The notes under the pieces were generated by a model, which saw nothing but the letters and a program-made list of their open reading frames with translations, had not been told where the DNA came from and ran no database searches. Positions 1 to 64,000 of a stretch of 64,000 nt of DNA are shown one piece after another. This DNA comes from Gaiellaceae bacterium (lineage in GTDB: Bacteria; Actinomycetota; Thermoleophilia; Gaiellales; Gaiellaceae). Made by a program: the position numbers and the translations under genes. How positions within the stretch are numbered: the first letter of the stretch is position 1; every line of letters starts with the position of its first letter. Location of the stretch: positions 2,293,988 through 2,357,987 of the forward strand of contig BPGK01000001.1 in the NCBI GenBank assembly GCA_026002995.1, written 5' to 3'.

Positions 1-694
1 AGTGGTTGATGGAGCCGAACACGAGACCGATGAGCACGCCTGCGGCTCCGGCGAGCGCGGAGCCGATGAAGAACGTGCGAACGATGACGCGGTCGACGTC
101 GATCCCCATCATCGCCGCCGCCTCGCGGTCGAAGGCGGTCGCCCGCATCGCCTTGCCGAGCTTCGTCCGCGTCACGAGGAGCCAGAGGCCGAGCATCATC
201 GCGAGCGCGGAGACGAAGACGACGACGCGCAGGATCCAGACGTTGAGCGGACCCCAGCTGATTCCGATCCCGACGTCCACGAGGTCGAACGACTCGTAGC
301 TGCGGAAGTTCGCGCCGAAGAGGAGGAGCACCGAGTTCTGGATGAAGAACGAGACCCCGAGCGCGCTGATGAGCGGCGCGATCCGGGGCGCTCGCCGCAG
401 GGGTCGGTAGGCGAACCGCTCGATGGCGACGCCGATGAATCCGCACCCGACCATCGCCGCGAGCACCATCAGCGTGATGAGGAGCCACACCGCGACCGCG
501 GGATCCTGCGCCCCTCCGAGCCAGCCGAGCACGCCCCAGCCGATGAACGCGCCGACCATGACGACGTCGCCGTGGGCGAGGTTGAGGAGCTTCAGGATCC
601 CGTAGACCATCGAGAACCCGAGCGCAACGAGCGCGTACACGCCACCGAGCGTGAGCCCGTTGACGATCAACTGGACGAGCTTGTCCCAGTCCAT
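1..694 (-). CDS. Branched-chain amino acid ABC transporter permease (LivH family); 3' end runs off the window
   Basis: Absent from the ORF track because it is open at the window edge. The reverse complement from the ATG at 694 reads MDWDKLVQLIVNGLTLGGVYALVALGFSMVYGILKLLNLAHGDVVMVGAF..., a typical LivH N-terminus. It lies directly downstream of the LivK-like gene. Confidence 0.8.
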   Translation of the reverse strand, partial: MDWDKLVQLIVNGLTLGGVYALVALGFSMVYGILKLLNLAHGDVVMVGAFIGWGVLGWLGGAQDPAVAVWLLITLMVLAAMVGCGFIGVAIERFAYRPLRRAPRIAPLISALGVSFFIQNSVLLLFGANFRSYESFDLVDVGIGISWGPLNVWILRVVVFVSALAMMLGLWLLVTRTKLGKAMRATAFDREAAAMMGIDVDRVIVRTFFIGSALAGAAGVLIGLVFGSINH

Positions 695-779
695 CGGCGG
701 TTTATCTCATACGCGACCCATGACGTGCGAGCGGCCCGCCCGAAGGCGGGCCGCTCGTCCTTCTCCTGCCCGGCGGGTG

Positions 780-1931
780 TTACCCGACGGGGCTGTACTT
801 GCCGTTCGTGATCTTGTAGATGACGAACGTCCCGCCCCGCACGTCGCCCTTGCGGTCGAAGCGGACCGGGTTCTTGCTGATGATCGACGGGATGTTGATC
901 CGCTGCGTCGCCTGCACCACCTCGGCCCGCGTCGCCTTCCCGTCCGCGCACGCGTTCTTGATCGCGTTCATCGCGACCTGGCCCGCCATGTACGTCGCGG
1001 GGCCGAACGCGCCGAACGACTTGCCCTTCGACCAGCGCTTGTACGCATTGACGATCGCCCTGGCCTTCGGGTCGAAGTTGATGTCGGGCGCGAAGACCGA
1101 GACGTAGCCCGCCCGCGGCTTGAACTGGTCGGGCGAGTAGGCTCCATCGGAGCCGAACACGACCGCTCGCTTGCCCTGCTCGCGGAGCTGGTTCGCGAGG
1201 GTGTTGGCCGCCGTCGCGACCTGGGTCGCGAAGACGACGACGTCGACGTTCGAGCCGACGTTCGCGACAACGGACGAGAAGTCCGTGTCGTCGGCCGAGA
1301 CCGACTGCCGCGTGACGTTCACGTTCGCGGCCCGGAGCCGCTTCGTCACCGCCTGCGCGAGCGGCAGCGAGTAGTCGTCCTGCGAGTCGATGACGACGAC
1401 GTTCTTCGCCTTGAGCGTGCCGGAGACGTACGTCGCGATCGTCGGCGCCTGCACGCCGTCGTTCGGGACGACGCGGAAGAAGGTCTTGTACGGACGACCC
1501 TTCGTCAGGTCGACAGCGGTCGCCGAGCCCGAGATCGCCGCCAGGTTCGCGTTGGCGTAGATCTTCCCGCCAGAGCGAACAGCCTGGCTCTCGGAGGGGC
1601 CGATCACTGCCATGACGTTCCGGTTCGAGGCCATCCGCTGCGCGACGGTGCGGGCCACGTCGGCCTTGAGCTGCGTGTCGCCGAGGACGACCTTGAACCT
1701 CGTGCCGTTCTTCTTGTTGAACTCCTCGACGCCAAAGCGGAGCCACGAGAGCTGCTCCTGGCCGAGGAACGCGGCGGCGCCGGTGAGCGGCCCGACGAAG
1801 CCGAGCGACACGTTCGTGCACTGAGCGAGCTGCGACGCCGCAGCTGGCTCCGCGGTCCGCGCCACTGCCGTCGAGGCGACAACCGCCGCCATGAGCACCG
1901 CCAGCGCGGATGCGATGAGACCCTTCCTCAT
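780..1931 (-). CDS. Branched-chain amino acid ABC transporter substrate-binding protein (LivK/LivJ family)
   Basis: 383-aa ORF with an N-terminal signal peptide (MRKGLIASALAVLMAAVVAS...). The type-I periplasmic binding fold pattern is present (GPLTGAAAFLG, VIGPSESQA, VVVIDSQDDYS). It sits next to the LivH-like permease. Confidence 0.9.
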   Translation of the reverse strand: MRKGLIASALAVLMAAVVASTAVARTAEPAAASQLAQCTNVSLGFVGPLTGAAAFLGQEQLSWLRFGVEEFNKKNGTRFKVVLGDTQLKADVARTVAQRMASNRNVMAVIGPSESQAVRSGGKIYANANLAAISGSATAVDLTKGRPYKTFFRVVPNDGVQAPTIATYVSGTLKAKNVVVIDSQDDYSLPLAQAVTKRLRAANVNVTRQSVSADDTDFSSVVANVGSNVDVVVFATQVATAANTLANQLREQGKRAVVFGSDGAYSPDQFKPRAGYVSVFAPDINFDPKARAIVNAYKRWSKGKSFGAFGPATYMAGQVAMNAIKNACADGKATRAEVVQATQRINIPSIISKNPVRFDRKGDVRGGTFVIYKITNGKYSPVG

Positions 1932-2121
1932 GTGCCCTCCTGTCTTGGAGTTACCTGCCTCGATGTGGGACGACGGACTGCGCCCTTTGTTGCACGGGTC
2001 GCAGTTTCCCGTGTGCGGCCCGAATCGAATCGCGTCCGAGCTGTCATGTCAACTCGAAGCGCGCCTCACGCACGGTTAGCCTTCCCCCATCGAGACCGGG
2101 CTGAGCGGGAAGGGGGTCGTA

Positions 2122-2865
2122 GTGACGGGCGCCTCGGGCGGGATCGGCGCAGCCTGCGCACGCGCCTTCGCAGCGGAAGGCGCTCGGGTCTTCCTCCACT
2201 ACCACCGTGGGCTCGCGCGCGCCGAGGCGCTCTCGGCAGAGCTCGGCGGGGCGCCCACCGGTGCGGCCGACCTGACCGACGAAGCGTCGGTCGACCGGTT
2301 GTTCGAGAGCGCGCGGAGGGCGCTCGGGTCAGTCGACGTCTGCGCCGCCGTCGCGGGTATCTGGCCACGCGAGGATATCCCTGCCTGGGAGCTCCCGCTC
2401 GAGCGCTGGGAGGGCACGGTGCGCGCGAACCTGACGGCCACCTTCCTCACCGCTCGCGCATTCCTGCGCGAGGTGGCGCGAAACGGGCACGGCTCGCTCG
2501 TGCTCGTGGGCTCCACCGCGGGGATCTTCGGCGAGGCCGGGCACGCGGACTACGCCTCCGCGAAGTCCGCGATCCTCGGCGGCCTCCTGCTCTCGCTGAA
2601 GAACGAGATCGTCCGCATCGCACCCCGCGGCCGCGTGAACGCTGTGGCGCCGGGATGGACGGAGTCGCCCATGACCCGCGGGCTCGTCGACCCGGCCCGC
2701 GTCCACGCCGTCTCACGGACGATGGCGCTGCGCAAGGTGGCGCAGCCCGAGGACGTCGCCGCCCAGGTCGTCGTTCTCGCGTCCGATCGGCTCTCCGGCC
2801 ACGTCACCGGCGAGGTCGTCGTCGTCGCCGGCGGCATGGAGGGCCGCGTGATCCACGACGAGTGA
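2122..2865 (+). CDS. SDR family NAD(P)-dependent oxidoreductase
   Basis: TGASGGIG cofactor motif at the N-terminus and a YASAK catalytic motif. The true start may be a few codons upstream, because the frame is open back to 2080 and reads ...LSGKGVVVTGASGGIG. Confidence 0.9.
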   Translation: MTGASGGIGAACARAFAAEGARVFLHYHRGLARAEALSAELGGAPTGAADLTDEASVDRLFESARRALGSVDVCAAVAGIWPREDIPAWELPLERWEGTVRANLTATFLTARAFLREVARNGHGSLVLVGSTAGIFGEAGHADYASAKSAILGGLLLSLKNEIVRIAPRGRVNAVAPGWTESPMTRGLVDPARVHAVSRTMALRKVAQPEDVAAQVVVLASDRLSGHVTGEVVVVAGGMEGRVIHDE

Positions 2866-2876
2866 GAGGAGAGTCG

Positions 2877-3215
2877 ATGGCCGAGAGCCGCCGCGTGTTC
2901 AACGCGTACACGACGCCCTTCCAGCAGTACGACCTCGAAGGCCCCGTGCAGCCGGAGATGAGCTGGCTGCCGATCAGCTACGACCGCAAGACAGGCCAAG
3001 GCTGCTACCTCATGCGCATGCAGCCCGGCGCGGTCACCATCGCGCACGAGCACCAGGGCATGGAGGAGTTCCTCGTCCTCGAGGGTGACCTCGTGGATTC
3101 GGACGGAACGGTCTTCGGCCCTGGCGACTTCGTCAGCTACGAGGCCGGGACGCGTCACAACTCGTGGACCGAGGGCGGCTGCCTCCTCGCCGTCTTCGAG
3201 TGGCGACGCCCCTGA
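2877..3215 (+). CDS. Cupin domain protein
   Basis: ATG at 2877 inside the long spurious ORF 651..3215. The 112-aa product carries the cupin motifs HEHQGMEEFLVLEG and GTRHNSW. The start is preceded by GAGAGGAGAG. Confidence 0.75.
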   Translation: MAESRRVFNAYTTPFQQYDLEGPVQPEMSWLPISYDRKTGQGCYLMRMQPGAVTIAHEHQGMEEFLVLEGDLVDSDGTVFGPGDFVSYEAGTRHNSWTEGGCLLAVFEWRRP

Positions 3216-3349
3216 CCTCCCTCAAGCCCGCGGCCGTCGATGCCGATAGCGAGAGCGGCTCCCGACTGGGTACTGACGGCAACAGGCCCGGGGTCGGAGC
3301 GCACGAGCGGGGCGGCGGACGACGTCGCCCCTCCTCGTTGCAAGCGCAC

Positions 3350-3392
3350 GGAACGGGGCGGGGGTGCCGCCACGCCCCCGTCGCCCCGTTCC
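3350..3392 (+). other. Strong GC-rich stem-loop in the cupin/homocysteine-methyltransferase intergenic region
   Basis: GGAACGGGGCG(GGGGTGccgcCACGCCCCC)GTCGCCCCGTTCC. The outer 11-bp arms are perfectly complementary. No U-tract follows. Confidence 0.4.
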
Positions 3393-3623
3393 CGCAGGCC
3401 GGCTCCGAGTCGAGCCGTGACTCCTCTCCCGACCCACTCGAGCGGCCGCCGCATCGCCGCCCCCAGTGAGTGCGTCGACCCGATGCTCGTCGATCCGCGG
3501 GTCGCCGACCTCCCCGTTCCGGGGTTGACCGTTCCCCCGCACGGCGTTGACGAGCTCGCTTGACTCCGCGGGCGGAGACGAGCACGCGGGCGAGGCAAGT
3601 CTCGCCCCTACACTGAGCCGGCC

Positions 3624-5420
3624 ATGAGCCGGTTCCTCGAGCGACTCGCAAACGGCCCGCCGATCGTCGCCGACGGCGGGATGGGGACGCTGATCTCGAG
3701 CGCCGTCCCCCGGCTCCGCTGCCCGGAGGAGGCAAACCTGCGCGCCCCGGAGAGCGTCCTCTCGCTCCACCTCGGCTTCATCCGCGCGGGCGCGGAGCTC
3801 ATCGAGACGAACACGTTCGGCGCGAACCGGCGCAAGCTCGCCGACCGCTACCTCGACGACGAGGTCGGCGCGATCAACGAGGCGGCGGTGAAGATCGCCC
3901 GTGACGCGCGCGAGGTCGCGGGTGGCGAGGTCTTCATCGCGGGCTCGATCGGGCCACTCGGCGGGCCGGCGAAAGACCGCGAGGCGATCTTCGCCGAGCA
4001 GGCCTCGCTTCTCGAGGGACGCGGCGTCGACCTCTTCATGGTCGAGACCTTCTACGACCTCGACGAGCTCCTCACCGCCGTCGGCGCGGTCCGGAGCGTC
4101 TCGTCGCTCCCGATCGTCGCGCTCCTCACGTTCGACGAGGACGCGCAGACCCTCGGAGGGGTGAACGCCGAGGACGCAGCCAGGGCCCTCTCGGAGCTCG
4201 ACGTCGCCGCGATCGGCGCCAACCACGGCGTCGGTCTCCAGGCGGCGCTGCGAGCGATCGAGAAGATGGCGGGCTCGCCGAAGCCGCTCGCTGCCCTCCC
4301 GAACGTCGGTCTCGCGAGCTTCGCGGGCCAGCGCATCGTCTTCCCCCACGCGACCCCCGAGTACTTCGCGGAGTTCGCAGCGCTCGCGCGGGAGCTCGGC
4401 GCGCGCATCATTGGCGGTTGCTGCGGCACGACGCCGACCGAGATCGCCGCCATCCGAGCCGCCGTCGACGAGGACCGCGAGCCGCACACGGTTCTCGTCA
4501 CCCGAGAGCGTGAGCTCGTTGTGCCCCCCTCCGAGCCCGAGCGTGAGACGCTCCTTCAGCAGAAGCTCCGTGCCGGCGAGTTCGTGGTCTCGGTCGAGAT
4601 CGATCCTCCGCGCGGCGGGAACGCGCGCGCGATGCTCGACCTCGCGCGCGCGCTGAAGGAGTCCGGGCACGTCGACGTCGTGGACGTGAACGACAACCCG
4701 CGAGCACGGGCTCGGATGAGCGGGCTCATGGCCTCCGCCGTGATCGAGCGCCTCGTCGGCATCGAGACGATCCCGCACGTCACCCCGAGAGACGCGTCGA
4801 TCGCCGGGCTCGAGTCGATGCTCCTCGGGGCGCACGCCGAAGGGATCCGCAACGTGCTCGCGATCACCGGCGACCCGCCCGAGGCCGGCGACTACCCGGG
4901 CGCGCGGGGCGTGTACGAGGTCGACTCGATCGGGCTCGCTCGGATGATCTCGCGCATGAACGCGGGCGAGGACTTCAACGGCCGCGAGATCGACGCGCCG
5001 ACATCGTTCTTCCTCGGGGTGGCGGTGAACCCGTCGGCCGACGACCTCGCGTACGAGCTCGACCGCTTCCACCAGAAGGTCGAGGCCGGCGCACACTTCG
5101 CGATGACGCAGGTGCTCTTCGACCTCTCCGCGCTCGAGACGTTCCTCGAACGGCTCGGAGGCACGTCACCGATCCCGCTCCTCGTCGGCGTCTTCTACGT
5201 CCGCAGCTACCAGCTCGCGCTCCGGCTGCACAACGAGGTGCCGGGGATCGTCGTGCCCGAGCACGTGCTCGCACGGCTGCGCGACGCAGGGCCGCGTGCG
5301 GCCGAGGTCGGGCTCTCGCTGGCGCGGGAGCTCGTCGAGGCCGCGCGCGAGAAGGCCGCGGGCGTCTACCTCATTCCTCCGTTCCGCCAGCCCCTCGCCG
5401 CGTTGGACCTCTTCCAGTAG
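3624..5420 (+). CDS. Bifunctional homocysteine S-methyltransferase / 5,10-methylenetetrahydrofolate reductase (YitJ-type fusion)
   Basis: 598 aa. The N-terminal half has homocysteine S-methyltransferase hallmarks (DGGMGT, ETNTFGAN, GGCCGTTP zinc-site cysteines). The C-terminal half is MTHFR-like (VSVEIDPPRG..., ITGDPP, HFAMTQVLFD). Confidence 0.9.
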   Translation: MSRFLERLANGPPIVADGGMGTLISSAVPRLRCPEEANLRAPESVLSLHLGFIRAGAELIETNTFGANRRKLADRYLDDEVGAINEAAVKIARDAREVAGGEVFIAGSIGPLGGPAKDREAIFAEQASLLEGRGVDLFMVETFYDLDELLTAVGAVRSVSSLPIVALLTFDEDAQTLGGVNAEDAARALSELDVAAIGANHGVGLQAALRAIEKMAGSPKPLAALPNVGLASFAGQRIVFPHATPEYFAEFAALARELGARIIGGCCGTTPTEIAAIRAAVDEDREPHTVLVTRERELVVPPSEPERETLLQQKLRAGEFVVSVEIDPPRGGNARAMLDLARALKESGHVDVVDVNDNPRARARMSGLMASAVIERLVGIETIPHVTPRDASIAGLESMLLGAHAEGIRNVLAITGDPPEAGDYPGARGVYEVDSIGLARMISRMNAGEDFNGREIDAPTSFFLGVAVNPSADDLAYELDRFHQKVEAGAHFAMTQVLFDLSALETFLERLGGTSPIPLLVGVFYVRSYQLALRLHNEVPGIVVPEHVLARLRDAGPRAAEVGLSLARELVEAAREKAAGVYLIPPFRQPLAALDLFQ

Positions 5421-5428
5421 CGCCAGCG

Positions 5429-6589
5429 CTAGGAGCGCACGCACGTGGTAGACGGAACCGGCCCCTCGCCGACGTGCGCGAGGAGCGCGCGGACGCGATC
5501 GGGCGGCACACCGAAGCCGCCGCCTTGCTCTCCTGGCCTGCGCGCGAACACCGTCGTCCGCACGCGCCCCTGCGCGTCGATCCCCGGCCCGCCGGAGCTC
5601 CCTGGACGCACCTGCCCGCGGATCGTCGTGATGGAGCGCCTCACGGGCTCGCGTCCGTAGGCGTCCTGAGCGACGAGCTCGCGGGTCGCACCGAGCCTCC
5701 CGGGGATCCGTCGGAGCGGGCCGTTCTCCGGGTACCCGACGAGCGCGACCGGCGTCCCCCGCTCCGCGTCGACCAGCGGGAGCGGGCGGCCACGGAGCCC
5801 AGGCACTCGAACGACGGCGAGATCGTTGTCGGCGTCGAACGCGACGACCGTGCCGAGCCAAGCCCGGCCCGCGCCTCGATCGACGCGCGGCTGGCCGACG
5901 CCCGCCACGACGTGCGCGTTCGTCACGACGAGACCGGGCGCCGCGATCCAACCCGAACCCTCGACGCCGAGGCCGCACGCGACGCCGGTGATCCGCAGGA
6001 CGCTCCGCGAGGCGGCGATCACGTCGGGGTCGCGCACGAGGGCCGAGTCCGGAGGCGGAACTGCGGCGGGCGGGCCCGGGAAGACGCCGAGCGGGTCGAC
6101 CCGCTCGAGCGTCTCGAGCAGGCGCTCCGGCGGGAAGGCGTCGTTGATCCGCGAGAGGATCGCCGAAGCCTGCACCGCCCGGCGAAGCTCGGACTGGCCT
6201 GGCAGGTAGAGGAGGACTGCGCCGATCGCCCAGCACAGGAGCAGGCCTCCAGCTGCGCCGAGGATCAGCCCCGCGAGCGAGTCGAGCGCACGGAGGCCGG
6301 GAATCGTCGAGAGCCCCGTCCGTGCGGCCCCGCCCAGCACTCCGGCGAGGCCGTGCAGGATCGTCCCGCCGATGAGCGCTCCGCCGAGGGCGAAGAACGG
6401 CGCGTACGGCGACCCCTCGCGCAGGAGATCCGGCGCAACGCGCGCGCCGAGGTACGCACCGAGCGCGAAGCCCGCGAGTGAGAGGGCTCCGCGCACGAAA
6501 CCGCTCGCGAGCCCGTAGAGGCCGGCGAGCGCGACGACGCCGAGGACGATCCAGTCGGCGGTGCTCACTCGCGAGAGCGTACGCGCCAC
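5429..6589 (-). CDS. CvpA-family membrane domain fused to a trypsin-like serine protease (MarP-like)
   Basis: 386 aa. The N-terminus has four hydrophobic CvpA-like helices. The C-terminus is chymotrypsin-fold (TNAHVVAG, DNDLAVVRV, GSSGGP catalytic Ser motif). Confidence 0.85.
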   Translation of the reverse strand: MARTLSRVSTADWIVLGVVALAGLYGLASGFVRGALSLAGFALGAYLGARVAPDLLREGSPYAPFFALGGALIGGTILHGLAGVLGGAARTGLSTIPGLRALDSLAGLILGAAGGLLLCWAIGAVLLYLPGQSELRRAVQASAILSRINDAFPPERLLETLERVDPLGVFPGPPAAVPPPDSALVRDPDVIAASRSVLRITGVACGLGVEGSGWIAAPGLVVTNAHVVAGVGQPRVDRGAGRAWLGTVVAFDADNDLAVVRVPGLRGRPLPLVDAERGTPVALVGYPENGPLRRIPGRLGATRELVAQDAYGREPVRRSITTIRGQVRPGSSGGPGIDAQGRVRTTVFARRPGEQGGGFGVPPDRVRALLAHVGEGPVPSTTCVRS

Positions 6590-6630
6590 GCCGCCCGATC
6601 CCTGCCGCCCGGCTACACTGTCGCGGCGCT

Positions 6631-6704
6631 GGGGGCGTAGTTCAGCTGGTTAGAACGCCGGCCTGTCACGCCGGAGGTCGCGGGTTCGAGTCCCGTCGCT
6701 CCCG
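6631..6704 (+). tRNA. tRNA-Asp: tRNA-Asp (anticodon GUC)
   Basis: Hand-folded cloverleaf: acceptor GGGGGCG/CGCTCCC, D arm GTTC..GAAC, anticodon stem CCGGC/GCCGG with loop CTGTCAC, T arm GCGGG-TTCGAGT-CCCGT, discriminator G. No CCA is encoded. Confidence 0.95.
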
Positions 6705-6718
6705 CTCTTCTCGTTTGT

Positions 6719-6748
6719 GAGCCCGGTTCCTGGGCTCTCTTCTCTATT
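6719..6748 (+). terminator. Intrinsic-terminator-like hairpin after tRNA-Asp
   Basis: GAGCCC-ggttcct-GGGCTC followed by the T-rich tail tcttctctatt. Confidence 0.5.
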
Positions 6749-6888
6749 CACGCGGGTTTGCGCCGGGGATTGGCAGGCGCAGCCTGTCGTCTTATACCGC
6801 CCGACCGCTGGCGTCACCGCACTCCTGTCGCACACCGCTAGTCGCCAGCGGAGACGAGATTCAACGCTGCCTTCTCGAAGCGGAACGG

Positions 6889-7422
6889 TCAGCCCAGCGA
6901 ATGGCCGCGCATCCGCGCGATCGGGGCAAGCAGCGCGTAGATGGCGCGCTGCAGCGGCCACGGAGGGCTGGCCAGCCGGATCTCCTCGGAGAAGGCCAGC
7001 CCGAGCAAGGCTGAGCGAAGCAGGGAGGGCTTGCCTTGCTCATCGAGCTCGCCGCGCTCGGCCATGCCGAAGTAGGTCTCGAAGAACTCCGCCGTTCGCA
7101 TCGCCGGCCGGAACTCCTGGAGCGCGACCGCGTCCTCGGCGCCGTCGTTGGCGAAATGGTGGGGTGTGCCGGCGAGAATCGTGATCGCCTCCCCCGGGCC
7201 GAGACGCCGCTCTCGCCCGTCGACCACGAACCGGAGCGTGCCCGATACGACCTCGGCCCGGCTCTCCTGGTGGGGGTGGACGTGTAGCGGCTCGACGACG
7301 CCGCTCGGCGGATTGACGGTCTCGATCCGCAACAGCTCGCCGCCCGTGTCGGCAGCGGTGAGGAGGAAGCGCATGCGCTGGCCGGTGCGAGGGTTGCGGA
7401 TCTCTCGGTGCTCCTGGCTCAT
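6889..7422 (-). CDS. Cupin domain protein
   Basis: 177 aa with cupin motifs (EPLHVHPHQESRAEVVSG and GTPHHFAN). Divergently paired with the MarR gene. Confidence 0.8.
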   Translation of the reverse strand: MSQEHREIRNPRTGQRMRFLLTAADTGGELLRIETVNPPSGVVEPLHVHPHQESRAEVVSGTLRFVVDGRERRLGPGEAITILAGTPHHFANDGAEDAVALQEFRPAMRTAEFFETYFGMAERGELDEQGKPSLLRSALLGLAFSEEIRLASPPWPLQRAIYALLAPIARMRGHSLG

Positions 7423-7451
7423 GGCCGTACCTCCGGGTAGGCTGATCGAGA

Positions 7452-7474
7452 ACTTAGGCCACCTAAGCTTAGGT
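7452..7474. promoter_or_regulatory. Candidate MarR operator: three CTTAGG/CCTAAG half-sites
   Basis: ACTTAGGccaCCTAAGCTTAGGT lies in the 66-bp divergent cupin/MarR intergenic region. CCTAAGCTTAGG (7462-7473) is a perfect 12-bp palindrome in an otherwise GC-rich context. Confidence 0.45.
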
Positions 7475-7488
7475 CACCAAAGCATCTC

Positions 7489-7956
7489 GTGTCTACTGCC
7501 TCCACCCAGCGACTCCACATCGGTCAGCTGCTGGCGCAGCTCACGCGTCTCTTTCAGACCGAGCTGTTCGAGCGCCTGGTCGCCGCCGGCCTCGAGGACG
7601 CCCGCGTCTCCCACACCCATGTCACCGCCTACATCAAGGCGGAGGGGTCGCGGCTCACCGAGCTCGCCAGCCAGGCGCGCATGACCCTCCCCGCGATGTC
7701 CGAGCTCGTCGACGACCTCGAGCGGCTTGGGATCGTCGAGCGACGGCCCGACCCAAGCGACGGACGCGCAAAGCTGATCTGTCTCACCAAGGCCGGCTGG
7801 GAGGCGATGCGCACGGCGCGTCGGATCATCGCGGAGATCGAAGCGGAGTACGCGGACCACGTCGGCTCGGAGCGCTTCGAGGACGCCGCACAGACCCTCA
7901 ACGCGCTGCTGGCGGCGCTCACCGCCACGAAGGGCGGACCGTCCAAGGCCGAATGA
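7489..7956 (+). CDS. MarR family transcriptional regulator
   Basis: 155 aa with a winged-helix core: LTELASQARMTLPAMSELVDDLERLGIVERRPDPSDGRAKLICLTKAG. Confidence 0.9.
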   Translation: MSTASTQRLHIGQLLAQLTRLFQTELFERLVAAGLEDARVSHTHVTAYIKAEGSRLTELASQARMTLPAMSELVDDLERLGIVERRPDPSDGRAKLICLTKAGWEAMRTARRIIAEIEAEYADHVGSERFEDAAQTLNALLAALTATKGGPSKAE

Positions 7957-8084
7957 CAAGATCAGCTCCCCGGGGGACCCCGTTGCCGCCGTCGGCGGAC
8001 ACACGCGATCCGCGGGCGCGTCGCACGTCGTCTCGACCCGGTTCCGCGGTTCTCCCTCAGGGCGGAGCCTAACGCCTGTGGCCG

Positions 8085-8111
8085 GTACGCGAGGTACGCG
8101 AGGTAGACGAG
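8085..8111. repeat. 9-bp tandem repeat, about 3 units (ggtacgcga ggtacgcga ggtagacga), inside the pseudogene
   Basis: Read directly from the sequence. It produces the duplicated peptide YLAYLAY in the minus-strand reading frame. Confidence 0.7.
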
Positions 8112-8223
8112 ACCGTTGTCGTACGAGGCGCTCATCGAGAGCGCGGACGTGTGCGGTCCGGCGTTGTCGGGGAACTGGCGTGGCCCGCTGCCGCGTGTGA
8201 GCGGGAGACGAACAGGTGCAAGT

Positions 8224-8245
8224 TCGTCGGCGAGCCGTCGGCGAG
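8224..8245. repeat. 11-bp tandem duplication (tcgtcggcgag / ccgtcggcgag) causing the frameshift
   Basis: Read directly; 10 of 11 positions are identical. Removing one copy restores ...GGGGTLVRALLADELAPVRLPLTRGSGPRQF... in a single frame. Confidence 0.7.
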
Positions 8246-8639
8246 CAGCGCGCGTACGAGCGTGCCGCCGCCGCCGACGTAGAACCATCCTGGGATAGAC
8301 GCAGGAAGCGTGGGCACGACCGGGTCACGGCGGGCTCGAAGGTGCCGCAAATAGAAGAGATCAGACGGCGACGACTGACCCGCGCGTGCCCGCGAGTGGA
8401 CGCGCTGATGTTCGCACCTTGTTCGCGCGATGTGTAGTCCGCGTAGCCAACGGCTTGGGTGCGAGGCCCGGGCGAGCCCTTGGGCGAGCTGCGTGATCCA
8501 CGTTGCGAGCGCTAACGCGGCGTCAAGATTGGCGCGCGAGGCGTCGGAGTTCCGTCAGGAGGGCCGCGCGCTTCACGGGCGCGAGGTCACGTCCCGTCAA
8601 GTGGTGTGTGACGCGAAGGGCGCCATCCTCGCTTGACTC

Positions 8640-9107
8640 TCACGCGGCCTCGGCGATGGCCATCACCTCCTCGGGCTCGTCGACGGGAGCTTCGGCGAGC
8701 GCCTTCGCGATCGACTCGGCGCTCAGGTAGCGGCGGGCGACGGCCCATTCGTCGTGCTGCTCGGCCAGCACCGCACCGACGAGGCGGATGATCGAGGCGC
8801 GGTCGGGGGAGATCCCGACGACGTCGGTCCGCCGGCGGATCTCCTTGTTCAGCCGCTCGAGCGAGTTGTTCGACCACAGCTGCCGCCAGTGCTCCTTCGG
8901 GAAGTGCGTGAAGGCGAGGAGATCGGGCGTGGCCTCGGCGAGGAGCTCGGCCGCAGCGGGGAAGCGCTCCTCGAGCTGGGCGCAGACGCGGGCGTGCTGC
9001 TCGAGCACGGTGTCTTGGTCGGGCTGGGCGAAGATCGAACGCACCATGGTCGCGACGAAGGTCTGCGTGGCCTTGGGGACGTGGGTCAGCAGGTTGCGCA
9101 TCTTCAA
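8640..9107 (-). mobile_element. IS256-family transposase, C-terminal fragment only (5'-truncated remnant)
   Basis: The 155-aa ORF matches the conserved IS256-type transposase C-terminus (MRNLLTHVPK...FAQPD...LLAFTHFPKEHWRQLWSNNSLERLNKEIRRRTDVVGISPDRASIIRLVGAVLAEQHDEW). Full-length enzymes are about 400 aa. A TAA sits 2 codons upstream at 9114-9116. No terminal inverted repeats were recognised. Confidence 0.85.
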
Positions 9108-9140
9108 CAGGGGTTAGGTCCGATCCGTTGCAAGCGCTTG

Positions 9141-9168
9141 GGCGCCCGCTCTCCGGCGCCCGCTCTTC
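9141..9168. repeat. 14-bp tandem duplication (ggcgcccgctctcc / ggcgcccgctcttc)
   Basis: Read directly; 13 of 14 positions are identical. It lies in non-coding DNA between the IS remnant and the tRNA-derived repeat. Confidence 0.7.
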
Positions 9169-9335
9169 AGACAGTCCCGGTGCTGTCCGACAGACGGTGA
9201 AGCAGAGGAAACCGCAAGCGGCGCCGCCCTCTCGGGCTCGGAAACCTCGACGGCTCATCCCCTCGTCCGCGCGGCACGCTGCGAAGGAACGTGGAAGACC
9301 TGACCCCAAGCACGACAGCCCAAGACCAGCACGAG

Positions 9336-9383
9336 CGGCCTGTCATGCGGGAGGTCGCGGGTTCGAGTCCGTCGCTCCCGCTC
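9336..9383 (+). repeat. Direct repeat of the 3' half of tRNA-Asp (att-like scar)
   Basis: 9336-9383 aligns with 6659-6707 (anticodon loop to acceptor end plus 3 nt). By hand count 46 of 49 columns are identical, with 2 substitutions in the anticodon stem and a 1-nt deletion in the T arm. Same orientation as the tRNA. Confidence 0.85.
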
Positions 9384-9405
9384 CCTGGCTGCTCGCTGCG
9401 GAGCG

Positions 9406-9918
9406 TCAGAGCCGACCGCGATCACGAACTCGCTCGAGGGTCTGGCGCAGAGCGGGGAGCTGGGCACGGTCCTTGGGGCGGTTCGAGGCCTCCTTCGAGC
9501 GAATCACGTCGGCGAGCGACGCGACCCGGACGTGCACGCCGTCCCCGATCTCGACGGCGAACGCGTCGCGCCGCAGATCCTCGTAGCCCGCCGTCCCAGG
9601 CGGCGTAAACACGAGGTCGAGGTCGCCGTGACGCGTGGTCAGCGTCCAGAACTCGGCCTGCGCGAGGAGTCGCGGATCGCGCGGCAACGGGACGTCGTCG
9701 CCCGTCTCCGTGCGCAGCCGAGCGCCGAGCTCGGCGAGCGCATCTGCGAGCCTGTGGAGGTTCACCTCGCTGCGCTCCGGCGTGACGTCGACATCCTCGG
9801 TCGGGAGCGGAGAGCCGTGTGAGAGCGCGGCGATACCCCCGATCACGACGAACTGCACCTCGTGACGGGTGAGAGTCTCGAGCATCGCGATGGGGTCGAA
9901 CGACGGAGTCTCAGCCAC
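9406..9918 (-). CDS. Small nucleotidyltransferase-fold protein (putative toxin partner of the XRE protein)
   Basis: 170 aa. FVVIGGIAALSHGSPLPTEDVDV resembles the pol-beta-type NTase G[GS]...DxD motif. The GTG start at 9918 overlaps the upstream XRE gene by 8 nt. Confidence 0.65.
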   Translation of the reverse strand: MAETPSFDPIAMLETLTRHEVQFVVIGGIAALSHGSPLPTEDVDVTPERSEVNLHRLADALAELGARLRTETGDDVPLPRDPRLLAQAEFWTLTTRHGDLDLVFTPPGTAGYEDLRRDAFAVEIGDGVHVRVASLADVIRSKEASNRPKDRAQLPALRQTLERVRDRGRL

Positions 9919-10258
9919 GCCTCTCGGCCTCGATCCGCGACCGGAGCTCGGTCAGCAGCGCCGCGGATCGCGTCCCGCGCAGGACTCGCTCCTTCGGCGA
10001 GAGCGCCAGCATGCGATCGATCTGCACGAGGTACGAGTCGTCGTACTCGGCCAGTCCGACGGTTAACTCGAGGCCGCAGGCACGAACGAGCTCGACGAGC
10101 GTACTGAGGCGAGGCTCGACGTCGCCGCGCTCCCAGCGCGCCACGGCCGACTGCGCACGGCCGGTCCGGCGCGCGAGCTCCGCCTGGCTCAGCCCGGCAC
10201 GCTTCCGTGCCTCTCTCAACAAATCTGCGCTTAGACCTATATCACTAATGATATGCAC
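9911..10258 (-). CDS. XRE-family helix-turn-helix protein (putative antitoxin/regulator)
   Basis: 115 aa with a classical Cro/C1 HTH: LREARKRAGLSQAELARRTGRAQSAVARWERGDVEPRLSTLVELVRACG. Confidence 0.85.
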   Translation of the reverse strand: MHIISDIGLSADLLREARKRAGLSQAELARRTGRAQSAVARWERGDVEPRLSTLVELVRACGLELTVGLAEYDDSYLVQIDRMLALSPKERVLRGTRSAALLTELRSRIEAERRG

Positions 10259-10320
10259 GCCGGCCGCGCCTGCCGGGTGCTCGCCTCCCGGAGAGCTCGT
10301 GAGCTGGGCGGCTCGAGCCG

Positions 10321-10551
10321 TTGCTCGGCAACGCCGAGCGCGACGCCACCGTGATGCCGATCGTCGCCGAGATCAGCGCCGAGGACGTTCGCTACCTCGA
10401 GGAGGTCCTCGACCTGCTCCTCGAGGCGTGGCCGGCGCGCGGCGAAGCGAGAGCCCGCCTGCGGCGAGCGATCGGTCACGCGCTCGAGCTCCACACGTGG
10501 CAGTCGCTCGTCCGCCGCCACAGGTGCACGACCGAGGAAGGGTTCGGCTGA
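10321..10551 (+). pseudogene. TetR-family regulator remnant (C-terminal ligand-domain fragment, no HTH)
   Basis: ...RAIGHALELHTWQSLVRRH..TTEE resembles TetR_C ends. The expected continuation VRLMVALARTA is found in a +1-shifted frame just after 10551. There is no N-terminal HTH upstream, because that space is taken by the XRE gene. Confidence 0.3.
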
Positions 10552-10847
10552 TGGTCGCCTTGGCTCGCACCGCCCAGTCAGGCAACGCCACTACGAGGCG
10601 ACGGCTCGGTTGTAGACGGCGCAGCGAGCGCGCGGGATCGATCATGCGCTCACGTCCGCTCGTTTGCTCGTCGGCCAACCTGTCTCCCGCGCTCATCGCG
10701 CACGAGTGGCCAGAGGGCTTGTGAGATCGACCGAGCCGCTCGAGGACCGGTTCGGGATGACGATGCGAGCGGGATCTGACTCCTGGTCGATTGCGCTTCA
10801 TCTGGAGCGCTGTCCCCACCGGCCGCGGCCGCCCGCCACATGCCTCT

Positions 10848-10868
10848 CCTTTACTTGTTTGGTAAAGG
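10848..10868. promoter_or_regulatory. Perfect 7-bp inverted repeat overlapping the vapB ribosome-binding region
   Basis: CCTTTAC-ttgtttg-GTAAAGG ends 2 nt before the ATG at 10871. It is an AT-rich island in GC-rich DNA. Confidence 0.35.
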
Positions 10869-10870
10869 TC

Positions 10871-11092
10871 ATGCCGAAGATCTCCGCCGAGAACCAGGTC
10901 ACGATCCCAGTCGCCGTACTCGACGAGGCTGGGTTGCGCGCCGGCGACCACGTCGTCGTCGAAGCGCTCGCGGAAGGTGAGCTGCGCATCCGCCGGGGCG
11001 AGCTCAGCTTCGAGCGCGCCTTCGGCGCCCTCACCGGCGCCGACCCGCCTGGTTACCTAGAACGCCTCGACCGAGAAGACGCCGAGCTGTGA
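10871..11092 (+). CDS. AbrB/MazE/SpoVT-family antitoxin (VapB-like)
   Basis: ATG at 10871. The 73-aa product MPKISAENQVTIPVAVLDEAGLRAGDHVVVEA... has a swapped-hairpin beta-barrel signature. Its stop overlaps the PIN gene start. Confidence 0.8.
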   Translation: MPKISAENQVTIPVAVLDEAGLRAGDHVVVEALAEGELRIRRGELSFERAFGALTGADPPGYLERLDREDAEL

Positions 11093-11472
11093 GCGTCGTG
11101 CTCGACGCCGACGTTCTGATCGGCGCGCTCGACAGCTCCGATCCTCACCACGCGCAAGCGCGCACGCTCTTCCGCGGCTGGCGGCGCCGGAACACGACTC
11201 GGATGATCAGCGTCGTCAACCTCACCGAGGTGCTCGTTGCGCCCGCCGCCGACCGGCGCAAACTACGCGCGGCGCGCGAGGCGATCGCGGCGCTCGGAAT
11301 CGCAGTGCACCAGCCGAATGAAGCGATCGGTGTCGACGCAGCCTGCCTCCGCAGCGTTCACCCGGTCACCTTGCCCGACGCCCACAGTCTCGCGACGGCA
11401 CGTTACACCGCCGCAGAGGACGAAGGAGTCGCGGTCACCAAGAGGGCCGCACGGCAACCACGCAAGCGCTGA
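11089..11472 (+). CDS. PIN-domain ribonuclease toxin (VapC-like)
   Basis: 127 aa with VVLDADVLIGAL (first acidic residue), NLTEVLV and LPDAHSLATA. There is a 4-nt GTGA overlap with the antitoxin gene. The C-terminal ~25 aa are atypical. Confidence 0.75.
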   Translation: MSVVLDADVLIGALDSSDPHHAQARTLFRGWRRRNTTRMISVVNLTEVLVAPAADRRKLRAAREAIAALGIAVHQPNEAIGVDAACLRSVHPVTLPDAHSLATARYTAAEDEGVAVTKRAARQPRKR

Positions 11473-11565
11473 TCATCGGCAGCCGTCGGAGCGTGTCGCG
11501 GTGGCCCGGCCACCCCATCCGCATGCATCGGAGCGCTCATCTTCGGGGCGCAAGGTCCGTGCAGA

Positions 11566-11588
11566 GTTCTTGTTGCTATGACAAGAAC
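11566..11588. promoter_or_regulatory. Perfect 8-bp inverted repeat upstream of the Nudix/NrtR-like gene (candidate operator)
   Basis: GTTCTTGT-tgctatg-ACAAGAAC lies 24 nt upstream of the ATG at 11612. A TATAGG -10-like hexamer at 11601-11606 leaves only 5 nt before the ATG, so the transcript may be leaderless. Confidence 0.4.
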
Positions 11589-11611
11589 CTGGTGCTAGGG
11601 TATAGGTCTAC

Positions 11612-12370
11612 ATGACTTTAACACGCCACGGCCGGGCGCCCGCCGGCTACGACCCGTCCGCGTTCCCCTCCTTCGCCGTCACGGTCGACGTGGTCGTCCT
11701 CACGATCGAGGGCGGCCGCTTGCAGGTGCTCCTCGTCCAGCGCGGGCTGGAGCCGTTCCAAGGGTCGTGGGCTCTCCCCGGGGGCTTCAAGCGCCCCTAC
11801 GAGACGCTCGACGAGGCAGCGGCGCGGGAGCTCCGGGAGGAGACGAGCATCCAGGACGCGCCGACGCTGCGCCAGCTCGGCGCCTACGGCGATCCGGGCC
11901 GCGACCCGCGCATGAACGTCGTGACCGTCGCGTACCTGGCGGTGGTGCGCGAGGTCGGGGAGATCGTCGCCGGCTCCGACGCGGCAGGCGCCGCGCTCGT
12001 CTCGGTCGCGGAGGCGCTCGACGGCGCACTCGAGCTGGCCTTCGACCACGGGCGGATCCTGGCCGACGCCGTCGAGCGCGCCCGCGTCGACCTCGAGCAG
12101 ACCGGCCTCGCGATCTCCTTCGTGGGAACGACGTTCACGCTCGCCGAGCTGCGGGCAGTGTACGAGGCCGTCTGGGGCGTGACGCTCGACCCGGCGAACT
12201 TCAGGCGCGCGCTCATCGCCGAGGACGGCTGGATCGTCCCCACCGGGAAGCGCGCACAGCCGGGGCCCGCGGGCGGCAAGCCGGCGGAGCTGTACAAGGC
12301 GGGACGGTCATGGGCGTATGGCAGCCCCATCCGCCGCCCGCGCAGAGCGAGAGAGAAGGGAGCGAGATGA
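11612..12370 (+). CDS. Nudix hydrolase fused to a C-terminal winged-helix domain (NrtR-like regulator)
   Basis: 252 aa. The Nudix box GGFKRPYETLDEAAARELREETSI is intact. The C-terminal ~90 aa (FTLAELRAVYEAVWGVTLDPANFRRAL...) resembles the NrtR-type wHTH. Confidence 0.8.
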   Translation: MTLTRHGRAPAGYDPSAFPSFAVTVDVVVLTIEGGRLQVLLVQRGLEPFQGSWALPGGFKRPYETLDEAAARELREETSIQDAPTLRQLGAYGDPGRDPRMNVVTVAYLAVVREVGEIVAGSDAAGAALVSVAEALDGALELAFDHGRILADAVERARVDLEQTGLAISFVGTTFTLAELRAVYEAVWGVTLDPANFRRALIAEDGWIVPTGKRAQPGPAGGKPAELYKAGRSWAYGSPIRRPRRAREKGAR

Positions 12371-13329
12371 AGGCAGTGCTGCACGACCGCTACGGCCCGC
12401 CGGAGGTGCTTCGGATCGACGAGGTTCCGCGACCCGTGCCCGCGGACGACGAGCTGCTCGTCCGCGTGCACGCCTCGACGGTCACGCGCTCGGACTGTGG
12501 GTATCGCTCGGCGACCCCGTTCTTCGCCCGCTTCTTCACCGGCCTGCGCCGGCCGAAGCAACCGATCGTCGGCACGGAGCTCGCGGGGATCGTCGAGGAG
12601 ACCGGCTCCGCCGTGACGGAGTTCGCCGTCGGCGACGAGGTGTTCGGCCTCCGCTCGGGCGCGAACGCGGAGTACGTCTGCCTGCGGACGGGAGGTCCTG
12701 TTGCGCACAAGCCCCGGTCGCTGAGCTTCGCGGAGGCAGCGGCGCTCCCCGACGGGGCGAGCATCGCGCGCGCCTGCCTCGCGAAGGTCGAGCTCGGCCC
12801 GGCCACGCGCATCGTCGTCTACGGAGCGACCGGCGCGATCGGCACGGCCGGCGTCCAGCTCGCGAAAGCCGCGGGCGCCCACGTGACCGCGGTCTGCGAT
12901 GCGAAGAACGTCGAGCTCGTGCGCTCGCTCGGCGCCGACGTCGTGATCGACTACGGGCGCGAGGACTTCACCCGGAACGGGGAGGTCTACGACGTCGTCT
13001 TCGACGCGGTCGGCAAGCACTCGTTCCGACGGTGCCGCCGCTCGCTGAAGACGGGCGGCACCTTCATCACGACCGACCTCGGCTGGGGCTGGCACGTCCC
13101 CTTCCTCGCCCTCGCCACGCGCGTTCTCGGGAGCAAGCGGGTCACGCTCCCGATCCCGACGTACACGAAGGAGGACGTCCTCCACGTCAAGACGCTCGTG
13201 GAAGCCGGGAAGTACCACCCGGTGATCGACCGCGTATACCCGCTCGAGCAGGTCGTCGAGGCGACGCGCTACGTCGAGACGGGACAGAAGACCGGCAACG
13301 TCGTCCTGACGCTGGAAGCAGGCGCGTAA
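12367..13329 (+). CDS. NAD(P)-dependent MDR-family (zinc-type/quinone) oxidoreductase
   Basis: The ATG at 12367 gives an ATGA overlap with the Nudix gene. 320 aa: MKAVLHDRYGPPEVLRIDEVPRP..., Rossmann VVYGATGAIGTAGVQLAK, C-terminal GKTGNVVLT. Confidence 0.9.
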   Translation: MKAVLHDRYGPPEVLRIDEVPRPVPADDELLVRVHASTVTRSDCGYRSATPFFARFFTGLRRPKQPIVGTELAGIVEETGSAVTEFAVGDEVFGLRSGANAEYVCLRTGGPVAHKPRSLSFAEAAALPDGASIARACLAKVELGPATRIVVYGATGAIGTAGVQLAKAAGAHVTAVCDAKNVELVRSLGADVVIDYGREDFTRNGEVYDVVFDAVGKHSFRRCRRSLKTGGTFITTDLGWGWHVPFLALATRVLGSKRVTLPIPTYTKEDVLHVKTLVEAGKYHPVIDRVYPLEQVVEATRYVETGQKTGNVVLTLEAGA

Positions 13330-14152
13330 TGGGAGCCGCCGTACATGACCGCTACGGCGACCTGCGGGAGGTCGTCGAGATCCGGGAGCTCGAGCGGCCC
13401 GAGCCTGCCCACGACGAAGTGCTCGTGCGCGTTCGAAACGCGGCCTTGAACATCGCCGACTGGTACGGCGCGGTCGGGTGACCCTACGCGGCTCGCGTCG
13501 CCCTGGGGTGCGCAGGCCGGAGGAGACTCGCCTGGGTACCGACTACGCCGGCGTCGTGGAGGCTGTCGGGGAGAGCGTGACGGACCTCGCCGTCGGCGAC
13601 GAGGTGTTCGGCGGGCGCACGGGCGCGCTGGCCTGGCGAGGTCACGGCCGTCTGCAGCACGCCGAACGTCGAGATCGCCCGCTCGCTCGGCGCGAACCGG
13701 GTCGTCGACTACATGCAGGAGGACTTCAACCGAAGCGCCGAGAGCTACGACCTCGTGATCGACATCGCCGGGACGACGCCGTTCTCGAGGCTGCGGAGGG
13801 CCCTCCAGCCCGATGCGACCGTCGTCGTCGTCGAAGGGCCGAGAGCGGGACGGCTCCTCGGCTCCATCGGCCACCTGATCTGCTCGCGTCTCTCGGCGCT
13901 TCGGGCGAGCCAGCGCGCGACCTCCTCCCGCGCGAGGCTGGGCAAGGACGACTGGAGGTGCTCGGGGAGCTGCTGGAGTCCGGGCGGCTGACCTCGGTGA
14001 TCGACAGTACGCATCCGCTCTCCGAGGTCGGCGAGGCGCTCCGGCACATGGGCGGAGGCCACCGCCGCGGCAAGATCGTCGTCACGTGCCGACGGCTCTC
14101 GCGCAGCCGCGTGGCTATCCGGCTGGAGGCAGCACCTTGCCCGGGTTCATGA
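13329..14152 (+). pseudogene. Second MDR-family oxidoreductase, decayed (frameshifts plus internal deletion)
   Basis: The N-terminus MGAAVHDRYGDLREVVEIRELERPEPAHDEVLVRVRNAALN is in one frame, with a TAATG junction to the upstream gene. LGTDYAGVVEAVGESVTDLAVGDEVFGG is in a second frame. VTAVCSTPNVEIARSLGANRVVDYMQEDF...YDLVIDIAG is in a third. The end LESGRLTSVIDSTHPLSEVGEALRHMGGGHRRGKIVVT is back in the second. The Rossmann GxGxxG segment is missing. Confidence 0.6.
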
Positions 14153-15512
14153 TCCCCTGCGGGTCGAACGCGTCCTTGATGCGGCGCATGAGCTCGACGC
14201 CGTCCTCCCCGTGCTCGAGCGGCAGGAACTTCGACTTCCCGTAGCCCACCCCGTGCTCGCCGGTACAGGTGCCGCCGACCGCGATCGCACGCTCGGCGAT
14301 CCCGTCGGCGAGCCGACGGACGGTCTCGAGCTCCTCCGGCCGCTCGGGATCGACGAGGAAGCAGACGTGGAAGTTCCCGTCGCCGACGTGGCCGACGATC
14401 GGGGCGACGAGGCCGGCGGCATCGATCTCCGCGCGCGCCTGTGCAACGCACCCGGCGAGCTCGGAGACGGGGACGCACACGTCGGTGATGTAACCCCGCG
14501 ACCCGGGACGAAGCGCGAGCGCGGCCTCGTACGCCTGGTGGCGAGCCTCCCACAGCTTCCGCCGCTCGTCCTCGCTCGTCGCCCAGCGGACGCCGTCCGC
14601 GCCGCGCGCCTGCGCGAGCGCCGCGACCTCCTCTGCCTGAGCAGCGACCTCCGAGGCGCTGCCGTGGAACTCGAGGAAGAGCGTCGGCGCAACGGGGTAG
14701 TCGAGTCCCGAGCGGCGGTTGATCGCGTCCATCTGCACGTCGTCGAGGAGCTCGATCCGCGCCACGGGGATGCCGAGCTGGATCGCCTCGATGACACAGG
14801 CGACGGCAGCGTCGAGCGTCGGAAACGAGGCGACCGCGGCCGAGATCGCTTCCGGCGTCGGGTAGACGCGGAGCGTCGCCTCCACGACGATGCCGAGGGT
14901 TCCCTCCGCGCCGACGAAGAGCCGGGTCAGGTCGTAGCCCGCCGACGACTTCCGCGCGCGCGAGCGGGTTCGCACGACGCGCCCGTCGGCCGTCACGACG
15001 ACGAGCGAGAGGACGTTGTCCCGCATCGCCCCGTAGCGCACGGTGGTCGTCCCGGACGCCCCGGTACTCACCATCCCGCCGATCGTCGCATCGGCCCCGG
15101 GATCGACCGGGAAGAAAACACCCTCGGGCCGCAGCCGCGCGTCGAGCTGCTTCCGGGTCACGCCCGCCTGCACGGTGACGTCGAGATCCTCGACGCTCAG
15201 GCGCAGGATCCGGTCGAGCCTCGTCAGGTCGACGCAGACGCCGCCTGCGAGCGGGACGACCTGTCCCTCGAGCGACGTGCCTGCCCCGAAGGGAACGATC
15301 GGCACTCGGTGCGCCCGGCAGAGCTCGACGACGGCGACGACATCCTCGGTCGACCCCGGGAAGACGACGAGATCCGGCTCGCCGCCGCGGTGATACGACT
15401 CGCCGATCGCGTGCTGGGCGCGAACGGCTTCGCTGGCGACGACGTGCTCCGGGCCGAGCGCTGCGGTGAGCTCAGCCGCAGCGAGCTCCACTGCTGCTCG
15501 CGTCACGCTCAC
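14115..15512 (-). CDS. FAD-linked oxidase (GlcD / D-lactate dehydrogenase-like)
   Basis: The C-terminal 465 aa of composite ORF 14115..16565. GTG at 15512 gives a GTGA overlap with the upstream stop. FAD_binding_4 motifs are present ([28 protein letters not shown]), and the C-terminal end reads [11 protein letters not shown]...[10 protein letters not shown]. Confidence 0.9.
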
Positions 15513-16681
15513 CAGTCTCCCACGCTCCCGTCGCGGTAGAAGACGCGTTGCGGCAGCTCCTGCTCGAAGGGGTGCGCCGCGACCGCCTCGAGGTCGACCT
15601 CGATGCCGAGCCCCGGCCGCTCGCTCGGGCCGACGAGCATGCCGTTCCGATCGAGCGCGTGCGAGTCGAAAACGACGTCCGAGCGCCACGGCACGTCGTC
15701 GGTGACCGCTTCGCAGATGACGTACGAGGGCGTCGCGAGGCCGAGCTCGATCGAGGCGGCCGTGCTCACGGGGCCCTGCGGATTGTGGGGCGCAAGCGCG
15801 ACGCGGAAGACCTCGGCGAGCGCCGCTATTCGGCGCCCCTCGCTCAGGCCGCCGCAGTGGGTGAGGTCGGGCTGCACGACGCTGCAGCCGCCGCGTGAGA
15901 GGAGCTCGTGGAAGGCGTGGATGCCCACCAGGCGCTCCCCCGAGGCGATCGGCGTCGAGACCGAGCGTTGGATGGCAGCGAGGTCGTCCGGGCGCTCGGG
16001 CCAGCACGGCTCCTCCAGCCAGTAGAGGCTGTACGGCTCGAGGGCGGCGGCGAAGCGATGGCCCATGCGGGGGCTCGGTCTCGCGTGGCAGTCGACCATA
16101 AGGTCGATCTCCTCGCCCACCGCCTCGCGCATCGCGGCCACGCAGCGCTCGGCGTGCCGGATCGGGGCCAGGCCCTCGATCGGCATCGTCGGCGGCACGG
16201 CCATCGTCTTGAAGGCCGTGAATCCCCGTTCCACCATCGCCTGCGCGAGCTCGGCGAACCGCTGCGGCTCGTCGGACTCGTAGAAGTCCTCCATCCTGCC
16301 GCCGCCGAGATGGCCGTAGAGGCGGACGTGGTCGCGCACCGGGCCTCCCCAAAGCCGGTGGCAGGGGACGCCGTGCACCTTTCCGAGGATGTCCCAGAGC
16401 GCGATGTCGACCCCCGAGATCGCAGTCCCCCGGACGATGTCGTTGCCGTGCCAGAAGTGCTGCCGGAACATCATCTGCCAGAGGTGCTCGATCCGGGTCG
16501 GGTCCTCGCCGACGATGAGCTCGGCGAGGTCCTCGATCGCGCCGACGACCGCCCGCGTGTGCCACTCGAGCGTCGCCTCGCCCCAGCCGACGAGCCCGGG
16601 CTCGTCGGTGCGCACGCAGACGATCACCCAGTTGCGCATCCGGGCGTTGCAGACGTGCGCCTCGACGGCGGTGATCCTCAT
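15509..16681 (-). CDS. Enolase-superfamily enzyme, D-galactonate-dehydratase-like (MR subgroup)
   Basis: ATG at 16681 (residue 83 of ORF 15509..16927). [38 protein letters not shown]. Metal ligands DCHARP / LEEP / ASGERL, then [12 protein letters not shown] and APHNPQGP. Confidence 0.9.
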
Positions 16682-18051
16682 CGGGCGACCTGCTCGAGGA
16701 GCCGCGCCGACTCGTCGATCACGCGCTCCACCTCGCCCCGGTCGACGTTCGAGTTGGTGATGCCGTACGCCCAGCGGTAGCGGTCCTGGTCGAGGATCTC
16801 GTCGAGCGGCACGCCAGCGACGAGGTCGAGGTCCTCGCTCGCGGGCAGGTAGCCCGCGTAGTCGTTGCAGTAGCCGAGGACGTGGGTGACGGCGAACGGG
16901 CTGCGCGCGCGGATCCGTCGCCCGCACTCGTTGAAGAGCTCGAACGGGTTCGCGGCGATCGCCGTCTCGCCGATCGCGAGCGCCTGCAGCTCGACCTCGA
17001 CGGGCACCTCGGCTCGGCGGCTCATGTCGGCGTAGAAGACGAGCGCGCTGCGCTGGTAGAGGGCAGGAAACTGCTGGGCGGAGGTGGCCGTATGAACTCC
17101 CTCCGGCCAGGCCTCGGGGAACGCGGGCTCGGGCTCAGCGGCGAGCTCGGCCAGCTTCGCCTCCACCTCGGCGAGCGGGTACGGCGCGCGGCGCCGACGG
17201 AGCTCGAGGATCGTAGCCGCCGAGGCGAGGCGGGCGGACGCGCGCGTCTCGATCTCCTCCAGCACGCCGACCGCAGCCTCGCCCAGCGCGCGCCCGAGCT
17301 CGTCCCGCTCCTCGTAGGAGTGCGGCCGCGCCTCCCAGTTGCCGAACCAGAAGTCCCAAGCCGCGACGTCGCCGCCACAGCCCTGGAGGAAGACGCACTC
17401 GACCCCGGGCAGCGCGGCGCGCACCGTGTCCCGGAGAGGCCCGGGGAAGTCCGCGTTCCAGAGCAGCGTCTCGCCGCCGATGGTCGTCGCGTGGCAGGCG
17501 AAGCTGACGACGGCCGCGAGCGGCCGACCGTCCGCCCGGTCGACGCGCAGCACCGGCAGCGCCCGGTCGACCTCGCGCGTCCGGTCGACGCGGTTGACGG
17601 TGATCTCGGGTGCCGTCCCGAGCCCCCATCCCACCCGTGCCGGGACCCGCTGGCGCCAGGCGGCGTAGACGGCGCCTGCGAGCTGGTCGGCGACGAGCTC
17701 CGCGTAGCGGGCGAACTCGGGAGCGTCGCGCAGCCCGGCGACGGTCGAGCCGCGCGAGAGGCTGGGCGCGCTGTGGTTGTGGGACGCGTTCACGAGCACC
17801 GCCTCGGGGGGAATCCCGGTCAGCTCGCCGGCGCGACGCCGGACGGCGAGCGTCAGCTCGCGGCCGGCGAAGACGAGGTCGACGGCGATGATCGCGAGCG
17901 CGGTCTCACCGTCACAGAGGACGAGCGCATGGCCGAGCATCGGATCGTGGATCCCGGTCGCGAGCCCCGAGCGGGCCGACCAGCAGCCGTGCGGGAGCCC
18001 GCAGGGCGGGGTGACGTCGACGCGGGCAATGCCGGCGGTGAGCGTGCTCAT
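16678..18051 (-). CDS. Neutral/alkaline ceramidase-like amidohydrolase family protein
   Basis: 457 aa. The N-terminus [19 protein letters not shown]...[10 protein letters not shown]...ASHNHSAP is typical of the neutral ceramidase N-terminal domain family. ATGA overlap with the downstream dehydratase gene. Confidence 0.7.
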
Positions 18052-18118
18052 GGCTCCTCCTTCACAGTCTGCGGATCGGCTCCTCGCACGTCTGCGGTCT
18101 CCTCGTGGATGCGGCCCG

Positions 18119-19141
18119 TCAGTCGAGCTCGGAGCGGTCGGCCTCGCGCGCGACGACGGCGACGCAGTCGCCCTGCGTCGTCGGCGCGATGGCGCGGATG
18201 GTGCAGACGATGCCCGCCGTCGAGGCCCGGACGAGCTCGGGCTCCCGATCGGGGCGCTCCAGGAAGAGCAGACGCCCGACCGGGTCGCCCACTTCGACCC
18301 GATCGCCGAGATCGACGAGCGCTTCCCATATGCCGGACTCGGGGGCGAGCAGGTAGTTCTCGAGCTCCGTCGCCATCAGCAGGCGCTGCTCCGGAAGCCC
18401 GAGGGACGCGCGCGTGGCGACCTCGCCGGCGAGCACGCCTTCGTGGCGCAGGACGTTGCGGAGCCCGCTCGCAGCGAGGCGGTGCAACGCAGCGGTCACG
18501 TGCCCGCCGCCACCGAGCTCGGCCGAGGCGACCACCTTGCCCTGCCGCTCCGCCTCGCCGACGAGGAGCCCCGTTCCGGCGATGTCGATGTAGACGGCGC
18601 ACCAGTCCGTGTTCCACGCATACATCGCGGCGACCATGCGTCGGCGCTGACCGGGATCCTCGACCCAGTGCATCTCGGCCCAGGGGAGGTGCATCCCCGA
18701 GCGCCCGCCCGAGTGGATGTCGACGACGACGTCAGCGAGCGGAAAGAGGACGGTGGAGAAGAAGTGCGCGAGCTGCTCGTCCGGGCTTCCATCGGGCGAC
18801 CCGGGGAAGGAGCGGTTCAGGTTCGCGCCCGACGGCCACAGTCGCGTGAACGCACGAGCGGCGTCCATCGACGCGCACGGAACGATGATGAGCCTCCCCG
18901 GGACCTCCTCGGGCGTCACCTCCCGAGCGAGCCCGAGCGCGGCGACCTGCCCCTCGGGCTCGTCGCCGTGGACGCCCCCGACGACGAGCGCCGTCGGCCC
19001 GTCGCCGCCGCGAACCGTCACAATCGGAACGACGGTGCTCGCCCACCCCGCCGTGTTCGAGGAGCGCGGGACGTGCAAGGCGCCGACCTGCTTCCCCGGA
19101 GCGTCGAGGTCGATGGTGCAGCGAACCGGCGACTCGGCCAT
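18119..19141 (-). CDS. Succinylglutamate desuccinylase/aspartoacylase (AstE/AspA, M14-like) family deacylase
   Basis: 340 aa. The zinc-site pattern [10 protein letters not shown]...NLNRSFPG...DIHSGG is present. Paralog of 21670..22695. Confidence 0.85.
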
Positions 19142-19158
19142 CTGCGGCGATCGTAGAA

Positions 19159-19191
19159 GATTGTTGACAATCTCGCTATAGTCAACAATCG
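19159..19191. promoter_or_regulatory. Two 12-bp boxes (ATTGTTGACAAT, ATAGTCAACAAT) 18 bp apart; candidate GntR operator
   Basis: The boxes are at 19160-19171 and 19178-19189 in the 88-bp divergent intergenic region. The same boxes with the same 18-bp spacing recur at 31407-31436, in front of the GntR gene. Each is a GT-N2-AC core palindrome typical of GntR/FadR sites. Confidence 0.5.
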
Positions 19192-19229
19192 TTCATGCGC
19201 CTCCCGCGCCGCGCCCTCCCGTCCATCTC

Positions 19230-20363
19230 GTGAAGATCACCGACGTCGAAGCGATCGTCCTCCGCCAGCCGGCCGTGGACGAGGGGATCGCGGACGGTAG
19301 TCAGGACGACCTGATCGTCCTCGTGCACACGGACGAGGGTCTGACCGGCATCGGTGAGGTCGACTCGGCGCCCGAGGTCGCGGCCGCGCTCATCCGCGGG
19401 AACGGCTCACACGCCGTCGCGATCGGCCTGCGCGAGCTGCTCGTCGGCGAGGACCCGCTCGACATCGAGCGGCTGTGGCAGAAGATGTACCGCGGGACGA
19501 TCTACGTCGGCCGTCGCGGGATCACCGTCCACGCCATCAGCGGGATCGACATCGCGCTCTGGGACCTCAAGGGCAAGGCGCTCGGTCGCCCCGTGTGCGA
19601 GCTCATCGGGGAGCCGAAGCGCGATCGCGTGCGCGCGTACGCCTCGCGGCTCATGCCCGAGACTCCCGAGGAGACCCGAGAGGCCGTCGCAGAGCTTCGC
19701 GCGCAGGGGTTCACGGCCGTGAAGCTCGGCTGGGGTCCGCTCGGAAAGGACCTCGGCCACGACCTCGCGCTCGCCGCGGCAGCGCGCGAGGCGGGAGGTG
19801 ACGGCGTCGACATCCTCATCGACGCCGGGCTCGGCTACGGAGACGACGTCGAGCGGGCGACCTACGTGGCTCGTGGGCTCGAAGAGCTCGGGGTCCGCTG
19901 GCTCGAAGAGCCATTCGAGCCCGACGAGTACGAGGCATACGCCGCGCTCGCGGACAGCGTCGAGATCCCAGTCGCGGCGGGTGAGCAAGACGCAACCAGG
20001 TGGGGCTTCCGCGAGCTCCTCGAGCGCGGGCACGTGGACATCGTCCAGCCGGATGTCACCCGCTGCGGTGGGATCAGCGAGCTCCTACGCATCGCCGACC
20101 TCGCGGCCGCACACGGCGTCCCGACCGTCCCGCACGCCTGGAAGAGCGGCATCATCAAGGCGGCGTCACTGCATGTCAACGCCGTCCTGCCGGAGGCGCT
20201 CTACCAGGAGTACTGCGTGGCCGAGACCCCGATCAACACCGAGCTCACGGTCGAGCGGCTGCCGATCGAGGCCGACGGCACCGTGGCCGTCCCCACCGGG
20301 CCTGGACTCGGAGTCGAGCTCGACTTCGACGTCGTCGAGCGGTTGCGGGTGGACGGGAGATGA
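19230..20363 (+). CDS. Enolase-superfamily enzyme (mandelate racemase/muconate lactonizing family, MR-like subgroup)
   Basis: 377 aa. MKITDVEAIVLRQP...VLVHTDEGLTGIGE. Ligands IDAGLGY / LEEPF / AAGEQD, then QPDVTRCGGISE and PHAWKSG. Confidence 0.9.
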   Translation: MKITDVEAIVLRQPAVDEGIADGSQDDLIVLVHTDEGLTGIGEVDSAPEVAAALIRGNGSHAVAIGLRELLVGEDPLDIERLWQKMYRGTIYVGRRGITVHAISGIDIALWDLKGKALGRPVCELIGEPKRDRVRAYASRLMPETPEETREAVAELRAQGFTAVKLGWGPLGKDLGHDLALAAAAREAGGDGVDILIDAGLGYGDDVERATYVARGLEELGVRWLEEPFEPDEYEAYAALADSVEIPVAAGEQDATRWGFRELLERGHVDIVQPDVTRCGGISELLRIADLAAAHGVPTVPHAWKSGIIKAASLHVNAVLPEALYQEYCVAETPINTELTVERLPIEADGTVAVPTGPGLGVELDFDVVERLRVDGR

Positions 20364-21673
20364 GCCAGGCGCCCCCCGAGAGCTCGGCGCACGCGCTGGC
20401 TCTGCGAGCGGCGGCCGCGATCCCCGGCGGCGTGAACAGCGGCCAGCGGCGCGTCCCGGGGCTCGAGGAGCTCGTCGTTGTCGCGACGAGCGGCGCGACG
20501 TTCACCGACGCCGACGGTCGGACGTACACCGACTACCACGCGGCCTTTGGGCCTCCGCTCCTCGGCCACAACGACCCGGACGTCGACGCCGCCGTCGCGG
20601 CGACGGCCGCGGAGCTCGGGAATATGGGCGTCGGCGTCACGCCGATCGAGATCGAGCTCGCCGAGCGGCTCGTCGCCTGCGTGCCCTCGCTCGAGAAGGT
20701 CCTGCTGACGGCGACTGGGAGCGAGGCGACCTTTCACGCGCTACGGCTTGCGCGCGTCGCCACGGGGCGTCGGCACGTGGTCAAGTTCCAGGGCTGCTAC
20801 CACGGCTGGCACGACTCGGTGGCGATGAACGTGATCTCGCCGCCCGAGCGTGTCGGCACGAAGGACCCTCTCTCCCAGGGGATCCTCCCGGAAGTGCTCG
20901 ACGCCACGATCGTCCTCCCGTTCAATGACGCGGACGCCGTCGAGCGCGCCCTTGCAGAGCACGACGTCGCGGCGGTCATCCTCGAGCCCATCCCGCACAA
21001 CATCGGTGCCGTGCTCCCGAAGCCGGGTTTCCTCGAGCGCCTCCGTGAGCTCACCGCGAGAAGCGGCACGGTGCTCGTCTTCGACGAGGTGATCACCGGC
21101 TTCCGCCACGGGCTCGGCGGCTACCAGGAGGTCGCGGGCGTGACTCCCGATCTGACGACTCTCGGCAAGGCGATGGCGAACGGGTGGCCCATCTCGGCGC
21201 TCGGCGGCCGTGCGGAGCTCATGGAGCTCTTCTCGACGACGCCGGGGCGGCCCGCCTTCTTCGCCGGCACCTTCAACGGCCACCCTGCCACCGCAGCCGC
21301 CGCGCTCGCGACGATCGAGAAGCTCGAGCGGGAGCCCGTGCATGAGCACGTCTTCCGGCTCGGCGAGCGGGCGCGCACGGAGCTGCAGGCCCTCTACGAC
21401 CGCCTCGGCGTTCCCGCCGTCGTCAGCGGCTTCGGGTCGGTCTTCGTCTCGTACTTCCTCGCCGGCCCCGTCGAGCGCTACGAGGACCTGCTCGCGAACG
21501 ACACCGAGCTCTTCACGGGGTACCGGCGCGAGCTCATGCGCCACGGAGTCTTCGAACTTCCGCTCAACCTCAAGCGCAGCCACGTCTCCTACGCCCATAC
21601 GGATGCGGACATCGACCGCCTGCTCGAGGCGACCGAGGCCGCTGTCACGTACGTGCTCGAGGCCCGCTCGTGA
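20360..21673 (+). CDS. Class-III (GSA-aminomutase-like) PLP aminotransferase
   Basis: The ATG at 20360 gives an ATGA overlap. 437 aa with TGSEATFHALRLAR, VFDEVITGFR and TLGKAMANG (PLP lysine). Confidence 0.9.
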   Translation: MSQAPPESSAHALALRAAAAIPGGVNSGQRRVPGLEELVVVATSGATFTDADGRTYTDYHAAFGPPLLGHNDPDVDAAVAATAAELGNMGVGVTPIEIELAERLVACVPSLEKVLLTATGSEATFHALRLARVATGRRHVVKFQGCYHGWHDSVAMNVISPPERVGTKDPLSQGILPEVLDATIVLPFNDADAVERALAEHDVAAVILEPIPHNIGAVLPKPGFLERLRELTARSGTVLVFDEVITGFRHGLGGYQEVAGVTPDLTTLGKAMANGWPISALGGRAELMELFSTTPGRPAFFAGTFNGHPATAAAALATIEKLEREPVHEHVFRLGERARTELQALYDRLGVPAVVSGFGSVFVSYFLAGPVERYEDLLANDTELFTGYRRELMRHGVFELPLNLKRSHVSYAHTDADIDRLLEATEAAVTYVLEARS

Positions 21674-22695
21674 CGGCGCTCTCGCCGGTCTCCTGCTCGA
21701 TCGACCTCGAGGCGCCCGGGAAGCGCATCGGCCACCTCGCGCTCCCGAAGATCACGAACACGGCCGGCTGGGCGAGCACGTTCATCCACCTCGGATGCGT
21801 CGTGAACGGTGACGGCCCGACTGTGCTCGTGCTCGCCGGAAACCACGGCGACGAGTACGAGGGACAGGTCGCGGCGCTGCGCCTGCTCCAGGAGCTCCGG
21901 CCCGAGCAGGTCTCCGGTCGTGTGATCGTGATCCCGGTGCTCTCCCCCGCCGCCTCGAAGGCGAACACGCGCAACTGGCCGTCCGGCGCGAACTTCAACC
22001 GCTCGTTCCCCGGCCGCCCCGACGGACCGCCGAACGAGCAGCTCGCCCACTACCTCTCGACTGTCCTCTTTCCCGAAGCCGACGTCGTCATCGACATGCA
22101 CTCCGGAGGCCGCAGTGCCTGGTTCGTTCCGTGCTCGCACATGCACGTCGTCGAGGATCCCGTGCAGCGTCGGGCCATGCTCGAGGGCATGGAGGCGTGG
22201 CTCAGCGACTTCCACTACCTGTACATCGACGTCAACGGCTCCGGGCTCCTGCCGGTCGAAGCCGAGCGCCAGGGGAAGCTCGTCATCACGACCGAGCTCG
22301 GTGGGGGCGGTCGCGTGCCTGCGCCGATCCACCGCCTCGCCTGGAACGGGCTGCTGAACGTCCTCCGCCACGTCGGCGTCCTCGATGGCGAGGCGCAGAC
22401 GCGCGAGTCGCTCGGACTGCCGCCCGCAATCATCCTCGACGGGCGCGACCCGGCAAACATCGTGCTGGCGCCCGAAGACGGCCTCTTCGAAGCGCTCCTC
22501 GAGCCGGGCGACCCGGTGGAGGAAGGGCAGATCGTCGGGCGCCTGTGGTTCATCGATCGCCCCGACCGCCCGCCACTCGAGATTCCCGCCCCGCTCGGCG
22601 GATACGTCGCCGCGACGAAGGCGATCCCCGTCACCGAGCAGGGCGACTGCGTGTTCTGCCTCGGGCAGCCGATCGAGCGAGCGGCGCTCCTCTGA
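21670..22695 (+). CDS. AstE/AspA-family deacylase, second paralog
   Basis: 341 aa with AGNHGDEYEG...NFNRSFPG...DMHSGG. Colinear similarity to 18119..19141 runs along the whole length. GTGA overlap with the aminotransferase gene. Confidence 0.85.
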   Translation: MTALSPVSCSIDLEAPGKRIGHLALPKITNTAGWASTFIHLGCVVNGDGPTVLVLAGNHGDEYEGQVAALRLLQELRPEQVSGRVIVIPVLSPAASKANTRNWPSGANFNRSFPGRPDGPPNEQLAHYLSTVLFPEADVVIDMHSGGRSAWFVPCSHMHVVEDPVQRRAMLEGMEAWLSDFHYLYIDVNGSGLLPVEAERQGKLVITTELGGGGRVPAPIHRLAWNGLLNVLRHVGVLDGEAQTRESLGLPPAIILDGRDPANIVLAPEDGLFEALLEPGDPVEEGQIVGRLWFIDRPDRPPLEIPAPLGGYVAATKAIPVTEQGDCVFCLGQPIERAALL

Positions 22696-22705
22696 GGTGA
22701 GGATC

Positions 22706-23956
22706 GTGCGCTGGCTCCGCGGACGGACGTTCGCGAGCCTGCGGCACCGCAACTTCCGGCTCTACTACGCGAGCCACGCGGTCGCCTTTGCCGGCCGCTG
22801 GATGCAGCAGATCGCGGCCTACTGGCTCGTGCTCGAGCTCACCCGCGATCCGGTCGCAGTCGGAGCGCTCGCGGTGTTCCAGCTCCTCCCCGTCACCGTC
22901 TTCGGGCTCGCAGCGGGGTCAGCCATCGATCGCTTCGACGTCCGCCGGCTCATCGTCTCGTGCGAGGCGGTCATGGCAGCGCTCTCGGCGATCCTCGCCG
23001 CCCTCACCCTCACCGGTGCGATCAACGTGTGGGGCGTCTACGCCGTCGTCGGCATCCAGGGGCTCCTCCTCGTCGTCGACAACCCGGCGCGACACGCGCT
23101 CGTATTCCGGATCGTCGGCCCCGCCGACCTCCCGAACGCCGTCGCGCTCAGCTCCGCGCTCGGAACGACGGCCCGCGTCGTCGGTCCGGCGCTCGGCGGT
23201 CTCGTCGTCGCGCTCGCCGGCGCTGGGGTCGCTTTTGCTCTGAACGCAGCGACCTACCTCGCAGTGGTCGCCGCCGTGCTCGCCATGCGCGAGAGCGACC
23301 TGCTCCCCGAGTCTCGTCACGACGCTCGAGTGGGGCTCCTCTCGGGGACGTGGGAGGCGCTTCGGTTCGCCTTCAGCTCCCGGCGAGTAGCCGTCGCCTT
23401 CCTCGCGGTGTTGATCGTGAGCACCGTCTCGTTCAACTTCGACGTGCTCTTCCCGCTCCTCGCTGCGGAGACACTCGCTGCCGGAGCGGCGACGTTCGGT
23501 CTCGTCGCGGCGGTCTTCGGGTTTGGCGCGCTCGTCGGCGCTCTCGGGCTCGCGACGATAGGGAGGGCCCGGATGCGGCTCCTCTTGCTCGGGGCAGGCG
23601 GGTTCGGCGTCGTGGAGCTCCTACTCGCGCCGCAGTCGACGCTCGTGGCCGTGCTCGCGCTTCTCGTTCCACTCGGCGTCTTCTACGTGTTCTGGGGGAC
23701 GAGCGCCCTTGCGACGCTCCAGCTCTCCGCGCCTCCAGCGCTGCGTGGGCGCGCTGTGAGCCTCTACTTCTTCGCCTTCCAGGGTGGAGCCCCGCTCGGC
23801 GGGCTGCTCGCCGGGTGGCTGACGAAGGTCGGCGGCACCGAGCTCGCCTTCGCCGTCGCCGGCGCGACCGCGATCCTCGTCTCGCTCGCTGGAGCGGCCG
23901 CGCTCAGGAACGCGCGGCAGAGGCGACATCAGCCGGCTGCGGCCGTGGTCTCTTGA
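22706..23956 (+). CDS. MFS transporter (EntS/MFS_3-like)
   Basis: About 12 hydrophobic segments. The start is ambiguous (GTG at 22697 or 22706). The N-terminus RWLRGRTFASLRHRNFRLYYASHAVAFAGRWMQ is typical of this MFS clade. Confidence 0.85.
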   Translation: MRWLRGRTFASLRHRNFRLYYASHAVAFAGRWMQQIAAYWLVLELTRDPVAVGALAVFQLLPVTVFGLAAGSAIDRFDVRRLIVSCEAVMAALSAILAALTLTGAINVWGVYAVVGIQGLLLVVDNPARHALVFRIVGPADLPNAVALSSALGTTARVVGPALGGLVVALAGAGVAFALNAATYLAVVAAVLAMRESDLLPESRHDARVGLLSGTWEALRFAFSSRRVAVAFLAVLIVSTVSFNFDVLFPLLAAETLAAGAATFGLVAAVFGFGALVGALGLATIGRARMRLLLLGAGGFGVVELLLAPQSTLVAVLALLVPLGVFYVFWGTSALATLQLSAPPALRGRAVSLYFFAFQGGAPLGGLLAGWLTKVGGTELAFAVAGATAILVSLAGAAALRNARQRRHQPAAAVVS

Positions 23957-24975
23957 GCAACCGCCGCGGCGGCGGCGATCGCCCGCTCGATCGCCTCGTC
24001 GTCGATCAGTCGGTGGGTGACGAGCCGGATGCGAGACCCGTCGCGCTCGAGCGCTCGAACCCCGTGCCGCGCGAGAGCTTCGACGAAGCCCGGTGGCTCC
24101 CAGCCGCTCGGGGTCACGTCGACGAGGACGATGTTCGTCTCCACCCGCTCGGGGTCGAGACGGAGGCCGTCGATCGCGGACAGCCCCTCGCCGAGCTCCC
24201 GCGCGCGACGGTGATCCTCGGCGAGCCGATCCCACATCGTCTCGAGCGCGACGAGCCCGGCTGCCGCCGCGATGCCCGCTCGGTGCATCGTCGCACCCCC
24301 GAGCTGGAGCAGGCGACGGCGGGCACTGTCGATGAACGCCTGCGAGCCGGCGAGGATCGTCCCGAACGGAGCGCTCAGCCCTTTGTTGAGGCTCAGCGCG
24401 ACCGAGTCCACCTCGGAGGCGAGCGCCCGCGGCTCGACACCGAGCGCGACCGCGGCATTCGCGAGACGGGCTCCATCGAGATGCACGCGGGCCCCGTGGC
24501 GACGTGCGACCGCAACGAGGGCAGAAGTCTCCTCGACTCCGAGCACGGTCCCGCCCGCCCTCGTGTGCGTGTTCTCGAGCGCAAGGACGGCCGCGCGTTG
24601 CTGGACGAGCTCCTCCTCGACGCGAGCGGGATCCAGCCTGCCGTCCGCGGCCCAGACGGCGAACGGCTCGAGCCCGGCCAGCTCCGAGATCGCCATTCCC
24701 TCTGAGGTGAGGATGTGCGCCGCGGCCTCGAGCACGACGCCCTGGCCCGGCTCCGCATGCACCGAGAGCGCCGCGAGGTTCGCCATGCCGCAGGTGGGCA
24801 CCCAGACCGCGGCCTCGTGGCCGAGGAGCGCCGCCCCCGCGGCCTCGAGCCGGTTGACCGAGTCGTCCTCCCCGTACGTCGCCCAGCCGAGCTCAGCCGC
24901 CCGCATCGCCTCCCACATCTCGTCCGTGGGGACGGTCATGAGATCCGACCGCAGGTCGATGGCCACGTCAGCCAC
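23929..24975 (-). CDS. Threonine aldolase-like PLP lyase (Beta_elim_lyase family)
   Basis: GTG at 24975 (or 24966). IDLRSDLMTVPTDEMWEAM, ENTHTRAGG, DGARLANA and SLNKGLSAPFG (PLP Lys). The 3' end overlaps the convergent MFS gene by 28 nt. Confidence 0.85.
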   Translation of the reverse strand: MADVAIDLRSDLMTVPTDEMWEAMRAAELGWATYGEDDSVNRLEAAGAALLGHEAAVWVPTCGMANLAALSVHAEPGQGVVLEAAAHILTSEGMAISELAGLEPFAVWAADGRLDPARVEEELVQQRAAVLALENTHTRAGGTVLGVEETSALVAVARRHGARVHLDGARLANAAVALGVEPRALASEVDSVALSLNKGLSAPFGTILAGSQAFIDSARRRLLQLGGATMHRAGIAAAAGLVALETMWDRLAEDHRRARELGEGLSAIDGLRLDPERVETNIVLVDVTPSGWEPPGFVEALARHGVRALERDGSRIRLVTHRLIDDEAIERAIAAAAAVAQETTAAAG

Positions 24976-26572
24976 GCAGCAGCTGCCGACCGGGCCGAGC
25001 GCCCGTGTGCTCCCCGCCGTCCACGACGAGGACGCCATTGACGAGGACGTACTCCACGCCGCGGGCGTAGGCGAGCGGGTTTTCGTCCGTCGAGACGTCG
25101 TCGAGCTCCTCGTAGTCGAAGACGACGACGTCCGCTGCATACCCGGGCAGCAGGAGGCCGCGGTCGCGGAGCCCGAAGTGGGCCGCGGGCATGCTCGTCA
25201 TCTTCCGGATCGCCTCCTCGAGGCGCAGCGTCCCGAGCCCGCGGACGTGGTGGGTGAGGTAGTGCACGTGCCCGGCGAAGGCGAGCGGGTGCTTCGCCAC
25301 CTGGCTCAAGGCGCCGTCGACGGTGCTCGTGAAGCTGTCGACGCCGAGCGAAAAGAGCGGGTGCGAGATCATCTCCGCCAGGTGCTCGTCGGTGAAGAGC
25401 CTGCCTACCATGAGCGCGCTCTCCATCGCCTCCCCCTCCGCGGCGAGGATGTCGAAGAAGCACTCCCACTCGTCCTTGCCGAGGATGGCAGCGATCTCCG
25501 GGAACGACTTCCCCTCGAGGCCCGCGTACTCGCGGCTCGACTGCAGGCGCACGCGATCCCACTCCCCGCGATGGATGAACCGCCAGTAGCGGTCGCACTC
25601 GCCACGGAGTCGGCGTCGCACCGAGGGCTGCCGCAGACGCTGCGCGGCCTGCGCCGCTCCGCCTTCCATCACCCACGGCGGGAGGATGGCGGCCATTTGC
25701 CCGAGACCGTCGCGGAGCGGTGTCGTGTCCGCGAGCACGTCGAGGCCCTGCTCACGGCTCTCGGCCATCATCTCGACCGCCCGCTCCCAGCCGCCGTCGG
25801 GCGCGCCCGTGTTGTGGCGCACGTTCAGGTGCGAGATCTCGGCCTTCGTGCCACCCGCGCGGGCGATCTCGAGGAACTCCGCGATCGAGGGCAGGAGCGC
25901 GGCGTCCCGGTTGCGGACGTGGCTCGTGTAGATCGCCCCCTCGTACTCGCCCGCGACTGCGTTCAGCCGCACGAGCTCCTCGGTCGGAGCCGCGCGGCCC
26001 GGCTCGAACTCGAGGCCGGTCGACATCCCGAGCACGCCGGCGTCCATCGCCTCGCGGAGCATGCGCTCCATCGCGCGCAGGTCCTCCTCGGTGGGCTCGG
26101 AGCCGGCGACACCGGCGGCCAGCCTGATCGCGTTGTGGCCGACGAACCAGGCGACGTTCTGCGAGTGGCCGAGCCGCTCGACGAACTCGAGCAGCTCGCC
26201 GGTGGTCGACCATTCGATCGGCCCCTCGTAGGCGAAGGTGCGCAGCCGGCCGAGCATCATCGCGTGCGAGTGCTCGCTGACCGGCGCGTAGCTCCAGCCG
26301 CAGTTGCCGACGATCTCCGTCGTCACACCCTGGCGGATGGTGCTCTCGGCGGTCGGGTTGGTGAGGATGGTGAAGTCGCTGTGGCTGTGCGGGTCGACGA
26401 AGCCCGGGCAGACCGTCTTCCCGGTCGCGTCGATCACGCGCTCGGCGGTGGCGCCCTCGTCGAGCCGCCCGACCTCCTTGATGCGACCGTCCTCAATCGC
26501 GACGTCGGCCAGGCGGGCCGGGTTGCCGGTGCCGTCGACGACCCAGCCGCCGCGGATCAGGACGTCGAGCAC
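24968..26572 (-). CDS. D-aminoacylase (N-acyl-D-amino-acid deacylase), amidohydrolase superfamily
   Basis: 534 aa. DVLIRGGWVVDGTGNP...GFVDPHSHSD...TSHVRN...ISHLNV and the C-terminal ADVVVFD are characteristic of D-aminoacylases. Confidence 0.9.
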   Translation of the reverse strand: MLDVLIRGGWVVDGTGNPARLADVAIEDGRIKEVGRLDEGATAERVIDATGKTVCPGFVDPHSHSDFTILTNPTAESTIRQGVTTEIVGNCGWSYAPVSEHSHAMMLGRLRTFAYEGPIEWSTTGELLEFVERLGHSQNVAWFVGHNAIRLAAGVAGSEPTEEDLRAMERMLREAMDAGVLGMSTGLEFEPGRAAPTEELVRLNAVAGEYEGAIYTSHVRNRDAALLPSIAEFLEIARAGGTKAEISHLNVRHNTGAPDGGWERAVEMMAESREQGLDVLADTTPLRDGLGQMAAILPPWVMEGGAAQAAQRLRQPSVRRRLRGECDRYWRFIHRGEWDRVRLQSSREYAGLEGKSFPEIAAILGKDEWECFFDILAAEGEAMESALMVGRLFTDEHLAEMISHPLFSLGVDSFTSTVDGALSQVAKHPLAFAGHVHYLTHHVRGLGTLRLEEAIRKMTSMPAAHFGLRDRGLLLPGYAADVVVFDYEELDDVSTDENPLAYARGVEYVLVNGVLVVDGGEHTGARPGRQLLRG

Positions 26573-26603
26573 GCGCTCCTTCCGCGCGGAGGCCGCACGC
26601 GTC

Positions 26604-27527
26604 TCACTCCCTCGGCGGAGCCGTGCCGACGACGGGGCCGAGCCGTGGGTCGAGGACGTCGCGGAGTCCGTCTCCGAGGAAGTTGAACCCGAGGACGACG
26701 ACCATGATCGCGGCGCCGGGGAAGATCGAGTACCACGGAGCGAAGTCGAGGTACGCGCGTGACGTGTTCAGCATCGACCCCCACGACGCCTCCGGCGGCT
26801 GCGTCCCGAGGCCGAGGAAGCTCAGAGCCGCCTCGGCGAGGATCGCGACCGAGAGGTACACGGTCACGAGCACGGTCAGCGGCGCGACGATGTTCGGGAG
26901 GACGTGCTTGCGCATGATCCTGCTCCCCGGCGCACCGAGCGCGCGCGCGGACTCGATGAACGGGAAGCCCATCACCTCGAGCACCGCGCCGCGCGTGACG
27001 CGGGCGAAGACCGGGATGATGATGATCCCGATCGCGATCATCGCGTTCCGCCGACTCGGCCCGAGGAGCCCGGCGATGAGTATCGCGAGCACGAGCCCGG
27101 GGAACGAGAACATGATGTCGACGACTCGCATGAGAACACCGTCGGTGACCCCCTTGTAGTAGCCGGCGACCAGCCCGAGCGCGGTGCCGAAGACGAGGGC
27201 GATCGAGACCGAGATGAGCCCGACCTGGAGCGAGACCCGCGCCCCGTGGATGATCCGCGCGAGGATGTCGCGGCCAAGCTCGTCCGTGCCCATCGGGTTC
27301 GTCCAGCTCGGCGCCAGGAGGCGCTCGTACTCCTGCGCGTCGGGGTCGATCGTCCAGACCTGGTTCCCGAACGCGGCAACGAGGATCACGAACAGCACGA
27401 TCGCCGCGCCGACGAGGCCGATCGGGTTGTACCAACGGCCGAGCCGCGCACGACCGCGCCGGCGGGCGCGCGGCGGCGCCGCGGCCGCGGCCACGGGCGG
27501 GCCCTCGGGAGCCAGTCTGCCGCTCAC
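26604..27527 (-). CDS. Peptide/nickel-type ABC transporter permease (DppC/OppC-like)
   Basis: 307 aa with six hydrophobic segments. EAA-like loop SARALGAPGSRIMRKHVLPN. GTGA overlap with the upstream permease. Confidence 0.9.
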   Translation of the reverse strand: MSGRLAPEGPPVAAAAAPPRARRRGRARLGRWYNPIGLVGAAIVLFVILVAAFGNQVWTIDPDAQEYERLLAPSWTNPMGTDELGRDILARIIHGARVSLQVGLISVSIALVFGTALGLVAGYYKGVTDGVLMRVVDIMFSFPGLVLAILIAGLLGPSRRNAMIAIGIIIIPVFARVTRGAVLEVMGFPFIESARALGAPGSRIMRKHVLPNIVAPLTVLVTVYLSVAILAEAALSFLGLGTQPPEASWGSMLNTSRAYLDFAPWYSIFPGAAIMVVVLGFNFLGDGLRDVLDPRLGPVVGTAPPRE

Positions 27528-28474
27528 GTCTGCGAGATCCTCGGGTCGAGGACGCCGTAGAGGATGTCGACGAGCAGATTGGCGACGATGAACGTCACCG
27601 CGATCAGCATGGTCGCCGCCTGGATGAGCGGGTAGTCGCGGCTGAAGATCGCCTGGAGCAGGACGTTTCCCACGCCCGGCAGGCCGAAGATGACCTCGAT
27701 GATCGCCGCCCCTCCGAGGAGGACGCCAACTTCGAAGCCGATGATCGTGACGACGGGGATGAGGGCGTTGCGAAGCGCGTGCCGGGAGACGACCTTGTTC
27801 CAGGAGACACCCTTCGCCCGCGCCGTCCGCACGTAATCCTGGCTCAGGACCTCGAGCATGGTCGCGCGGACCATCCGCATGATGATCGCGAGCGGGAAGA
27901 CGGAGAGGGCGATCGCCGGGAGGATGAACTGGGCGAGGTTCTGGATTGGGTCGTCGAGCGGCGAGACGTAGGTCAGCGGCGGCACCCAGCCGAAGACCCG
28001 TGAGGTGAAGAGGAGGAGGAGGGTCGCGAGCCAGAAGTTCGGGATGCTGACCCCGACGAGCCCGGTGACGCGCGAGGCGTAGTCGTGGGCGCTGTCGCGG
28101 CGCACGGCGGAGATCACGCCGAAGGGGATCCCGACCGCCGTAGCGATGAGGAGCGCCAGGAAGATCAACTCGAGCGTGATCGGGAGCGCCGCCTCGAGGA
28201 TGTCGCGCACGGGCTCGGCGTTGCGGAGCGACATCCCGAGATCGCCCCGCAGAGCACCCGTGGCCCAGCGCCAGTACTGCTCCGGGTACGAGCCGACGAG
28301 GCCGAGCTGCTCGCGTGCCGCCTGGCGCTGCTCCTCGGTCGTCGTGATGTCGCCCCCGATGAGGACGTCGAGCACGTCGCCGGGCAGGAGCCTAACCATG
28401 AGGAAGATGAGGATCGAGATGACGATCAGCGTCGGGATCGTGTAGAGGACGCGCCGCAGGATGTACGCGTACAT
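27524..28474 (-). CDS. Peptide/nickel-type ABC transporter permease (DppB/OppB-like)
   Basis: 316 aa. MYAYILRRVLYTIPTLIVISILIF... and YVRTARAKGVSWNKVVSRHALRNAL. Confidence 0.9.
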   Translation of the reverse strand: MYAYILRRVLYTIPTLIVISILIFLMVRLLPGDVLDVLIGGDITTTEEQRQAAREQLGLVGSYPEQYWRWATGALRGDLGMSLRNAEPVRDILEAALPITLELIFLALLIATAVGIPFGVISAVRRDSAHDYASRVTGLVGVSIPNFWLATLLLLFTSRVFGWVPPLTYVSPLDDPIQNLAQFILPAIALSVFPLAIIMRMVRATMLEVLSQDYVRTARAKGVSWNKVVSRHALRNALIPVVTIIGFEVGVLLGGAAIIEVIFGLPGVGNVLLQAIFSRDYPLIQAATMLIAVTFIVANLLVDILYGVLDPRISQT

Positions 28475-28496
28475 CGCCTACCCCCTGCCGTGCATG

Positions 28497-28526
28497 GGTG
28501 GGGCGCCGTTTGTGCGGCGCCCCACC
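28497..28526 (-). other. Perfect 12-bp GC stem-loop between the binding-protein and permease cistrons
   Basis: GGTGGGGCGCCG-tttgtg-CGGCGCCCCACC. It lies 25 nt downstream of the binding-protein stop (28551) and 23 nt upstream of the permease start (28474). There is no U-tract on the transcribed (minus) strand. Confidence 0.6.
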
Positions 28527-28550
28527 AGTCGTTTTGCCCAGACCACTGCC

Positions 28551-30191
28551 CTACTTGATGTAGACGTAGCGGATCCCGGTGTTGAAGTCGCTGAAGGCGA
28601 CGTACATGTTGTTGACGCGCCGGCGCACGACCTGGAACTTCTTCACGACACAGATCGGCACCTGGATGAGCTCGTCGAGGAGGATGCGCTGCGCCTCCTT
28701 GTACATCGGGAGCCGCTTCTCGAGGTCGAGCGTGATCCGGCCGTTGCCGATGAGCCGCCAGAGCTTCACCGGCGGCCGCCACTCCGGATACCAGACCCGG
28801 TAGATCGACGCGCTCGGGTTGAACTCGGCCAAGTAGCCGTCGACGTCACCGCGCATGCCGCGGGCCGTCAGGTCCCACTCGAAGTTCCCGCGGCCGTTGT
28901 TCGCCGCGAACGTCCCCGGCTCCTGGGCCTCGATCTTGACCTCGATCCCGATGCGCGCGAGCTGCGACTTGATCACCGCCGCGACCTGCTGGAAGTCGAG
29001 CGGCGTCGAGAAGGTGGACATCGTGACCTCGAACCCGTTCGCGTAGCCCGCCTGGCGCATGAGCTGCCGCGCCTTCGCGAGGTCGTACTTCAGCCACTTC
29101 TCCCGGAGCTCCTTGACCGGGAGCGGCCACGGCCCGTACCCGGGCGGGACGTGCCCCGAGAACTCGCCGTTCCCGCTGTACACGCGGTTGATGATCTCCT
29201 GCCGGTTGATCGCGTGGTTCACGGCCTGGCGAACCCGCTTGTCGTGCCAGGGCTTGCGATCGCCCGGCTTGTACGTCATCTGCAGCTCGCGGAAGGCAGC
29301 CGTGAAGTTGCTGAGGACCTTGAAGTTCGCGTTCCCCTGGAACTGCCTCGCGCTGTCCGGCGAGAGCGTCGCCCCATCGATCGCGCCGGCGCGCAGCGCG
29401 GCGATCCGCGCCTGCTCGTCGGTCAGGATCTTGAAGTTGACCGCGTTCAGGTACGGCTGCGGCTGTCGCCAGAAGCGGGGCCAGCGGACGAACTCGAGCC
29501 GGTCGTTCGGCTGGTAGGTGACGAGCCGGAACGGCCCCGTGCCGATGCCCTCGCGCCCGGGATTGACCTGCTGGTACATGCCCTCGGGCACCATGGGCGA
29601 GTAGCGGCCCCAGGCGAGGTACCCGAACAGGCGCGCGTCCGGGGCCTTGAGCAGGATCCGCAGGCGGTACTTGTCGATGACCTCGGTCCGGTCGATAGCC
29701 GGGAACTGCCCGAGGACAGCCGTCGAGCCGGGAGGCGGCGGATTCGCCTGCAGGTCGAAGGAGTACTTGCAGTCGGCCGCGGTCAGCTCCTTGCCGTTGT
29801 GGAAGCGAACGCCGCGCTTGAGCGTGAAGACGACGGTCCGTGGATCCACGACCTCCCACTTCTCGGCGAGCGCGACCCGGATGTTCAGCTTCGGATCCCA
29901 CTCGAGAAGCGAGTCGTACATGAGCTCCTTGCCCCAGTGGTTGGCGGTCAGGATCCCGCCGAAGGGCGCGATGTGCGCCGGATCCTGCTCCAGCGCCCAG
30001 TTGAGCGTCCCGCCGCGCGGAGGCCTGGCAGCCGTGCGGTCGACCGCGGCCTTCGCCGCCCTCGCCGTCACGCCGCCGAGCGCGCCCGCGGCGAGCGCGC
30101 CCGCGCCGACCTGGCCCGCGCGCGTCAGGAGCTCTCGCCTGGTGAGATCGCCCTTGCCGCTCTCTGGTACGACCTTGTCGTTGTCCGACAC
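28551..30191 (-). CDS. ABC transporter substrate-binding protein, family 5 (peptide/nickel), Tat signal
   Basis: GTG at 30191 is preceded by AAGGAGGAGG. The twin-arginine signal reads DLTRRELLTRAGQVGAGALAAG. The SBP_bac_5 body includes GTLNWALEQDP..., GTGPFRLV and YVAFSDFN. Confidence 0.9.
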   Translation of the reverse strand: MSDNDKVVPESGKGDLTRRELLTRAGQVGAGALAAGALGGVTARAAKAAVDRTAARPPRGGTLNWALEQDPAHIAPFGGILTANHWGKELMYDSLLEWDPKLNIRVALAEKWEVVDPRTVVFTLKRGVRFHNGKELTAADCKYSFDLQANPPPPGSTAVLGQFPAIDRTEVIDKYRLRILLKAPDARLFGYLAWGRYSPMVPEGMYQQVNPGREGIGTGPFRLVTYQPNDRLEFVRWPRFWRQPQPYLNAVNFKILTDEQARIAALRAGAIDGATLSPDSARQFQGNANFKVLSNFTAAFRELQMTYKPGDRKPWHDKRVRQAVNHAINRQEIINRVYSGNGEFSGHVPPGYGPWPLPVKELREKWLKYDLAKARQLMRQAGYANGFEVTMSTFSTPLDFQQVAAVIKSQLARIGIEVKIEAQEPGTFAANNGRGNFEWDLTARGMRGDVDGYLAEFNPSASIYRVWYPEWRPPVKLWRLIGNGRITLDLEKRLPMYKEAQRILLDELIQVPICVVKKFQVVRRRVNNMYVAFSDFNTGIRYVYIK

Positions 30192-30217
30192 GTTGCCTCC
30201 TCCTTTCCAGACGGTCG

Positions 30218-31375
30218 TCAGAGGATCTGACCGACCCGCGGTGCCTGTCCTTCGATGTCGTCGTAGAAGACGGCTTCGCGCACGGGAAGTTGCGCGAGTC
30301 GCTCGAGTGCGGCGGCGTCGACCGCCACGCCGAGCCCGGGCCCTGCAGGGACGTCGACGATCCCCGTGGCCATGTCGAGTCGCTCGACGAGGACGTCGTC
30401 GAGCTGCAGCGGGTAGTGGGTGTCGATGGCGAACGGAAACGCCTCGGACGAGGCGGCGAGGTGCAGGTTCGCCGCGGTCGCCACGCCCAGCTCCGCCCAG
30501 CTCCCGACCGCGCACCACTTCCCCGCGGCCTCGGCGACGGCCGCGATGTGCCGCGCCTTCGTGAGCCCACCCGCCTCCGACGGATAGACGACGAGGACGT
30601 CGCACGCGTCCGCGCGGATCAGATCGAGCGCCGAGCGGACGTCGCAGCACGCCTCGTCGGCGGCGATGGGCACGGAGACGGACCGCCGAACCTGCGCGAG
30701 CCCCTCGACGTCGAAGTCCGGCACCGGCTGTTCGACGTACTGGAGCTCGAACTTCTCGAGGCCGCGGATCCAGCGCACCGCCGTCGGCACGCTCCACATC
30801 ATGTTGGCGTCGATGCGGATCGGGACGTCGACCCCGACCGCATCGCGGATGGCTGCCAAGGTGTCGTGATCCTGGCCGTAGTCGCGGCCGACCTTGAGCT
30901 TGAGCTCGGTGAACCCCGCCTCGACGAACGCGGCCGCCCGCTCGGCGTTCGCCTCCGGCTCGTCGATGAAGAGGTAGCCGACGGCGGGCACCGTGTCCCG
31001 GCAGCGGCCGCCGAGCAGGTTCGCGACATCCGTTCCGAGCGCCTTGGCCTTGAGATCGAAGAGCGCGATCTCGATCCCGCTGATCGCGTATGCGGCGATC
31101 CGGCTCCAGTTGCGAGAGAACTCCTCCATGCGATGGACGAGTCGCTCGACGCGGAGCGGATCCTGGCCGAGGAGGAACTGCGCGAGCTCCCGATCGACGA
31201 TGGTGCGGATCGTCGGCAGGGTCGGCCCGGGGCACTCTCCGATCCCCACGATCCCCTCGTCGGTCTCGATCGCGACCACGATGCCCGAGGCCGACTGCCT
31301 CGTGCCACCTGCCCACACGAGGGGATGCGCAACGGGGACGCGGCACGTCGTCGTGTCGACCTTGGTGATCCGCAC
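30218..31375 (-). CDS. Enolase-superfamily enzyme (MR/MLE family; KxK-type, subgroup unclear)
   Basis: A GTG start at 31375 (VRITKVDTTTCRVPV...) is preferred over the TTG at 31414, which would overlap the operator boxes. ELKLKVG (KxK), IDANMMW, VEQPV, AADEAC. Confidence 0.85.
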   Translation of the reverse strand: MRITKVDTTTCRVPVAHPLVWAGGTRQSASGIVVAIETDEGIVGIGECPGPTLPTIRTIVDRELAQFLLGQDPLRVERLVHRMEEFSRNWSRIAAYAISGIEIALFDLKAKALGTDVANLLGGRCRDTVPAVGYLFIDEPEANAERAAAFVEAGFTELKLKVGRDYGQDHDTLAAIRDAVGVDVPIRIDANMMWSVPTAVRWIRGLEKFELQYVEQPVPDFDVEGLAQVRRSVSVPIAADEACCDVRSALDLIRADACDVLVVYPSEAGGLTKARHIAAVAEAAGKWCAVGSWAELGVATAANLHLAASSEAFPFAIDTHYPLQLDDVLVERLDMATGIVDVPAGPGLGVAVDAAALERLAQLPVREAVFYDDIEGQAPRVGQIL

Positions 31376-31406
31376 CGGTGTGGCTACACTACGGCCATCC
31401 GGTGAA

Positions 31407-31436
31407 ATTGTCAACTATCTTCCGATTGTCAACAAT
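31407..31436. promoter_or_regulatory. Two 12-bp boxes (ATTGTCAACTAT, ATTGTCAACAAT) 18 bp apart; candidate autoregulatory GntR operator
   Basis: The boxes are at 31407-31418 and 31425-31436, 10 nt upstream of the GntR ATG. GATTGTCAACAATA matches the reverse complement of 19159-19172 at 13 of 14 positions. Confidence 0.5.
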
Positions 31437-31445
31437 ACGCTCCTG

Positions 31446-32159
31446 ATGGCAGCGCCACGACGCAGAGCCGCGAGCGCCGGCGCAGGGGCACGCGAGCGCC
31501 CGAGCACGAGCCTCCCACGCCGACAGCAGGTGCTGGAGCACCTGCGCAGCGAGATCATGACCGGGCGCTACGAGCCCGGGGAGCGCCTGATCGAGGCGGC
31601 GATCTCCGAGGAGCTCGCGACGAGCCGCGGCCCCGTGCGGGAGGCGCTCCGCCAGCTCGAGCACGAAGGGCTCGTCGTCTCCATCCCCTACCGCGGTGCC
31701 GTCGTGCTCGAGGTCTCGGACGAGGAGGTGCAGGAGGTCCTCATCCCGATCCGCCTCACGCTCGAGAGCTTCAGCTTCCAGAAGGCGCTCGAGCTCATGA
31801 GCGACGACGACTTCGCCGAGCTCGGCAAGCAGCTCTGGATCATGGAGGAGGGCGCACGACGCTCCGATCTGCAGCAGGTGGTCGAGGCGGATCTCCGCTT
31901 CCACGAGCTCGTCATCGCCGCCTCGAGGCGGCCGCACACGATGCAGGTGTGGCGGAGCATCTGGCCGCGCATCCGCAACTACTTCGTCCGGTACGGACGC
32001 TTCCGCGAGCTGGACTCGATCGTCACCGAGCACCGGGAGCTGCTCGAGGCGATGCGCAGCGGCGACCGGAAGTGGATGCTCGAGGTGCTCGAGCGCCATA
32101 TCGACGTGCCCGTTCCCGGCGCTCCCGAGCGCGCCGGCACCGCGGAGTCGAAGGCGTAG
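31446..32159 (+). CDS. GntR-family transcriptional regulator (FadR subfamily, FCD domain)
   Basis: ATG at 31446. 237 aa with w[36 protein letters not shown] followed by an all-helical FCD-like C-terminus. Confidence 0.9.
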
Positions 32160-33173
32160 ATGGCCGACAACACTCCGCTCCTTCGCGTCACAGGGCTCCG
32201 CACGTACTTCTACACCCTCGACGGCGTCCTGCGGGCGGTCGACGGCGTCGACCTGACGATCGGGCACGGCGCCGCCGTCGGCCTCGTCGGGGAGTCTGGC
32301 AGCGGCAAGTCGGTGACCGCCCTCTCCCTGCTCCGGCTGGTCGATTCGCCGGGGCGGATCGAGCCGGGGAGCGTGATCGAGCTCGAGGGCCGCGACCTCT
32401 CCGCCCTGACGGAAGCCGAGCTGGAGCAGGTTCGCGGCAAGGAGATCTCGATGATCTTCCAGGAGCCGATGACGTCACTGAACCCCGTGTTCACGGTCGG
32501 CGACCAGATCGCCGAGGCGGTGCGCCTGCACGAGGGGCTCGGCGCGAAGGACGCGTGGGCGAAGGCCGTCGAGATGCTGCGTCTCGTCGGGATCCCTTCG
32601 GCCGAGCGGCGCGTGCACGACTACCCGCATCAGATGTCGGGCGGCATGCGGCAGCGGGTGATGATCGCGATGGCGCTCTCCTGCAACCCGAAGCTCCTGA
32701 TCGCCGACGAGCCGACGACGGCGCTCGACGTCACCGTCCAGGCGCAGATCCTCGAGCTCATGAAGGAGCTCCGCGAGCGGCTCGGGATGTCGATCCTCCT
32801 CATCACCCACGACCTCGGCGTGATCGCCGAGATGGTCGACGAGGTCGCGGTGATGTACGCGGGGCGGATCGTCGAGCGCGGGCCGGTGGCGGACGTCTTC
32901 GCGAACCCTCAGCACCCGTACACGGAGGCGCTCCTGCGCTCGATCCCGGTCGTCGGCATGACCTACGCGCAGCCCCTGCGAGCGATCCGGGGCATGGTTC
33001 CGAGCCCGCTCGAGTGGCCGCCCGGGTGCCGGTTCGCCCCCCGTTGCGACTACGCGTTCGCGAAGTGCGCGACCGAGGATCCGCACCTGCTGCCCGCAGG
33101 CGACCAGGAGTCGGCCTGCTGGCTCAGCGAGCAGGGGTGGCGCCCGACCGCGACCATCGAGGTCGCGACGTGA
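32160..33173 (+). CDS. Peptide-type ABC transporter ATP-binding protein (DppD/OppD-like)
   Basis: Walker A GESGSGKS, signature MSGGMRQR, Walker [13 protein letters not shown], and a C-terminal oligopeptide-transporter extension. Confidence 0.92.
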
Positions 33174-34174
33174 CCGACGACGGCGTCCTCCTCCGCACCG
33201 TCGGGCTGAAGAAGCACTTCCCGGTGCGAAAAGGGGTCTTCGGTCGGGTCTCCGGGCACTTGCAGGCGGTCGACGGCGTCGACCTCGAGATCGCCCAAGG
33301 GGAGACGCTCGGCCTCGTCGGCGAGTCGGGCTGCGGGAAGTCGACGCTCGGACGGGTCGTGCTCCGGCTGCTCGAGCCGACCGCAGGCGAGGTCTGGTTC
33401 GACGGCACCGAGCTGACGCGGCTCTCGGCCCGCCAGCTCAAGCCCTACCGGCGCGACATGCAGATCGTCTTCCAGGACTCGGTGGGCTCGCTCGACCCTC
33501 GCATGCGCGTCCGCGAGATCGTCGCCGAGGGGCTCGAGATCCACGGGGTGGCCTCGAAGGACGAGCGAGAGGCGCGCGTCCTCGACACGCTCGAGCGGGT
33601 CGGGCTGAGCCGCGACGTCGCCGGCCGCTACCCGCACCAGTTCAGCGGCGGCCAGCGACAGCGCATCGGCCTCGCGCGAGCCCTCGCCCTGCAGCCGCGC
33701 TTCGTCGTCGCCGACGAGCCCGTCTCCGCGCTCGACGTCTCCATCCAGTCGCAGGTACTCAACCTGCTCGTCGAGCTCAAGCGGGAGTTCGACCTCACGT
33801 ACCTCTTCGTCGCCCACGACCTCGCCGTCGTCGGCTACATCTCCGATCGCATCGCGGTCATGTACCTCGGGAAGGTCGTAGAGCTCGCGCCCGCGCAAGA
33901 GCTGTTCGCGCGACCGCTGCACCCGTACACGATGGCCCTCCTCTCGGCGAACCCGGAACCGATCCCCGGCCGCAAGCGCCAGCGGATCGTCCTCACGGGC
34001 GACGTGCCGAGCCCGATCGACCCGCCCTCGGGCTGCCGCTTCCGCACCCGCTGCCCGATCGCGCAGCCGATCTGCGCCGAGCAGGAGCCGCCGCTCGCCG
34101 ACCACGGCCAGGGCCACCGCGCGGCCTGCCACTTCCCCGGCACGGAGATCGCGGTCACCTCATCGGCAGCATGA
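33170..34174 (+). CDS. Peptide-type ABC transporter ATP-binding protein (DppF/OppF-like)
   Basis: GTG at 33170 (GTGA overlap). [29 protein letters not shown], and the C-terminal CRFRTRCP motif. Confidence 0.92.
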
Positions 34175-35871
34175 CCTCGTCGGGCGCGGCTTACGACGTC
34201 CGCCTGCTCCACGACCAGCGCGCGACGCTCCGGGACGGTCTCTCGCTCTCCGCCGACGTCTACCTCCCCCTCGCGCGGGGCCCGTTCCCGACGATCGTGC
34301 AGTGGACGCCGTACGAGTCGACCCGCGACCGGTTCATCGCCTGGGGGGTGTTCTACGCCGAGCGCGGCTACGCGGCGGTCGTGCTCGACGTCCGCGGCCG
34401 CTACGAGTCCGACGGCGAGTTCACGGCCTACAGGCGCGACGGCGAGGATGCGTTCGACAGCCTCGACTGGGTCGCGAGCCGGGAGTGGTGCAACGGCCGG
34501 ATCGGCACGTGGGGGCGGAGCTACGGGGCGATCGTCCAGTGGCAGCTCGCGCCGCACCGGCACCCGGCGGTGGCATGCATGGCGCCGCACGTGATCATGG
34601 ACGACTACTTCGCCGACTGCCACTACGTCGGCGGAGCGTTCCAGCTCGCGCTGTCCCTCGGCGCCGCGCTCATCTGGTCGACCTCCATCGGTGTCGTGAC
34701 CGGAGAGAACGCCGGCCGACTCATGCTGAACGACCGCGTGCTCCGGCACCTGCCGCTGCTCGAGCTCGACGAGCAGGCGATCGGCCGCCGCGTCGCGTGC
34801 TGGCGGGAGTGGCTCGCCCATTCGGTGGACGACGGGTTCTGGCGCTCGCTCCGCCATCGGCCCGAGGACGTGACCGTGCCTGTGTTCCAGCAGTGCGGCT
34901 GGTACGACGCGTACCCGGGCGCGACCATGCGCACGTTCCAGGCGCTCGCGGGCCGGGTGCCGCAGAAGGTGCTGATGGGCCCGTGGTCGCACGAGGAGGA
35001 GTTCACGCGGGTGATCGGAGGCCACGACTTCGGGCCCGAGGCGTCACGCGTCATCCGCGAGGACGACCTGCGCTGGTACGACCAGTGGCTGAAAGAGCTC
35101 GACACGGGCATCCTCGACGAGCCACCGCTCAGCCTCTTCGTGATGGGCGCGAACCGCTGGCGCCACGAGTCGGAGTGGCCGCTCCCCGGAACGGAGCTCA
35201 CGCCTTGGTACCTGCACAGCGGGGGCCGGGCGAACTCGCTTGCGGGCGACGGCGTCCTCTCGCCCGAGCCGCCCGGAGCCGGCGAGCCAGCCGACACCTA
35301 CGACTACGACCCGGCCCGACCGGTGCCGACGATCGGTGGCAACAACTCGATCCTGACCATGATGCAGAACGCGGTCGAGCCCATCGTCCCGGGCCCGGCT
35401 GACCAGCGGCCGCTCGAGCGACGCGACGACGTCCTCTGCTACACGAGCGCCCCACTCGAGCGCGACCTGGAAGTGACCGGACCGGTCGAGGCGGTCCTGT
35501 ACGCCGCCTCGAGCGCACGCGACACCGACTTCACCGTGCGGCTCTCCGACGTCCAGCCCGACGGCCGCTCGCTCGTCCTCTGCGAAGGGATCGTGCGCGC
35601 CCGGCACCGCACCGGCCTCGACCGGGTCGAGCTGCTCGAGCCCGGCGAGGTCGCCGAGTACCGGATCCGCATGTACCCGACGAGCAACCTCTTCCGCCGC
35701 GGCCACCGCCTGCGCGTCGACGTGTCGAGCTCGAGCTTCCCCCGCTTCAGCCGCAACCTCAACACCGGCGAGGACATCGCAACCGGGACGCGCATGGAGA
35801 TCGCTCGCCAGACGGTGCTGCACACGGACGCCTACCCGTCCCACGTGCTCCTCCCGATCGTCCCCTCGTGA
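34171..35871 (+). CDS. CocE/NonD-family hydrolase (S15 X-Pro dipeptidyl-peptidase fold)
   Basis: 566 aa. [17 protein letters not shown], nucleophile elbow GTWGRSYGA, and a C-terminal beta-sandwich ([24 protein letters not shown]). Confidence 0.88.
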
Positions 35872-36968
35872 AGCGGTTCCCGACTCACGCCGCCGAGGAG
35901 CGCCTGCGCTCGCTCGGTATCGAGCCTGTGCCGTTGCACGGGACGCCGGCCCCGGCCCTTCCGCCGCACGTCGTCGACGCCGTCGCCACGGCGCTCGGCC
36001 GCCCGGCGGCAGCGCCGCCGCCGCGCGGGCAGGCGGCGCTGCGCGAGGCCTTGGCCGCCGAGCTCGCTCGCACCACGGGCCGCGCGACCGACCCCGAGCG
36101 GGAGATCCTCGTCACGCACGGCGCCATGCAGGCGCTCGGGGTCGTCTTCCGGTCGCTGCTCGAGCCCGGCGACGAGGTGGTCGTCCAGACGCCGTGCTTC
36201 TTCTTCGAGGCACCGATCCGGGCGGCCGGCGGCAGTCCGACCTTCGTCTTCGCACGGAAGGGCGGCTGGACGTGGGACGCGGACGCGATCGAGCGCGCCC
36301 TCGGGCCGCGAACGCGCGCACTCGTGCTCTGCAACCCGGAGAACCCGACGGGCCACCTTCTGTCGCGCGAGGAGATCGCCGCGGTCGTCAACGTCGCCGA
36401 CCGACACGGTCTCCTCGTCGTCACCGACGAGGCCTACGAGGCGGCGATCTGGGGCGATGGCGTCCTGAGCTCCGCGTACCCGGCCTCGGAGCGCGCGCTC
36501 GTGGTGAGGAGCCTCGGCAAGAGCCTCGCCATGCCGCACCTGCGGCTCGGCCTCGTCGCCGGCTCCGCCGACCTCGTGGAGCGCTGTGCGGTCTCCTTCG
36601 AGTGGGACTGCCTGCGGGTCGGCGTCGCCTCGCAGGCGGCCGCGCTCGCGGCGCTGACCGGGCCGCGGGAGTGGCTCGCGCAGGTGCGCGAGCGCCTGGC
36701 TCGCGATCGCGCCGTCGCACTCGAGCTCGTCGCGAGGACTCCCGGGCTCGAGGTCGTCGCGCCGGCGGGCGGGCCGTTCCTCTTTCTGACTGCGCTCGAC
36801 CGACGCCCAACGCTCGCAGACGAGCTCGTCCGTGTCGGGCTTCCGGCCGTCGACGGAGCGGAGTTCCGCGCGCCCGGCTACGCGCGCCTCCCCTTCGGAG
36901 GCGCCCACGAGGCCAGGGACGCCCTCGAGCGTGCGCTCGCGGCGTGGGCGGAGGCCCACGTCGAGTGA
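35868..36968 (+). CDS. Class I/II PLP-dependent aminotransferase
   Basis: 366 aa with NPENPTG, TDEAYE and SLGKSLAMPHLRLG (PLP Lys). GTGA overlaps on both sides. Confidence 0.85.
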   Translation: MKRFPTHAAEERLRSLGIEPVPLHGTPAPALPPHVVDAVATALGRPAAAPPPRGQAALREALAAELARTTGRATDPEREILVTHGAMQALGVVFRSLLEPGDEVVVQTPCFFFEAPIRAAGGSPTFVFARKGGWTWDADAIERALGPRTRALVLCNPENPTGHLLSREEIAAVVNVADRHGLLVVTDEAYEAAIWGDGVLSSAYPASERALVVRSLGKSLAMPHLRLGLVAGSADLVERCAVSFEWDCLRVGVASQAAALAALTGPREWLAQVRERLARDRAVALELVARTPGLEVVAPAGGPFLFLTALDRRPTLADELVRVGLPAVDGAEFRAPGYARLPFGGAHEARDALERALAAWAEAHVE

Positions 36969-38140
36969 GGCTCTTCCGTCGCACCCCGGCGCTCCTCATC
37001 GCAAACGCGCTGTCCGCCGCGATCCAGGGACAGTTCATGTTCGTGCTGCCCTGGATGCTGCTTGCAAACGGCTCGAGTCCGCGCGTTGCGGCGCTTGCGG
37101 CAGGCCTGGTCTTCCTGCCGATGCTGCTCCTCACGCTTCCCGCCGGCGCCGTCTCCGACCGGAGTGACCCCGCCCGCGTGATGCGCGCGGCGTGTGCGAT
37201 CGGGCTCGTGACGAGCGCGCTCTACCCGCTCGCGTCCCTGACCGATCGTGATTGGTTCTGGCTCGTTGTCGTGGCAGCGCTCGCGACCGGTGCGGTCCGG
37301 CTGTTCGTCGAGGGCGCCGTGCTGAGAGAGGTGGGCGACACCGCCTCGGCGACCTCGCTCCTGCGCAGGCAGACCATCCGTTCGACGCTGAACCAGGCGG
37401 CGATCTTCGCGAGCCCATTCGTCGGGCTGCTCGCCTTCCGGGCCGGCGGCGCGGTCGCCGCACTCGCGCTCGTGGCGGCGCTCTACGCGGTCGCGTTCGC
37501 TCTGGTGTCGGTCGCATCGAGGCACGAGGCCGCGCAGTCCGAGACGCGGCGTCCCTCGGTCGTAGCCGGGCTCGCATCTCTCGTCGCGAGCCCGCGGCTC
37601 CTCTGGATCGGCGTCGCCGCCCTCGTCTGGAACGTCTTCGCCGGAGCGGCGCTCGGGATGATGCCGGCGGTGCTCCGGCTGCACGCCGGCCTCGACGAGC
37701 TCGGCGCGAGCGCCGCGTTCGTCCTCGGTGGGATCGCGGTGGTCGGCTTCACGTTGCCGTCGACGAGCGCGCTGCAACGCCACCTCGACCCGGCGGACGT
37801 CTTCCTCGTCGCCGTCGCGGCCGAAGGCGCGGCCGTGCTCCTCTTCGCCGATCCGCAGCTCGGGCTTCTCATCCCGCTCGCGTACGCCTTCTTCCTCCTC
37901 TCGAACAGCGTCGCGGCGGCTGCGCTCTCCGGCGCGCGCGCCCTCGAGGTCGAGGTTGACCACCAGGCGCTGCTGAACCTCGTCCTGATCGCGGTCTCGC
38001 TCGTCGGCTACCTACTCGGCGTGCTGCTCACCGCCGGGCTCATCGGCGCCTACGGTTTCGGCGTCGCCCTCGTCGTCGTCGCGGCCGGGCTCGCCACGAC
38101 CGCCGCCGGCTTCCGTCGGCCGCTGGCCTCGTCGACCTGA
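36965..38140 (+). CDS. MFS-type transporter
   Basis: GTG at 36965. 391 aa, highly hydrophobic with about 11-12 predicted helices. LPAGAVSDRSD resembles MFS motif A. Confidence 0.75.
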   Translation: MRLFRRTPALLIANALSAAIQGQFMFVLPWMLLANGSSPRVAALAAGLVFLPMLLLTLPAGAVSDRSDPARVMRAACAIGLVTSALYPLASLTDRDWFWLVVVAALATGAVRLFVEGAVLREVGDTASATSLLRRQTIRSTLNQAAIFASPFVGLLAFRAGGAVAALALVAALYAVAFALVSVASRHEAAQSETRRPSVVAGLASLVASPRLLWIGVAALVWNVFAGAALGMMPAVLRLHAGLDELGASAAFVLGGIAVVGFTLPSTSALQRHLDPADVFLVAVAAEGAAVLLFADPQLGLLIPLAYAFFLLSNSVAAAALSGARALEVEVDHQALLNLVLIAVSLVGYLLGVLLTAGLIGAYGFGVALVVVAAGLATTAAGFRRPLASST

Positions 38141-38167
38141 CGGGCGCGCGGCCGACGTCGCCGTCGG

Positions 38168-39715
38168 CTAGCGACCGGCCCGCTCGGCCTCGAGCCGGCG
38201 CAGCTCGTTGCGACGGATCTTCCCCGTGACGGTGAGAGGGAGCTCGTCGACGAAGGCGATCGCGCGCGGCACCTCGTAGGGCGCGAGGCGCTGCCGCACC
38301 CAGGCCGTGAGCTCGGCCGCGAGCGCCTCGTTCGGCTGCACCCCGGACGTCGGCACGACGAACGCCTTCACGACCTGCCCGCGCACCTCGTCGGGAACGC
38401 CGATCGCGGCGGCGAGGGCGACCGAGGGGTGGCGCACGAGGCAGTCCTCGATCTCGCCTGGCCCGATCCGGTAGCCGCCGCTCGTGATCAGGTCGTCGGC
38501 CCGCCCTACGAACCACAGGTAGCCGTCGTCGTCTCGCTCGGCGAGGTCGCCGGTGAGGAGCCAGCCGTCGCGGACCTTGGCTTTCGTCGCCTCGGGGTTT
38601 CGCCAGTACTCGAGGAAGACGACGGGGTTGCCCTCGACCCGCACCGCGAGCTCGCCCTCGACGAGGCCGACCTCGTGCCCCGGGTAGGGGAGGCCCATGG
38701 AGCCCGGCTTCGCGGGCCAGGCGGAGCAGTTGCCGACGAGGAGGTTCGCCTCCGTCTGCCCGTAGAACTCGTTCAAGCGGACGCCGAAGCGCTCCTCGCA
38801 CCAGGCGGCGGTCTCCTCACCAACGGTCTCCCCGCCGCTCGCGAGCGTCCGCAGCCCCGGTCGGGCGGATCCGCCCGCCGCGCGGAGCATCCGCAGCGCA
38901 GTCGCTGGCATGAACACGTTCCTGACCTCGAGGCACTCCATCAGGTCGAGCGCCTGCTCGGGGTCGAAGCGCCGCGCGCGGAAGGCGACCACCGGCACCC
39001 CGTGGACGAGCGAGGGTATGAGGACGTCGTAGAGGCCCCCGATCCAGGCCCAGTCCGCGGGCGTCCAGATCCGATCGCCCGGCTGCGGGAAGAAGTCGTG
39101 CGAGAGCTCGAACCCCGGAAGGTGGCCGGCCAAGACGCGATGGCCGTGGAGGGCGCCCTTCGGCGGGCCGGTCGTCCCGGACGTGTACACGAGGAGCGCC
39201 GGCGTGTCGGGCCCCGTCTCCGCCGCCGCGAAGCGCGGCGACGCGATCGCGAGGAGCCGGGGGAGGTCGCGGTCGACGTCGACGAGCGCGGCGTCCGACC
39301 CGGTGGCGGCCACCTTCTCGAGCGCGTCCGCCTCCCCGATGACGACGCGGGGCTCCGCGTCGCCGACGCGCACCGCGAGCGCGTCCTCGCCGAACTGGGT
39401 CGACAGGGGGAGCGCGATCGCGCCGAGCTTGTAGGCGGCGAGGTGGGCGAGAGCCGTCTCCACCCGCTGCGAGAGGACGATCGCGACCCGCGCGCCGGGC
39501 TCTACTCCGAGCGCGGCGAGCGCGTTGGCGAGCCGGTTCGAGTCGTCGGAGAGCTCCCCGAAGGTCGCCGTGCGCGTGATCCGACGGCCGTCGGTGACGA
39601 GGATCGCCGGCGCGCCGCGGGGGTGGCGGTCGACCGCCTCGACGCCGATGTTGACGCGCTCGGGGAGGCGCCAGGCGAAGGACGCGCACAGCTCCTCGTA
39701 GCTCCGCCCGCTCAC
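38168..39715 (-). CDS. AMP-forming acyl-CoA synthetase / ligase
   Basis: GTG at 39715 (515 aa by count). YTSGTTGPPKG, YGQTE, TGDL..RDDDGYLWFVGRADD, GKIRRNEL. Confidence 0.9.
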   Translation of the reverse strand: MSGRSYEELCASFAWRLPERVNIGVEAVDRHPRGAPAILVTDGRRITRTATFGELSDDSNRLANALAALGVEPGARVAIVLSQRVETALAHLAAYKLGAIALPLSTQFGEDALAVRVGDAEPRVVIGEADALEKVAATGSDAALVDVDRDLPRLLAIASPRFAAAETGPDTPALLVYTSGTTGPPKGALHGHRVLAGHLPGFELSHDFFPQPGDRIWTPADWAWIGGLYDVLIPSLVHGVPVVAFRARRFDPEQALDLMECLEVRNVFMPATALRMLRAAGGSARPGLRTLASGGETVGEETAAWCEERFGVRLNEFYGQTEANLLVGNCSAWPAKPGSMGLPYPGHEVGLVEGELAVRVEGNPVVFLEYWRNPEATKAKVRDGWLLTGDLAERDDDGYLWFVGRADDLITSGGYRIGPGEIEDCLVRHPSVALAAAIGVPDEVRGQVVKAFVVPTSGVQPNEALAAELTAWVRQRLAPYEVPRAIAFVDELPLTVTGKIRRNELRRLEAERAGR

Positions 39716-40857
39716 GTCCACAGCCACTCGAGCGTCCGCAGGTAGACCTTCGCCGCCCGCTCTAGCTCGGAGACGGTGATCGACTCGACGTCCGCGTGCG
39801 CGCCGCTGCCGACGGGCCCGTGGTAGACGGTCGGGATCCCGGCCTGGTGGAAGATCGCGCCGTCGGCGACGACCTTGAGCCCGACCAGTGGCAGCTCGTC
39901 GCCGGTCACGTCGCGGTAGGCGTGGCGGAGGGCGAGCGCGAGCTCGTGCTCGGGATCGATGCGGTAGGCGTCCCGGACGAGACGGCAGTCGAGCTCGATC
40001 TCGCAACCGGTCTCCTCGGCCAGCGGCGCGAGCAGCGCTCGCAGCTCGGCCTCGATGTCGTCGAAGGGCCGGCCCGGCGCCCAACGGCGGGTGCCGACGA
40101 TCCGGCAGCTCGTCGGATGCCGGTTGTAGAAGTCCCCGCCGTGCACCTCGCCGAGGAAGATCGTCTCGGCCCCCACCCACTCGTGCTCGGTCGCCGCCAG
40201 CTCGGCCCGCAAGGCTGCGAGAGCCTCGATCACCCGGCCCGCGGCGAAGAGGGGGTGCGGTGTCCCGGGAGGCGTCTGTAGCTCGTGCGTCGCCATCCCC
40301 GGGCGGGAGATCGTGAGCTCGACCGTCGCCTGACCCATGTGGGCGACCGGGAAGGCATGGCCGCCGAGCTCGCAGACGATCGCGAGGTCGGCGGTGAATC
40401 CCGTCTCCCCGAGGAGGTAGGAGAGATCCTCGCCGCGGCCGGTAGGCGCCTCGTGGAGGCCGATGGCGACGATCACGACCTCCCCCGGGAAGGACCTATC
40501 GCTCGCCGCCAGCACGCGGGCCGCCTCGGCCGCCGAGGCGAGCGCGCCCTTCATGTCGGCCGCGCCGCGGCCGACGAGGACGTCGCCCTCGAGCCGCGGG
40601 GGCTCGTGCGGGATCGGCACGGTGTCGAGGTGGCCGTTGAGGACAACCGTGGGACCCGGCTTGCCGCCGCGGAGACGGCCGACGACGATCGGCGTCGCCG
40701 AGAAGGCCTCGTCCAGCAGCTCCACCTCGAGCCCGCTCTCCGCCAGCCGCCGGCCGTAGAGGCGCGCGACCTCGGCCGTGTCCCCGGTCGGGCTCGGGAC
40801 CTCCACCAGCTCGAGCGCGAGCGACGCGAGCCGCTCGCGGTCGACGCGATCAACCAT
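39712..40857 (-). CDS. M20-family metallopeptidase/deacylase (ArgE/DapE/ACY1 type)
   Basis: ATG at 40857 is preceded by GAGGAGGTGGAAGAG. NGHLDTVP and GRGAADMKG metal-site motifs are present. Confidence 0.88.
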   Translation of the reverse strand: MVDRVDRERLASLALELVEVPSPTGDTAEVARLYGRRLAESGLEVELLDEAFSATPIVVGRLRGGKPGPTVVLNGHLDTVPIPHEPPRLEGDVLVGRGAADMKGALASAAEAARVLAASDRSFPGEVVIVAIGLHEAPTGRGEDLSYLLGETGFTADLAIVCELGGHAFPVAHMGQATVELTISRPGMATHELQTPPGTPHPLFAAGRVIEALAALRAELAATEHEWVGAETIFLGEVHGGDFYNRHPTSCRIVGTRRWAPGRPFDDIEAELRALLAPLAEETGCEIELDCRLVRDAYRIDPEHELALALRHAYRDVTGDELPLVGLKVVADGAIFHQAGIPTVYHGPVGSGAHADVESITVSELERAAKVYLRTLEWLWT

Positions 40858-41714
40858 CTCTTCCACCTCCTCGGACGAAGCCGAGGCCGATGTGCGACTG
40901 GCGGCGGCTGGGATGGCTGCGGCTCCGGGCGGCGCAGCGCGCGAGGCTCGGGTCGGAGCTGGCGTACGAGCCTCCGCGCAGCACCCGCTCGCCACCGTCG
41001 GCCGACGGACCTGGGTAGGACCCGTACCAACTCCCGGTCCACTCCCACACGTTCCTCACCACGTCGAGCAGACCGTACGGGTTGGCGCCGTCCGGATGCG
41101 ACCCCACCGGCTCCGTCGCACCCCTCTTGATCCCCCGCCCGGTGAGGGCGCGGACGAGCTCGGAGCTCCCGGCGGCCGGCGCGGCGGCGGGGCGGAGGCC
41201 GATGTACGGGTCGCGGGCCGCTCGGGCCGTCGCCGTAGACGGCCGCGATCCACTCGCCGACGTTCCCGGCGAGATCGAGCACGCCGAGCGGCGAGGCGCC
41301 GGCCCTGAGCGAGCCGACCACCGGGCGCGGGCGCCCGATCGCCGCCGTGAAGACGACACGGGTCGCATCCGGCAGCTCGTCTCCCCCAGGGCGAGAGCCG
41401 GTCGTCCCCGCCACGCGGGGCGTGCTCCCACTCGTCCTCGGTCGGAAGTCGCGCCTCCACCCAGGCACAGAACGCGGCCGCGTCGTCCCAGGTCACGTAG
41501 CCGACCGGCACGTCGTCCTCGCCGACGCGTGCCCAGGCTCGACCGGTCGCGGCGGCGAAGCGACCGTGCGCGTTCGTCACCGGCGTGCGGGCGATGCGGT
41601 AGGGCCCGAGAGTCACGAGCCGCCGCGACTGCTAGTCGTCGTCGGGCGGGAACACCCTCCCGGATCGCTCCCCATGAGGAACGGCCCGGCGGGTACGAAG
41701 CGCCACTCGATCAC
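40850..41714 (-). pseudogene. FGE/SUMF1 (formylglycine-generating-enzyme-like) domain gene, multiply frameshifted with an in-frame TAG
   Basis: The domain is spread over all three minus-strand frames. VIEWRFVPAGPFLMGSDPGG starts at GTG 41714. VFPPDDD-TAG-QSRRLVTLGPYRIARTPVTN...VTWDDAAAFCAWVEARLPTEDEWEHA follows in a second frame. DELPDA...SPLGVLDLAGNVGEW follows in another. NPYGLLDVVRNVWEWTGSWY...RVLRGGSY ends at 40850. Confidence 0.6.
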
Positions 41715-43597
41715 GCGGGGATCACCGGCAGGACGACGACGCCCCCGTGAACCGTGTTCTCCGCCCGGACCGTGTGCGTGTGCCGGCCGATCGGCTCGCC
41801 CGTGTTCGGGTTCCGCTCGAGCCGCGGGAAGTTCGACGACGAGATGTCGACCCGGATCCGGTGCCCGGCCGCGAACAGGTTCGAGGTCGGCGGGAGCGAG
41901 ATCGTCACCTCGACCTCCTCCCCGGGCTCGAGCAGCTCCTCCGACTCGAAGCCGTTCCGGTAGCGGCAGCGGATGACGGAGTCGTTGAGGAGCATGTCGT
42001 AGCCATCCGGGTAGTCCTCGTTCGGCGGATAGACGTCGATCAGCTTGGCCGTGAAGTCGGTGTCCGGGGCGCTCGACGAGACCCGGAGGCGGACGGTCAC
42101 GCGACCGGTCACCTCGACCGGCTCCGCGAGCGGCTCGGTCTGGTAGACGAGGACGTCGGGACGCTCGGAGAGACGGCGCCCGGGCCGCCGCGCGGTGAAG
42201 AACTCCTCCCGCTCGACCTGGTCCGCGGGGCCCGGGGTCATGATGTTCCGGAGCAGGAGCGCCGGGTTGAGGAGGCGCATCCACGCGGGCTCCATCCCCT
42301 CGCCCTCGGGCGGCAGCTCGCCGACGGCGCAGTAGAGGCCGCCAATCGTCGGTACCGGGTCCTCGGGGTCGTAGACGAAGGTCCGCGGCGGATCGCCGGC
42401 GGGCGGTGGCAGCGGCCTGAGCGTCCCGTCCCCGTGCAGGTGGAGCGTCCTCTCGACCGCGCGCGCGAGCGGCCACTCGTGCTCCTCCCGCCAGCGGCCG
42501 CCGTGGTCGAGCTTGCCCTCGGCGGTCTTCCGCCCGCTGCCGCCGCCCATGACGAAGATGCGGATCGGCGCCTCGTCGTGCGACGCGCCCGGGGCGTCGT
42601 CCCGGAGCCAGCGGTCGAAGAACGCGAGCTGCTCCTCGAAGTAACGGCGTACGCCCCACACGGAGTCGGGCCCGAAGTCCACGTCGAGCGTCCACGACGC
42701 GTCACCTCGCATCCCGACGTGGCTCCAGGGGCCGACGACGAGCCGCTGCGGCGCGCTGTTCCTCTCGGCCATGGCCGCGAAGTACTCCGTGCCCGAATGC
42801 GGGAAGCCGTCGAACCAGCCCGTCGAGATCGTCGCCGGGATGTCCGCGTGCTCGTGCCAGAAGCGCGTGAAGTCGTTCTCCTTGCGTGCCCAGAACTCGT
42901 CGTAGGCGCCGCGCGTGCAGTAGTCCTCGAGCGTGCGGTCGAGCGCGGGGACGTGGCGGAGCGAGAGCTCGCCCTCGTGCCACGGCCACCCCCACATGAG
43001 CTGCCGGAGGTTGCGCAGGTCGTTCCACACCTCCTCCTGCTTGGCGGGATCGGCCTGCACCTCTTGGGCATCCGCGGCATGGATGAAGAGCGCCCAGAAC
43101 ATGTGGAGCTGCATCACGCCGCCCTCGCGCGTCTGGTGGTGGTACATGCAGGTCGGGGCGACGTCTGGCCAGATGGCGGTCAGGTGCGGGGGGCGCTCGA
43201 GCGCAGTCCGAATCTGCGTGATCCCCGCGTACGAGCTCCCGACCATGCCCGTGCGCCCGTTGCTCCACGGCTGAGCGGCGATCCACTCGATCGTGTCGTA
43301 GCCGTCCCTACCGGTGTGTGGCGTCACGACGTGGAAGTACTCCTTCGTTCCCTCGGACCGGTGGCGGTCGCGCATGTCCTGGAGCACGACGACGTAGCCG
43401 TGCGGGACGAAGAAGTCCGCGATCTCGACGTAGCGCCGCTCGCTCTTGTCGTAGGGCGTGATGCAGACGATGGTGGGAAAACGGCCGTCGACGAGCTCTC
43501 CGTCGCGCGCCGGGCGGTGGATGTCCGTCGCGAGCCGTATCCCGTCGCGCATGGGGACCATCACGTCCTTTGCGACGACGATGCCGTAAGGCGTCAC
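41711..43597 (-). CDS. CocE/NonD-family hydrolase, second paralog
   Basis: 628 aa. MRDGIRLATDIHRP, ITPYDK, GMVGSSYAG (nucleophile elbow), and the C-terminal PTSNLFAAGHRIRVDISSSNFPR. Confidence 0.9.
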   Translation of the reverse strand: MTPYGIVVAKDVMVPMRDGIRLATDIHRPARDGELVDGRFPTIVCITPYDKSERRYVEIADFFVPHGYVVVLQDMRDRHRSEGTKEYFHVVTPHTGRDGYDTIEWIAAQPWSNGRTGMVGSSYAGITQIRTALERPPHLTAIWPDVAPTCMYHHQTREGGVMQLHMFWALFIHAADAQEVQADPAKQEEVWNDLRNLRQLMWGWPWHEGELSLRHVPALDRTLEDYCTRGAYDEFWARKENDFTRFWHEHADIPATISTGWFDGFPHSGTEYFAAMAERNSAPQRLVVGPWSHVGMRGDASWTLDVDFGPDSVWGVRRYFEEQLAFFDRWLRDDAPGASHDEAPIRIFVMGGGSGRKTAEGKLDHGGRWREEHEWPLARAVERTLHLHGDGTLRPLPPPAGDPPRTFVYDPEDPVPTIGGLYCAVGELPPEGEGMEPAWMRLLNPALLLRNIMTPGPADQVEREEFFTARRPGRRLSERPDVLVYQTEPLAEPVEVTGRVTVRLRVSSSAPDTDFTAKLIDVYPPNEDYPDGYDMLLNDSVIRCRYRNGFESEELLEPGEEVEVTISLPPTSNLFAAGHRIRVDISSSNFPRLERNPNTGEPIGRHTHTVRAENTVHGGVVVLPVIPA

Positions 43598-45660
43598 ACC
43601 ATCCTCCTCAGGAGCAGGTTGCCGTAGGTGTCGACCTCCACCCAGAAGCCTGGATGGACGACGGTCGTCGAGTCGTACTCCTCGACGATCGCCGGCCCCT
43701 CGAAGCGGGCGCCCGCCGGGAGCGCCGAGCGCTCGTACACCGCGGTCTCGACGTACCCGCCTGCCTCGGTGAAGTGCACCGGGCGAGAACCGGTCGGTGC
43801 CGGCAGCGGACCCGCCTCGAGCGGCTTCGGCACGGGCTTGGGGATCCGACCGACCGCCCGGACGCGGACGCTCACGAGCTCGATCGGCTCGCCGGGAGCG
43901 CTGAACCCGTACGCCCGGTCGTGCTCGGCGTGGAAGAGGTCGGCGGCCGTCTCCGGATCCGCGGATGCGACCGTGAGCTCGAAGCTCTGCCCGACGTACC
44001 GGAGGTCGAGCTGACGGACGGTGGAGACGTCCTCGGGCGCGGTGCCCTCCCGCTCGAGGTCACGCCGCCCCGCGTCCTCGAGCGGGGCGAAGAGCTCGTC
44101 GAGGCGCTCTCGGGTGACCTCTGCAAGGGGCGCCAGCACCGTTGTCGTGTACTCATGGTGGAGGTCGGTCACGAGCAGGCCCGTCGCCGAGAAGATCCCC
44201 GGGCTGCGCGGCACGAGAACGGTGTTGATCTCGGCGTCGCGAGCGAGCGCGTTCGCGTGCGCAGGCCCCGCGCCTCCGAAGGCAACGAGCACGAACCGGC
44301 GTGGATCGTGGCCACGCTGCACCGAGACGAGGTGGAGCGCGTTGCCCATTGCAGCGTTGGCGATCTCGACGATCCCACGCGCGGCCTCGACGACGTCGAG
44401 ACCGAGCGGCTTCGCGCAGCGCTCCTCGATCGCCGCGCGTGCGCCCTCGACGTCGAGCTCGATCTCGCCGCCGAGGAAGTTCGTCGGGCTCAGCCGCCCG
44501 AGCACGAGGTTCGCATCGGTGATCGTCGGCTCAGCGCCCCCGCGTCGGTAGCAAACCGGCCCGGGGTCGGCGCCCGCGCTGCGGGGGCCGACCCGGAGCT
44601 TGCCGCCGGTGTCGATCCACGCGATCGAGCCGCCCCCCGCCCCGATCTCAACGAGATCGACCACCGGCGTTCGAACCGGGTATCCGCTGAAGGAGGAGCC
44701 ACCGATTCCCGCCTGGGCGGCGCTCCCGACCTGGAAGTCCTTGGTGACCGTCGGCTCGCCGTCCTGGACGAGGCTGACCTTCGCGGTTGTGCCGCCCATG
44801 TCGAAGGAGATGACGTCGGGCTGGCCGAGCGCGCGACCGAGCTGTGCCGCGGCAATGACGCCGGCCGCCGGGCCCGACTCGACCATGTATACAGGCCGCC
44901 GCTTCGCCGCTGTCGCGGTGTAGACGCCGCCCGCGGACTGCATGACGAGGAGCTCGGCGTCCACGCCGCGGTCGGCGAGACGATCCTCGATGCTCTCGAG
45001 GTATCTGAGCACGACGGGTTGGACGCCGGCGTTGATGACGGTCGTCGAGGCTCGCAGGTACTCGCGGAACTCCGGAGCGACGCTGGACGAGAGCGAGATC
45101 TCCACTCCCGGCAGCTCCTCGGCGAGGATCTCGCCGACGCGGCGCTCGTGGGCGTCGTTCACGTACGCATGCAGGAGACAGACGGCGACCGCCTCCACGT
45201 CCTCCGCGCGCAACGAAGCGGCGACGTCGCGGACGTGCTCCTCGTCGAGCTCGCGGAGCACGGAGCCGTCCGGCCCGAGACGCTCGCGGACGCCGAAGCA
45301 CCGGTGCCGAGGCACGAGGGGCCGTGGCTTTTCGAAGTGGACGTTGTAAAGGGCGGAGCGGACCTGACGCTGGATCTCGAGGAGGTCGCGGAAGCCATCG
45401 GTCGTGACGAATGCGGTCCGCGCGAGCTTGCCTTCGATGATCGCGTTCGTCGCCACGGTCGTCGCGTGGGCGAGGTACCGCAGGTCGCGGCCGGCGACGC
45501 CGGCCTCCGCGAGGAGGCGCTCCATCGCGAGGAGGAACCCGACCGACGGGTCGCTCGGCGTCGTGGACACCTTGGCGATGCAAACTTCGCCCGTCGCCTC
45601 GTCGACGAGGGTCGCGTCGGTGAACGTGCCGCCGATGTCGACGCCGAGCCGGTAGCTCAT
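43594..45660 (-). CDS. hyuA: Hydantoinase/oxoprolinase A-type subunit (HyuA family)
   Basis: ATG at 45660 (residue 104 of the composite ORF). MSYRLGVDIGGTFTD, GFRDLLEI and DMGGTTAK are ATPase-fold motifs. Confidence 0.92.
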   Translation of the reverse strand: MSYRLGVDIGGTFTDATLVDEATGEVCIAKVSTTPSDPSVGFLLAMERLLAEAGVAGRDLRYLAHATTVATNAIIEGKLARTAFVTTDGFRDLLEIQRQVRSALYNVHFEKPRPLVPRHRCFGVRERLGPDGSVLRELDEEHVRDVAASLRAEDVEAVAVCLLHAYVNDAHERRVGEILAEELPGVEISLSSSVAPEFREYLRASTTVINAGVQPVVLRYLESIEDRLADRGVDAELLVMQSAGGVYTATAAKRRPVYMVESGPAAGVIAAAQLGRALGQPDVISFDMGGTTAKVSLVQDGEPTVTKDFQVGSAAQAGIGGSSFSGYPVRTPVVDLVEIGAGGGSIAWIDTGGKLRVGPRSAGADPGPVCYRRGGAEPTITDANLVLGRLSPTNFLGGEIELDVEGARAAIEERCAKPLGLDVVEAARGIVEIANAAMGNALHLVSVQRGHDPRRFVLVAFGGAGPAHANALARDAEINTVLVPRSPGIFSATGLLVTDLHHEYTTTVLAPLAEVTRERLDELFAPLEDAGRRDLEREGTAPEDVSTVRQLDLRYVGQSFELTVASADPETAADLFHAEHDRAYGFSAPGEPIELVSVRVRAVGRIPKPVPKPLEAGPLPAPTGSRPVHFTEAGGYVETAVYERSALPAGARFEGPAIVEEYDSTTVVHPGFWVEVDTYGNLLLRRMV

Positions 45661-47375
45661 CGGGCGACCTCCGCCCGCAGCTTGCGCGTCTCGCTCTCGT
45701 CGACCCGCCGGGCTTCCATGTCGACCGCAACCCGATACACCGCCCGTGCGCGCTCGACGCTCACCTTCCCGTCGACGACGTCCCGGAGGACGAGCTCCGG
45801 GTCGCGCTCGTGCGGAGGGCCGTAGCCGCCGCCGCCACACGTCCTGTAGCTGACGAGCTCGCCGGCCTGCACCTCGACGGTGGACTTGGCGCCAAGCCGG
45901 CGCTCCCCCTCCGCGGTCTGGAGGACGTACTCGGCCGGTCGACCGGGGAGGCCCCCGAACAGCCCCCACGGCCCCTCCTTGTCACGGTCGGCGAGCACGG
46001 AGAACGTCACCGGCCCGCGCGGGAAGCGGTAGTCCTTGCGCAGCCCGAGACCGCCGCGGTACCGACCTGCGCCCTCCGAGTCCTCGACGAGCTCCAGCCG
46101 CTCGACGAGCACCGGGTAGCCGCGCTCGGTCTCCTCGACGGGGGCGTTCTCGGTGTTCTGGCCGTGCGCCTGCACGGCGTCCGGGCCGTCGCTTCGGAAC
46201 CGGCCGCCGTAGCCGCCGCCGAAGGTCTCGAGGAAGCACCAGTACCCGAGCTCGGGGTCGACGCCGCCGAAGCCCGCGTGACACATCATCCCTTTCGTTC
46301 CCGCCGGCACGCCGTGCGGGAGCGCCTCGGAGAGCGCGCGGAAGATCACCTCGACGAGCCTGGTGTGCGTCTCCCAGCCGCCGACCACCGGCGCCGGCCA
46401 CTCCGCGTGCGCGATCGTGCCTGGCCTCGTGTCTACCTGCAGCAGCCGGTAGAAGCCGTCGTTCACCGGCAGGTCGGGATCGATGAGGCACTTGAGCGCG
46501 TACGCGCAGGCGGAGTACGTCTGCGCGTAGGTCGAATTCACCGGCGCTCGGCGCTGCGGCTCCGAGTCCGTGATGTCGAAGCGGACGCCGTCGGCGCGCA
46601 GCTCGACGCGGGCGTGCAGGCGCACGCGCTCGTCGCTGTAGCCGTCGGAGTCGACGTAGCCCTCCGCCTCGAAGCTCCCGTGCGGGAGGCGCGCGAGCTC
46701 CGCGCGCGTGCGCCGCTCGGTGTAGTCGAGGAGCTCGTCGATCGCCGCGCGCACGGTGCCGAGGCCGTGGCGCTCGAGGAGCGCGCCGACGCGTCGGATC
46801 CCGGTCGCGTTCGCCGCGACCTGAGCGCGGAGGTCGCCGCCCGTCTCGTGTTTCGACCGAATCTGAGCCAGGACGAGCTTCCAGACGTCGGGGACGAGCG
46901 CTCCGGCCTCGACGACCTTGACCGGCGGGATGATCAGGCCCTCTTGGAACACCTCGCGGAAGGCGCCGATCGAGGCCGGCGCGCCCCCTCCGACGTCGAC
47001 GTGGTGCGCGAGGTTGGCGACGTAGCCGACGAGCTCGCCGTCCCAGAAGACCGGCGAGACGAGGCTCACGTCGTTCAGGTGCACGCCGCTCGGGAACGGG
47101 TCGTTCGTGATGATCGCGTCGCCGGGGCCGATGTTCTCGGCGCCGTACTCGGTCACCGCGCGCGGGACCTGCTGCACCATCGACCCGAGGTGCACGGGCT
47201 GGGTGAAGCCCTGAGCGATGCAGCGCAGGTCGGCGTCGAAGAAGGCGCACGAGAAGTCCGCGCGCGTCTTGATGTTCGTCGAGTAGGCGGCGCGCCGCAG
47301 GGATACGACCATCTCGTCGGTCGCCGCAACGAGCGCGTTCCGGACGACCTCGAACGTGATCGGGTCGAGGCTCAT
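45657..47375 (-). CDS. hyuB: Hydantoinase B/oxoprolinase-type subunit (HyuB family)
   Basis: ATG at 47375. MSLDPITFEVVRNALVAATDEM..., NDPF..G.HLND, and GGGGYGPPHERDPELVLRDV at the C-terminus. Confidence 0.92.
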   Translation of the reverse strand: MSLDPITFEVVRNALVAATDEMVVSLRRAAYSTNIKTRADFSCAFFDADLRCIAQGFTQPVHLGSMVQQVPRAVTEYGAENIGPGDAIITNDPFPSGVHLNDVSLVSPVFWDGELVGYVANLAHHVDVGGGAPASIGAFREVFQEGLIIPPVKVVEAGALVPDVWKLVLAQIRSKHETGGDLRAQVAANATGIRRVGALLERHGLGTVRAAIDELLDYTERRTRAELARLPHGSFEAEGYVDSDGYSDERVRLHARVELRADGVRFDITDSEPQRRAPVNSTYAQTYSACAYALKCLIDPDLPVNDGFYRLLQVDTRPGTIAHAEWPAPVVGGWETHTRLVEVIFRALSEALPHGVPAGTKGMMCHAGFGGVDPELGYWCFLETFGGGYGGRFRSDGPDAVQAHGQNTENAPVEETERGYPVLVERLELVEDSEGAGRYRGGLGLRKDYRFPRGPVTFSVLADRDKEGPWGLFGGLPGRPAEYVLQTAEGERRLGAKSTVEVQAGELVSYRTCGGGGYGPPHERDPELVLRDVVDGKVSVERARAVYRVAVDMEARRVDESETRKLRAEVAR

Positions 47376-48520
47376 CGCTCCTCCCTTCGCTTCTCGACGG
47401 CGCGGTAGGCGCCGTGCGACTCGTACCGCTCCCGTGCTCTCGCGACCGCTTCGTGGTCGAGCTCGATACCGAGTCCCGGCCCGTTCGGTAGACGCAGTGG
47501 CCCCACGGACGCAACCTCCGCGGGCGCCGCGAGGATCGACTCCGCCAGCAGCTGGTGCATCGCCTGGTTGCCGAGCGTCAGGTTCGGGATGCAGGAGACC
47601 GCCTGCGCGCCCGCGAGCGTCGAGAGCGCCGTCTCCATACAGGCGTGCCTGTTCACGAGCACGCCGTAGGTCTCTGCGAGGGCGGCGAGCTGGCGCAGCC
47701 GCCACAGGCCCCCGGTCTCGTGGTGGCCTACGACGACGACGTCGGCCGCCTCGTGCTCGAGCACGTGTCGGAGTTCGCCGGTCGTGTAGACGGCCTGATC
47801 AGCCGCGACCTTGACATCGACCTTGCGTCGGACGAAAGCGAGCCCCGCGACGTCGTCGGCACGGACCGGCTGCTCGACCCAGTCGAGGCCGTAGGGCTCG
47901 AGCGCGCGGATGCGCTCCACCGCCTCCGCAGGGCTCCACGCCTCGTTCGCGTCGACGCGCAGGAGCGGTCCCGGGCCGACCGCATCCCGCACCGCCGCGA
48001 CGATCTCCTCGTCGCCCGCGTCGGCCCTGCCGACCTTGCAGTAGACGACACGCGCGCCCTCTCCCGCGAGGCGCGCGGCGTCCGCCGCCACCTCGTCAGG
48101 GGTCTCGCCCTGTGGAAACGCCATCAGATCGACCTCGTCGCGGACACGCCCGCCCAGGAAGGCGCTCACCGGCAGGTCGTGCGCCTTGCCCCACGCATCC
48201 CAGCAGGCGACCTCGATTCCGGCGACGATCTGGTTCGTGAAGCGCGGCGTGAACCGCCAGCGTCCCTCGCGCCAGAGGGCGCCGAGGATCGCCTCGACGT
48301 CTCCCGGCGAGCGGCCGACGAAGCGCTCCGCGAGCAAGCGGCCGTAGGCCTGGACGGCTGCCGGTTCCTCGCAGATCGACTCGCCGTAGCCCTCGATGCC
48401 CTCGTCGGTCTCGACCGTCCACAGCACGAGGTTGGCGCCGAGCTGGCGGCCCGAGCTCCAGTGGAACGGCCGCGCGAGCGGGAGCGCGAGCGGCGTCGCG
48501 TGGACGGCGACGACCCTCAC
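47372..48520 (-). CDS. Enolase-superfamily enzyme (MR/MLE family; atypical active-site strand)
   Basis: A GTG start at 48520 (GTGA overlap) is preferred over 48541. VDANEAW, VEQPV, AADQAV. YCKVG sits where the KxK motif is expected, and GHHETGGL sits where the strand-6 Lys/Asp is expected. Confidence 0.85.
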   Translation of the reverse strand: MRVVAVHATPLALPLARPFHWSSGRQLGANLVLWTVETDEGIEGYGESICEEPAAVQAYGRLLAERFVGRSPGDVEAILGALWREGRWRFTPRFTNQIVAGIEVACWDAWGKAHDLPVSAFLGGRVRDEVDLMAFPQGETPDEVAADAARLAGEGARVVYCKVGRADAGDEEIVAAVRDAVGPGPLLRVDANEAWSPAEAVERIRALEPYGLDWVEQPVRADDVAGLAFVRRKVDVKVAADQAVYTTGELRHVLEHEAADVVVVGHHETGGLWRLRQLAALAETYGVLVNRHACMETALSTLAGAQAVSCIPNLTLGNQAMHQLLAESILAAPAEVASVGPLRLPNGPGLGIELDHEAVARARERYESHGAYRAVEKRREER

Positions 48521-49707
48521 GCCCGGTTCCCCGGCCCCCACACCGAGCTGAATGTCCGCCCCTCCGCGAACCTGCGGCCAGAGAGGCTCGAGATGTCGAT
48601 CGGCGGCTCCAGCCCCGCAATGACGTGCGCGAGCGACTCGCCGATGGTCGGACCGATCTTGAAGCAGTGCCCGCTGCCACCGAAGGCGGAGTAGTACCCC
48701 TCGACCTCCTCCTCGCCGACCACCGGATACCAGTCCTCGGTGATGTCGTAGATACCCGAGTAGCCGGTCACGAACGCGCCCCCGTACCCGGGCTCGCCCA
48801 GGCGCTCCGCGAGCGCGGGTAGGCGCCGCACGAGCTTCGGCACCATCCGCCCGAGGTGCTCCTCGTCGGTGCCGTCGTCGTAGCGGTCGGGATCGGCGGG
48901 CTCGGGCTCCTTCGGCCAGCCCTCGCCGACGAGGACGCGACCGGTGCCGTAGTGGCGGAAGTAGAGCCGCTGAACCGCGTCCGACATGACCGGGAAGGCA
49001 CCGAGATCCGCCGGCGCCTCGAAGATCGCCTCGTGCTCGCGGCTGAACCGGAGCGGATACTCGATCCCGACCATGCGACCGACCTCGTTCCCCCAGGGGC
49101 CGGTCGCATTCACGACGACGTCGGTGGCGATCTCGCCGTCGCCGGTCACGACCCCCGACACGCGTCCGCGCTCGACGTGTATCCCGAGGACGCGACAGCC
49201 TTCGTAGACCGTGAGGCCGCGCTGCTTGGCCGTGTCCACGAGCGTCTGGACGGTGAGGACCGGGTCGGCGTAGCCCGACGTCTCCTCGTAGCAGCCGAGC
49301 GCGACCCCGTCGAGCGCGAGAGCAGGCCAGCGGTGGGCGATCTCCTCCACCGTGAGCACCTCCGTTCGCACGCCGAGCGCCTGCTGAACGGGAACGACCT
49401 GGCGGATCGCGTCCGCCTGCTCTTCCGGGGCAATGACCATGTACCCGTGCCGCGTGAAGCCGGTCGGGCCGCCGAACGCCTCCTCGTCGTTCGCGAACAT
49501 CTCCGCCGCGCGCACCGCGAGTCGAATCGCAACCTCGTTCGTGTAGTGCTGGCGCACGTGCGCTGCGGAGTACTGGGTCGAGCCTCCGCAGATCCTCGAC
49601 TTCTCTACGAGCACGACCTCGCCGTAGCCCAGCTTCACGAGGAAGTGGGCGACGCTCGCCCCCATGATCCCGCCGCCGATGACGACGGCGTCAGCTCGTT
49701 CGCGCAT
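48517..49707 (-). CDS. FAD-dependent oxidoreductase (DAO family; sarcosine-oxidase-beta / D-amino-acid-oxidase-like)
   Basis: 396 aa. The N-terminal dinucleotide fold reads DAVVIGGGIMGASVAHFL..VVLVEK. The C-terminal motif reads GGSGHCFKIGP. Confidence 0.9.
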   Translation of the reverse strand: MRERADAVVIGGGIMGASVAHFLVKLGYGEVVLVEKSRICGGSTQYSAAHVRQHYTNEVAIRLAVRAAEMFANDEEAFGGPTGFTRHGYMVIAPEEQADAIRQVVPVQQALGVRTEVLTVEEIAHRWPALALDGVALGCYEETSGYADPVLTVQTLVDTAKQRGLTVYEGCRVLGIHVERGRVSGVVTGDGEIATDVVVNATGPWGNEVGRMVGIEYPLRFSREHEAIFEAPADLGAFPVMSDAVQRLYFRHYGTGRVLVGEGWPKEPEPADPDRYDDGTDEEHLGRMVPKLVRRLPALAERLGEPGYGGAFVTGYSGIYDITEDWYPVVGEEEVEGYYSAFGGSGHCFKIGPTIGESLAHVIAGLEPPIDISSLSGRRFAEGRTFSSVWGPGNRA

Positions 49708-51421
49708 TCCGCTCCTCTCTCGTCGCCTCCTCGTCCACCGAGCCGTCGGGTCGGAGGACCACGCCGTACTCCTCGAGCGCCGCGCGGACGCTCACCTTCT
49801 CCTGCGCGACGTCGGCCGCCACCGCCGCGGGGTCGCGCTCGAGCGGGTCGCCGTAGCCACCCCCGCCCGCGATCCGGTGGTAGAAGACCTCGCCCGCCCC
49901 GATCGTGGTGGAGAACATCGACGGCAGCTCCTCCTCGCTCCCATCGGGGCGCCTGAGGACGTTGAGCGACGGGGCGCCCGGTCGGCCGCCGTGCAGCCCG
50001 TAGGGCGGGTGCGCGCGCCGATCCGAGCGCACGATGAGCGAGGTGTCGTCCGTCAGGCAGCGCCAGGCCCGCTCGATCGCGAGGCCGCCGCGGTAGCGTC
50101 CCGCTCCGCCCGTGTCCGGGACGAGGCCGTAGCGCTCGACGAGGATCGGGTACTCGCTCTCGGCGACCTCGACGGGGATGTTCGCGGCGACGCTGCACGG
50201 GTTCGCAAGCCCATCGTTCCCGTCGCCCTCAGGTGTCGCCCCCCACGTCCCCGTGACGAGCTCGTAGTAGACGAAGCGCTCGCCGGTGGGGCGCTCCGCG
50301 CCGAAGATCGCGAGCGTATTCCCACCCTCCCCCGCTGCGGCGATCCGATCCGGGATCAGCTGCGCGAGCGCACCGTTGACGGCGTCGAAGGCGCGGAAGC
50401 CGGTGACGCCGCGCATGCTCGAGGCGCCGGGCATGACCACCTCCGCGATCGTCCCGGGCCGCGTGACGACGGTGATCGGGCGGAAGGCCCCGGAGGTGTT
50501 CGGTACCTCAACGGAGAGCGCGGCCCGAATGGCCTGGTAGACGACGGCCTGGATGAACGAACGGGTGCTGTTGAGCGCCCCCCGTACCATCGGCGACGAC
50601 TCGGAGAAGTCGGCGATCACCTCGTCCCCCGCGATCGTCACCGTCACGTGGATGGGGACGTCCACGCGCTCGATCCCGTCCGAGTCGAGGTAGTCGACGA
50701 AGCTCGCGCTGCCGTCGGGCCAGCTCGCGATCTCGCTCCGCACAAGCCGCTCCGTATGCTCGACGAGCGCGCCCATGAGCGCCTGCAGGCGCTCGACGCC
50801 ATACCGCTCGACGAGCGCAAGGAGCGAGCGCTCGGCCACCGAGCAGGCGGCGACCTGTGCACCGAGATCGCCGAGGGTCATCCGCGGGATGCGGACGTTC
50901 GCGGAGATGATCTTGAAGACGTCCTCGACCGGCTCCCCCTCCGCATACAGCCGCAGCCAGGGCAGACGGATCCCCTCCTGGAAGATCTCGGTGTTGTCGC
51001 AGGCGCTCGACCCCGGAAGGCGGCCCCCGACGTCCCCGTGGTGCGCCGTCGTGGCCGCGAACCCGACGAGCGTCTCGCCCGAGAACACCGGCTTGAAGAC
51101 GAACACGTCCTGGAGGTGGATGCCGCCGTCGAAGGGGTCGTTCATCACGTAGACGTCGCCGGGACGCAGCTCGTCCCCGTAGCGGGCGAGGAGCTTCTCC
51201 ATCGCCACAGGCAGCGACCCGAGATGGAACGGAACGCTCACCGCCTGGGCTACGGTCTCTCCGCGCGCGTCGCAGAGCGCGGCGGAGAAGTCCATGCCGT
51301 CGCGAACGACGGTCGAGTGCGCCGTGCGGAAGATCGTCGTCGCCATCTCGTCCGCGATCGACGCGAGCGCGTTGGCCACGATCTCCTGCGTGACGGGGTC
51401 GGCGTGAGCGTTCGTCGTCAC
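49691..51421 (-). CDS. hyuB: Hydantoinase B/oxoprolinase-type subunit, second copy
   Basis: 576 aa. DPVTQEIVANALASIADEM, NDPFDGGIHLQD, GGGGYGDPLERDPAAVAADV. Confidence 0.92.
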   Translation of the reverse strand: MTTNAHADPVTQEIVANALASIADEMATTIFRTAHSTVVRDGMDFSAALCDARGETVAQAVSVPFHLGSLPVAMEKLLARYGDELRPGDVYVMNDPFDGGIHLQDVFVFKPVFSGETLVGFAATTAHHGDVGGRLPGSSACDNTEIFQEGIRLPWLRLYAEGEPVEDVFKIISANVRIPRMTLGDLGAQVAACSVAERSLLALVERYGVERLQALMGALVEHTERLVRSEIASWPDGSASFVDYLDSDGIERVDVPIHVTVTIAGDEVIADFSESSPMVRGALNSTRSFIQAVVYQAIRAALSVEVPNTSGAFRPITVVTRPGTIAEVVMPGASSMRGVTGFRAFDAVNGALAQLIPDRIAAAGEGGNTLAIFGAERPTGERFVYYELVTGTWGATPEGDGNDGLANPCSVAANIPVEVAESEYPILVERYGLVPDTGGAGRYRGGLAIERAWRCLTDDTSLIVRSDRRAHPPYGLHGGRPGAPSLNVLRRPDGSEEELPSMFSTTIGAGEVFYHRIAGGGGYGDPLERDPAAVAADVAQEKVSVRAALEEYGVVLRPDGSVDEEATREERNARTS

Positions 51422-53481
51422 GAGCGTGTACCTCGCTCGAGGATCAGCGTCGAGGTGGCCTCGTGCCGGCGCACCGTCCAGCCGGGCCGGACGACGACGG
51501 TCGTGTCGTACTCGTCCACGAGGAGCGGACCCTCTTCGGGCTCGGCGTCGATCGAGCTTCGAGTGCGAACCGGGACGGCGAGAGCGTCGTGTCCGAAACG
51601 GGCGACCCGCTCGGCGTCACGCACCGGCGGGTCGGCAGGAGCAAGCACATCCGCGGGCGGCATGGGGCCGAGCGCAGCGACCCGGAGCGCGCGCAGCTGC
51701 ACCGGAGAGCCCGCCTGTCCGCGCACTCCGTACAGGCGCTCGTGCTCGTCCTCGAAGCGCGCGACGAGCGCGGCGAGCGCTTCGGGGGTGACGCGTCGCG
51801 AGGGGAGCTCTACCTCGACCTCCCAGCTCTGCCCCTCGTAGCGAAGCTCCGCCGTTCGCGACCATTCGAGCTCGGGGAGGTACGCGAGCGCGGCGCGCAG
51901 GCCAGCCTCCATCTCCGCGTAGAGCTCCTCGAGCGCCGCCGGATCGGCCGAGCGGGCGTCGAGGTGGCAGGGGCGGACGTCGTGGAACTCGGGGCGCGCG
52001 AAGAGGAGCCCGACCGCGCTGAAGAGCCCTGCGAGCGGGGGGACGAGCACGGTGGCGACGCCGAGCTCCTCGGCGAGACCCGCCGCGTGGATCGGCCCGG
52101 ACCCGCCATAGGCGAGGAGCGTGAAGTCACGTGGATCTCGACCCTTCTCGGAAGAGACGCTGCGCAGCGCTCGCGTCATGCGCGCGTTCGCGATCTCGTG
52201 GATGCCGCGCGCCGCTGCCTCGAGGGAGAGTCCGAGCGGCGCCGCCACCCGGAGCACGGCCTCGGCGGCACGCTCGACGGAGACCGAGATCTCGCCGTCC
52301 GCGAGCGTCGCGCCGGGCATGTAGCCGAGGACGACGTTCGCGTCCGTGACCGTAGGCTCGACCCCACCACGCCCGTAGCACGCCGGCCCTGGCTCGGCGC
52401 CCGCGCTCCGCGGGCCGACCATGAGACCCCCTGCGGCGTCGAGCCATGCGATCGACCCTCCGCCCGCGCCGATCTCTGCGATGTCGATGGTGGGGATCCG
52501 GAGCAGCTCCCCGGATCCGCGCAGCAGCCGACTCCCTGCCGAGAGCGATCCTCCCGCCTCGTACTCCCGGCCGCGCGTGAGAGCGCCGCGCTCGATGAGC
52601 GAGGCCTTTGCGGTCGTACCGCCCATGTCGAACGAGATGACGTTCTCGTACCCGATCCGGGTGGCGATGCCGAGCGCGGCGACAACTCCCGCAGCAGGGC
52701 CGGATTCCAGGGCGAAGACTGGACGCTCCTCGGCGTCGTGCGCAGTCATGACCCCTCCAGAGGACTGCATGATCCGAAGCGGGGCCTCGAAGCCGCGCTC
52801 GGCGAGCCCGCTGCGGATGCTCCGCAGGTACGAGCTCATCAGCGGTCGAACGTACGCGTTGACGACCGTCGTCGCCGTGCGCTCGTACTCGCGCTGCTCG
52901 CGCAGGATCCGGCTCGAGAGCGAGACGCTGACACCGGGAAGCTCGTCCTCGAGCACGGCGCCCACGCGCTCCTCGTGCTCGGGGTTCGCGTACGCGTGCA
53001 GGAGGCACACGGCGACCGACTCGACGCCGAGCTCCCGGAGCCGCGCCGCGACCTCCCGCACCTCGTCCTCGCGGAGCTGCTCGAGCACCGAGCCGTCCGC
53101 GGCCAGGCGCTCGGTCAACTCGAGCCGCAGTCGCCGCTCGACGAGAGGGGGCGGCTTTCGCCAGAAGAGGTCGTACATGTGCGGGATCCGGAGGCGCCGG
53201 AGCTCCAGGACGTCGCGAAAGCCCTTGGTCGTCACGAGGGCCGTCCGGGCACCCCGCCGCTCGAGCACCGCGTTCGTCGCGACCGTCGTCCCATGCACGA
53301 TCTCCTCGAGGTCGCAGTCCGCGGCCGCGAGCTCACTCACCGAGGCGACCACCGCCCGGTCGTAGTCGGGCGGCGTCGAGAGGACCTTCCGCACTTGCAC
53401 CGCACCGGTCGAGGAGAGATGGACGACGTCCGTGAACGTCCCACCGACGTCGACGCCGACCCGTGCCGACGCGGCCGTCAC
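51418..53481 (-). CDS. hyuA: Hydantoinase/oxoprolinase A-type subunit, second copy
   Basis: GTG at 53481 (GTGA overlap with the RraA-like stop). ARVGVDVGGTFTD, GFRDVLEL, DMGGTTAK. Confidence 0.92.
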   Translation of the reverse strand: MTAASARVGVDVGGTFTDVVHLSSTGAVQVRKVLSTPPDYDRAVVASVSELAAADCDLEEIVHGTTVATNAVLERRGARTALVTTKGFRDVLELRRLRIPHMYDLFWRKPPPLVERRLRLELTERLAADGSVLEQLREDEVREVAARLRELGVESVAVCLLHAYANPEHEERVGAVLEDELPGVSVSLSSRILREQREYERTATTVVNAYVRPLMSSYLRSIRSGLAERGFEAPLRIMQSSGGVMTAHDAEERPVFALESGPAAGVVAALGIATRIGYENVISFDMGGTTAKASLIERGALTRGREYEAGGSLSAGSRLLRGSGELLRIPTIDIAEIGAGGGSIAWLDAAGGLMVGPRSAGAEPGPACYGRGGVEPTVTDANVVLGYMPGATLADGEISVSVERAAEAVLRVAAPLGLSLEAAARGIHEIANARMTRALRSVSSEKGRDPRDFTLLAYGGSGPIHAAGLAEELGVATVLVPPLAGLFSAVGLLFARPEFHDVRPCHLDARSADPAALEELYAEMEAGLRAALAYLPELEWSRTAELRYEGQSWEVEVELPSRRVTPEALAALVARFEDEHERLYGVRGQAGSPVQLRALRVAALGPMPPADVLAPADPPVRDAERVARFGHDALAVPVRTRSSIDAEPEEGPLLVDEYDTTVVVRPGWTVRRHEATSTLILERGTRS

Positions 53482-54086
53482 CGCGAGCCCTCCACCCCAA
53501 GCCCGAGAAGGGTCGAGAGCGACTCGCCGCGCCCGAGAGCGCTGCGCAGCTCCGACTCCTCCTCGTCGAGCCGCCGCGCCCGCTTCTGCACCGACCTCCA
53601 CTCCTCCGCAGGCACGACGAGCACGCCGTCTCGATCGGCGACGACGACGTCACCGGGGACGACGGGAACGCCGCCGAGCTCGACGGGCTCCTCGAGCAGG
53701 GGGGCCTCGGCCTTGGCGGCGCGACCCGGGGCGAAGCCGCGATGGAAGACGGGGAAGCCGAGACCGCCGAGGACGGAGCCGTCGCGCACCGCGCCGTCGA
53801 TCACGAGACCGCGGAGGCCACGGCTCCGCGCCTCCAGGGCCATCAGCTCGCCGAAGTAGCCGACGTCGTCACGCCCGCCGGCGTCGCAGACGAGCACCGA
53901 GCCCGCGGGAGCCGTCGCGAGCAGGTGATGGAGGGCGAGGTTGTCACCAACCGCGCACGCGCAGGTCGCCGCCGGTCCCACGAGCCGCGAGTCGGGGGCG
54001 ATCGGCACGAGCCCGCGGACACGACGCACCGCCTCTGCGGCCACGCTCGCAACGGAAGCGGCGCTCGGGAGCGGAGATGCACTCAC
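53478..54086 (-). CDS. RraA-family protein (RNase E regulator / HMG-aldolase / oxaloacetate decarboxylase fold)
   Basis: GTG at 54086 is the tentative start. GSVLVCDAGGRDDVGYFGELMALEARSRGLRGLVIDGAVRD...GDVVVADRDGVLVVP is the RraA core. Confidence 0.8.
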   Translation of the reverse strand: MSASPLPSAASVASVAAEAVRRVRGLVPIAPDSRLVGPAATCACAVGDNLALHHLLATAPAGSVLVCDAGGRDDVGYFGELMALEARSRGLRGLVIDGAVRDGSVLGGLGFPVFHRGFAPGRAAKAEAPLLEEPVELGGVPVVPGDVVVADRDGVLVVPAEEWRSVQKRARRLDEEESELRSALGRGESLSTLLGLGVEGSR

Positions 54087-54127
54087 AGACGGACGACCGC
54101 CCGGCGTGCTATCGTCGCAGCGATATG

Positions 54128-54148
54128 CGATTTGAGATAGCAAATTGC
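54128..54148. promoter_or_regulatory. Imperfect inverted repeat GCGATTTG-agatag-CAAATTGC upstream of the second GntR gene
   Basis: It sits in the AT-rich centre of the 90-bp divergent intergenic region. 7 of 8 arm positions are complementary. The sequence differs from the ATTGTCAACAAT boxes. Confidence 0.3.
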
Positions 54149-54176
54149 GCATGAGCATACACGTTTCGGAGGCACC

Positions 54177-54878
54177 ATGCGAGCAGCTGTGAGCACCGTC
54201 GATGACGCCCTCCCAATTTCGCCGCTCGAGGAGCGGGAGTCGGTCGAGCGGCGCGTCGCGGCGGTCCTCCGCGAGCTCATCGTCAGCGGGCAGCTTCGCG
54301 AGGGGACGCCGCTCGTCCACCGCGAGCTCGCGGCGAAGCTCGGCGTCTCGCCGACGCCCGTCCGCGCGGGGCTCGGACAGCTCGAGCGCGACGGACTCGT
54401 CGTCTTCGCCCCGAACGGGCGCGCCTCGGTCTCCCGCCTGACCCGCGAGGACTTCGAGGAGATCTACGCCGCCCGGCTCGGCACCGAGGGCCTCGCCGCG
54501 CGGCTGGGCGCGCCGGCGGTCTCCGACGCCGCGCTCGCCGCGATGCGGGAGATGCTCGAGCGGCTGCGCGTCCACGCCGCGCGGCAAGAGCTCGACGAGT
54601 ACCTCGGGCTGCGCTGGGAGTTCCACGCCACGTGCTACCGGTCGAGCGGTCGCACGAGGCTCGTGGACGAGGTGGAGCGCCTGTACCGGCGCTCCGAGCG
54701 CTACAACCGACTCGTGCTCGCCTCCCCCGAGCGGTTCCGGGAGTCCGTCGCGCGATACGGCGAGTTCCTGGCGGCGTGCGAGGCGCGAGACGGCGACGCG
54801 GCGGAGCGGATCATCCACACCGCGATGCGCTGGGCGGTAGACCGCCTCGCGCCGACGCTGCCGAGCGAGCGGGACTGA
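54177..54878 (+). CDS. GntR-family transcriptional regulator (FadR subfamily, FCD domain), second copy
   Basis: 233 aa with wHTH GTPLVHRELAAKLGVSPTPVRAGLGQLERDGLV and a helical FCD-like C-terminus. Confidence 0.9.
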   Translation: MRAAVSTVDDALPISPLEERESVERRVAAVLRELIVSGQLREGTPLVHRELAAKLGVSPTPVRAGLGQLERDGLVVFAPNGRASVSRLTREDFEEIYAARLGTEGLAARLGAPAVSDAALAAMREMLERLRVHAARQELDEYLGLRWEFHATCYRSSGRTRLVDEVERLYRRSERYNRLVLASPERFRESVARYGEFLAACEARDGDAAERIIHTAMRWAVDRLAPTLPSERD

Positions 54879-54893
54879 CCCGCCGCCTGAACG

Positions 54894-56075
54894 TCAGAGA
54901 GTCTCGACGAAAGCGCGCATCCGCGCCAGTCCGAGCTCGAGCCGCTCCGGCGCGGTCGCGTAGCTGATGCGCAGGTGTCCGGCGCCGTAGCGGCCGAACG
55001 CGGTGCCGGCGAGGACGGCGACCCCTGCTTCCTCGAGCAGCCGGTGAGCGAGCTCGTGCTCGGAGAGCGGCAGGGCCGACACGTTCGGGAACGCGTAGAA
55101 GGCGCCGCGCGGCGAACGGCACGAGACGCCCGGGATCTCGTCGAGACCCGACACGACGAGCTCGCGGCGCGCCCGATACTCCTCGCGCATCGCCTCTGGC
55201 TGATCCTGGGGGCCGTCGAGCGCCGCGATCGCCGCGAGTTGCACGAACGGCGGCACGCATGAGGTCGAGTTGACGAGGAAGCGGACGAGCGGCTCGACGA
55301 GCGGCTCGGGCACGGCGGCGAATCCGCAGCGCCAGCCCGTCATCGCGTACGTCTTCGAGAGTCCGTCGAGGACGACCGTCCGCTCGAGGAGACCCTCCGT
55401 CTGCGCAACGCTCGCGGGCTCACCCTCGTAGAGGAGCCGCGCGTACACCTCGTCCGACAGAACCCACGCCCCGCTCGTCGCGAGGAGCTCGGCTGCCGCG
55501 CGCGTCTCGTCCGGGGTCAGCGCCCCACCGGTCGGGTTCTGGGGCGAGTTGAGGATGACGAGCTTCGTGTGCGGCGAGAGGAGTGAGGCGAGCTCGTCGA
55601 GCTCGAAGGCGAAGTCACGCTCCTCGCGGAGGGGGAGCGGAACGGGCGTCGCGCCAACCCAGCGGATGGCCGACTCGTAGATCGGGAACCCGGGATCGGG
55701 GTAGACGACCTCGTCGCCCGGCTCGCAGGTGGCGAGGATCGTGAAGAAGAGGAGCGGCTTCGCGCCGTTGCCCACGACGACCCGGTCGGGATCGACCTCG
55801 ATCCCGCGGGTCCGAGCGAAGTAGGCCGCCGCCGACTCGCGGAGCTCGTGGAGCCCGGCCGAGGGGCAGTACCCCGTGTGCCCGTCGCGCATCGCCCGGG
55901 CCGCCGCCTCGACGACGTGCGCCGGAGTCGGGTAGTCCGGCTCGCCGATCTCGAGGTGAACGACGTCGCGGCCCTGCCGCTCGAGCTCCCGAGCGCGGGC
56001 GAGAACGCCGAAAGCCGTCTCGGTGCCGAGTCGCTGCACGCTCGAGGCGAGCCGCATGCCGGTCGCCGGTCGCAT
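54894..56075 (-). CDS. Class I PLP aminotransferase (aspartate/aromatic aminotransferase-like)
   Basis: ATG at 56075 (alternative at 56057). EIGEPDYPTP, NSPQNPTG, SDEVYARL, SKTYAMTGWR (PLP Lys). Confidence 0.9.
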   Translation of the reverse strand: MRPATGMRLASSVQRLGTETAFGVLARARELERQGRDVVHLEIGEPDYPTPAHVVEAAARAMRDGHTGYCPSAGLHELRESAAAYFARTRGIEVDPDRVVVGNGAKPLLFFTILATCEPGDEVVYPDPGFPIYESAIRWVGATPVPLPLREERDFAFELDELASLLSPHTKLVILNSPQNPTGGALTPDETRAAAELLATSGAWVLSDEVYARLLYEGEPASVAQTEGLLERTVVLDGLSKTYAMTGWRCGFAAVPEPLVEPLVRFLVNSTSCVPPFVQLAAIAALDGPQDQPEAMREEYRARRELVVSGLDEIPGVSCRSPRGAFYAFPNVSALPLSEHELAHRLLEEAGVAVLAGTAFGRYGAGHLRISYATAPERLELGLARMRAFVETL

Positions 56076-56167
56076 GGCCCTATCCTCGCAGCGACGAGCT
56101 CGGCGCTCCACTGGAAGCGGCGCGAGCGTGGGGCTCCGCACGCGCGGACACCCCACGCTCTCGCCCC

Positions 56168-56524
56168 TCAGCCGACGACGCGGAAGCTGCCCCGCATCTC
56201 GTCGGCGTGCGGCGCGCACAGGAAGCGATACGTCCCCTTGCGGAGGGTCAGCACCAGCGCCTTGCGGCCCACGAACTCCACGCCCGTGACGGCGCGGTTG
56301 ACGCCCGGTCCGACGAGCCGGAAGTCGTGGTCGTCGGAACGATCGGTCACGACGAGCCGGTAGGCGCCGGCCTTCAAGACGGTGACCTTCTTGCCTCCGG
56401 CCCGGAGGTCGATGGTGTGACCCGGGCCCACCGTACCGACGAGCGGAGTCGGCGCCGCCACGGCAGCTCCCGAGGTGACGAGAGCGACGACCGCCGTCGC
56501 GACGGTTGCGCGGAGGGCACGCAT
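56168..56524 (-). CDS. Small secreted cupredoxin-like (type-1 copper) protein
   Basis: 118 aa. The signal peptide reads MRALRATVATAVVALVTSGAAVAA. Candidate Cu ligands are HDF...C-A-P-H-A-D-E-M (YRFLCAPHADEMRGSFRV). Confidence 0.7.
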   Translation of the reverse strand: MRALRATVATAVVALVTSGAAVAAPTPLVGTVGPGHTIDLRAGGKKVTVLKAGAYRLVVTDRSDDHDFRLVGPGVNRAVTGVEFVGRKALVLTLRKGTYRFLCAPHADEMRGSFRVVG

Positions 56525-56904
56525 CAGAACCCCGCCCTCGCCGTGCAGACCTCGCCCGCCGGGCTCGTGGCCCGGGCGACGAACCGGTCCGTGCCCGGGC
56601 CGTTCGGCGTCACGACGCGGAGCGTGAAGGAGCCACTCGGGCTCTTCGTGACCCGCGTCGTCTTCACGACGCGCGTCCCGTTCCGAGCGATCGCGACGAC
56701 CCAGCGCACGCCGTTCCGGTTCTGGTCGACCTCGAACTCGACCTCGATGCCGCCGTCCTCCTCGCTCAGCTTCAGCTTCGCCGTGCTCGAGGCCGTGCAG
56801 ACGCCCGCGACCCGAACGTCGCCACGCTTCGCGTGTCCGACGGGCGCGACCGCGAGCGCGGCGACCGCAGTGGCCAGGACTGCCACCGCCACCCGTGTGT
56901 CCAT
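56524..56904 (-). CDS. Small secreted 2-Cys protein of unknown function (paralog A)
   Basis: ATG at 56904 is preceded by GAGGAGGAG. 126 aa with signal peptide MDTRVAVAVLATAVAALAVAPVGHA. It has one Cys near each end of the mature chain. Paralog of 58991..59371. Confidence 0.65.
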   Translation of the reverse strand: MDTRVAVAVLATAVAALAVAPVGHAKRGDVRVAGVCTASSTAKLKLSEEDGGIEVEFEVDQNRNGVRWVVAIARNGTRVVKTTRVTKSPSGSFTLRVVTPNGPGTDRFVARATSPAGEVCTARAGF

Positions 56905-56967
56905 GGTGCTCCTCCTCGCTTGCTGGCAGTTCACGCCTCGAGGATGTCGGAGCCTCGGTCGGGGACA

Positions 56968-56983
56968 CAATGGGACCTTGGTC
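56968..56983 (-). promoter_or_regulatory. 16-bp motif GACCAAGGTCCCATTG (read on the minus strand) upstream of paralog A; candidate response-regulator site
   Basis: The plus strand reads CAATGGGACCTTGGTC. The reverse complement matches 58945-58960 at 15 of 16 positions. It contains the palindrome GACC-NN-GGTC. Confidence 0.5.
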
Positions 56984-56992
56984 GTAGAACCG

Positions 56993-58312
56993 ATGCCCTC
57001 TCCTGACACCGTCACGCGAGCGCCCGCCGTCGCCGGCGAGGTCGCGAAGTTCGTCGCCGCCGGCCTCGCCGCGCTCGCCGTCTTCGTCATCGGCGCGGTT
57101 CTCGTGATCCGGGATCTCGGCCAGTCGGAGGCGCTTCGCGACGCCCGGCAGTTCGCCATTCTCTCCGGGCAGGGGATCGTCGAGCCCGTCCTCCGGGACT
57201 CGCTCCTGCGGGGCGACCGCCGCGCGCTCGAGGCCGTGGATGTGGCCGTGCAGGAGCGCGTGCTCGGCGAGCGCATCGTCCGCGTGAAGATCTGGGACCG
57301 CGCGGGCCGCGTCGTCTACTCGGATGAGCCGCGCGCGATCGGCTCCACGTTCCCGCTCGAGGACGAGAAGCTCGAGGTCCTACGAACGGGCGAGGCCCGC
57401 GCCGAGCTCAGCAACCTCGCAGGCCCCGAGAACCGGTTCGAGCGAGGGCTGGGCGAGCTGTACGAGGTCTACCTCCCGATCCGCACCCCCGACGGCACGC
57501 CGCTCCTCTTCGAGACGTACCAGCGAGCGGAGGAGGTGAGCTCGACGGGTCGGCGCATCTGGCTGCCGTTCGCGGCGCTCGTGCTCTGGAGCCTCGTCCT
57601 CCTGTGGCTCGTCCAAGTGCCGCTCGCCTGGCGGCTCGCAAACCGTGTCCGGCGCGGGCACGAGGAGCGGGAGAGGCTCCTGGAGCGCGCCGTCGACGCC
57701 TCGATCGACGAGCGTCGACGCATCGCGGGCGAGCTGCACGACGGGGTCGTGCAGGACCTCGCGGGCATCTCGTACTCGCTGAGCGCAGCCGCCGACCGCC
57801 TGCCCCAGGACGCGCCGGCAGATGTGCGCGCCGCCCTCCGCGAGGGAGCGACCGCGACGCGTGACAGCATGCGCCGCATCCGCTCGCTGCTCCTCGAGAT
57901 CCATCCCCCCAACCTCCGCGCCGCGGGGCTCGGTGCGGCGCTCGCCGACCTCGTCACCCCGCTCGCCACACACGGAATCGCGGTCGAGCTCGACGTCGCC
58001 GACGCGCTCGCGCTCCCGGAAGACGTCGAGCAACTCGTCTACCGCGCCGCCGGTGAGGCGCTCCGCAACGTCGAGAAGCACGCGCATGCCTCGCGCGTCT
58101 CCGTGGAGCTCCGCGCACGTGACGGCGCCGTGCGGCTCGCGGTCGTGGACGACGGCGTCGGCTTCACGGCCGAGGAGCGCGAACGCCGACGAGCCGAGGG
58201 CCACGTCGGCCTCTCGCTCGTCGAGGAGCTCGCGACCCGCGCGGGCGGGCGCATCGAGATTCGATCGGCGCCCGGAAGGGGCACGATGTTCACCTTGGAG
58301 GTTCCAGCGTGA
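56993..58312 (+). CDS. NarL-type sensor histidine kinase (HisKA_3 + HATPase_c)
   Basis: ATG at 56993. Two TM segments flank a ~150-aa extracytoplasmic domain. H-box RRRIAGELHDGVVQDL. N/G boxes EALRNVEKHA, DDGVGF and GLSLVEE. Confidence 0.9.
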   Translation: MPSPDTVTRAPAVAGEVAKFVAAGLAALAVFVIGAVLVIRDLGQSEALRDARQFAILSGQGIVEPVLRDSLLRGDRRALEAVDVAVQERVLGERIVRVKIWDRAGRVVYSDEPRAIGSTFPLEDEKLEVLRTGEARAELSNLAGPENRFERGLGELYEVYLPIRTPDGTPLLFETYQRAEEVSSTGRRIWLPFAALVLWSLVLLWLVQVPLAWRLANRVRRGHEERERLLERAVDASIDERRRIAGELHDGVVQDLAGISYSLSAAADRLPQDAPADVRAALREGATATRDSMRRIRSLLLEIHPPNLRAAGLGAALADLVTPLATHGIAVELDVADALALPEDVEQLVYRAAGEALRNVEKHAHASRVSVELRARDGAVRLAVVDDGVGFTAEERERRRAEGHVGLSLVEELATRAGGRIEIRSAPGRGTMFTLEVPA

Positions 58313-58944
58313 TCCGCATCGCGATCGCCGACGACCACGCCGTCGTACGAACGGGGCTCGCTCAACTCGTCGACACGTTCGACGGCGTCGAGCTCGTCGG
58401 CGCCGCCACGAACGGCGAGGAGGCCGTGCGCGTCGCCCGCGAGCTCGCGCCGGACGTCGTGCTGATGGACCTGGAGATGCCGGTACTCGACGGGATCGAG
58501 GCAACGCGACGGATCAAGGACGCATGCCCGCAGACCGCCGTCGTCGTCCTCACCTCGTTCTCCGACCGCGAGCGCATCCTCGGAGCGCTCGAGGCAGGAG
58601 CAGTCGGCTACCTGCTGAAGGACGCGGAGCCCGACGAGCTCGCGCGCGCGATCCGGGCCGCGGCGCGCGGCGAAGCGCCGCTCGATCCGAAGGCCGCGCG
58701 AGCGCTGCTCGGCGCCCATCGCAGAGCGGCGTCCGCGGCCGAGACCCTCTCGGAGCGCGAGCGCGAGGTGCTGAGCATGGTGGCACAGGGGCTCCCGAAC
58801 AAGGTCATCGCGAGACGCCTGGAGATCAGCGAGAAGACGGTGAAGGCGCACCTCACGAGCGTCTTCCGCCGGATCGGCGTCACCGATCGGACGCAGGCTG
58901 CCCTCTGGGCTGAGCGCCACGGGCTCGCGCGTCGCGAGTCCTAG
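58309..58944 (+). CDS. NarL/LuxR-family response regulator
   Basis: 211 aa. Receiver domain (IADDHAVVR...VVLMDLEMPVLDG...K) plus LuxR HTH (LSEREREVLSMVAQGLPNKVIARRLEISEKTVKAHL). Confidence 0.95.
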   Translation: MIRIAIADDHAVVRTGLAQLVDTFDGVELVGAATNGEEAVRVARELAPDVVLMDLEMPVLDGIEATRRIKDACPQTAVVVLTSFSDRERILGALEAGAVGYLLKDAEPDELARAIRAAARGEAPLDPKAARALLGAHRRAASAAETLSEREREVLSMVAQGLPNKVIARRLEISEKTVKAHLTSVFRRIGVTDRTQAALWAERHGLARRES

Positions 58945-58960
58945 GACCGAGGTCCCATTG
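58945..58960 (+). promoter_or_regulatory. 16-bp motif GACCGAGGTCCCATTG upstream of paralog B; candidate response-regulator site
   Basis: It starts immediately after the response-regulator stop codon, about 30 nt upstream of the paralog B start. Its orientation relative to the downstream gene is the same as at 56968-56983. Confidence 0.5.
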
Positions 58961-58990
58961 CCCGGACGACGCGCGCCGCGGCACGATCCA

Positions 58991-59371
58991 GTGGTGAATC
59001 GCGTCGCCTTCGTCGTCGCGGCCGCCGTCGTGCTCGCGCTCCCCGTCACCGCCTCGGCGGACCGCGCAGACGACGAGGTGCGGGCGCGCGGAGCGTGCTC
59101 TCCGGGCCGCACCGCCGAGCTCCGCGTCCGCGCCGACGACGGCGAGCTCCGCGTCGAGCTGCGCGTCGTCTCGCGGCGAAGCGGCGAGGCCTGGAGCGTC
59201 ATCCTCGTGCACGAGCGACGCATCGTCACGCGCACACGAGCGACCACGCAGGGCAGCAGCCGCAGCTTCCGCCTGCGTCGGTGGCTGCCCGACCTCTACG
59301 GCAGGGACACGGTCGTCGCGCGCGCGACGGGCCCCGGCGGCGCGAGCTGCCGTGCGTCGGCGACGCTCTAG
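58991..59371 (+). CDS. Small secreted 2-Cys protein of unknown function (paralog B)
   Basis: The ORF 58958..59371 probably starts at GTG 58991 or 58994 (VNRVAFVVAAAVVLALPVTASA signal). It aligns without gaps to paralog A: VR..G.C...TA.L....DG...VE..V...R.G..W.V......R.V..TR.T...S.SF.LR...P...G.D..VARAT.P.G..C. Confidence 0.65.
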   Translation: MVNRVAFVVAAAVVLALPVTASADRADDEVRARGACSPGRTAELRVRADDGELRVELRVVSRRSGEAWSVILVHERRIVTRTRATTQGSSRSFRLRRWLPDLYGRDTVVARATGPGGASCRASATL

Positions 59372-59417
59372 CCTGGGTCGCCGACCACGCGTCCCGTGCC
59401 GGGAGGCGCGTCTCGGC

Positions 59418-59915
59418 TCAGGACTGCAGGTGCGCCTCGACGAACCAGAGGTGCTTGTCGATCGCCCGCGACACGTCCGTGAAGAGGTCGGAGGTGTCGA
59501 GGTCGCCGAGCTCGGCCGCAGTGTCGATCGCCTCGCGGACGGCGGCGCCGTACGTCGCGAGACGGCTCGCGATCACCTGCACCGTCTCCGTCCCAGCCAC
59601 CGCGTCGAGCGGGTACTCCTCGAGCGTCGAGGCCTCGGCCGCCATGCGCGCCGTGCCGAGGGCGAGCCCGCCCAGCGCGGTCGCGCGCTCGGCGATCTCG
59701 TCCACGAACCCGAGAACGCTCTCCGCGATCTCGTCGTAGAGCTCGTGCAGCTGGATGAAGTCCGAGCCCTTCACGTTCCAGTGCGCCTGCTTGAGCTGCG
59801 AGTAGAGGTCGAAGCTGTCGGCGAGCCGCGCGTTCAGGAGCTCGACGAGCTTCTGGCGCACGTCCTCGGCGAGGTCGTTGCGGGTCTCGAACATCCGTGC
59901 GGTCGTGGTAGCCAT
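59418..59915 (-). CDS. dps: Dps (DNA starvation/stationary-phase protection protein, ferritin-like)
   Basis: ATG at 59915 is preceded by GGGAGG. 165 aa with ferroxidase-site residues in LYSQLKQAHWNVKG..F..LHELYDE. Confidence 0.92.
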   Translation of the reverse strand: MATTTARMFETRNDLAEDVRQKLVELLNARLADSFDLYSQLKQAHWNVKGSDFIQLHELYDEIAESVLGFVDEIAERATALGGLALGTARMAAEASTLEEYPLDAVAGTETVQVIASRLATYGAAVREAIDTAAELGDLDTSDLFTDVSRAIDKHLWFVEAHLQS

Positions 59916-60018
59916 CGATACCTCCCGCTGTCGCTTACCCCTCGATTGTGCCGTCGAAAGGCTCCCTTGCGCGGCGGCAGATCGTGCCTCCGTATCTCTC
60001 TGCGCGTAGGCTGACATC

Positions 60019-60717
60019 GTGAGCAGCTCCTCGTGGCACCAGGTCGACCTCGTCCCGGCACTCGACGACTCGGCGCTCGCGCTCGTCGCCTCCGAGGGGG
60101 GTTCCGGCGCCGCGCTTCGGCTGAACGACGCGGAGCGCGACACGCTGCTCTACGCCGTCCGCGGAGCGGGCACGCTCGCGCTCGGCGAGGAGTCGGTGTC
60201 ACTCGTGGCGGGGGACGCCGCCCTCGTTCTCGCGGGCGAGGAGGCTACGGTCGAGGCGGGCTCCGACGGGCTGAGCGTCCTGCGCGCCACGGTCGGACCG
60301 GAGGCCGACCGACACGCGCCGATCGGCCCCCGCACGCTCGTGTCGTCTCTCCGAACGGCGGACGCAGAGCAGGCGACCGGCGCGCGCTCGTTCCAGGTTC
60401 TGTTCGGGCCGCACAACGGCTCGACGCGCGCGACGCTGTTCGCGGGCTTCATCCCCCCGGGCAAGGCGCCCTGGCACTACCACCTCTACGACGAGATCGT
60501 CTGGGTACCGGAGGGCCCGGGCCGGCTGCACCTCGGCGACACCGTCACCGATCTCGGCCCCGGCTCCGCGTTCCGGCTCCGCCCGCGCCAGGTGCACATC
60601 GTCGAGAACACGGGCGACTCCGAGCTGACCGTGATCGGAATCTTCACGCCGGCCGGCAGCCCGTCGGCCGCGTACCTCGAGCCCGAGGTCGCCGCCGAGT
60701 ACCGCTTCGGCGGGTAG
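60019..60717 (+). CDS. Cupin/bicupin domain protein
   Basis: 232 aa. The C-terminal cupin reads PWHYHLYDEIVWVPEGPGRLHLG...RPRQVHIVENTG. A weaker N-terminal cupin-like half is also present. Confidence 0.75.
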   Translation: MSSSSWHQVDLVPALDDSALALVASEGGSGAALRLNDAERDTLLYAVRGAGTLALGEESVSLVAGDAALVLAGEEATVEAGSDGLSVLRATVGPEADRHAPIGPRTLVSSLRTADAEQATGARSFQVLFGPHNGSTRATLFAGFIPPGKAPWHYHLYDEIVWVPEGPGRLHLGDTVTDLGPGSAFRLRPRQVHIVENTGDSELTVIGIFTPAGSPSAAYLEPEVAAEYRFGG

Positions 60718-60721
60718 CTCG

Positions 60722-61774
60722 ATGCGACTCTCGATCCCGGTCGTCTGGAGCGAGGCGCACCGCCGCCACGCGCCCGAGACCGGGGTCTGGGTCGGTGTGC
60801 GGATCCCAGCGGACGAGGTTCCCGAGCGCGCGGAGCGCATCCGACGCTCACTGGAGGACGCCGGCGCGCCGATCGTCCGGGCCGAGCCACACGCCGACGA
60901 GACGCTCCTCGCAGTCCACGAGCCGGCGCTCGTCGAGTTCCTGCGCACCGCGTGGGCAGCCTGGAGCGAGGCCGGGTACCCCGGCGACCCCGGCCAGGAC
61001 GAGGTCGTCGGCTACATCTTCCCCACCCCCGGGCTACTCGGCGTCGTCGATCCGCACGTGCCGCGCTCGCCCGCCGCGCGTACGGGGGCGTACTGCTTCG
61101 ACACGATGACGCCGATCGGTCCGGGCACCTGGGAGGCGGCGCGCGCGGCGGTGGACTGCGCGCTCACGGCCGCCGACCTCGTGCTCGACGGGGCACCCGC
61201 GGCGTACGCGTGCTGCCGCCCACCGGGACACCACGTGACGAGCAGCGCGTACGGCGGCTCCTGCTACCTGAACAACGCCGCAGTGGCGGCCGCCCACCTC
61301 CGAGACCGCGGGGTCGAGCGGGTCGCGATCCTCGACCTCGACGCGCACCACGGCAACGGCGCCCAGGCGATCTTCTGGGAGGAGGAGCGCGTGCTCACGG
61401 GATCCGTGCACGTCGACCCGGGCGCCGGGTGGTTCCCGCACTTTCTCGGCTTCGCCGACGAGCGCGGCGTGGCGAACCTCAACCTGCCGCTCGCGCCGGG
61501 CTCGGGGGACGACGCGTGGCTCGAGGCGGTCGACCGCCTCGCGGAGGCCGCGCACGCCCACGGCAGCGAGGCGCTCGTCGTCCCGCTCGGCGTCGATGCG
61601 CACGCCGACGACCCGAACGCGCCGCTCGAGGTCACGGGCGCAGGGTTTCGCCAAGCTGGACTGAGGCTCGGCGCGCTCGGTCTTCCGACCGTCGTCGTCC
61701 AGGAGGGCGGGTACGTGCTCGAGACCGTCGGCTCGCTCGTCCGGGCCGTCCTCGAGGGTCTCGCGGAAGCGTGA
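60722..61774 (+). CDS. Histone-deacetylase-family (arginase fold) deacetylase / acetylpolyamine amidohydrolase-like
   Basis: 350 aa with CRPPGHH, LDLDAHHGNGAQ and GGY. Confidence 0.9.
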   Translation: MRLSIPVVWSEAHRRHAPETGVWVGVRIPADEVPERAERIRRSLEDAGAPIVRAEPHADETLLAVHEPALVEFLRTAWAAWSEAGYPGDPGQDEVVGYIFPTPGLLGVVDPHVPRSPAARTGAYCFDTMTPIGPGTWEAARAAVDCALTAADLVLDGAPAAYACCRPPGHHVTSSAYGGSCYLNNAAVAAAHLRDRGVERVAILDLDAHHGNGAQAIFWEEERVLTGSVHVDPGAGWFPHFLGFADERGVANLNLPLAPGSGDDAWLEAVDRLAEAAHAHGSEALVVPLGVDAHADDPNAPLEVTGAGFRQAGLRLGALGLPTVVVQEGGYVLETVGSLVRAVLEGLAEA

Positions 61775-62154
61775 GCCCGCGACCGGTGCTCCTCTACGAC
61801 GCCGACTGTCGCCTCTGCCGCTTCGCCGTGCGAACCATCGCCCGGCTCGATCGAGACGAGCGGCTCGCACTGCTCCCCCTCCAGGATCCCGAGTCCGAGC
61901 CGCTCCTCGCGTCGCTCGACGCCGGACGTCGCCTCGAGACGTGGCGGCTCGCCCGGCCGGACGGCTCGCTCACCGGCTACGGGGCGGGCGTGCCGGAGCT
62001 CCTGGCAGCCACGCGACGGGGCCGACTCCTCGGGCGCCTGCTCAGGCTGCTCCCGTCCGGCGTACTCGACGCCGGCTACCGGCTCGTCGCCCGCAACCGC
62101 CGCCGGCTCGGACGACTCGTCCCGGACGGGCCGGCTCCCCGCCGCTTCCCGTAG
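61771..62154 (+). CDS. Thiol-disulfide oxidoreductase DCC family (DUF393)
   Basis: GTG at 61771 (GTGA overlap). LLYDADCRLCRFAV carries the DxxCxxC motif. Confidence 0.8.
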   Translation: MSPRPVLLYDADCRLCRFAVRTIARLDRDERLALLPLQDPESEPLLASLDAGRRLETWRLARPDGSLTGYGAGVPELLAATRRGRLLGRLLRLLPSGVLDAGYRLVARNRRRLGRLVPDGPAPRRFP

Positions 62155-62240
62155 GAGGCGATCGGACGAACGGCCCGCGAGCCGCGGACGGCTCGGCTCT
62201 GCCCCGTTTGCCGTTGTTCTCCCATCGTGGTTGCGTTGAC

Positions 62241-62267
62241 GCATGATGTCATGCACACTTGCATGCA
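62241..62267. promoter_or_regulatory. Palindromes GCATGAtgTCATGC and TGCATGCA upstream of the second vapBC pair (candidate operator)
   Basis: 62241-62254 is a 6+6 inverted repeat with a 2-nt spacer, and 62260-62267 is an 8-bp palindrome. TTGACG (62236-62241) is a -35-like hexamer. The ATG is at 62281. Confidence 0.35.
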
Positions 62268-62280
62268 GCACCGACGAGCG

Positions 62281-62526
62281 ATGCCGAAGACGATCCAGAT
62301 CCGTGACGTCGACGACGACGTGTACGCCGCTCTCCAACGGCGCGCCGCCGAGGCTGGCCTCAGCGTCCCCGACCTGCTACGCCGTGAGGCGGCTCGACTC
62401 GCGTCGCGCCCGACGGTCGAGGAGTGGCTCGCGCGAACCCGTCGGCGGCCGTCCACGATCGAGCGTTCGGAGATCCTCGCTGCGCTCGACGAGCAGCGTG
62501 GCCCGTGGCCCGATGCTGGTCGTTGA
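62281..62526 (+). CDS. Ribbon-helix-helix (FitA/VapB-type) antitoxin
   Basis: ATG at 62281. MPKTIQIRDVDDDVYAALQRRAAEAGLSVPDLLRREA is a typical RHH antitoxin N-terminus. It overlaps the PIN gene by 14 nt. Confidence 0.7.
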   Translation: MPKTIQIRDVDDDVYAALQRRAAEAGLSVPDLLRREAARLASRPTVEEWLARTRRRPSTIERSEILAALDEQRGPWPDAGR

Positions 62527-62911
62527 CGCCTCGTGCCTGTACGAGGTCCTGGTCGACGCACCGCAGGCGGAGGACGTGCGTGCGCGGCTGGCCCTCGACC
62601 CGGATCAGGCCGCCCCCCACGTCGTCGACGCCGAAGTGCTCGGAGTCGTCCGCCGCGATCACCTGCTCGGTCGGCTCGACGCCACGGCCGCATACCAGGC
62701 GGTCGAGGACCTGCGCGCGTGGCCCGGCGAGCGCTTCGGACATCGCGCGCTCCTCGAACGCGCCTGGGAGCTCCGCGAGAACGTGCGCACGTGGGACGCG
62801 CTCTACGTCGCGCTCGCCGAGGCCTTCGACGCCACGCTGCTCACGCTGGACGACCGTCTACGGCGCGTCAGCGGCCTGCGCTGCCGGGTCGAGGTCGTCG
62901 GCGGCTCATGA
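62513..62911 (+). CDS. PIN-domain toxin (VapC-like)
   Basis: ATG at 62513. 132 aa with MLVVDASCLYEVL, DAEVLGVV, WDALYVALAEAFDATLLTLDDRL (the conserved T.D motif is present). Confidence 0.85.
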   Translation: MLVVDASCLYEVLVDAPQAEDVRARLALDPDQAAPHVVDAEVLGVVRRDHLLGRLDATAAYQAVEDLRAWPGERFGHRALLERAWELRENVRTWDALYVALAEAFDATLLTLDDRLRRVSGLRCRVEVVGGS

Positions 62912-62921
62912 GCGCGAGAGC

Positions 62922-64000
62922 TCAGGACGCCCGCAGCGACCTGCGAACCTCGCGCAGGCGGTAGCTCTCTGCCGCGATCGCCGCGAGCAGGACGGCGAGG
63001 ACGATCGCGAGCGTCACCGGCGCGTCCGGGCTGTCGAGCACCACGGCGACGACGACGATGACCGCCGCAGCGCCGATGCGCTCCCACGCGATCCTCCGAA
63101 CGACCCGGAAGCGCATCAGCGCGAACGCAAGCAGGAAGAGCCCGAGCCCGAGCCCGAGCGCCCACCGCCCTGCGCCCGAGAGCGGGTCGGCCGGATGCGC
63201 GAGCGTCTTTTCGGCAGCGACCGCGAAGTAGATGATCCCGAGCACGATCGGGAAGTGGAAGTATGTGAACACGTCCCGCGCGATCGCTGCACGCGCCTCC
63301 GGAGCCGCGCGAGCGAGCGACCGCTCTGCTGCAGTCGACGTGAACTCGAAGTACGACCACCACAGCGCGAACACGCCGACGAGGGCGATCACCACCGAGA
63401 GCACGAAGACCGTGTCGCGCTCGAGCTCGGCCGCGCCGATGCCGATGGCGACGATCGACTCCCCGAGCGCGATGATCACGATGAGCGCGAAGCGCTCGGC
63501 GAAGTGCGAGGGCGAGACCTTCCAGCCAGCGCGCGCGACGGTCAACGTGCCCACGACGTCGATCACGAGCGACAGGAGCCAGACCCAGGCGCGGAGGCCG
63601 GGCTCGACGAAGCCGCCCGCGAGCGCGACGAGCGCGGCGACGAGGAACCACGGGGCCAGGCTGCGAACCGCCCCGAGCTGCGCCCGGTCGTGCCGCACTC
63701 CCCAGGCGTACAGCGCCGGTTGCAGCAGCCTGACCACGAAGTAGGCGACCGCGAACCACGCAGCCTCGTCCTCGTAGGCGTCCGGCACGGCGAGGGCCAT
63801 GAAGAACGCAGCGGCCATCGCCGCGAACACGATGGTCCGCGTGACGACGTTGTCCACGTCGATCGCGTTCGTCATCCACGTGTACGCCGACCACGCCCAC
63901 CAGACGAGCGCCAGCACGAGCGTGGCCTGCAGGAACCCCGCCGCGGTCGTGTCCTCCAGGATGAGCGCGGTGACCTGCGTGAAGGCGAACACGAAGACGA
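62922..64000 (-). CDS. LtrA (low temperature requirement A) family membrane protein; 5' end beyond the window
   Basis: The polytopic membrane ORF stays open through the window end, where the upstream codons read ...VFVFAFTQVT, matching the conserved LtrA N-terminal motif. Confidence 0.85.
   Translation of the reverse strand, partial: VFVFAFTQVTALILEDTTAAGFLQATLVLALVWWAWSAYTWMTNAIDVDNVVTRTIVFAAMAAAFFMALAVPDAYEDEAAWFAVAYFVVRLLQPALYAWGVRHDRAQLGAVRSLAPWFLVAALVALAGGFVEPGLRAWVWLLSLVIDVVGTLTVARAGWKVSPSHFAERFALIVIIALGESIVAIGIGAAELERDTVFVLSVVIALVGVFALWWSYFEFTSTAAERSLARAAPEARAAIARDVFTYFHFPIVLGIIYFAVAAEKTLAHPADPLSGAGRWALGLGLGLFLLAFALMRFRVVRRIAWERIGAAAVIVVVAVVLDSPDAPVTLAIVLAVLLAAIAAESYRLREVRRSLRAS

Follow-up and report, generated by a model that had tools for sequence, protein, structure and literature searches.

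The window, by which is meant the whole 64-kb stretch of DNA analysed here, contains five genes grouped around a two-component system. A histidine kinase and a response regulator, the start of the latter overlapping the stop of the former, are flanked by two paralogous genes of small exported proteins (A and B), and a gene of a cupredoxin-like protein (Cup) follows A. A preliminary description of this DNA had named a NarL-type kinase and regulator pair between two such paralogs, and all five genes were confirmed at the same positions. The coordinates are collected in Table 1.

Table 1. Genes and putative control elements of the locus (positions in the window)
Feature	Position	Strand	Description
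Cup	56168-56524	minus	118 aa, predicted exported small blue-copper (type-1 cupredoxin) protein; start overlaps A stop (TGATG)
Paralog A	56524-56904	minus	Sec-exported by signal peptide, basic, 2-Cys, predicted beta-sandwich, undescribed family
Element upstream of A	56957-56986	minus	TACGACCAAGGTCCCATTGTGTCCCCGACC; CGACC-AA-GGTCC inverted repeat, -35-like TTG, second GACC half-site
Histidine kinase	56993-58312	plus	HisKA_3 (PF07730, E=8.5e-14) and HATPase_c (PF02518, E=5.9e-17)
Response regulator, NarL/GerE-type	58309-58944	plus	Response_reg (PF00072, E=3.6e-27) and GerE (PF00196, E=1.4e-22)
Element upstream of B	58937-58963	plus	AGTCC-TA-GGACC-GA-GGTCC-CATTGCC; overlaps regulator TAG stop codon
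-10-like hexamer CACGAT	58982-58987	plus	3-6 nt before two candidate GTG starts of B
Paralog B	58991-59371	plus	Sec-exported by signal peptide, very basic, 2-Cys, predicted beta-sandwich
Dps	59418-59900	minus	Ferritin domain (E=1e-26)

Proteins A and B are of the same length (126 aa) and both carry an N-terminal Sec-type signal peptide. Their paralogy, estimated earlier by eye as about one-third identity, end to end and with no gaps, was borne out by an alignment of 96 residues with 39% identity, no gaps and E=3e-18, including the VARAT.P.G..C motif. Exactly two cysteines are present in each mature protein (C36 and C120 in A numbering), one near each end as had been noticed before, and both are kept in 293 of 297 aligned family members, the other four being gapped at one Cys column; these near-universal residues may form a disulfide. 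Both proteins are basic, with a pI of about 10 and a charge of +6 in A, and a pI of 11.4, 21 Arg and a charge of +8 in B. The ATG of A is preceded by a Shine-Dalgarno sequence, GAGGAGGAG, and the start of B is probably the GTG at 58994. B evolves faster than A, the mean p-distances being 0.52 for B, 0.34 for A and 0.28 for the regulator.

The paralogs still cannot be assigned to any family, since neither of them gave a Pfam, NCBIfam or PDB sequence match in domain and profile searches, and none of the 1,609 homologs of A is informatively named. The named organisms of the A/B family are all Gaiellales or other Thermoleophilia MAGs. Structure prediction and profile search, which had been suggested for the paralogs, led to an all-beta model of A (pLDDT 86.9) and to no well-characterised family; the fold predicted for A/B is a beta-sandwich, basic and about 100 residues long. 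The top Foldseek matches are ML / RhoGDI-like lipid-binding beta-sandwiches, and these weak hits (TM 0.25-0.4, rmsd 9-12 Å) represent only a generic Ig-like resemblance. The terminal cysteines, together with a borderline match to xylanase D CBM2b (E=0.01, single sequence), had suggested a CBM2 carbohydrate-binding module, which was not supported: the match was lost with the family profile, PF00553 was not detected and the top 50 Foldseek hits include no CBM2. Conserved loops (DQNRNG, PSGSF and SPSGE) were noticed in A/B, and catalytic motifs were found in neither protein. His and Met are both missing from mature A of the window, and no A-type homolog among those checked contains more than one His or more than one Met. 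Some members of the A family bear His/Asp-rich low-complexity tails, and a similar tail is present on one cupredoxin preceded by the control site described below.

The sensor pair is, by its domains, a NarL/FixJ-type two-component system with no named ortholog. Orthology to NarXL, MctSR, MadSR and LiaSR was not found, as all NCBIfam equivalog scores are far under the cut-offs (185 bits for the regulator against NarL), and the NCBIfam matches of the kinase cover its cytoplasmic half only. Two transmembrane helices of the kinase (residues ~18-40 and ~188-212) surround an outer domain of 146 aa, which shows a weak PDC/sCache-like motif and for which no PDB sequence relative was found. This domain is acidic (pI 4.8, net charge -7; median net charge -6.4 in 46 kinase orthologs), complementary in charge to A and B, and is devoid of Cys, His and Met. 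Neither mature A nor the kinase outer domain looks, from its residues, like a classical copper(I) site.

Cup is joined to A by the TGATG junction reported before, and its type-1-copper-like ligands, recognised then from the pattern alone, are H66, C103, H106 and M110 (C103-x2-H106-x3-M110), which are invariant in 31 homologs with a mean column identity of about 54%. The match to Pfam Copper-bind (PF00127; E=0.005, 17.8 bits) lies under the gathering cut-off of 21.2 bits, and some Cup homologs do carry PF00127. The AF2 model of Cup has a pLDDT of 86, and the best 50 PDB matches listed by Foldseek, whose TM on the target reaches 0.70, are all cupredoxins. By predicted fold and ligand set Cup is thus a type-1 cupredoxin, and copper binding is predicted.

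The gene order, with A divergent from the kinase-regulator operon and B downstream of it, recurs in 80 species-representative genomes, as 48 complete copies and 2 that are cut by the contig, and was also found in all metagenome loci fetched. The symmetric arrangement is therefore not a matter of chance, and the module is found across soil Thermoleophilia. The neighbourhood expected from the preliminary description is kept as far as the two-component system and the paralogs are concerned; the cupredoxin is an optional member, present in 9 of 80 genome loci (5 after A, 4 after B), or about one-fifth of the modules, and relatives of Cup with 55-65% identity are found in other, unrelated surroundings. 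Dps does lie just downstream in the window, as had been remarked, but its adjacency was seen in 3 loci and is a lineage-specific synteny outside the module. Genes for transport, processing or immunity are not conserved near the module. Related modules have, in place of A or B, small exported proteins without relation to them (a Cys-less family or His/Asp-rich peptides), and in several genomes a second two-component system, of the OmpR type, adjoins A-type genes. About 25 of the 80 A loci contain neither the sensor pair nor the control site, which indicates that A-type proteins have a function independent of this kinase.

This control site is a conserved sequence of 16-19 bp, GGACC-NN-GGTCC-CATTG. 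The element upstream of A has a single exact match within the window, and the degenerate pattern matches there twice against 0.07 expected, once upstream of A and once upstream of B. Among non-redundant kinase-carrying loci the site precedes A in 51, with the box end ~44-81 nt (mostly 60-77) from the start; before B it was likewise found in 51 non-redundant loci, ~26-73 nt (mostly 34-58) from the start. It can be said that the site is oriented and kept at a near-fixed distance from both genes in nearly all modules. The repeat abuts or overlaps the -35-like TTG, and its centre falls ~9-10 nt upstream of it; class II activator sites are placed in this way, and the effect of the site on A/B is therefore more likely activation, judging from promoter layout. 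B has no Shine-Dalgarno sequence and its -10-like hexamer is placed 6 nt before the start, so that its transcript is probably leaderless, a conclusion from the sequence; the pattern GGCACGATC followed by 6-7 nt and a start recurs in other loci.

Occurrences of the site elsewhere were sought by a scan of metagenome contigs, with counts given for contigs of GC >= 0.66; many matches in lower-GC contigs are probably due to chance. In the high-GC set 76 matches were obtained, 34 of them upstream of A/B genes and 10 with too little downstream sequence. For the remaining 32 the next ORF has a signal-peptide-like N terminus, judged by a simple hydrophobicity test, in 23 cases and lacks it in 7, and no ORF was called in 2. 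The genes downstream encode cupredoxins (three loci), peptides of the HGSDDPAGH type (two loci, beside a regulator 64-70% identical to that of the window), a dihaem cytochrome c and a Lipoprotein_15 protein (one locus each); another small exported family is also preceded by the site in high-GC contigs. According to a rough estimate, in which the size of the collection was assumed, tens of chance matches are expected for the pattern, and therefore targets seen once should not be trusted. The same site before cupredoxins, His/Asp-rich peptides, dihaem cytochrome c and the small exported family gives the putative regulon a metal/redox flavour, and in this indirect way the original guess of copper or redox gains some support.

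All these features point to an undescribed cell-envelope response circuit. The reading we prefer, to which we assign a probability of about 0.5, is that the regulator promotes the expression of a limited group of exported proteins with metal/redox links, the main outputs being A and B as envelope binding proteins in metal/redox homeostasis. The kinase would sense a cue outside the cytoplasm by its acidic, probably PDC/Cache-like outer domain and phosphorylate the NarL-type regulator, a dimer of which would bind the GGACC-NN-GGTCC inverted repeat by the -35-like TTG. One promoter in the divergent gap would serve A, with Cup translationally coupled, and another, starting on the regulator stop codon, would serve B; the wider regulon would comprise the cupredoxins, His/Asp-rich exported peptides, dihaem cytochrome c and the other small exported family. 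In a simple beta-sandwich with loops alternating between ends, DQNRNG, PSGSF and SPSGE would share one end with the cysteines, and this end would then be the likely binding surface of A/B. It is possible that the basic A/B feed back on the acidic outer domain of the kinase, in the manner of CpxP with CpxA or of MgrB with PhoQ. A more far-reaching version, proposed tentatively and thought somewhat unlikely, regards A/B as a new class of exported disulfide-stapled beta-sandwiches, at once output and extracellular feedback or co-sensing partner of a dedicated NarL-type kinase, which together with cupredoxins and His/Asp-rich peptides would form a hitherto undescribed metal/redox envelope-homeostasis regulon widespread in uncultured soil Thermoleophilia.

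The preliminary description had assumed an envelope module that is both sensed and induced, and this first interpretation is partly supported. Induction gains strong, though indirect, support from the inverted repeat which A and B share at a fixed distance upstream and which was not found at A copies lacking the sensor pair. Sensing would make A/B auxiliary co-sensors which pick up an extracellular stimulus, or serve as a titratable inhibitor, and relay it to the kinase outer domain. The exported proteins are indeed encoded on both sides of the sensor pair in 48 of 80 genomes, their basic character complements the acidic domain, A-type genes adjoin a different, OmpR-type system too, and actinobacteria offer a documented three-component precedent in HbpS-SenS-SenR (PMC4991794). 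Nevertheless, no specific co-evolution of A/B with the outer domain was detected in a partial Mantel test on 21 loci with the cytoplasmic kinase part controlled (r = -0.05 for A and -0.31 for B), which is a weak test. Moreover, about one-third of A genes have no adjacent kinase, Pfam matches and homology to CpxP or HbpS were not found, and the replacement of A/B by unrelated exported proteins in related modules fits interchangeable outputs better, so that the co-sensor role is considered unlikely.

The regulator as binder of the site is our inference from sequence, and it could be a bystander. The site might then be a promoter or operator owned by some other protein, for example an alternative sigma factor or a regulator that governs exported proteins globally, with the sensor pair as a mere neighbour; its directionality, its promoter-like distance and its presence before many genes of exported proteins on contigs where no kinase lies nearby would agree with this. 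However, a 5-2-5 inverted-repeat core fits a dimeric NarL/GerE helix-turn-helix and not a sigma factor, the site occurs twice in nearly every module and was not found at A genes lacking the sensor pair, and variant modules with other exported proteins also hold a homologous regulator beside it, which makes foreign ownership rather improbable. It is far harder to credit A/B as secreted self-signals or antimicrobials in a quorum-type autoinduction loop resembling the peptide-kinase-regulator cassettes of Firmicutes bacteriocin loci. A/B are exported and adjoin a two-component system, the putative regulator site before both genes is the layout which such a loop needs, and B diverges quickly; yet A/B are predicted folded domains of ~100 residues with Sec signal peptides and not processed peptides, A is conserved like the regulator, unlike pherotype signals, and the transporter, processing and immunity genes are not conserved nearby.

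Although Gaiellales and other Thermoleophilia abound in soil, to our knowledge they have hardly been studied genetically. The module yields a large unannotated protein family (~1,500 clusters at 50% identity) and a sharply defined cis-element from which a regulon is predictable by sequence alone, and it ties a two-component system to exported copper/redox proteins. If the chain from regulator through site to targets is true, it would be among the first regulatory circuits defined for Thermoleophilia, and its promoters, fused to a reporter, would help in the search for the signal. Since small exported partners of two-component systems are already familiar, no known principle is overturned; what is gained is a new family and regulon, and not a new kind of mechanism.

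A comparable layout is that of CpxP of Escherichia coli, a small exported protein encoded divergently from the CpxA-CpxR operon, with regulator sites in the shared gap; CpxP is strongly induced by its own system and makes electrostatic contact with the sensor domain. The divergent exported gene and the site in the shared gap are common to both systems, but sequence and fold are unrelated, CpxP being helical and A/B predicted beta-sandwiches. Here there are two paralogs with their own site each, the regulator is NarL-type and not OmpR-type, and feedback is only proposed. In CssR-CssS of Bacillus subtilis the main targets, htrA and htrB, encode paralogous exported proteins, one divergent beside the system and each with its own site, so that two exported paralogs near the system with a site each are shared; A/B have no catalytic motifs or known family, unlike HtrA and HtrB, which are serine proteases acting in secretion stress. 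In mycobacteria the DosR (DevR) box, to which a NarL-type regulator binds, is likewise a short palindrome, of the GGGAC type and with a centre of 2 bp, and in this it resembles GGACC-NN-GGTCC. The half-site differs, no DosR ortholog was called among NCBIfam matches of the regulator, and DosS and DosT are haem-GAF kinases of the cytoplasm, whereas the kinase of the window has an outer sensor domain. Cup resembles small blue copper proteins of the plastocyanin/amicyanin type in its cupredoxin fold, H/C/H/M ligands and C-x2-H-x3-M loop, and differs in falling under the Pfam threshold and in being coupled to an uncharacterised exported protein beside a two-component system. HbpS-SenS-SenR of Streptomyces is a three-component redox system in which HbpS is described as an octameric haem- and iron-binding protein (PMC4991794). 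Like the module, it comes from actinobacteria and combines a two-component system with the gene of a secreted accessory protein alongside, and it has in common with the module a link to metal or haem and redox stress, to which Dps, an iron/oxidative-stress gene, may be added in the lineage of the window, its adjacency not being kept across modules. In contrast to HbpS, A/B match no Pfam family and are known here from sequence, which gives no indication of haem or iron binding. Compared with exported-auxiliary systems as a group (CpxP, HbpS, CseA type), homology of A/B to a known auxiliary family was not found, and the common feature is that genes of exported proteins adjoin the kinase and regulator, as they do in 48 of 80 genomes.

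A near-invariant element was exposed by aligning the gaps between the gene of A and the kinase gene, A and B being the two paralogous exported proteins which flank the NarL-type kinase-regulator pair. The core of this control site is a 5-2-5 inverted repeat, GGACC-NN-GGTCC, abutting a -35-like TTG, and the 64-kb window holds 2 matches in all, one in front of each paralog gene, versus 0.07 expected. Among the fetched loci, 51 non-redundant ones have a correctly oriented site upstream of A, and 51 have one upstream of B; the distance from its end to the start codon is about 44-81 nt for A (mostly 60-77) and about 26-73 nt for B (mostly 34-58). The site is missing from every fetched locus with an orphan A, i.e. 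an A-type gene without an adjoining NarL-type sensor pair. Upstream of A the consensus is TACGACCAAkGTCCCATTGTGGCCnGGACC ... CAsGCT, then a Shine-Dalgarno sequence (GAGAGGAG), and upstream of B it is GGTCC-TA-GGACC-GA-wGTCC-sATTGCG ... CACGAT, with the start codon 6-7 nt on and no Shine-Dalgarno sequence. As a 5-2-5 repeat is the form expected for a dimeric NarL/GerE regulator, the site is regarded as the putative operator of the regulator, placed as in class II activation; A and B would have separate promoters and the B transcript would be leaderless. Consensus sigma-70 promoters and terminators were not found by a scan of the region, the GC content of which is about 72%. Fetched loci in which the A-kinase gap is long, such as L001:5838-5921, share another conserved motif, GAGTATCGC, which lies between this site and the start of the kinase gene. 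On the kinase strand its sequence, GCGATACTC, resembles a -10 element some 9 nt ahead of the ATG of that gene, and the kinase, too, may have a leaderless transcript.

Features of the module and its surroundings in the window (Cup, exported cupredoxin encoded after A)
Feature	Position	Strand	Remarks
Cup	56168-56524	-	start on A stop codon
A	56524-56904	-	126 aa
Site upstream of A	56966-56985	-	ACGACCAAGGTCCCATTGTG
A-kinase intergenic gap			88 bp
Histidine kinase	56993-58312	+	HisKA_3 + HATPase_c
Response regulator	58309-58944	+	receiver + GerE domains
Site upstream of B	58945-58960	+	GACCGAGGTCCCATTG; starts immediately past regulator stop codon
B	58991-59371	+	126 aa
Dps	59418-59900	-	convergent with B

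Long spurious ORFs are typical of DNA with 72% GC and mechanical ORF lists therefore need caution: very long ORFs at window 56207-58312 (+) and 58039-59247 (-) are antisense to real genes or extend upstream of them, and one, of 701 aa, takes in the whole kinase gene and also covers Cup and A on the opposite strand.

Both paralogs carry a Sec-type signal peptide without a lipobox (ending in VGHA before KRGD in A and in TASA before DRAD in B), and each mature chain has exactly two cysteines. A is basic (pI 10.2, charge +6), the mature chain in the window lacking His and Met, and so is B (pI 11.4, charge +8), in which one conserved His stands within the motif HERR. The preliminary description had presented them as gapless paralogs of about one-third identity and had not been able to place them in a family. 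Their alignment is indeed gap-free, spanning 96 residues with 39% identity (E=3e-18), and neither Pfam and NCBIfam nor PDB sequences, searched by single sequence and by profile, nor Foldseek gave anything specific for them. A search of a collection clustered at 90% gave 1,609 homologs of A at E<=1e-3, almost none with an informative name and the few organism names being Gaiellaceae or Thermoleophilia MAGs; a combined A- and B-type profile matches 1,515 clusters at 50% identity, and cluster look-up returned “hypothetical protein” as the sole name. Of 297 aligned members, 293 have both C36 and C120, and 296 have W68. A-type sequences are highly conserved, with IEVEFEVDQNRNGVRW as a near-invariant stretch, and B-type sequences diverge faster: over 21 modules the mean p-distance is 0.28 for the regulator, 0.34 for A, 0.38 for the kinase outer domain and 0.52 for B. 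Some exported proteins hold two or three A/B-type domains in tandem (P0150 of 266 aa, P0224 of 368 aa, P0182 and P0261), and no extra Pfam domains were found in ten longer family members checked for fusions.

Structure prediction, proposed earlier as a check and run on A, delivered a confident model but no family. The AlphaFold2 model, built from 44 homologs, has a pLDDT of 86.9 and is all-beta except for the signal-peptide helix; the Foldseek search against PDB yielded weak, generic matches to Ig-like sandwiches (RhoGDI, MD-2/MD-1, UNC119, carbohydrate-binding modules) with TM scores mostly of 0.25-0.4 and 0.57 at best, from which no fold family is assignable. CBM2/CBM2b, which likewise has terminal cysteines and to which an E=0.01 match to xylanase D pointed, was rejected as the match vanished with the family profile. 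Judging from strand order, and provided that successive loops point to alternate ends as they do in a simple beta-sandwich, both cysteines would share one end with the conserved loops DQNRNG, PSGSF and SPSGE, and this end would likely be the functional surface of A.

The arrangement A<->kinase-regulator-B is present in every metagenome locus fetched via A homologs. A sample of 80 species-representative genomes, all Gaiellales/Thermoleophilia MAGs, gave 48 loci with the full module, 2 with the module cut by a contig end, 5 classed as undetermined and 25 with an orphan A, and the layout of a two-component system with paralogs, put forward from the window only, is thus kept in other genomes. Two variant orders were noticed: in L051:913-4535 two A-type genes stand in tandem on the strand of kinase-regulator-B, and in L073 A-kinase-regulator-B lie on one strand throughout. 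Kinase or regulator matches are split over several frames in some MAG contigs (L006:4524-5791, L007:3993-4590, L037:2867-4769), which may reflect frameshift errors of long-read assembly or pseudogenes. Besides A, B, the sensor pair and Cup no further neighbours are common to the modules, clade-specific synteny aside. Dps was correctly placed just downstream by the preliminary description, however it does not belong to the module: the block of Dps, two-domain cupin (bicupin) and histone-deacetylase-family gene adjoining B (window 59418-61774) is found elsewhere only in the closest relatives (L004 and L010, plus a few in the case of the cupin). Dps and bicupin, as well as a phosphotransferase, were accordingly set aside as synteny. 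Several orphan A genes adjoin a different sensor pair, made up of an OmpR-type regulator and a HAMP/HisKA kinase whose sensor is single-Cache-like (L077:4779-8363, L066, L084, L026, L060), hence the A/B family tends to travel with two-component systems generally, of at least two kinds. A cytochrome c gene follows in L077 only and was dismissed as a partner of the OmpR-type variant.

The stop codon of A and the start codon of Cup overlap as TGATG. Cup scores below the Pfam threshold; nevertheless the type-1-copper-like ligand pattern attributed to it at first sight proved well founded, as 31 homologs all keep H66, C103, H106 and M110, every match of a PDB profile search is a cupredoxin, and so are the best 50 Foldseek matches of its AF2 model (pLDDT 86). 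Cup is an optional member of the module: among the 80 genome loci it stands after A in 5 and after B in 4. It was rejected as a dedicated member, since more distant relatives stand alone in unrelated contexts. Its occurrence after either paralog, together with stand-alone cupredoxins driven from the site, favours a functional link over mere synteny.

An exact-pattern scan of metagenome contigs with TASGACCRAKGTCCSATTG gave at least 121 matches in at least 120 DNA stretches. Tens of matches would be expected by chance, a rough estimate resting on an assumed collection size, and therefore only recurrent targets are relied on. Among the matches listed, 45 lie in lower-GC contigs and are probably mostly due to chance; 76 lie in contigs of GC >= 0.66, 34 of them in front of A/B genes and 10 with too short a stretch of DNA downstream. 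For the remaining 32, a simple test of hydrophobicity finds the next ORF signal-peptide-like at the N terminus in 23 cases and not in 7 (2 of which have a hydrophobic segment after a later start), no ORF being called in 2. Recurrent or independently supported targets among the matches listed comprise cupredoxins (L094, L201, L204), exported His/Asp-rich peptides with HGSDDPAGH-type repeats (L098, L100, L133), two of which adjoin a regulator 64-70% identical to that of the window, a dihaem cytochrome c (L127/L171) and a Lipoprotein_15 protein (L111/L160). In L118, L156, L159, L199 and L206, which make up another such target among the matches listed, a small exported family (L159:1767-2250 etc.; about 131-140 aa, motif ERELEVEVQH, mostly without cysteine in the mature part) holds the A position behind the same site, beside a homologous kinase (~48% identical) and regulator (~61%); hhalign (probability 8%) detected no relation to A/B, and distant kinship was rejected. 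The L201 cupredoxin ends in GDDHGGHGEDEPGDD repeats, and low-complexity His/Asp-rich tails (HGSDD, GADDPxGH, GDDHGGHGEDEPGDD) occur also in some A-family proteins (P0245, P0289, P0165, P0233, P0196), 11/297 family sequences checked having at least three His outside the domain. Such segments, which look like metal-binding ones, are also found as stand-alone exported peptides; these and the L201 cupredoxin lie downstream of the site.

The best-supported picture is that kinase and regulator would form a dedicated envelope circuit, the regulator acting via GGACC-NN-GGTCC on two promoters for A and B, and that in related genomes the same site would define a small regulon whose exported products have a copper/redox flavour. 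A rival is that the site belongs to another factor; it speaks against this that the site precedes each paralog in 51 loci and is missing from the orphan A loci, which lack the NarL-type pair. Other rivals make A and B co-sensors or place them in an autoinduction loop. The outer domain of the kinase (residues 41-186) comprises 146 residues between two transmembrane segments. It contains no Cys, His or Met and is acidic, with a pI of 4.8 and a net charge of -7, the median of 46 orthologs being -6.4. With E=0.02, the weak match of RVKIWDRAGRVVYSD to a single-Cache-like domain points to a PDC/Cache-type fold, and no sequence relative was found in PDB. Neither kinase nor regulator reached NCBIfam equivalog cut-offs, and the name MctS/MctR was discarded since it matches the cytoplasmic kinase core only and belongs to an unrelated rhizobial monocarboxylate-transport regulator.

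The acidic outer domain facing basic A and B invites the idea of CpxP- or MgrB-like feedback, yet a partial Mantel test over 21 loci gave no signal of co-evolution of A or B with this domain beyond the cytoplasmic kinase half, which is weak negative evidence. Soft metal ligands are lacking both in the sensor and in A, which speaks against a CusS-type direct sensing of copper(I). We commit ourselves to A and B as the principal outputs of the system, which would act as envelope binding proteins; feedback on the kinase is possible as a second role.

In Pfam, NCBIfam and the literature searched, the protein family, the paired-paralog layout, the putative operator and its candidate regulon are not described. 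Two-component systems with small exported partners are already familiar, CpxP, CseA, MgrB and HtrA/B (CssRS) being such partners. HbpS is another small exported partner of a two-component system (PMC4991794).
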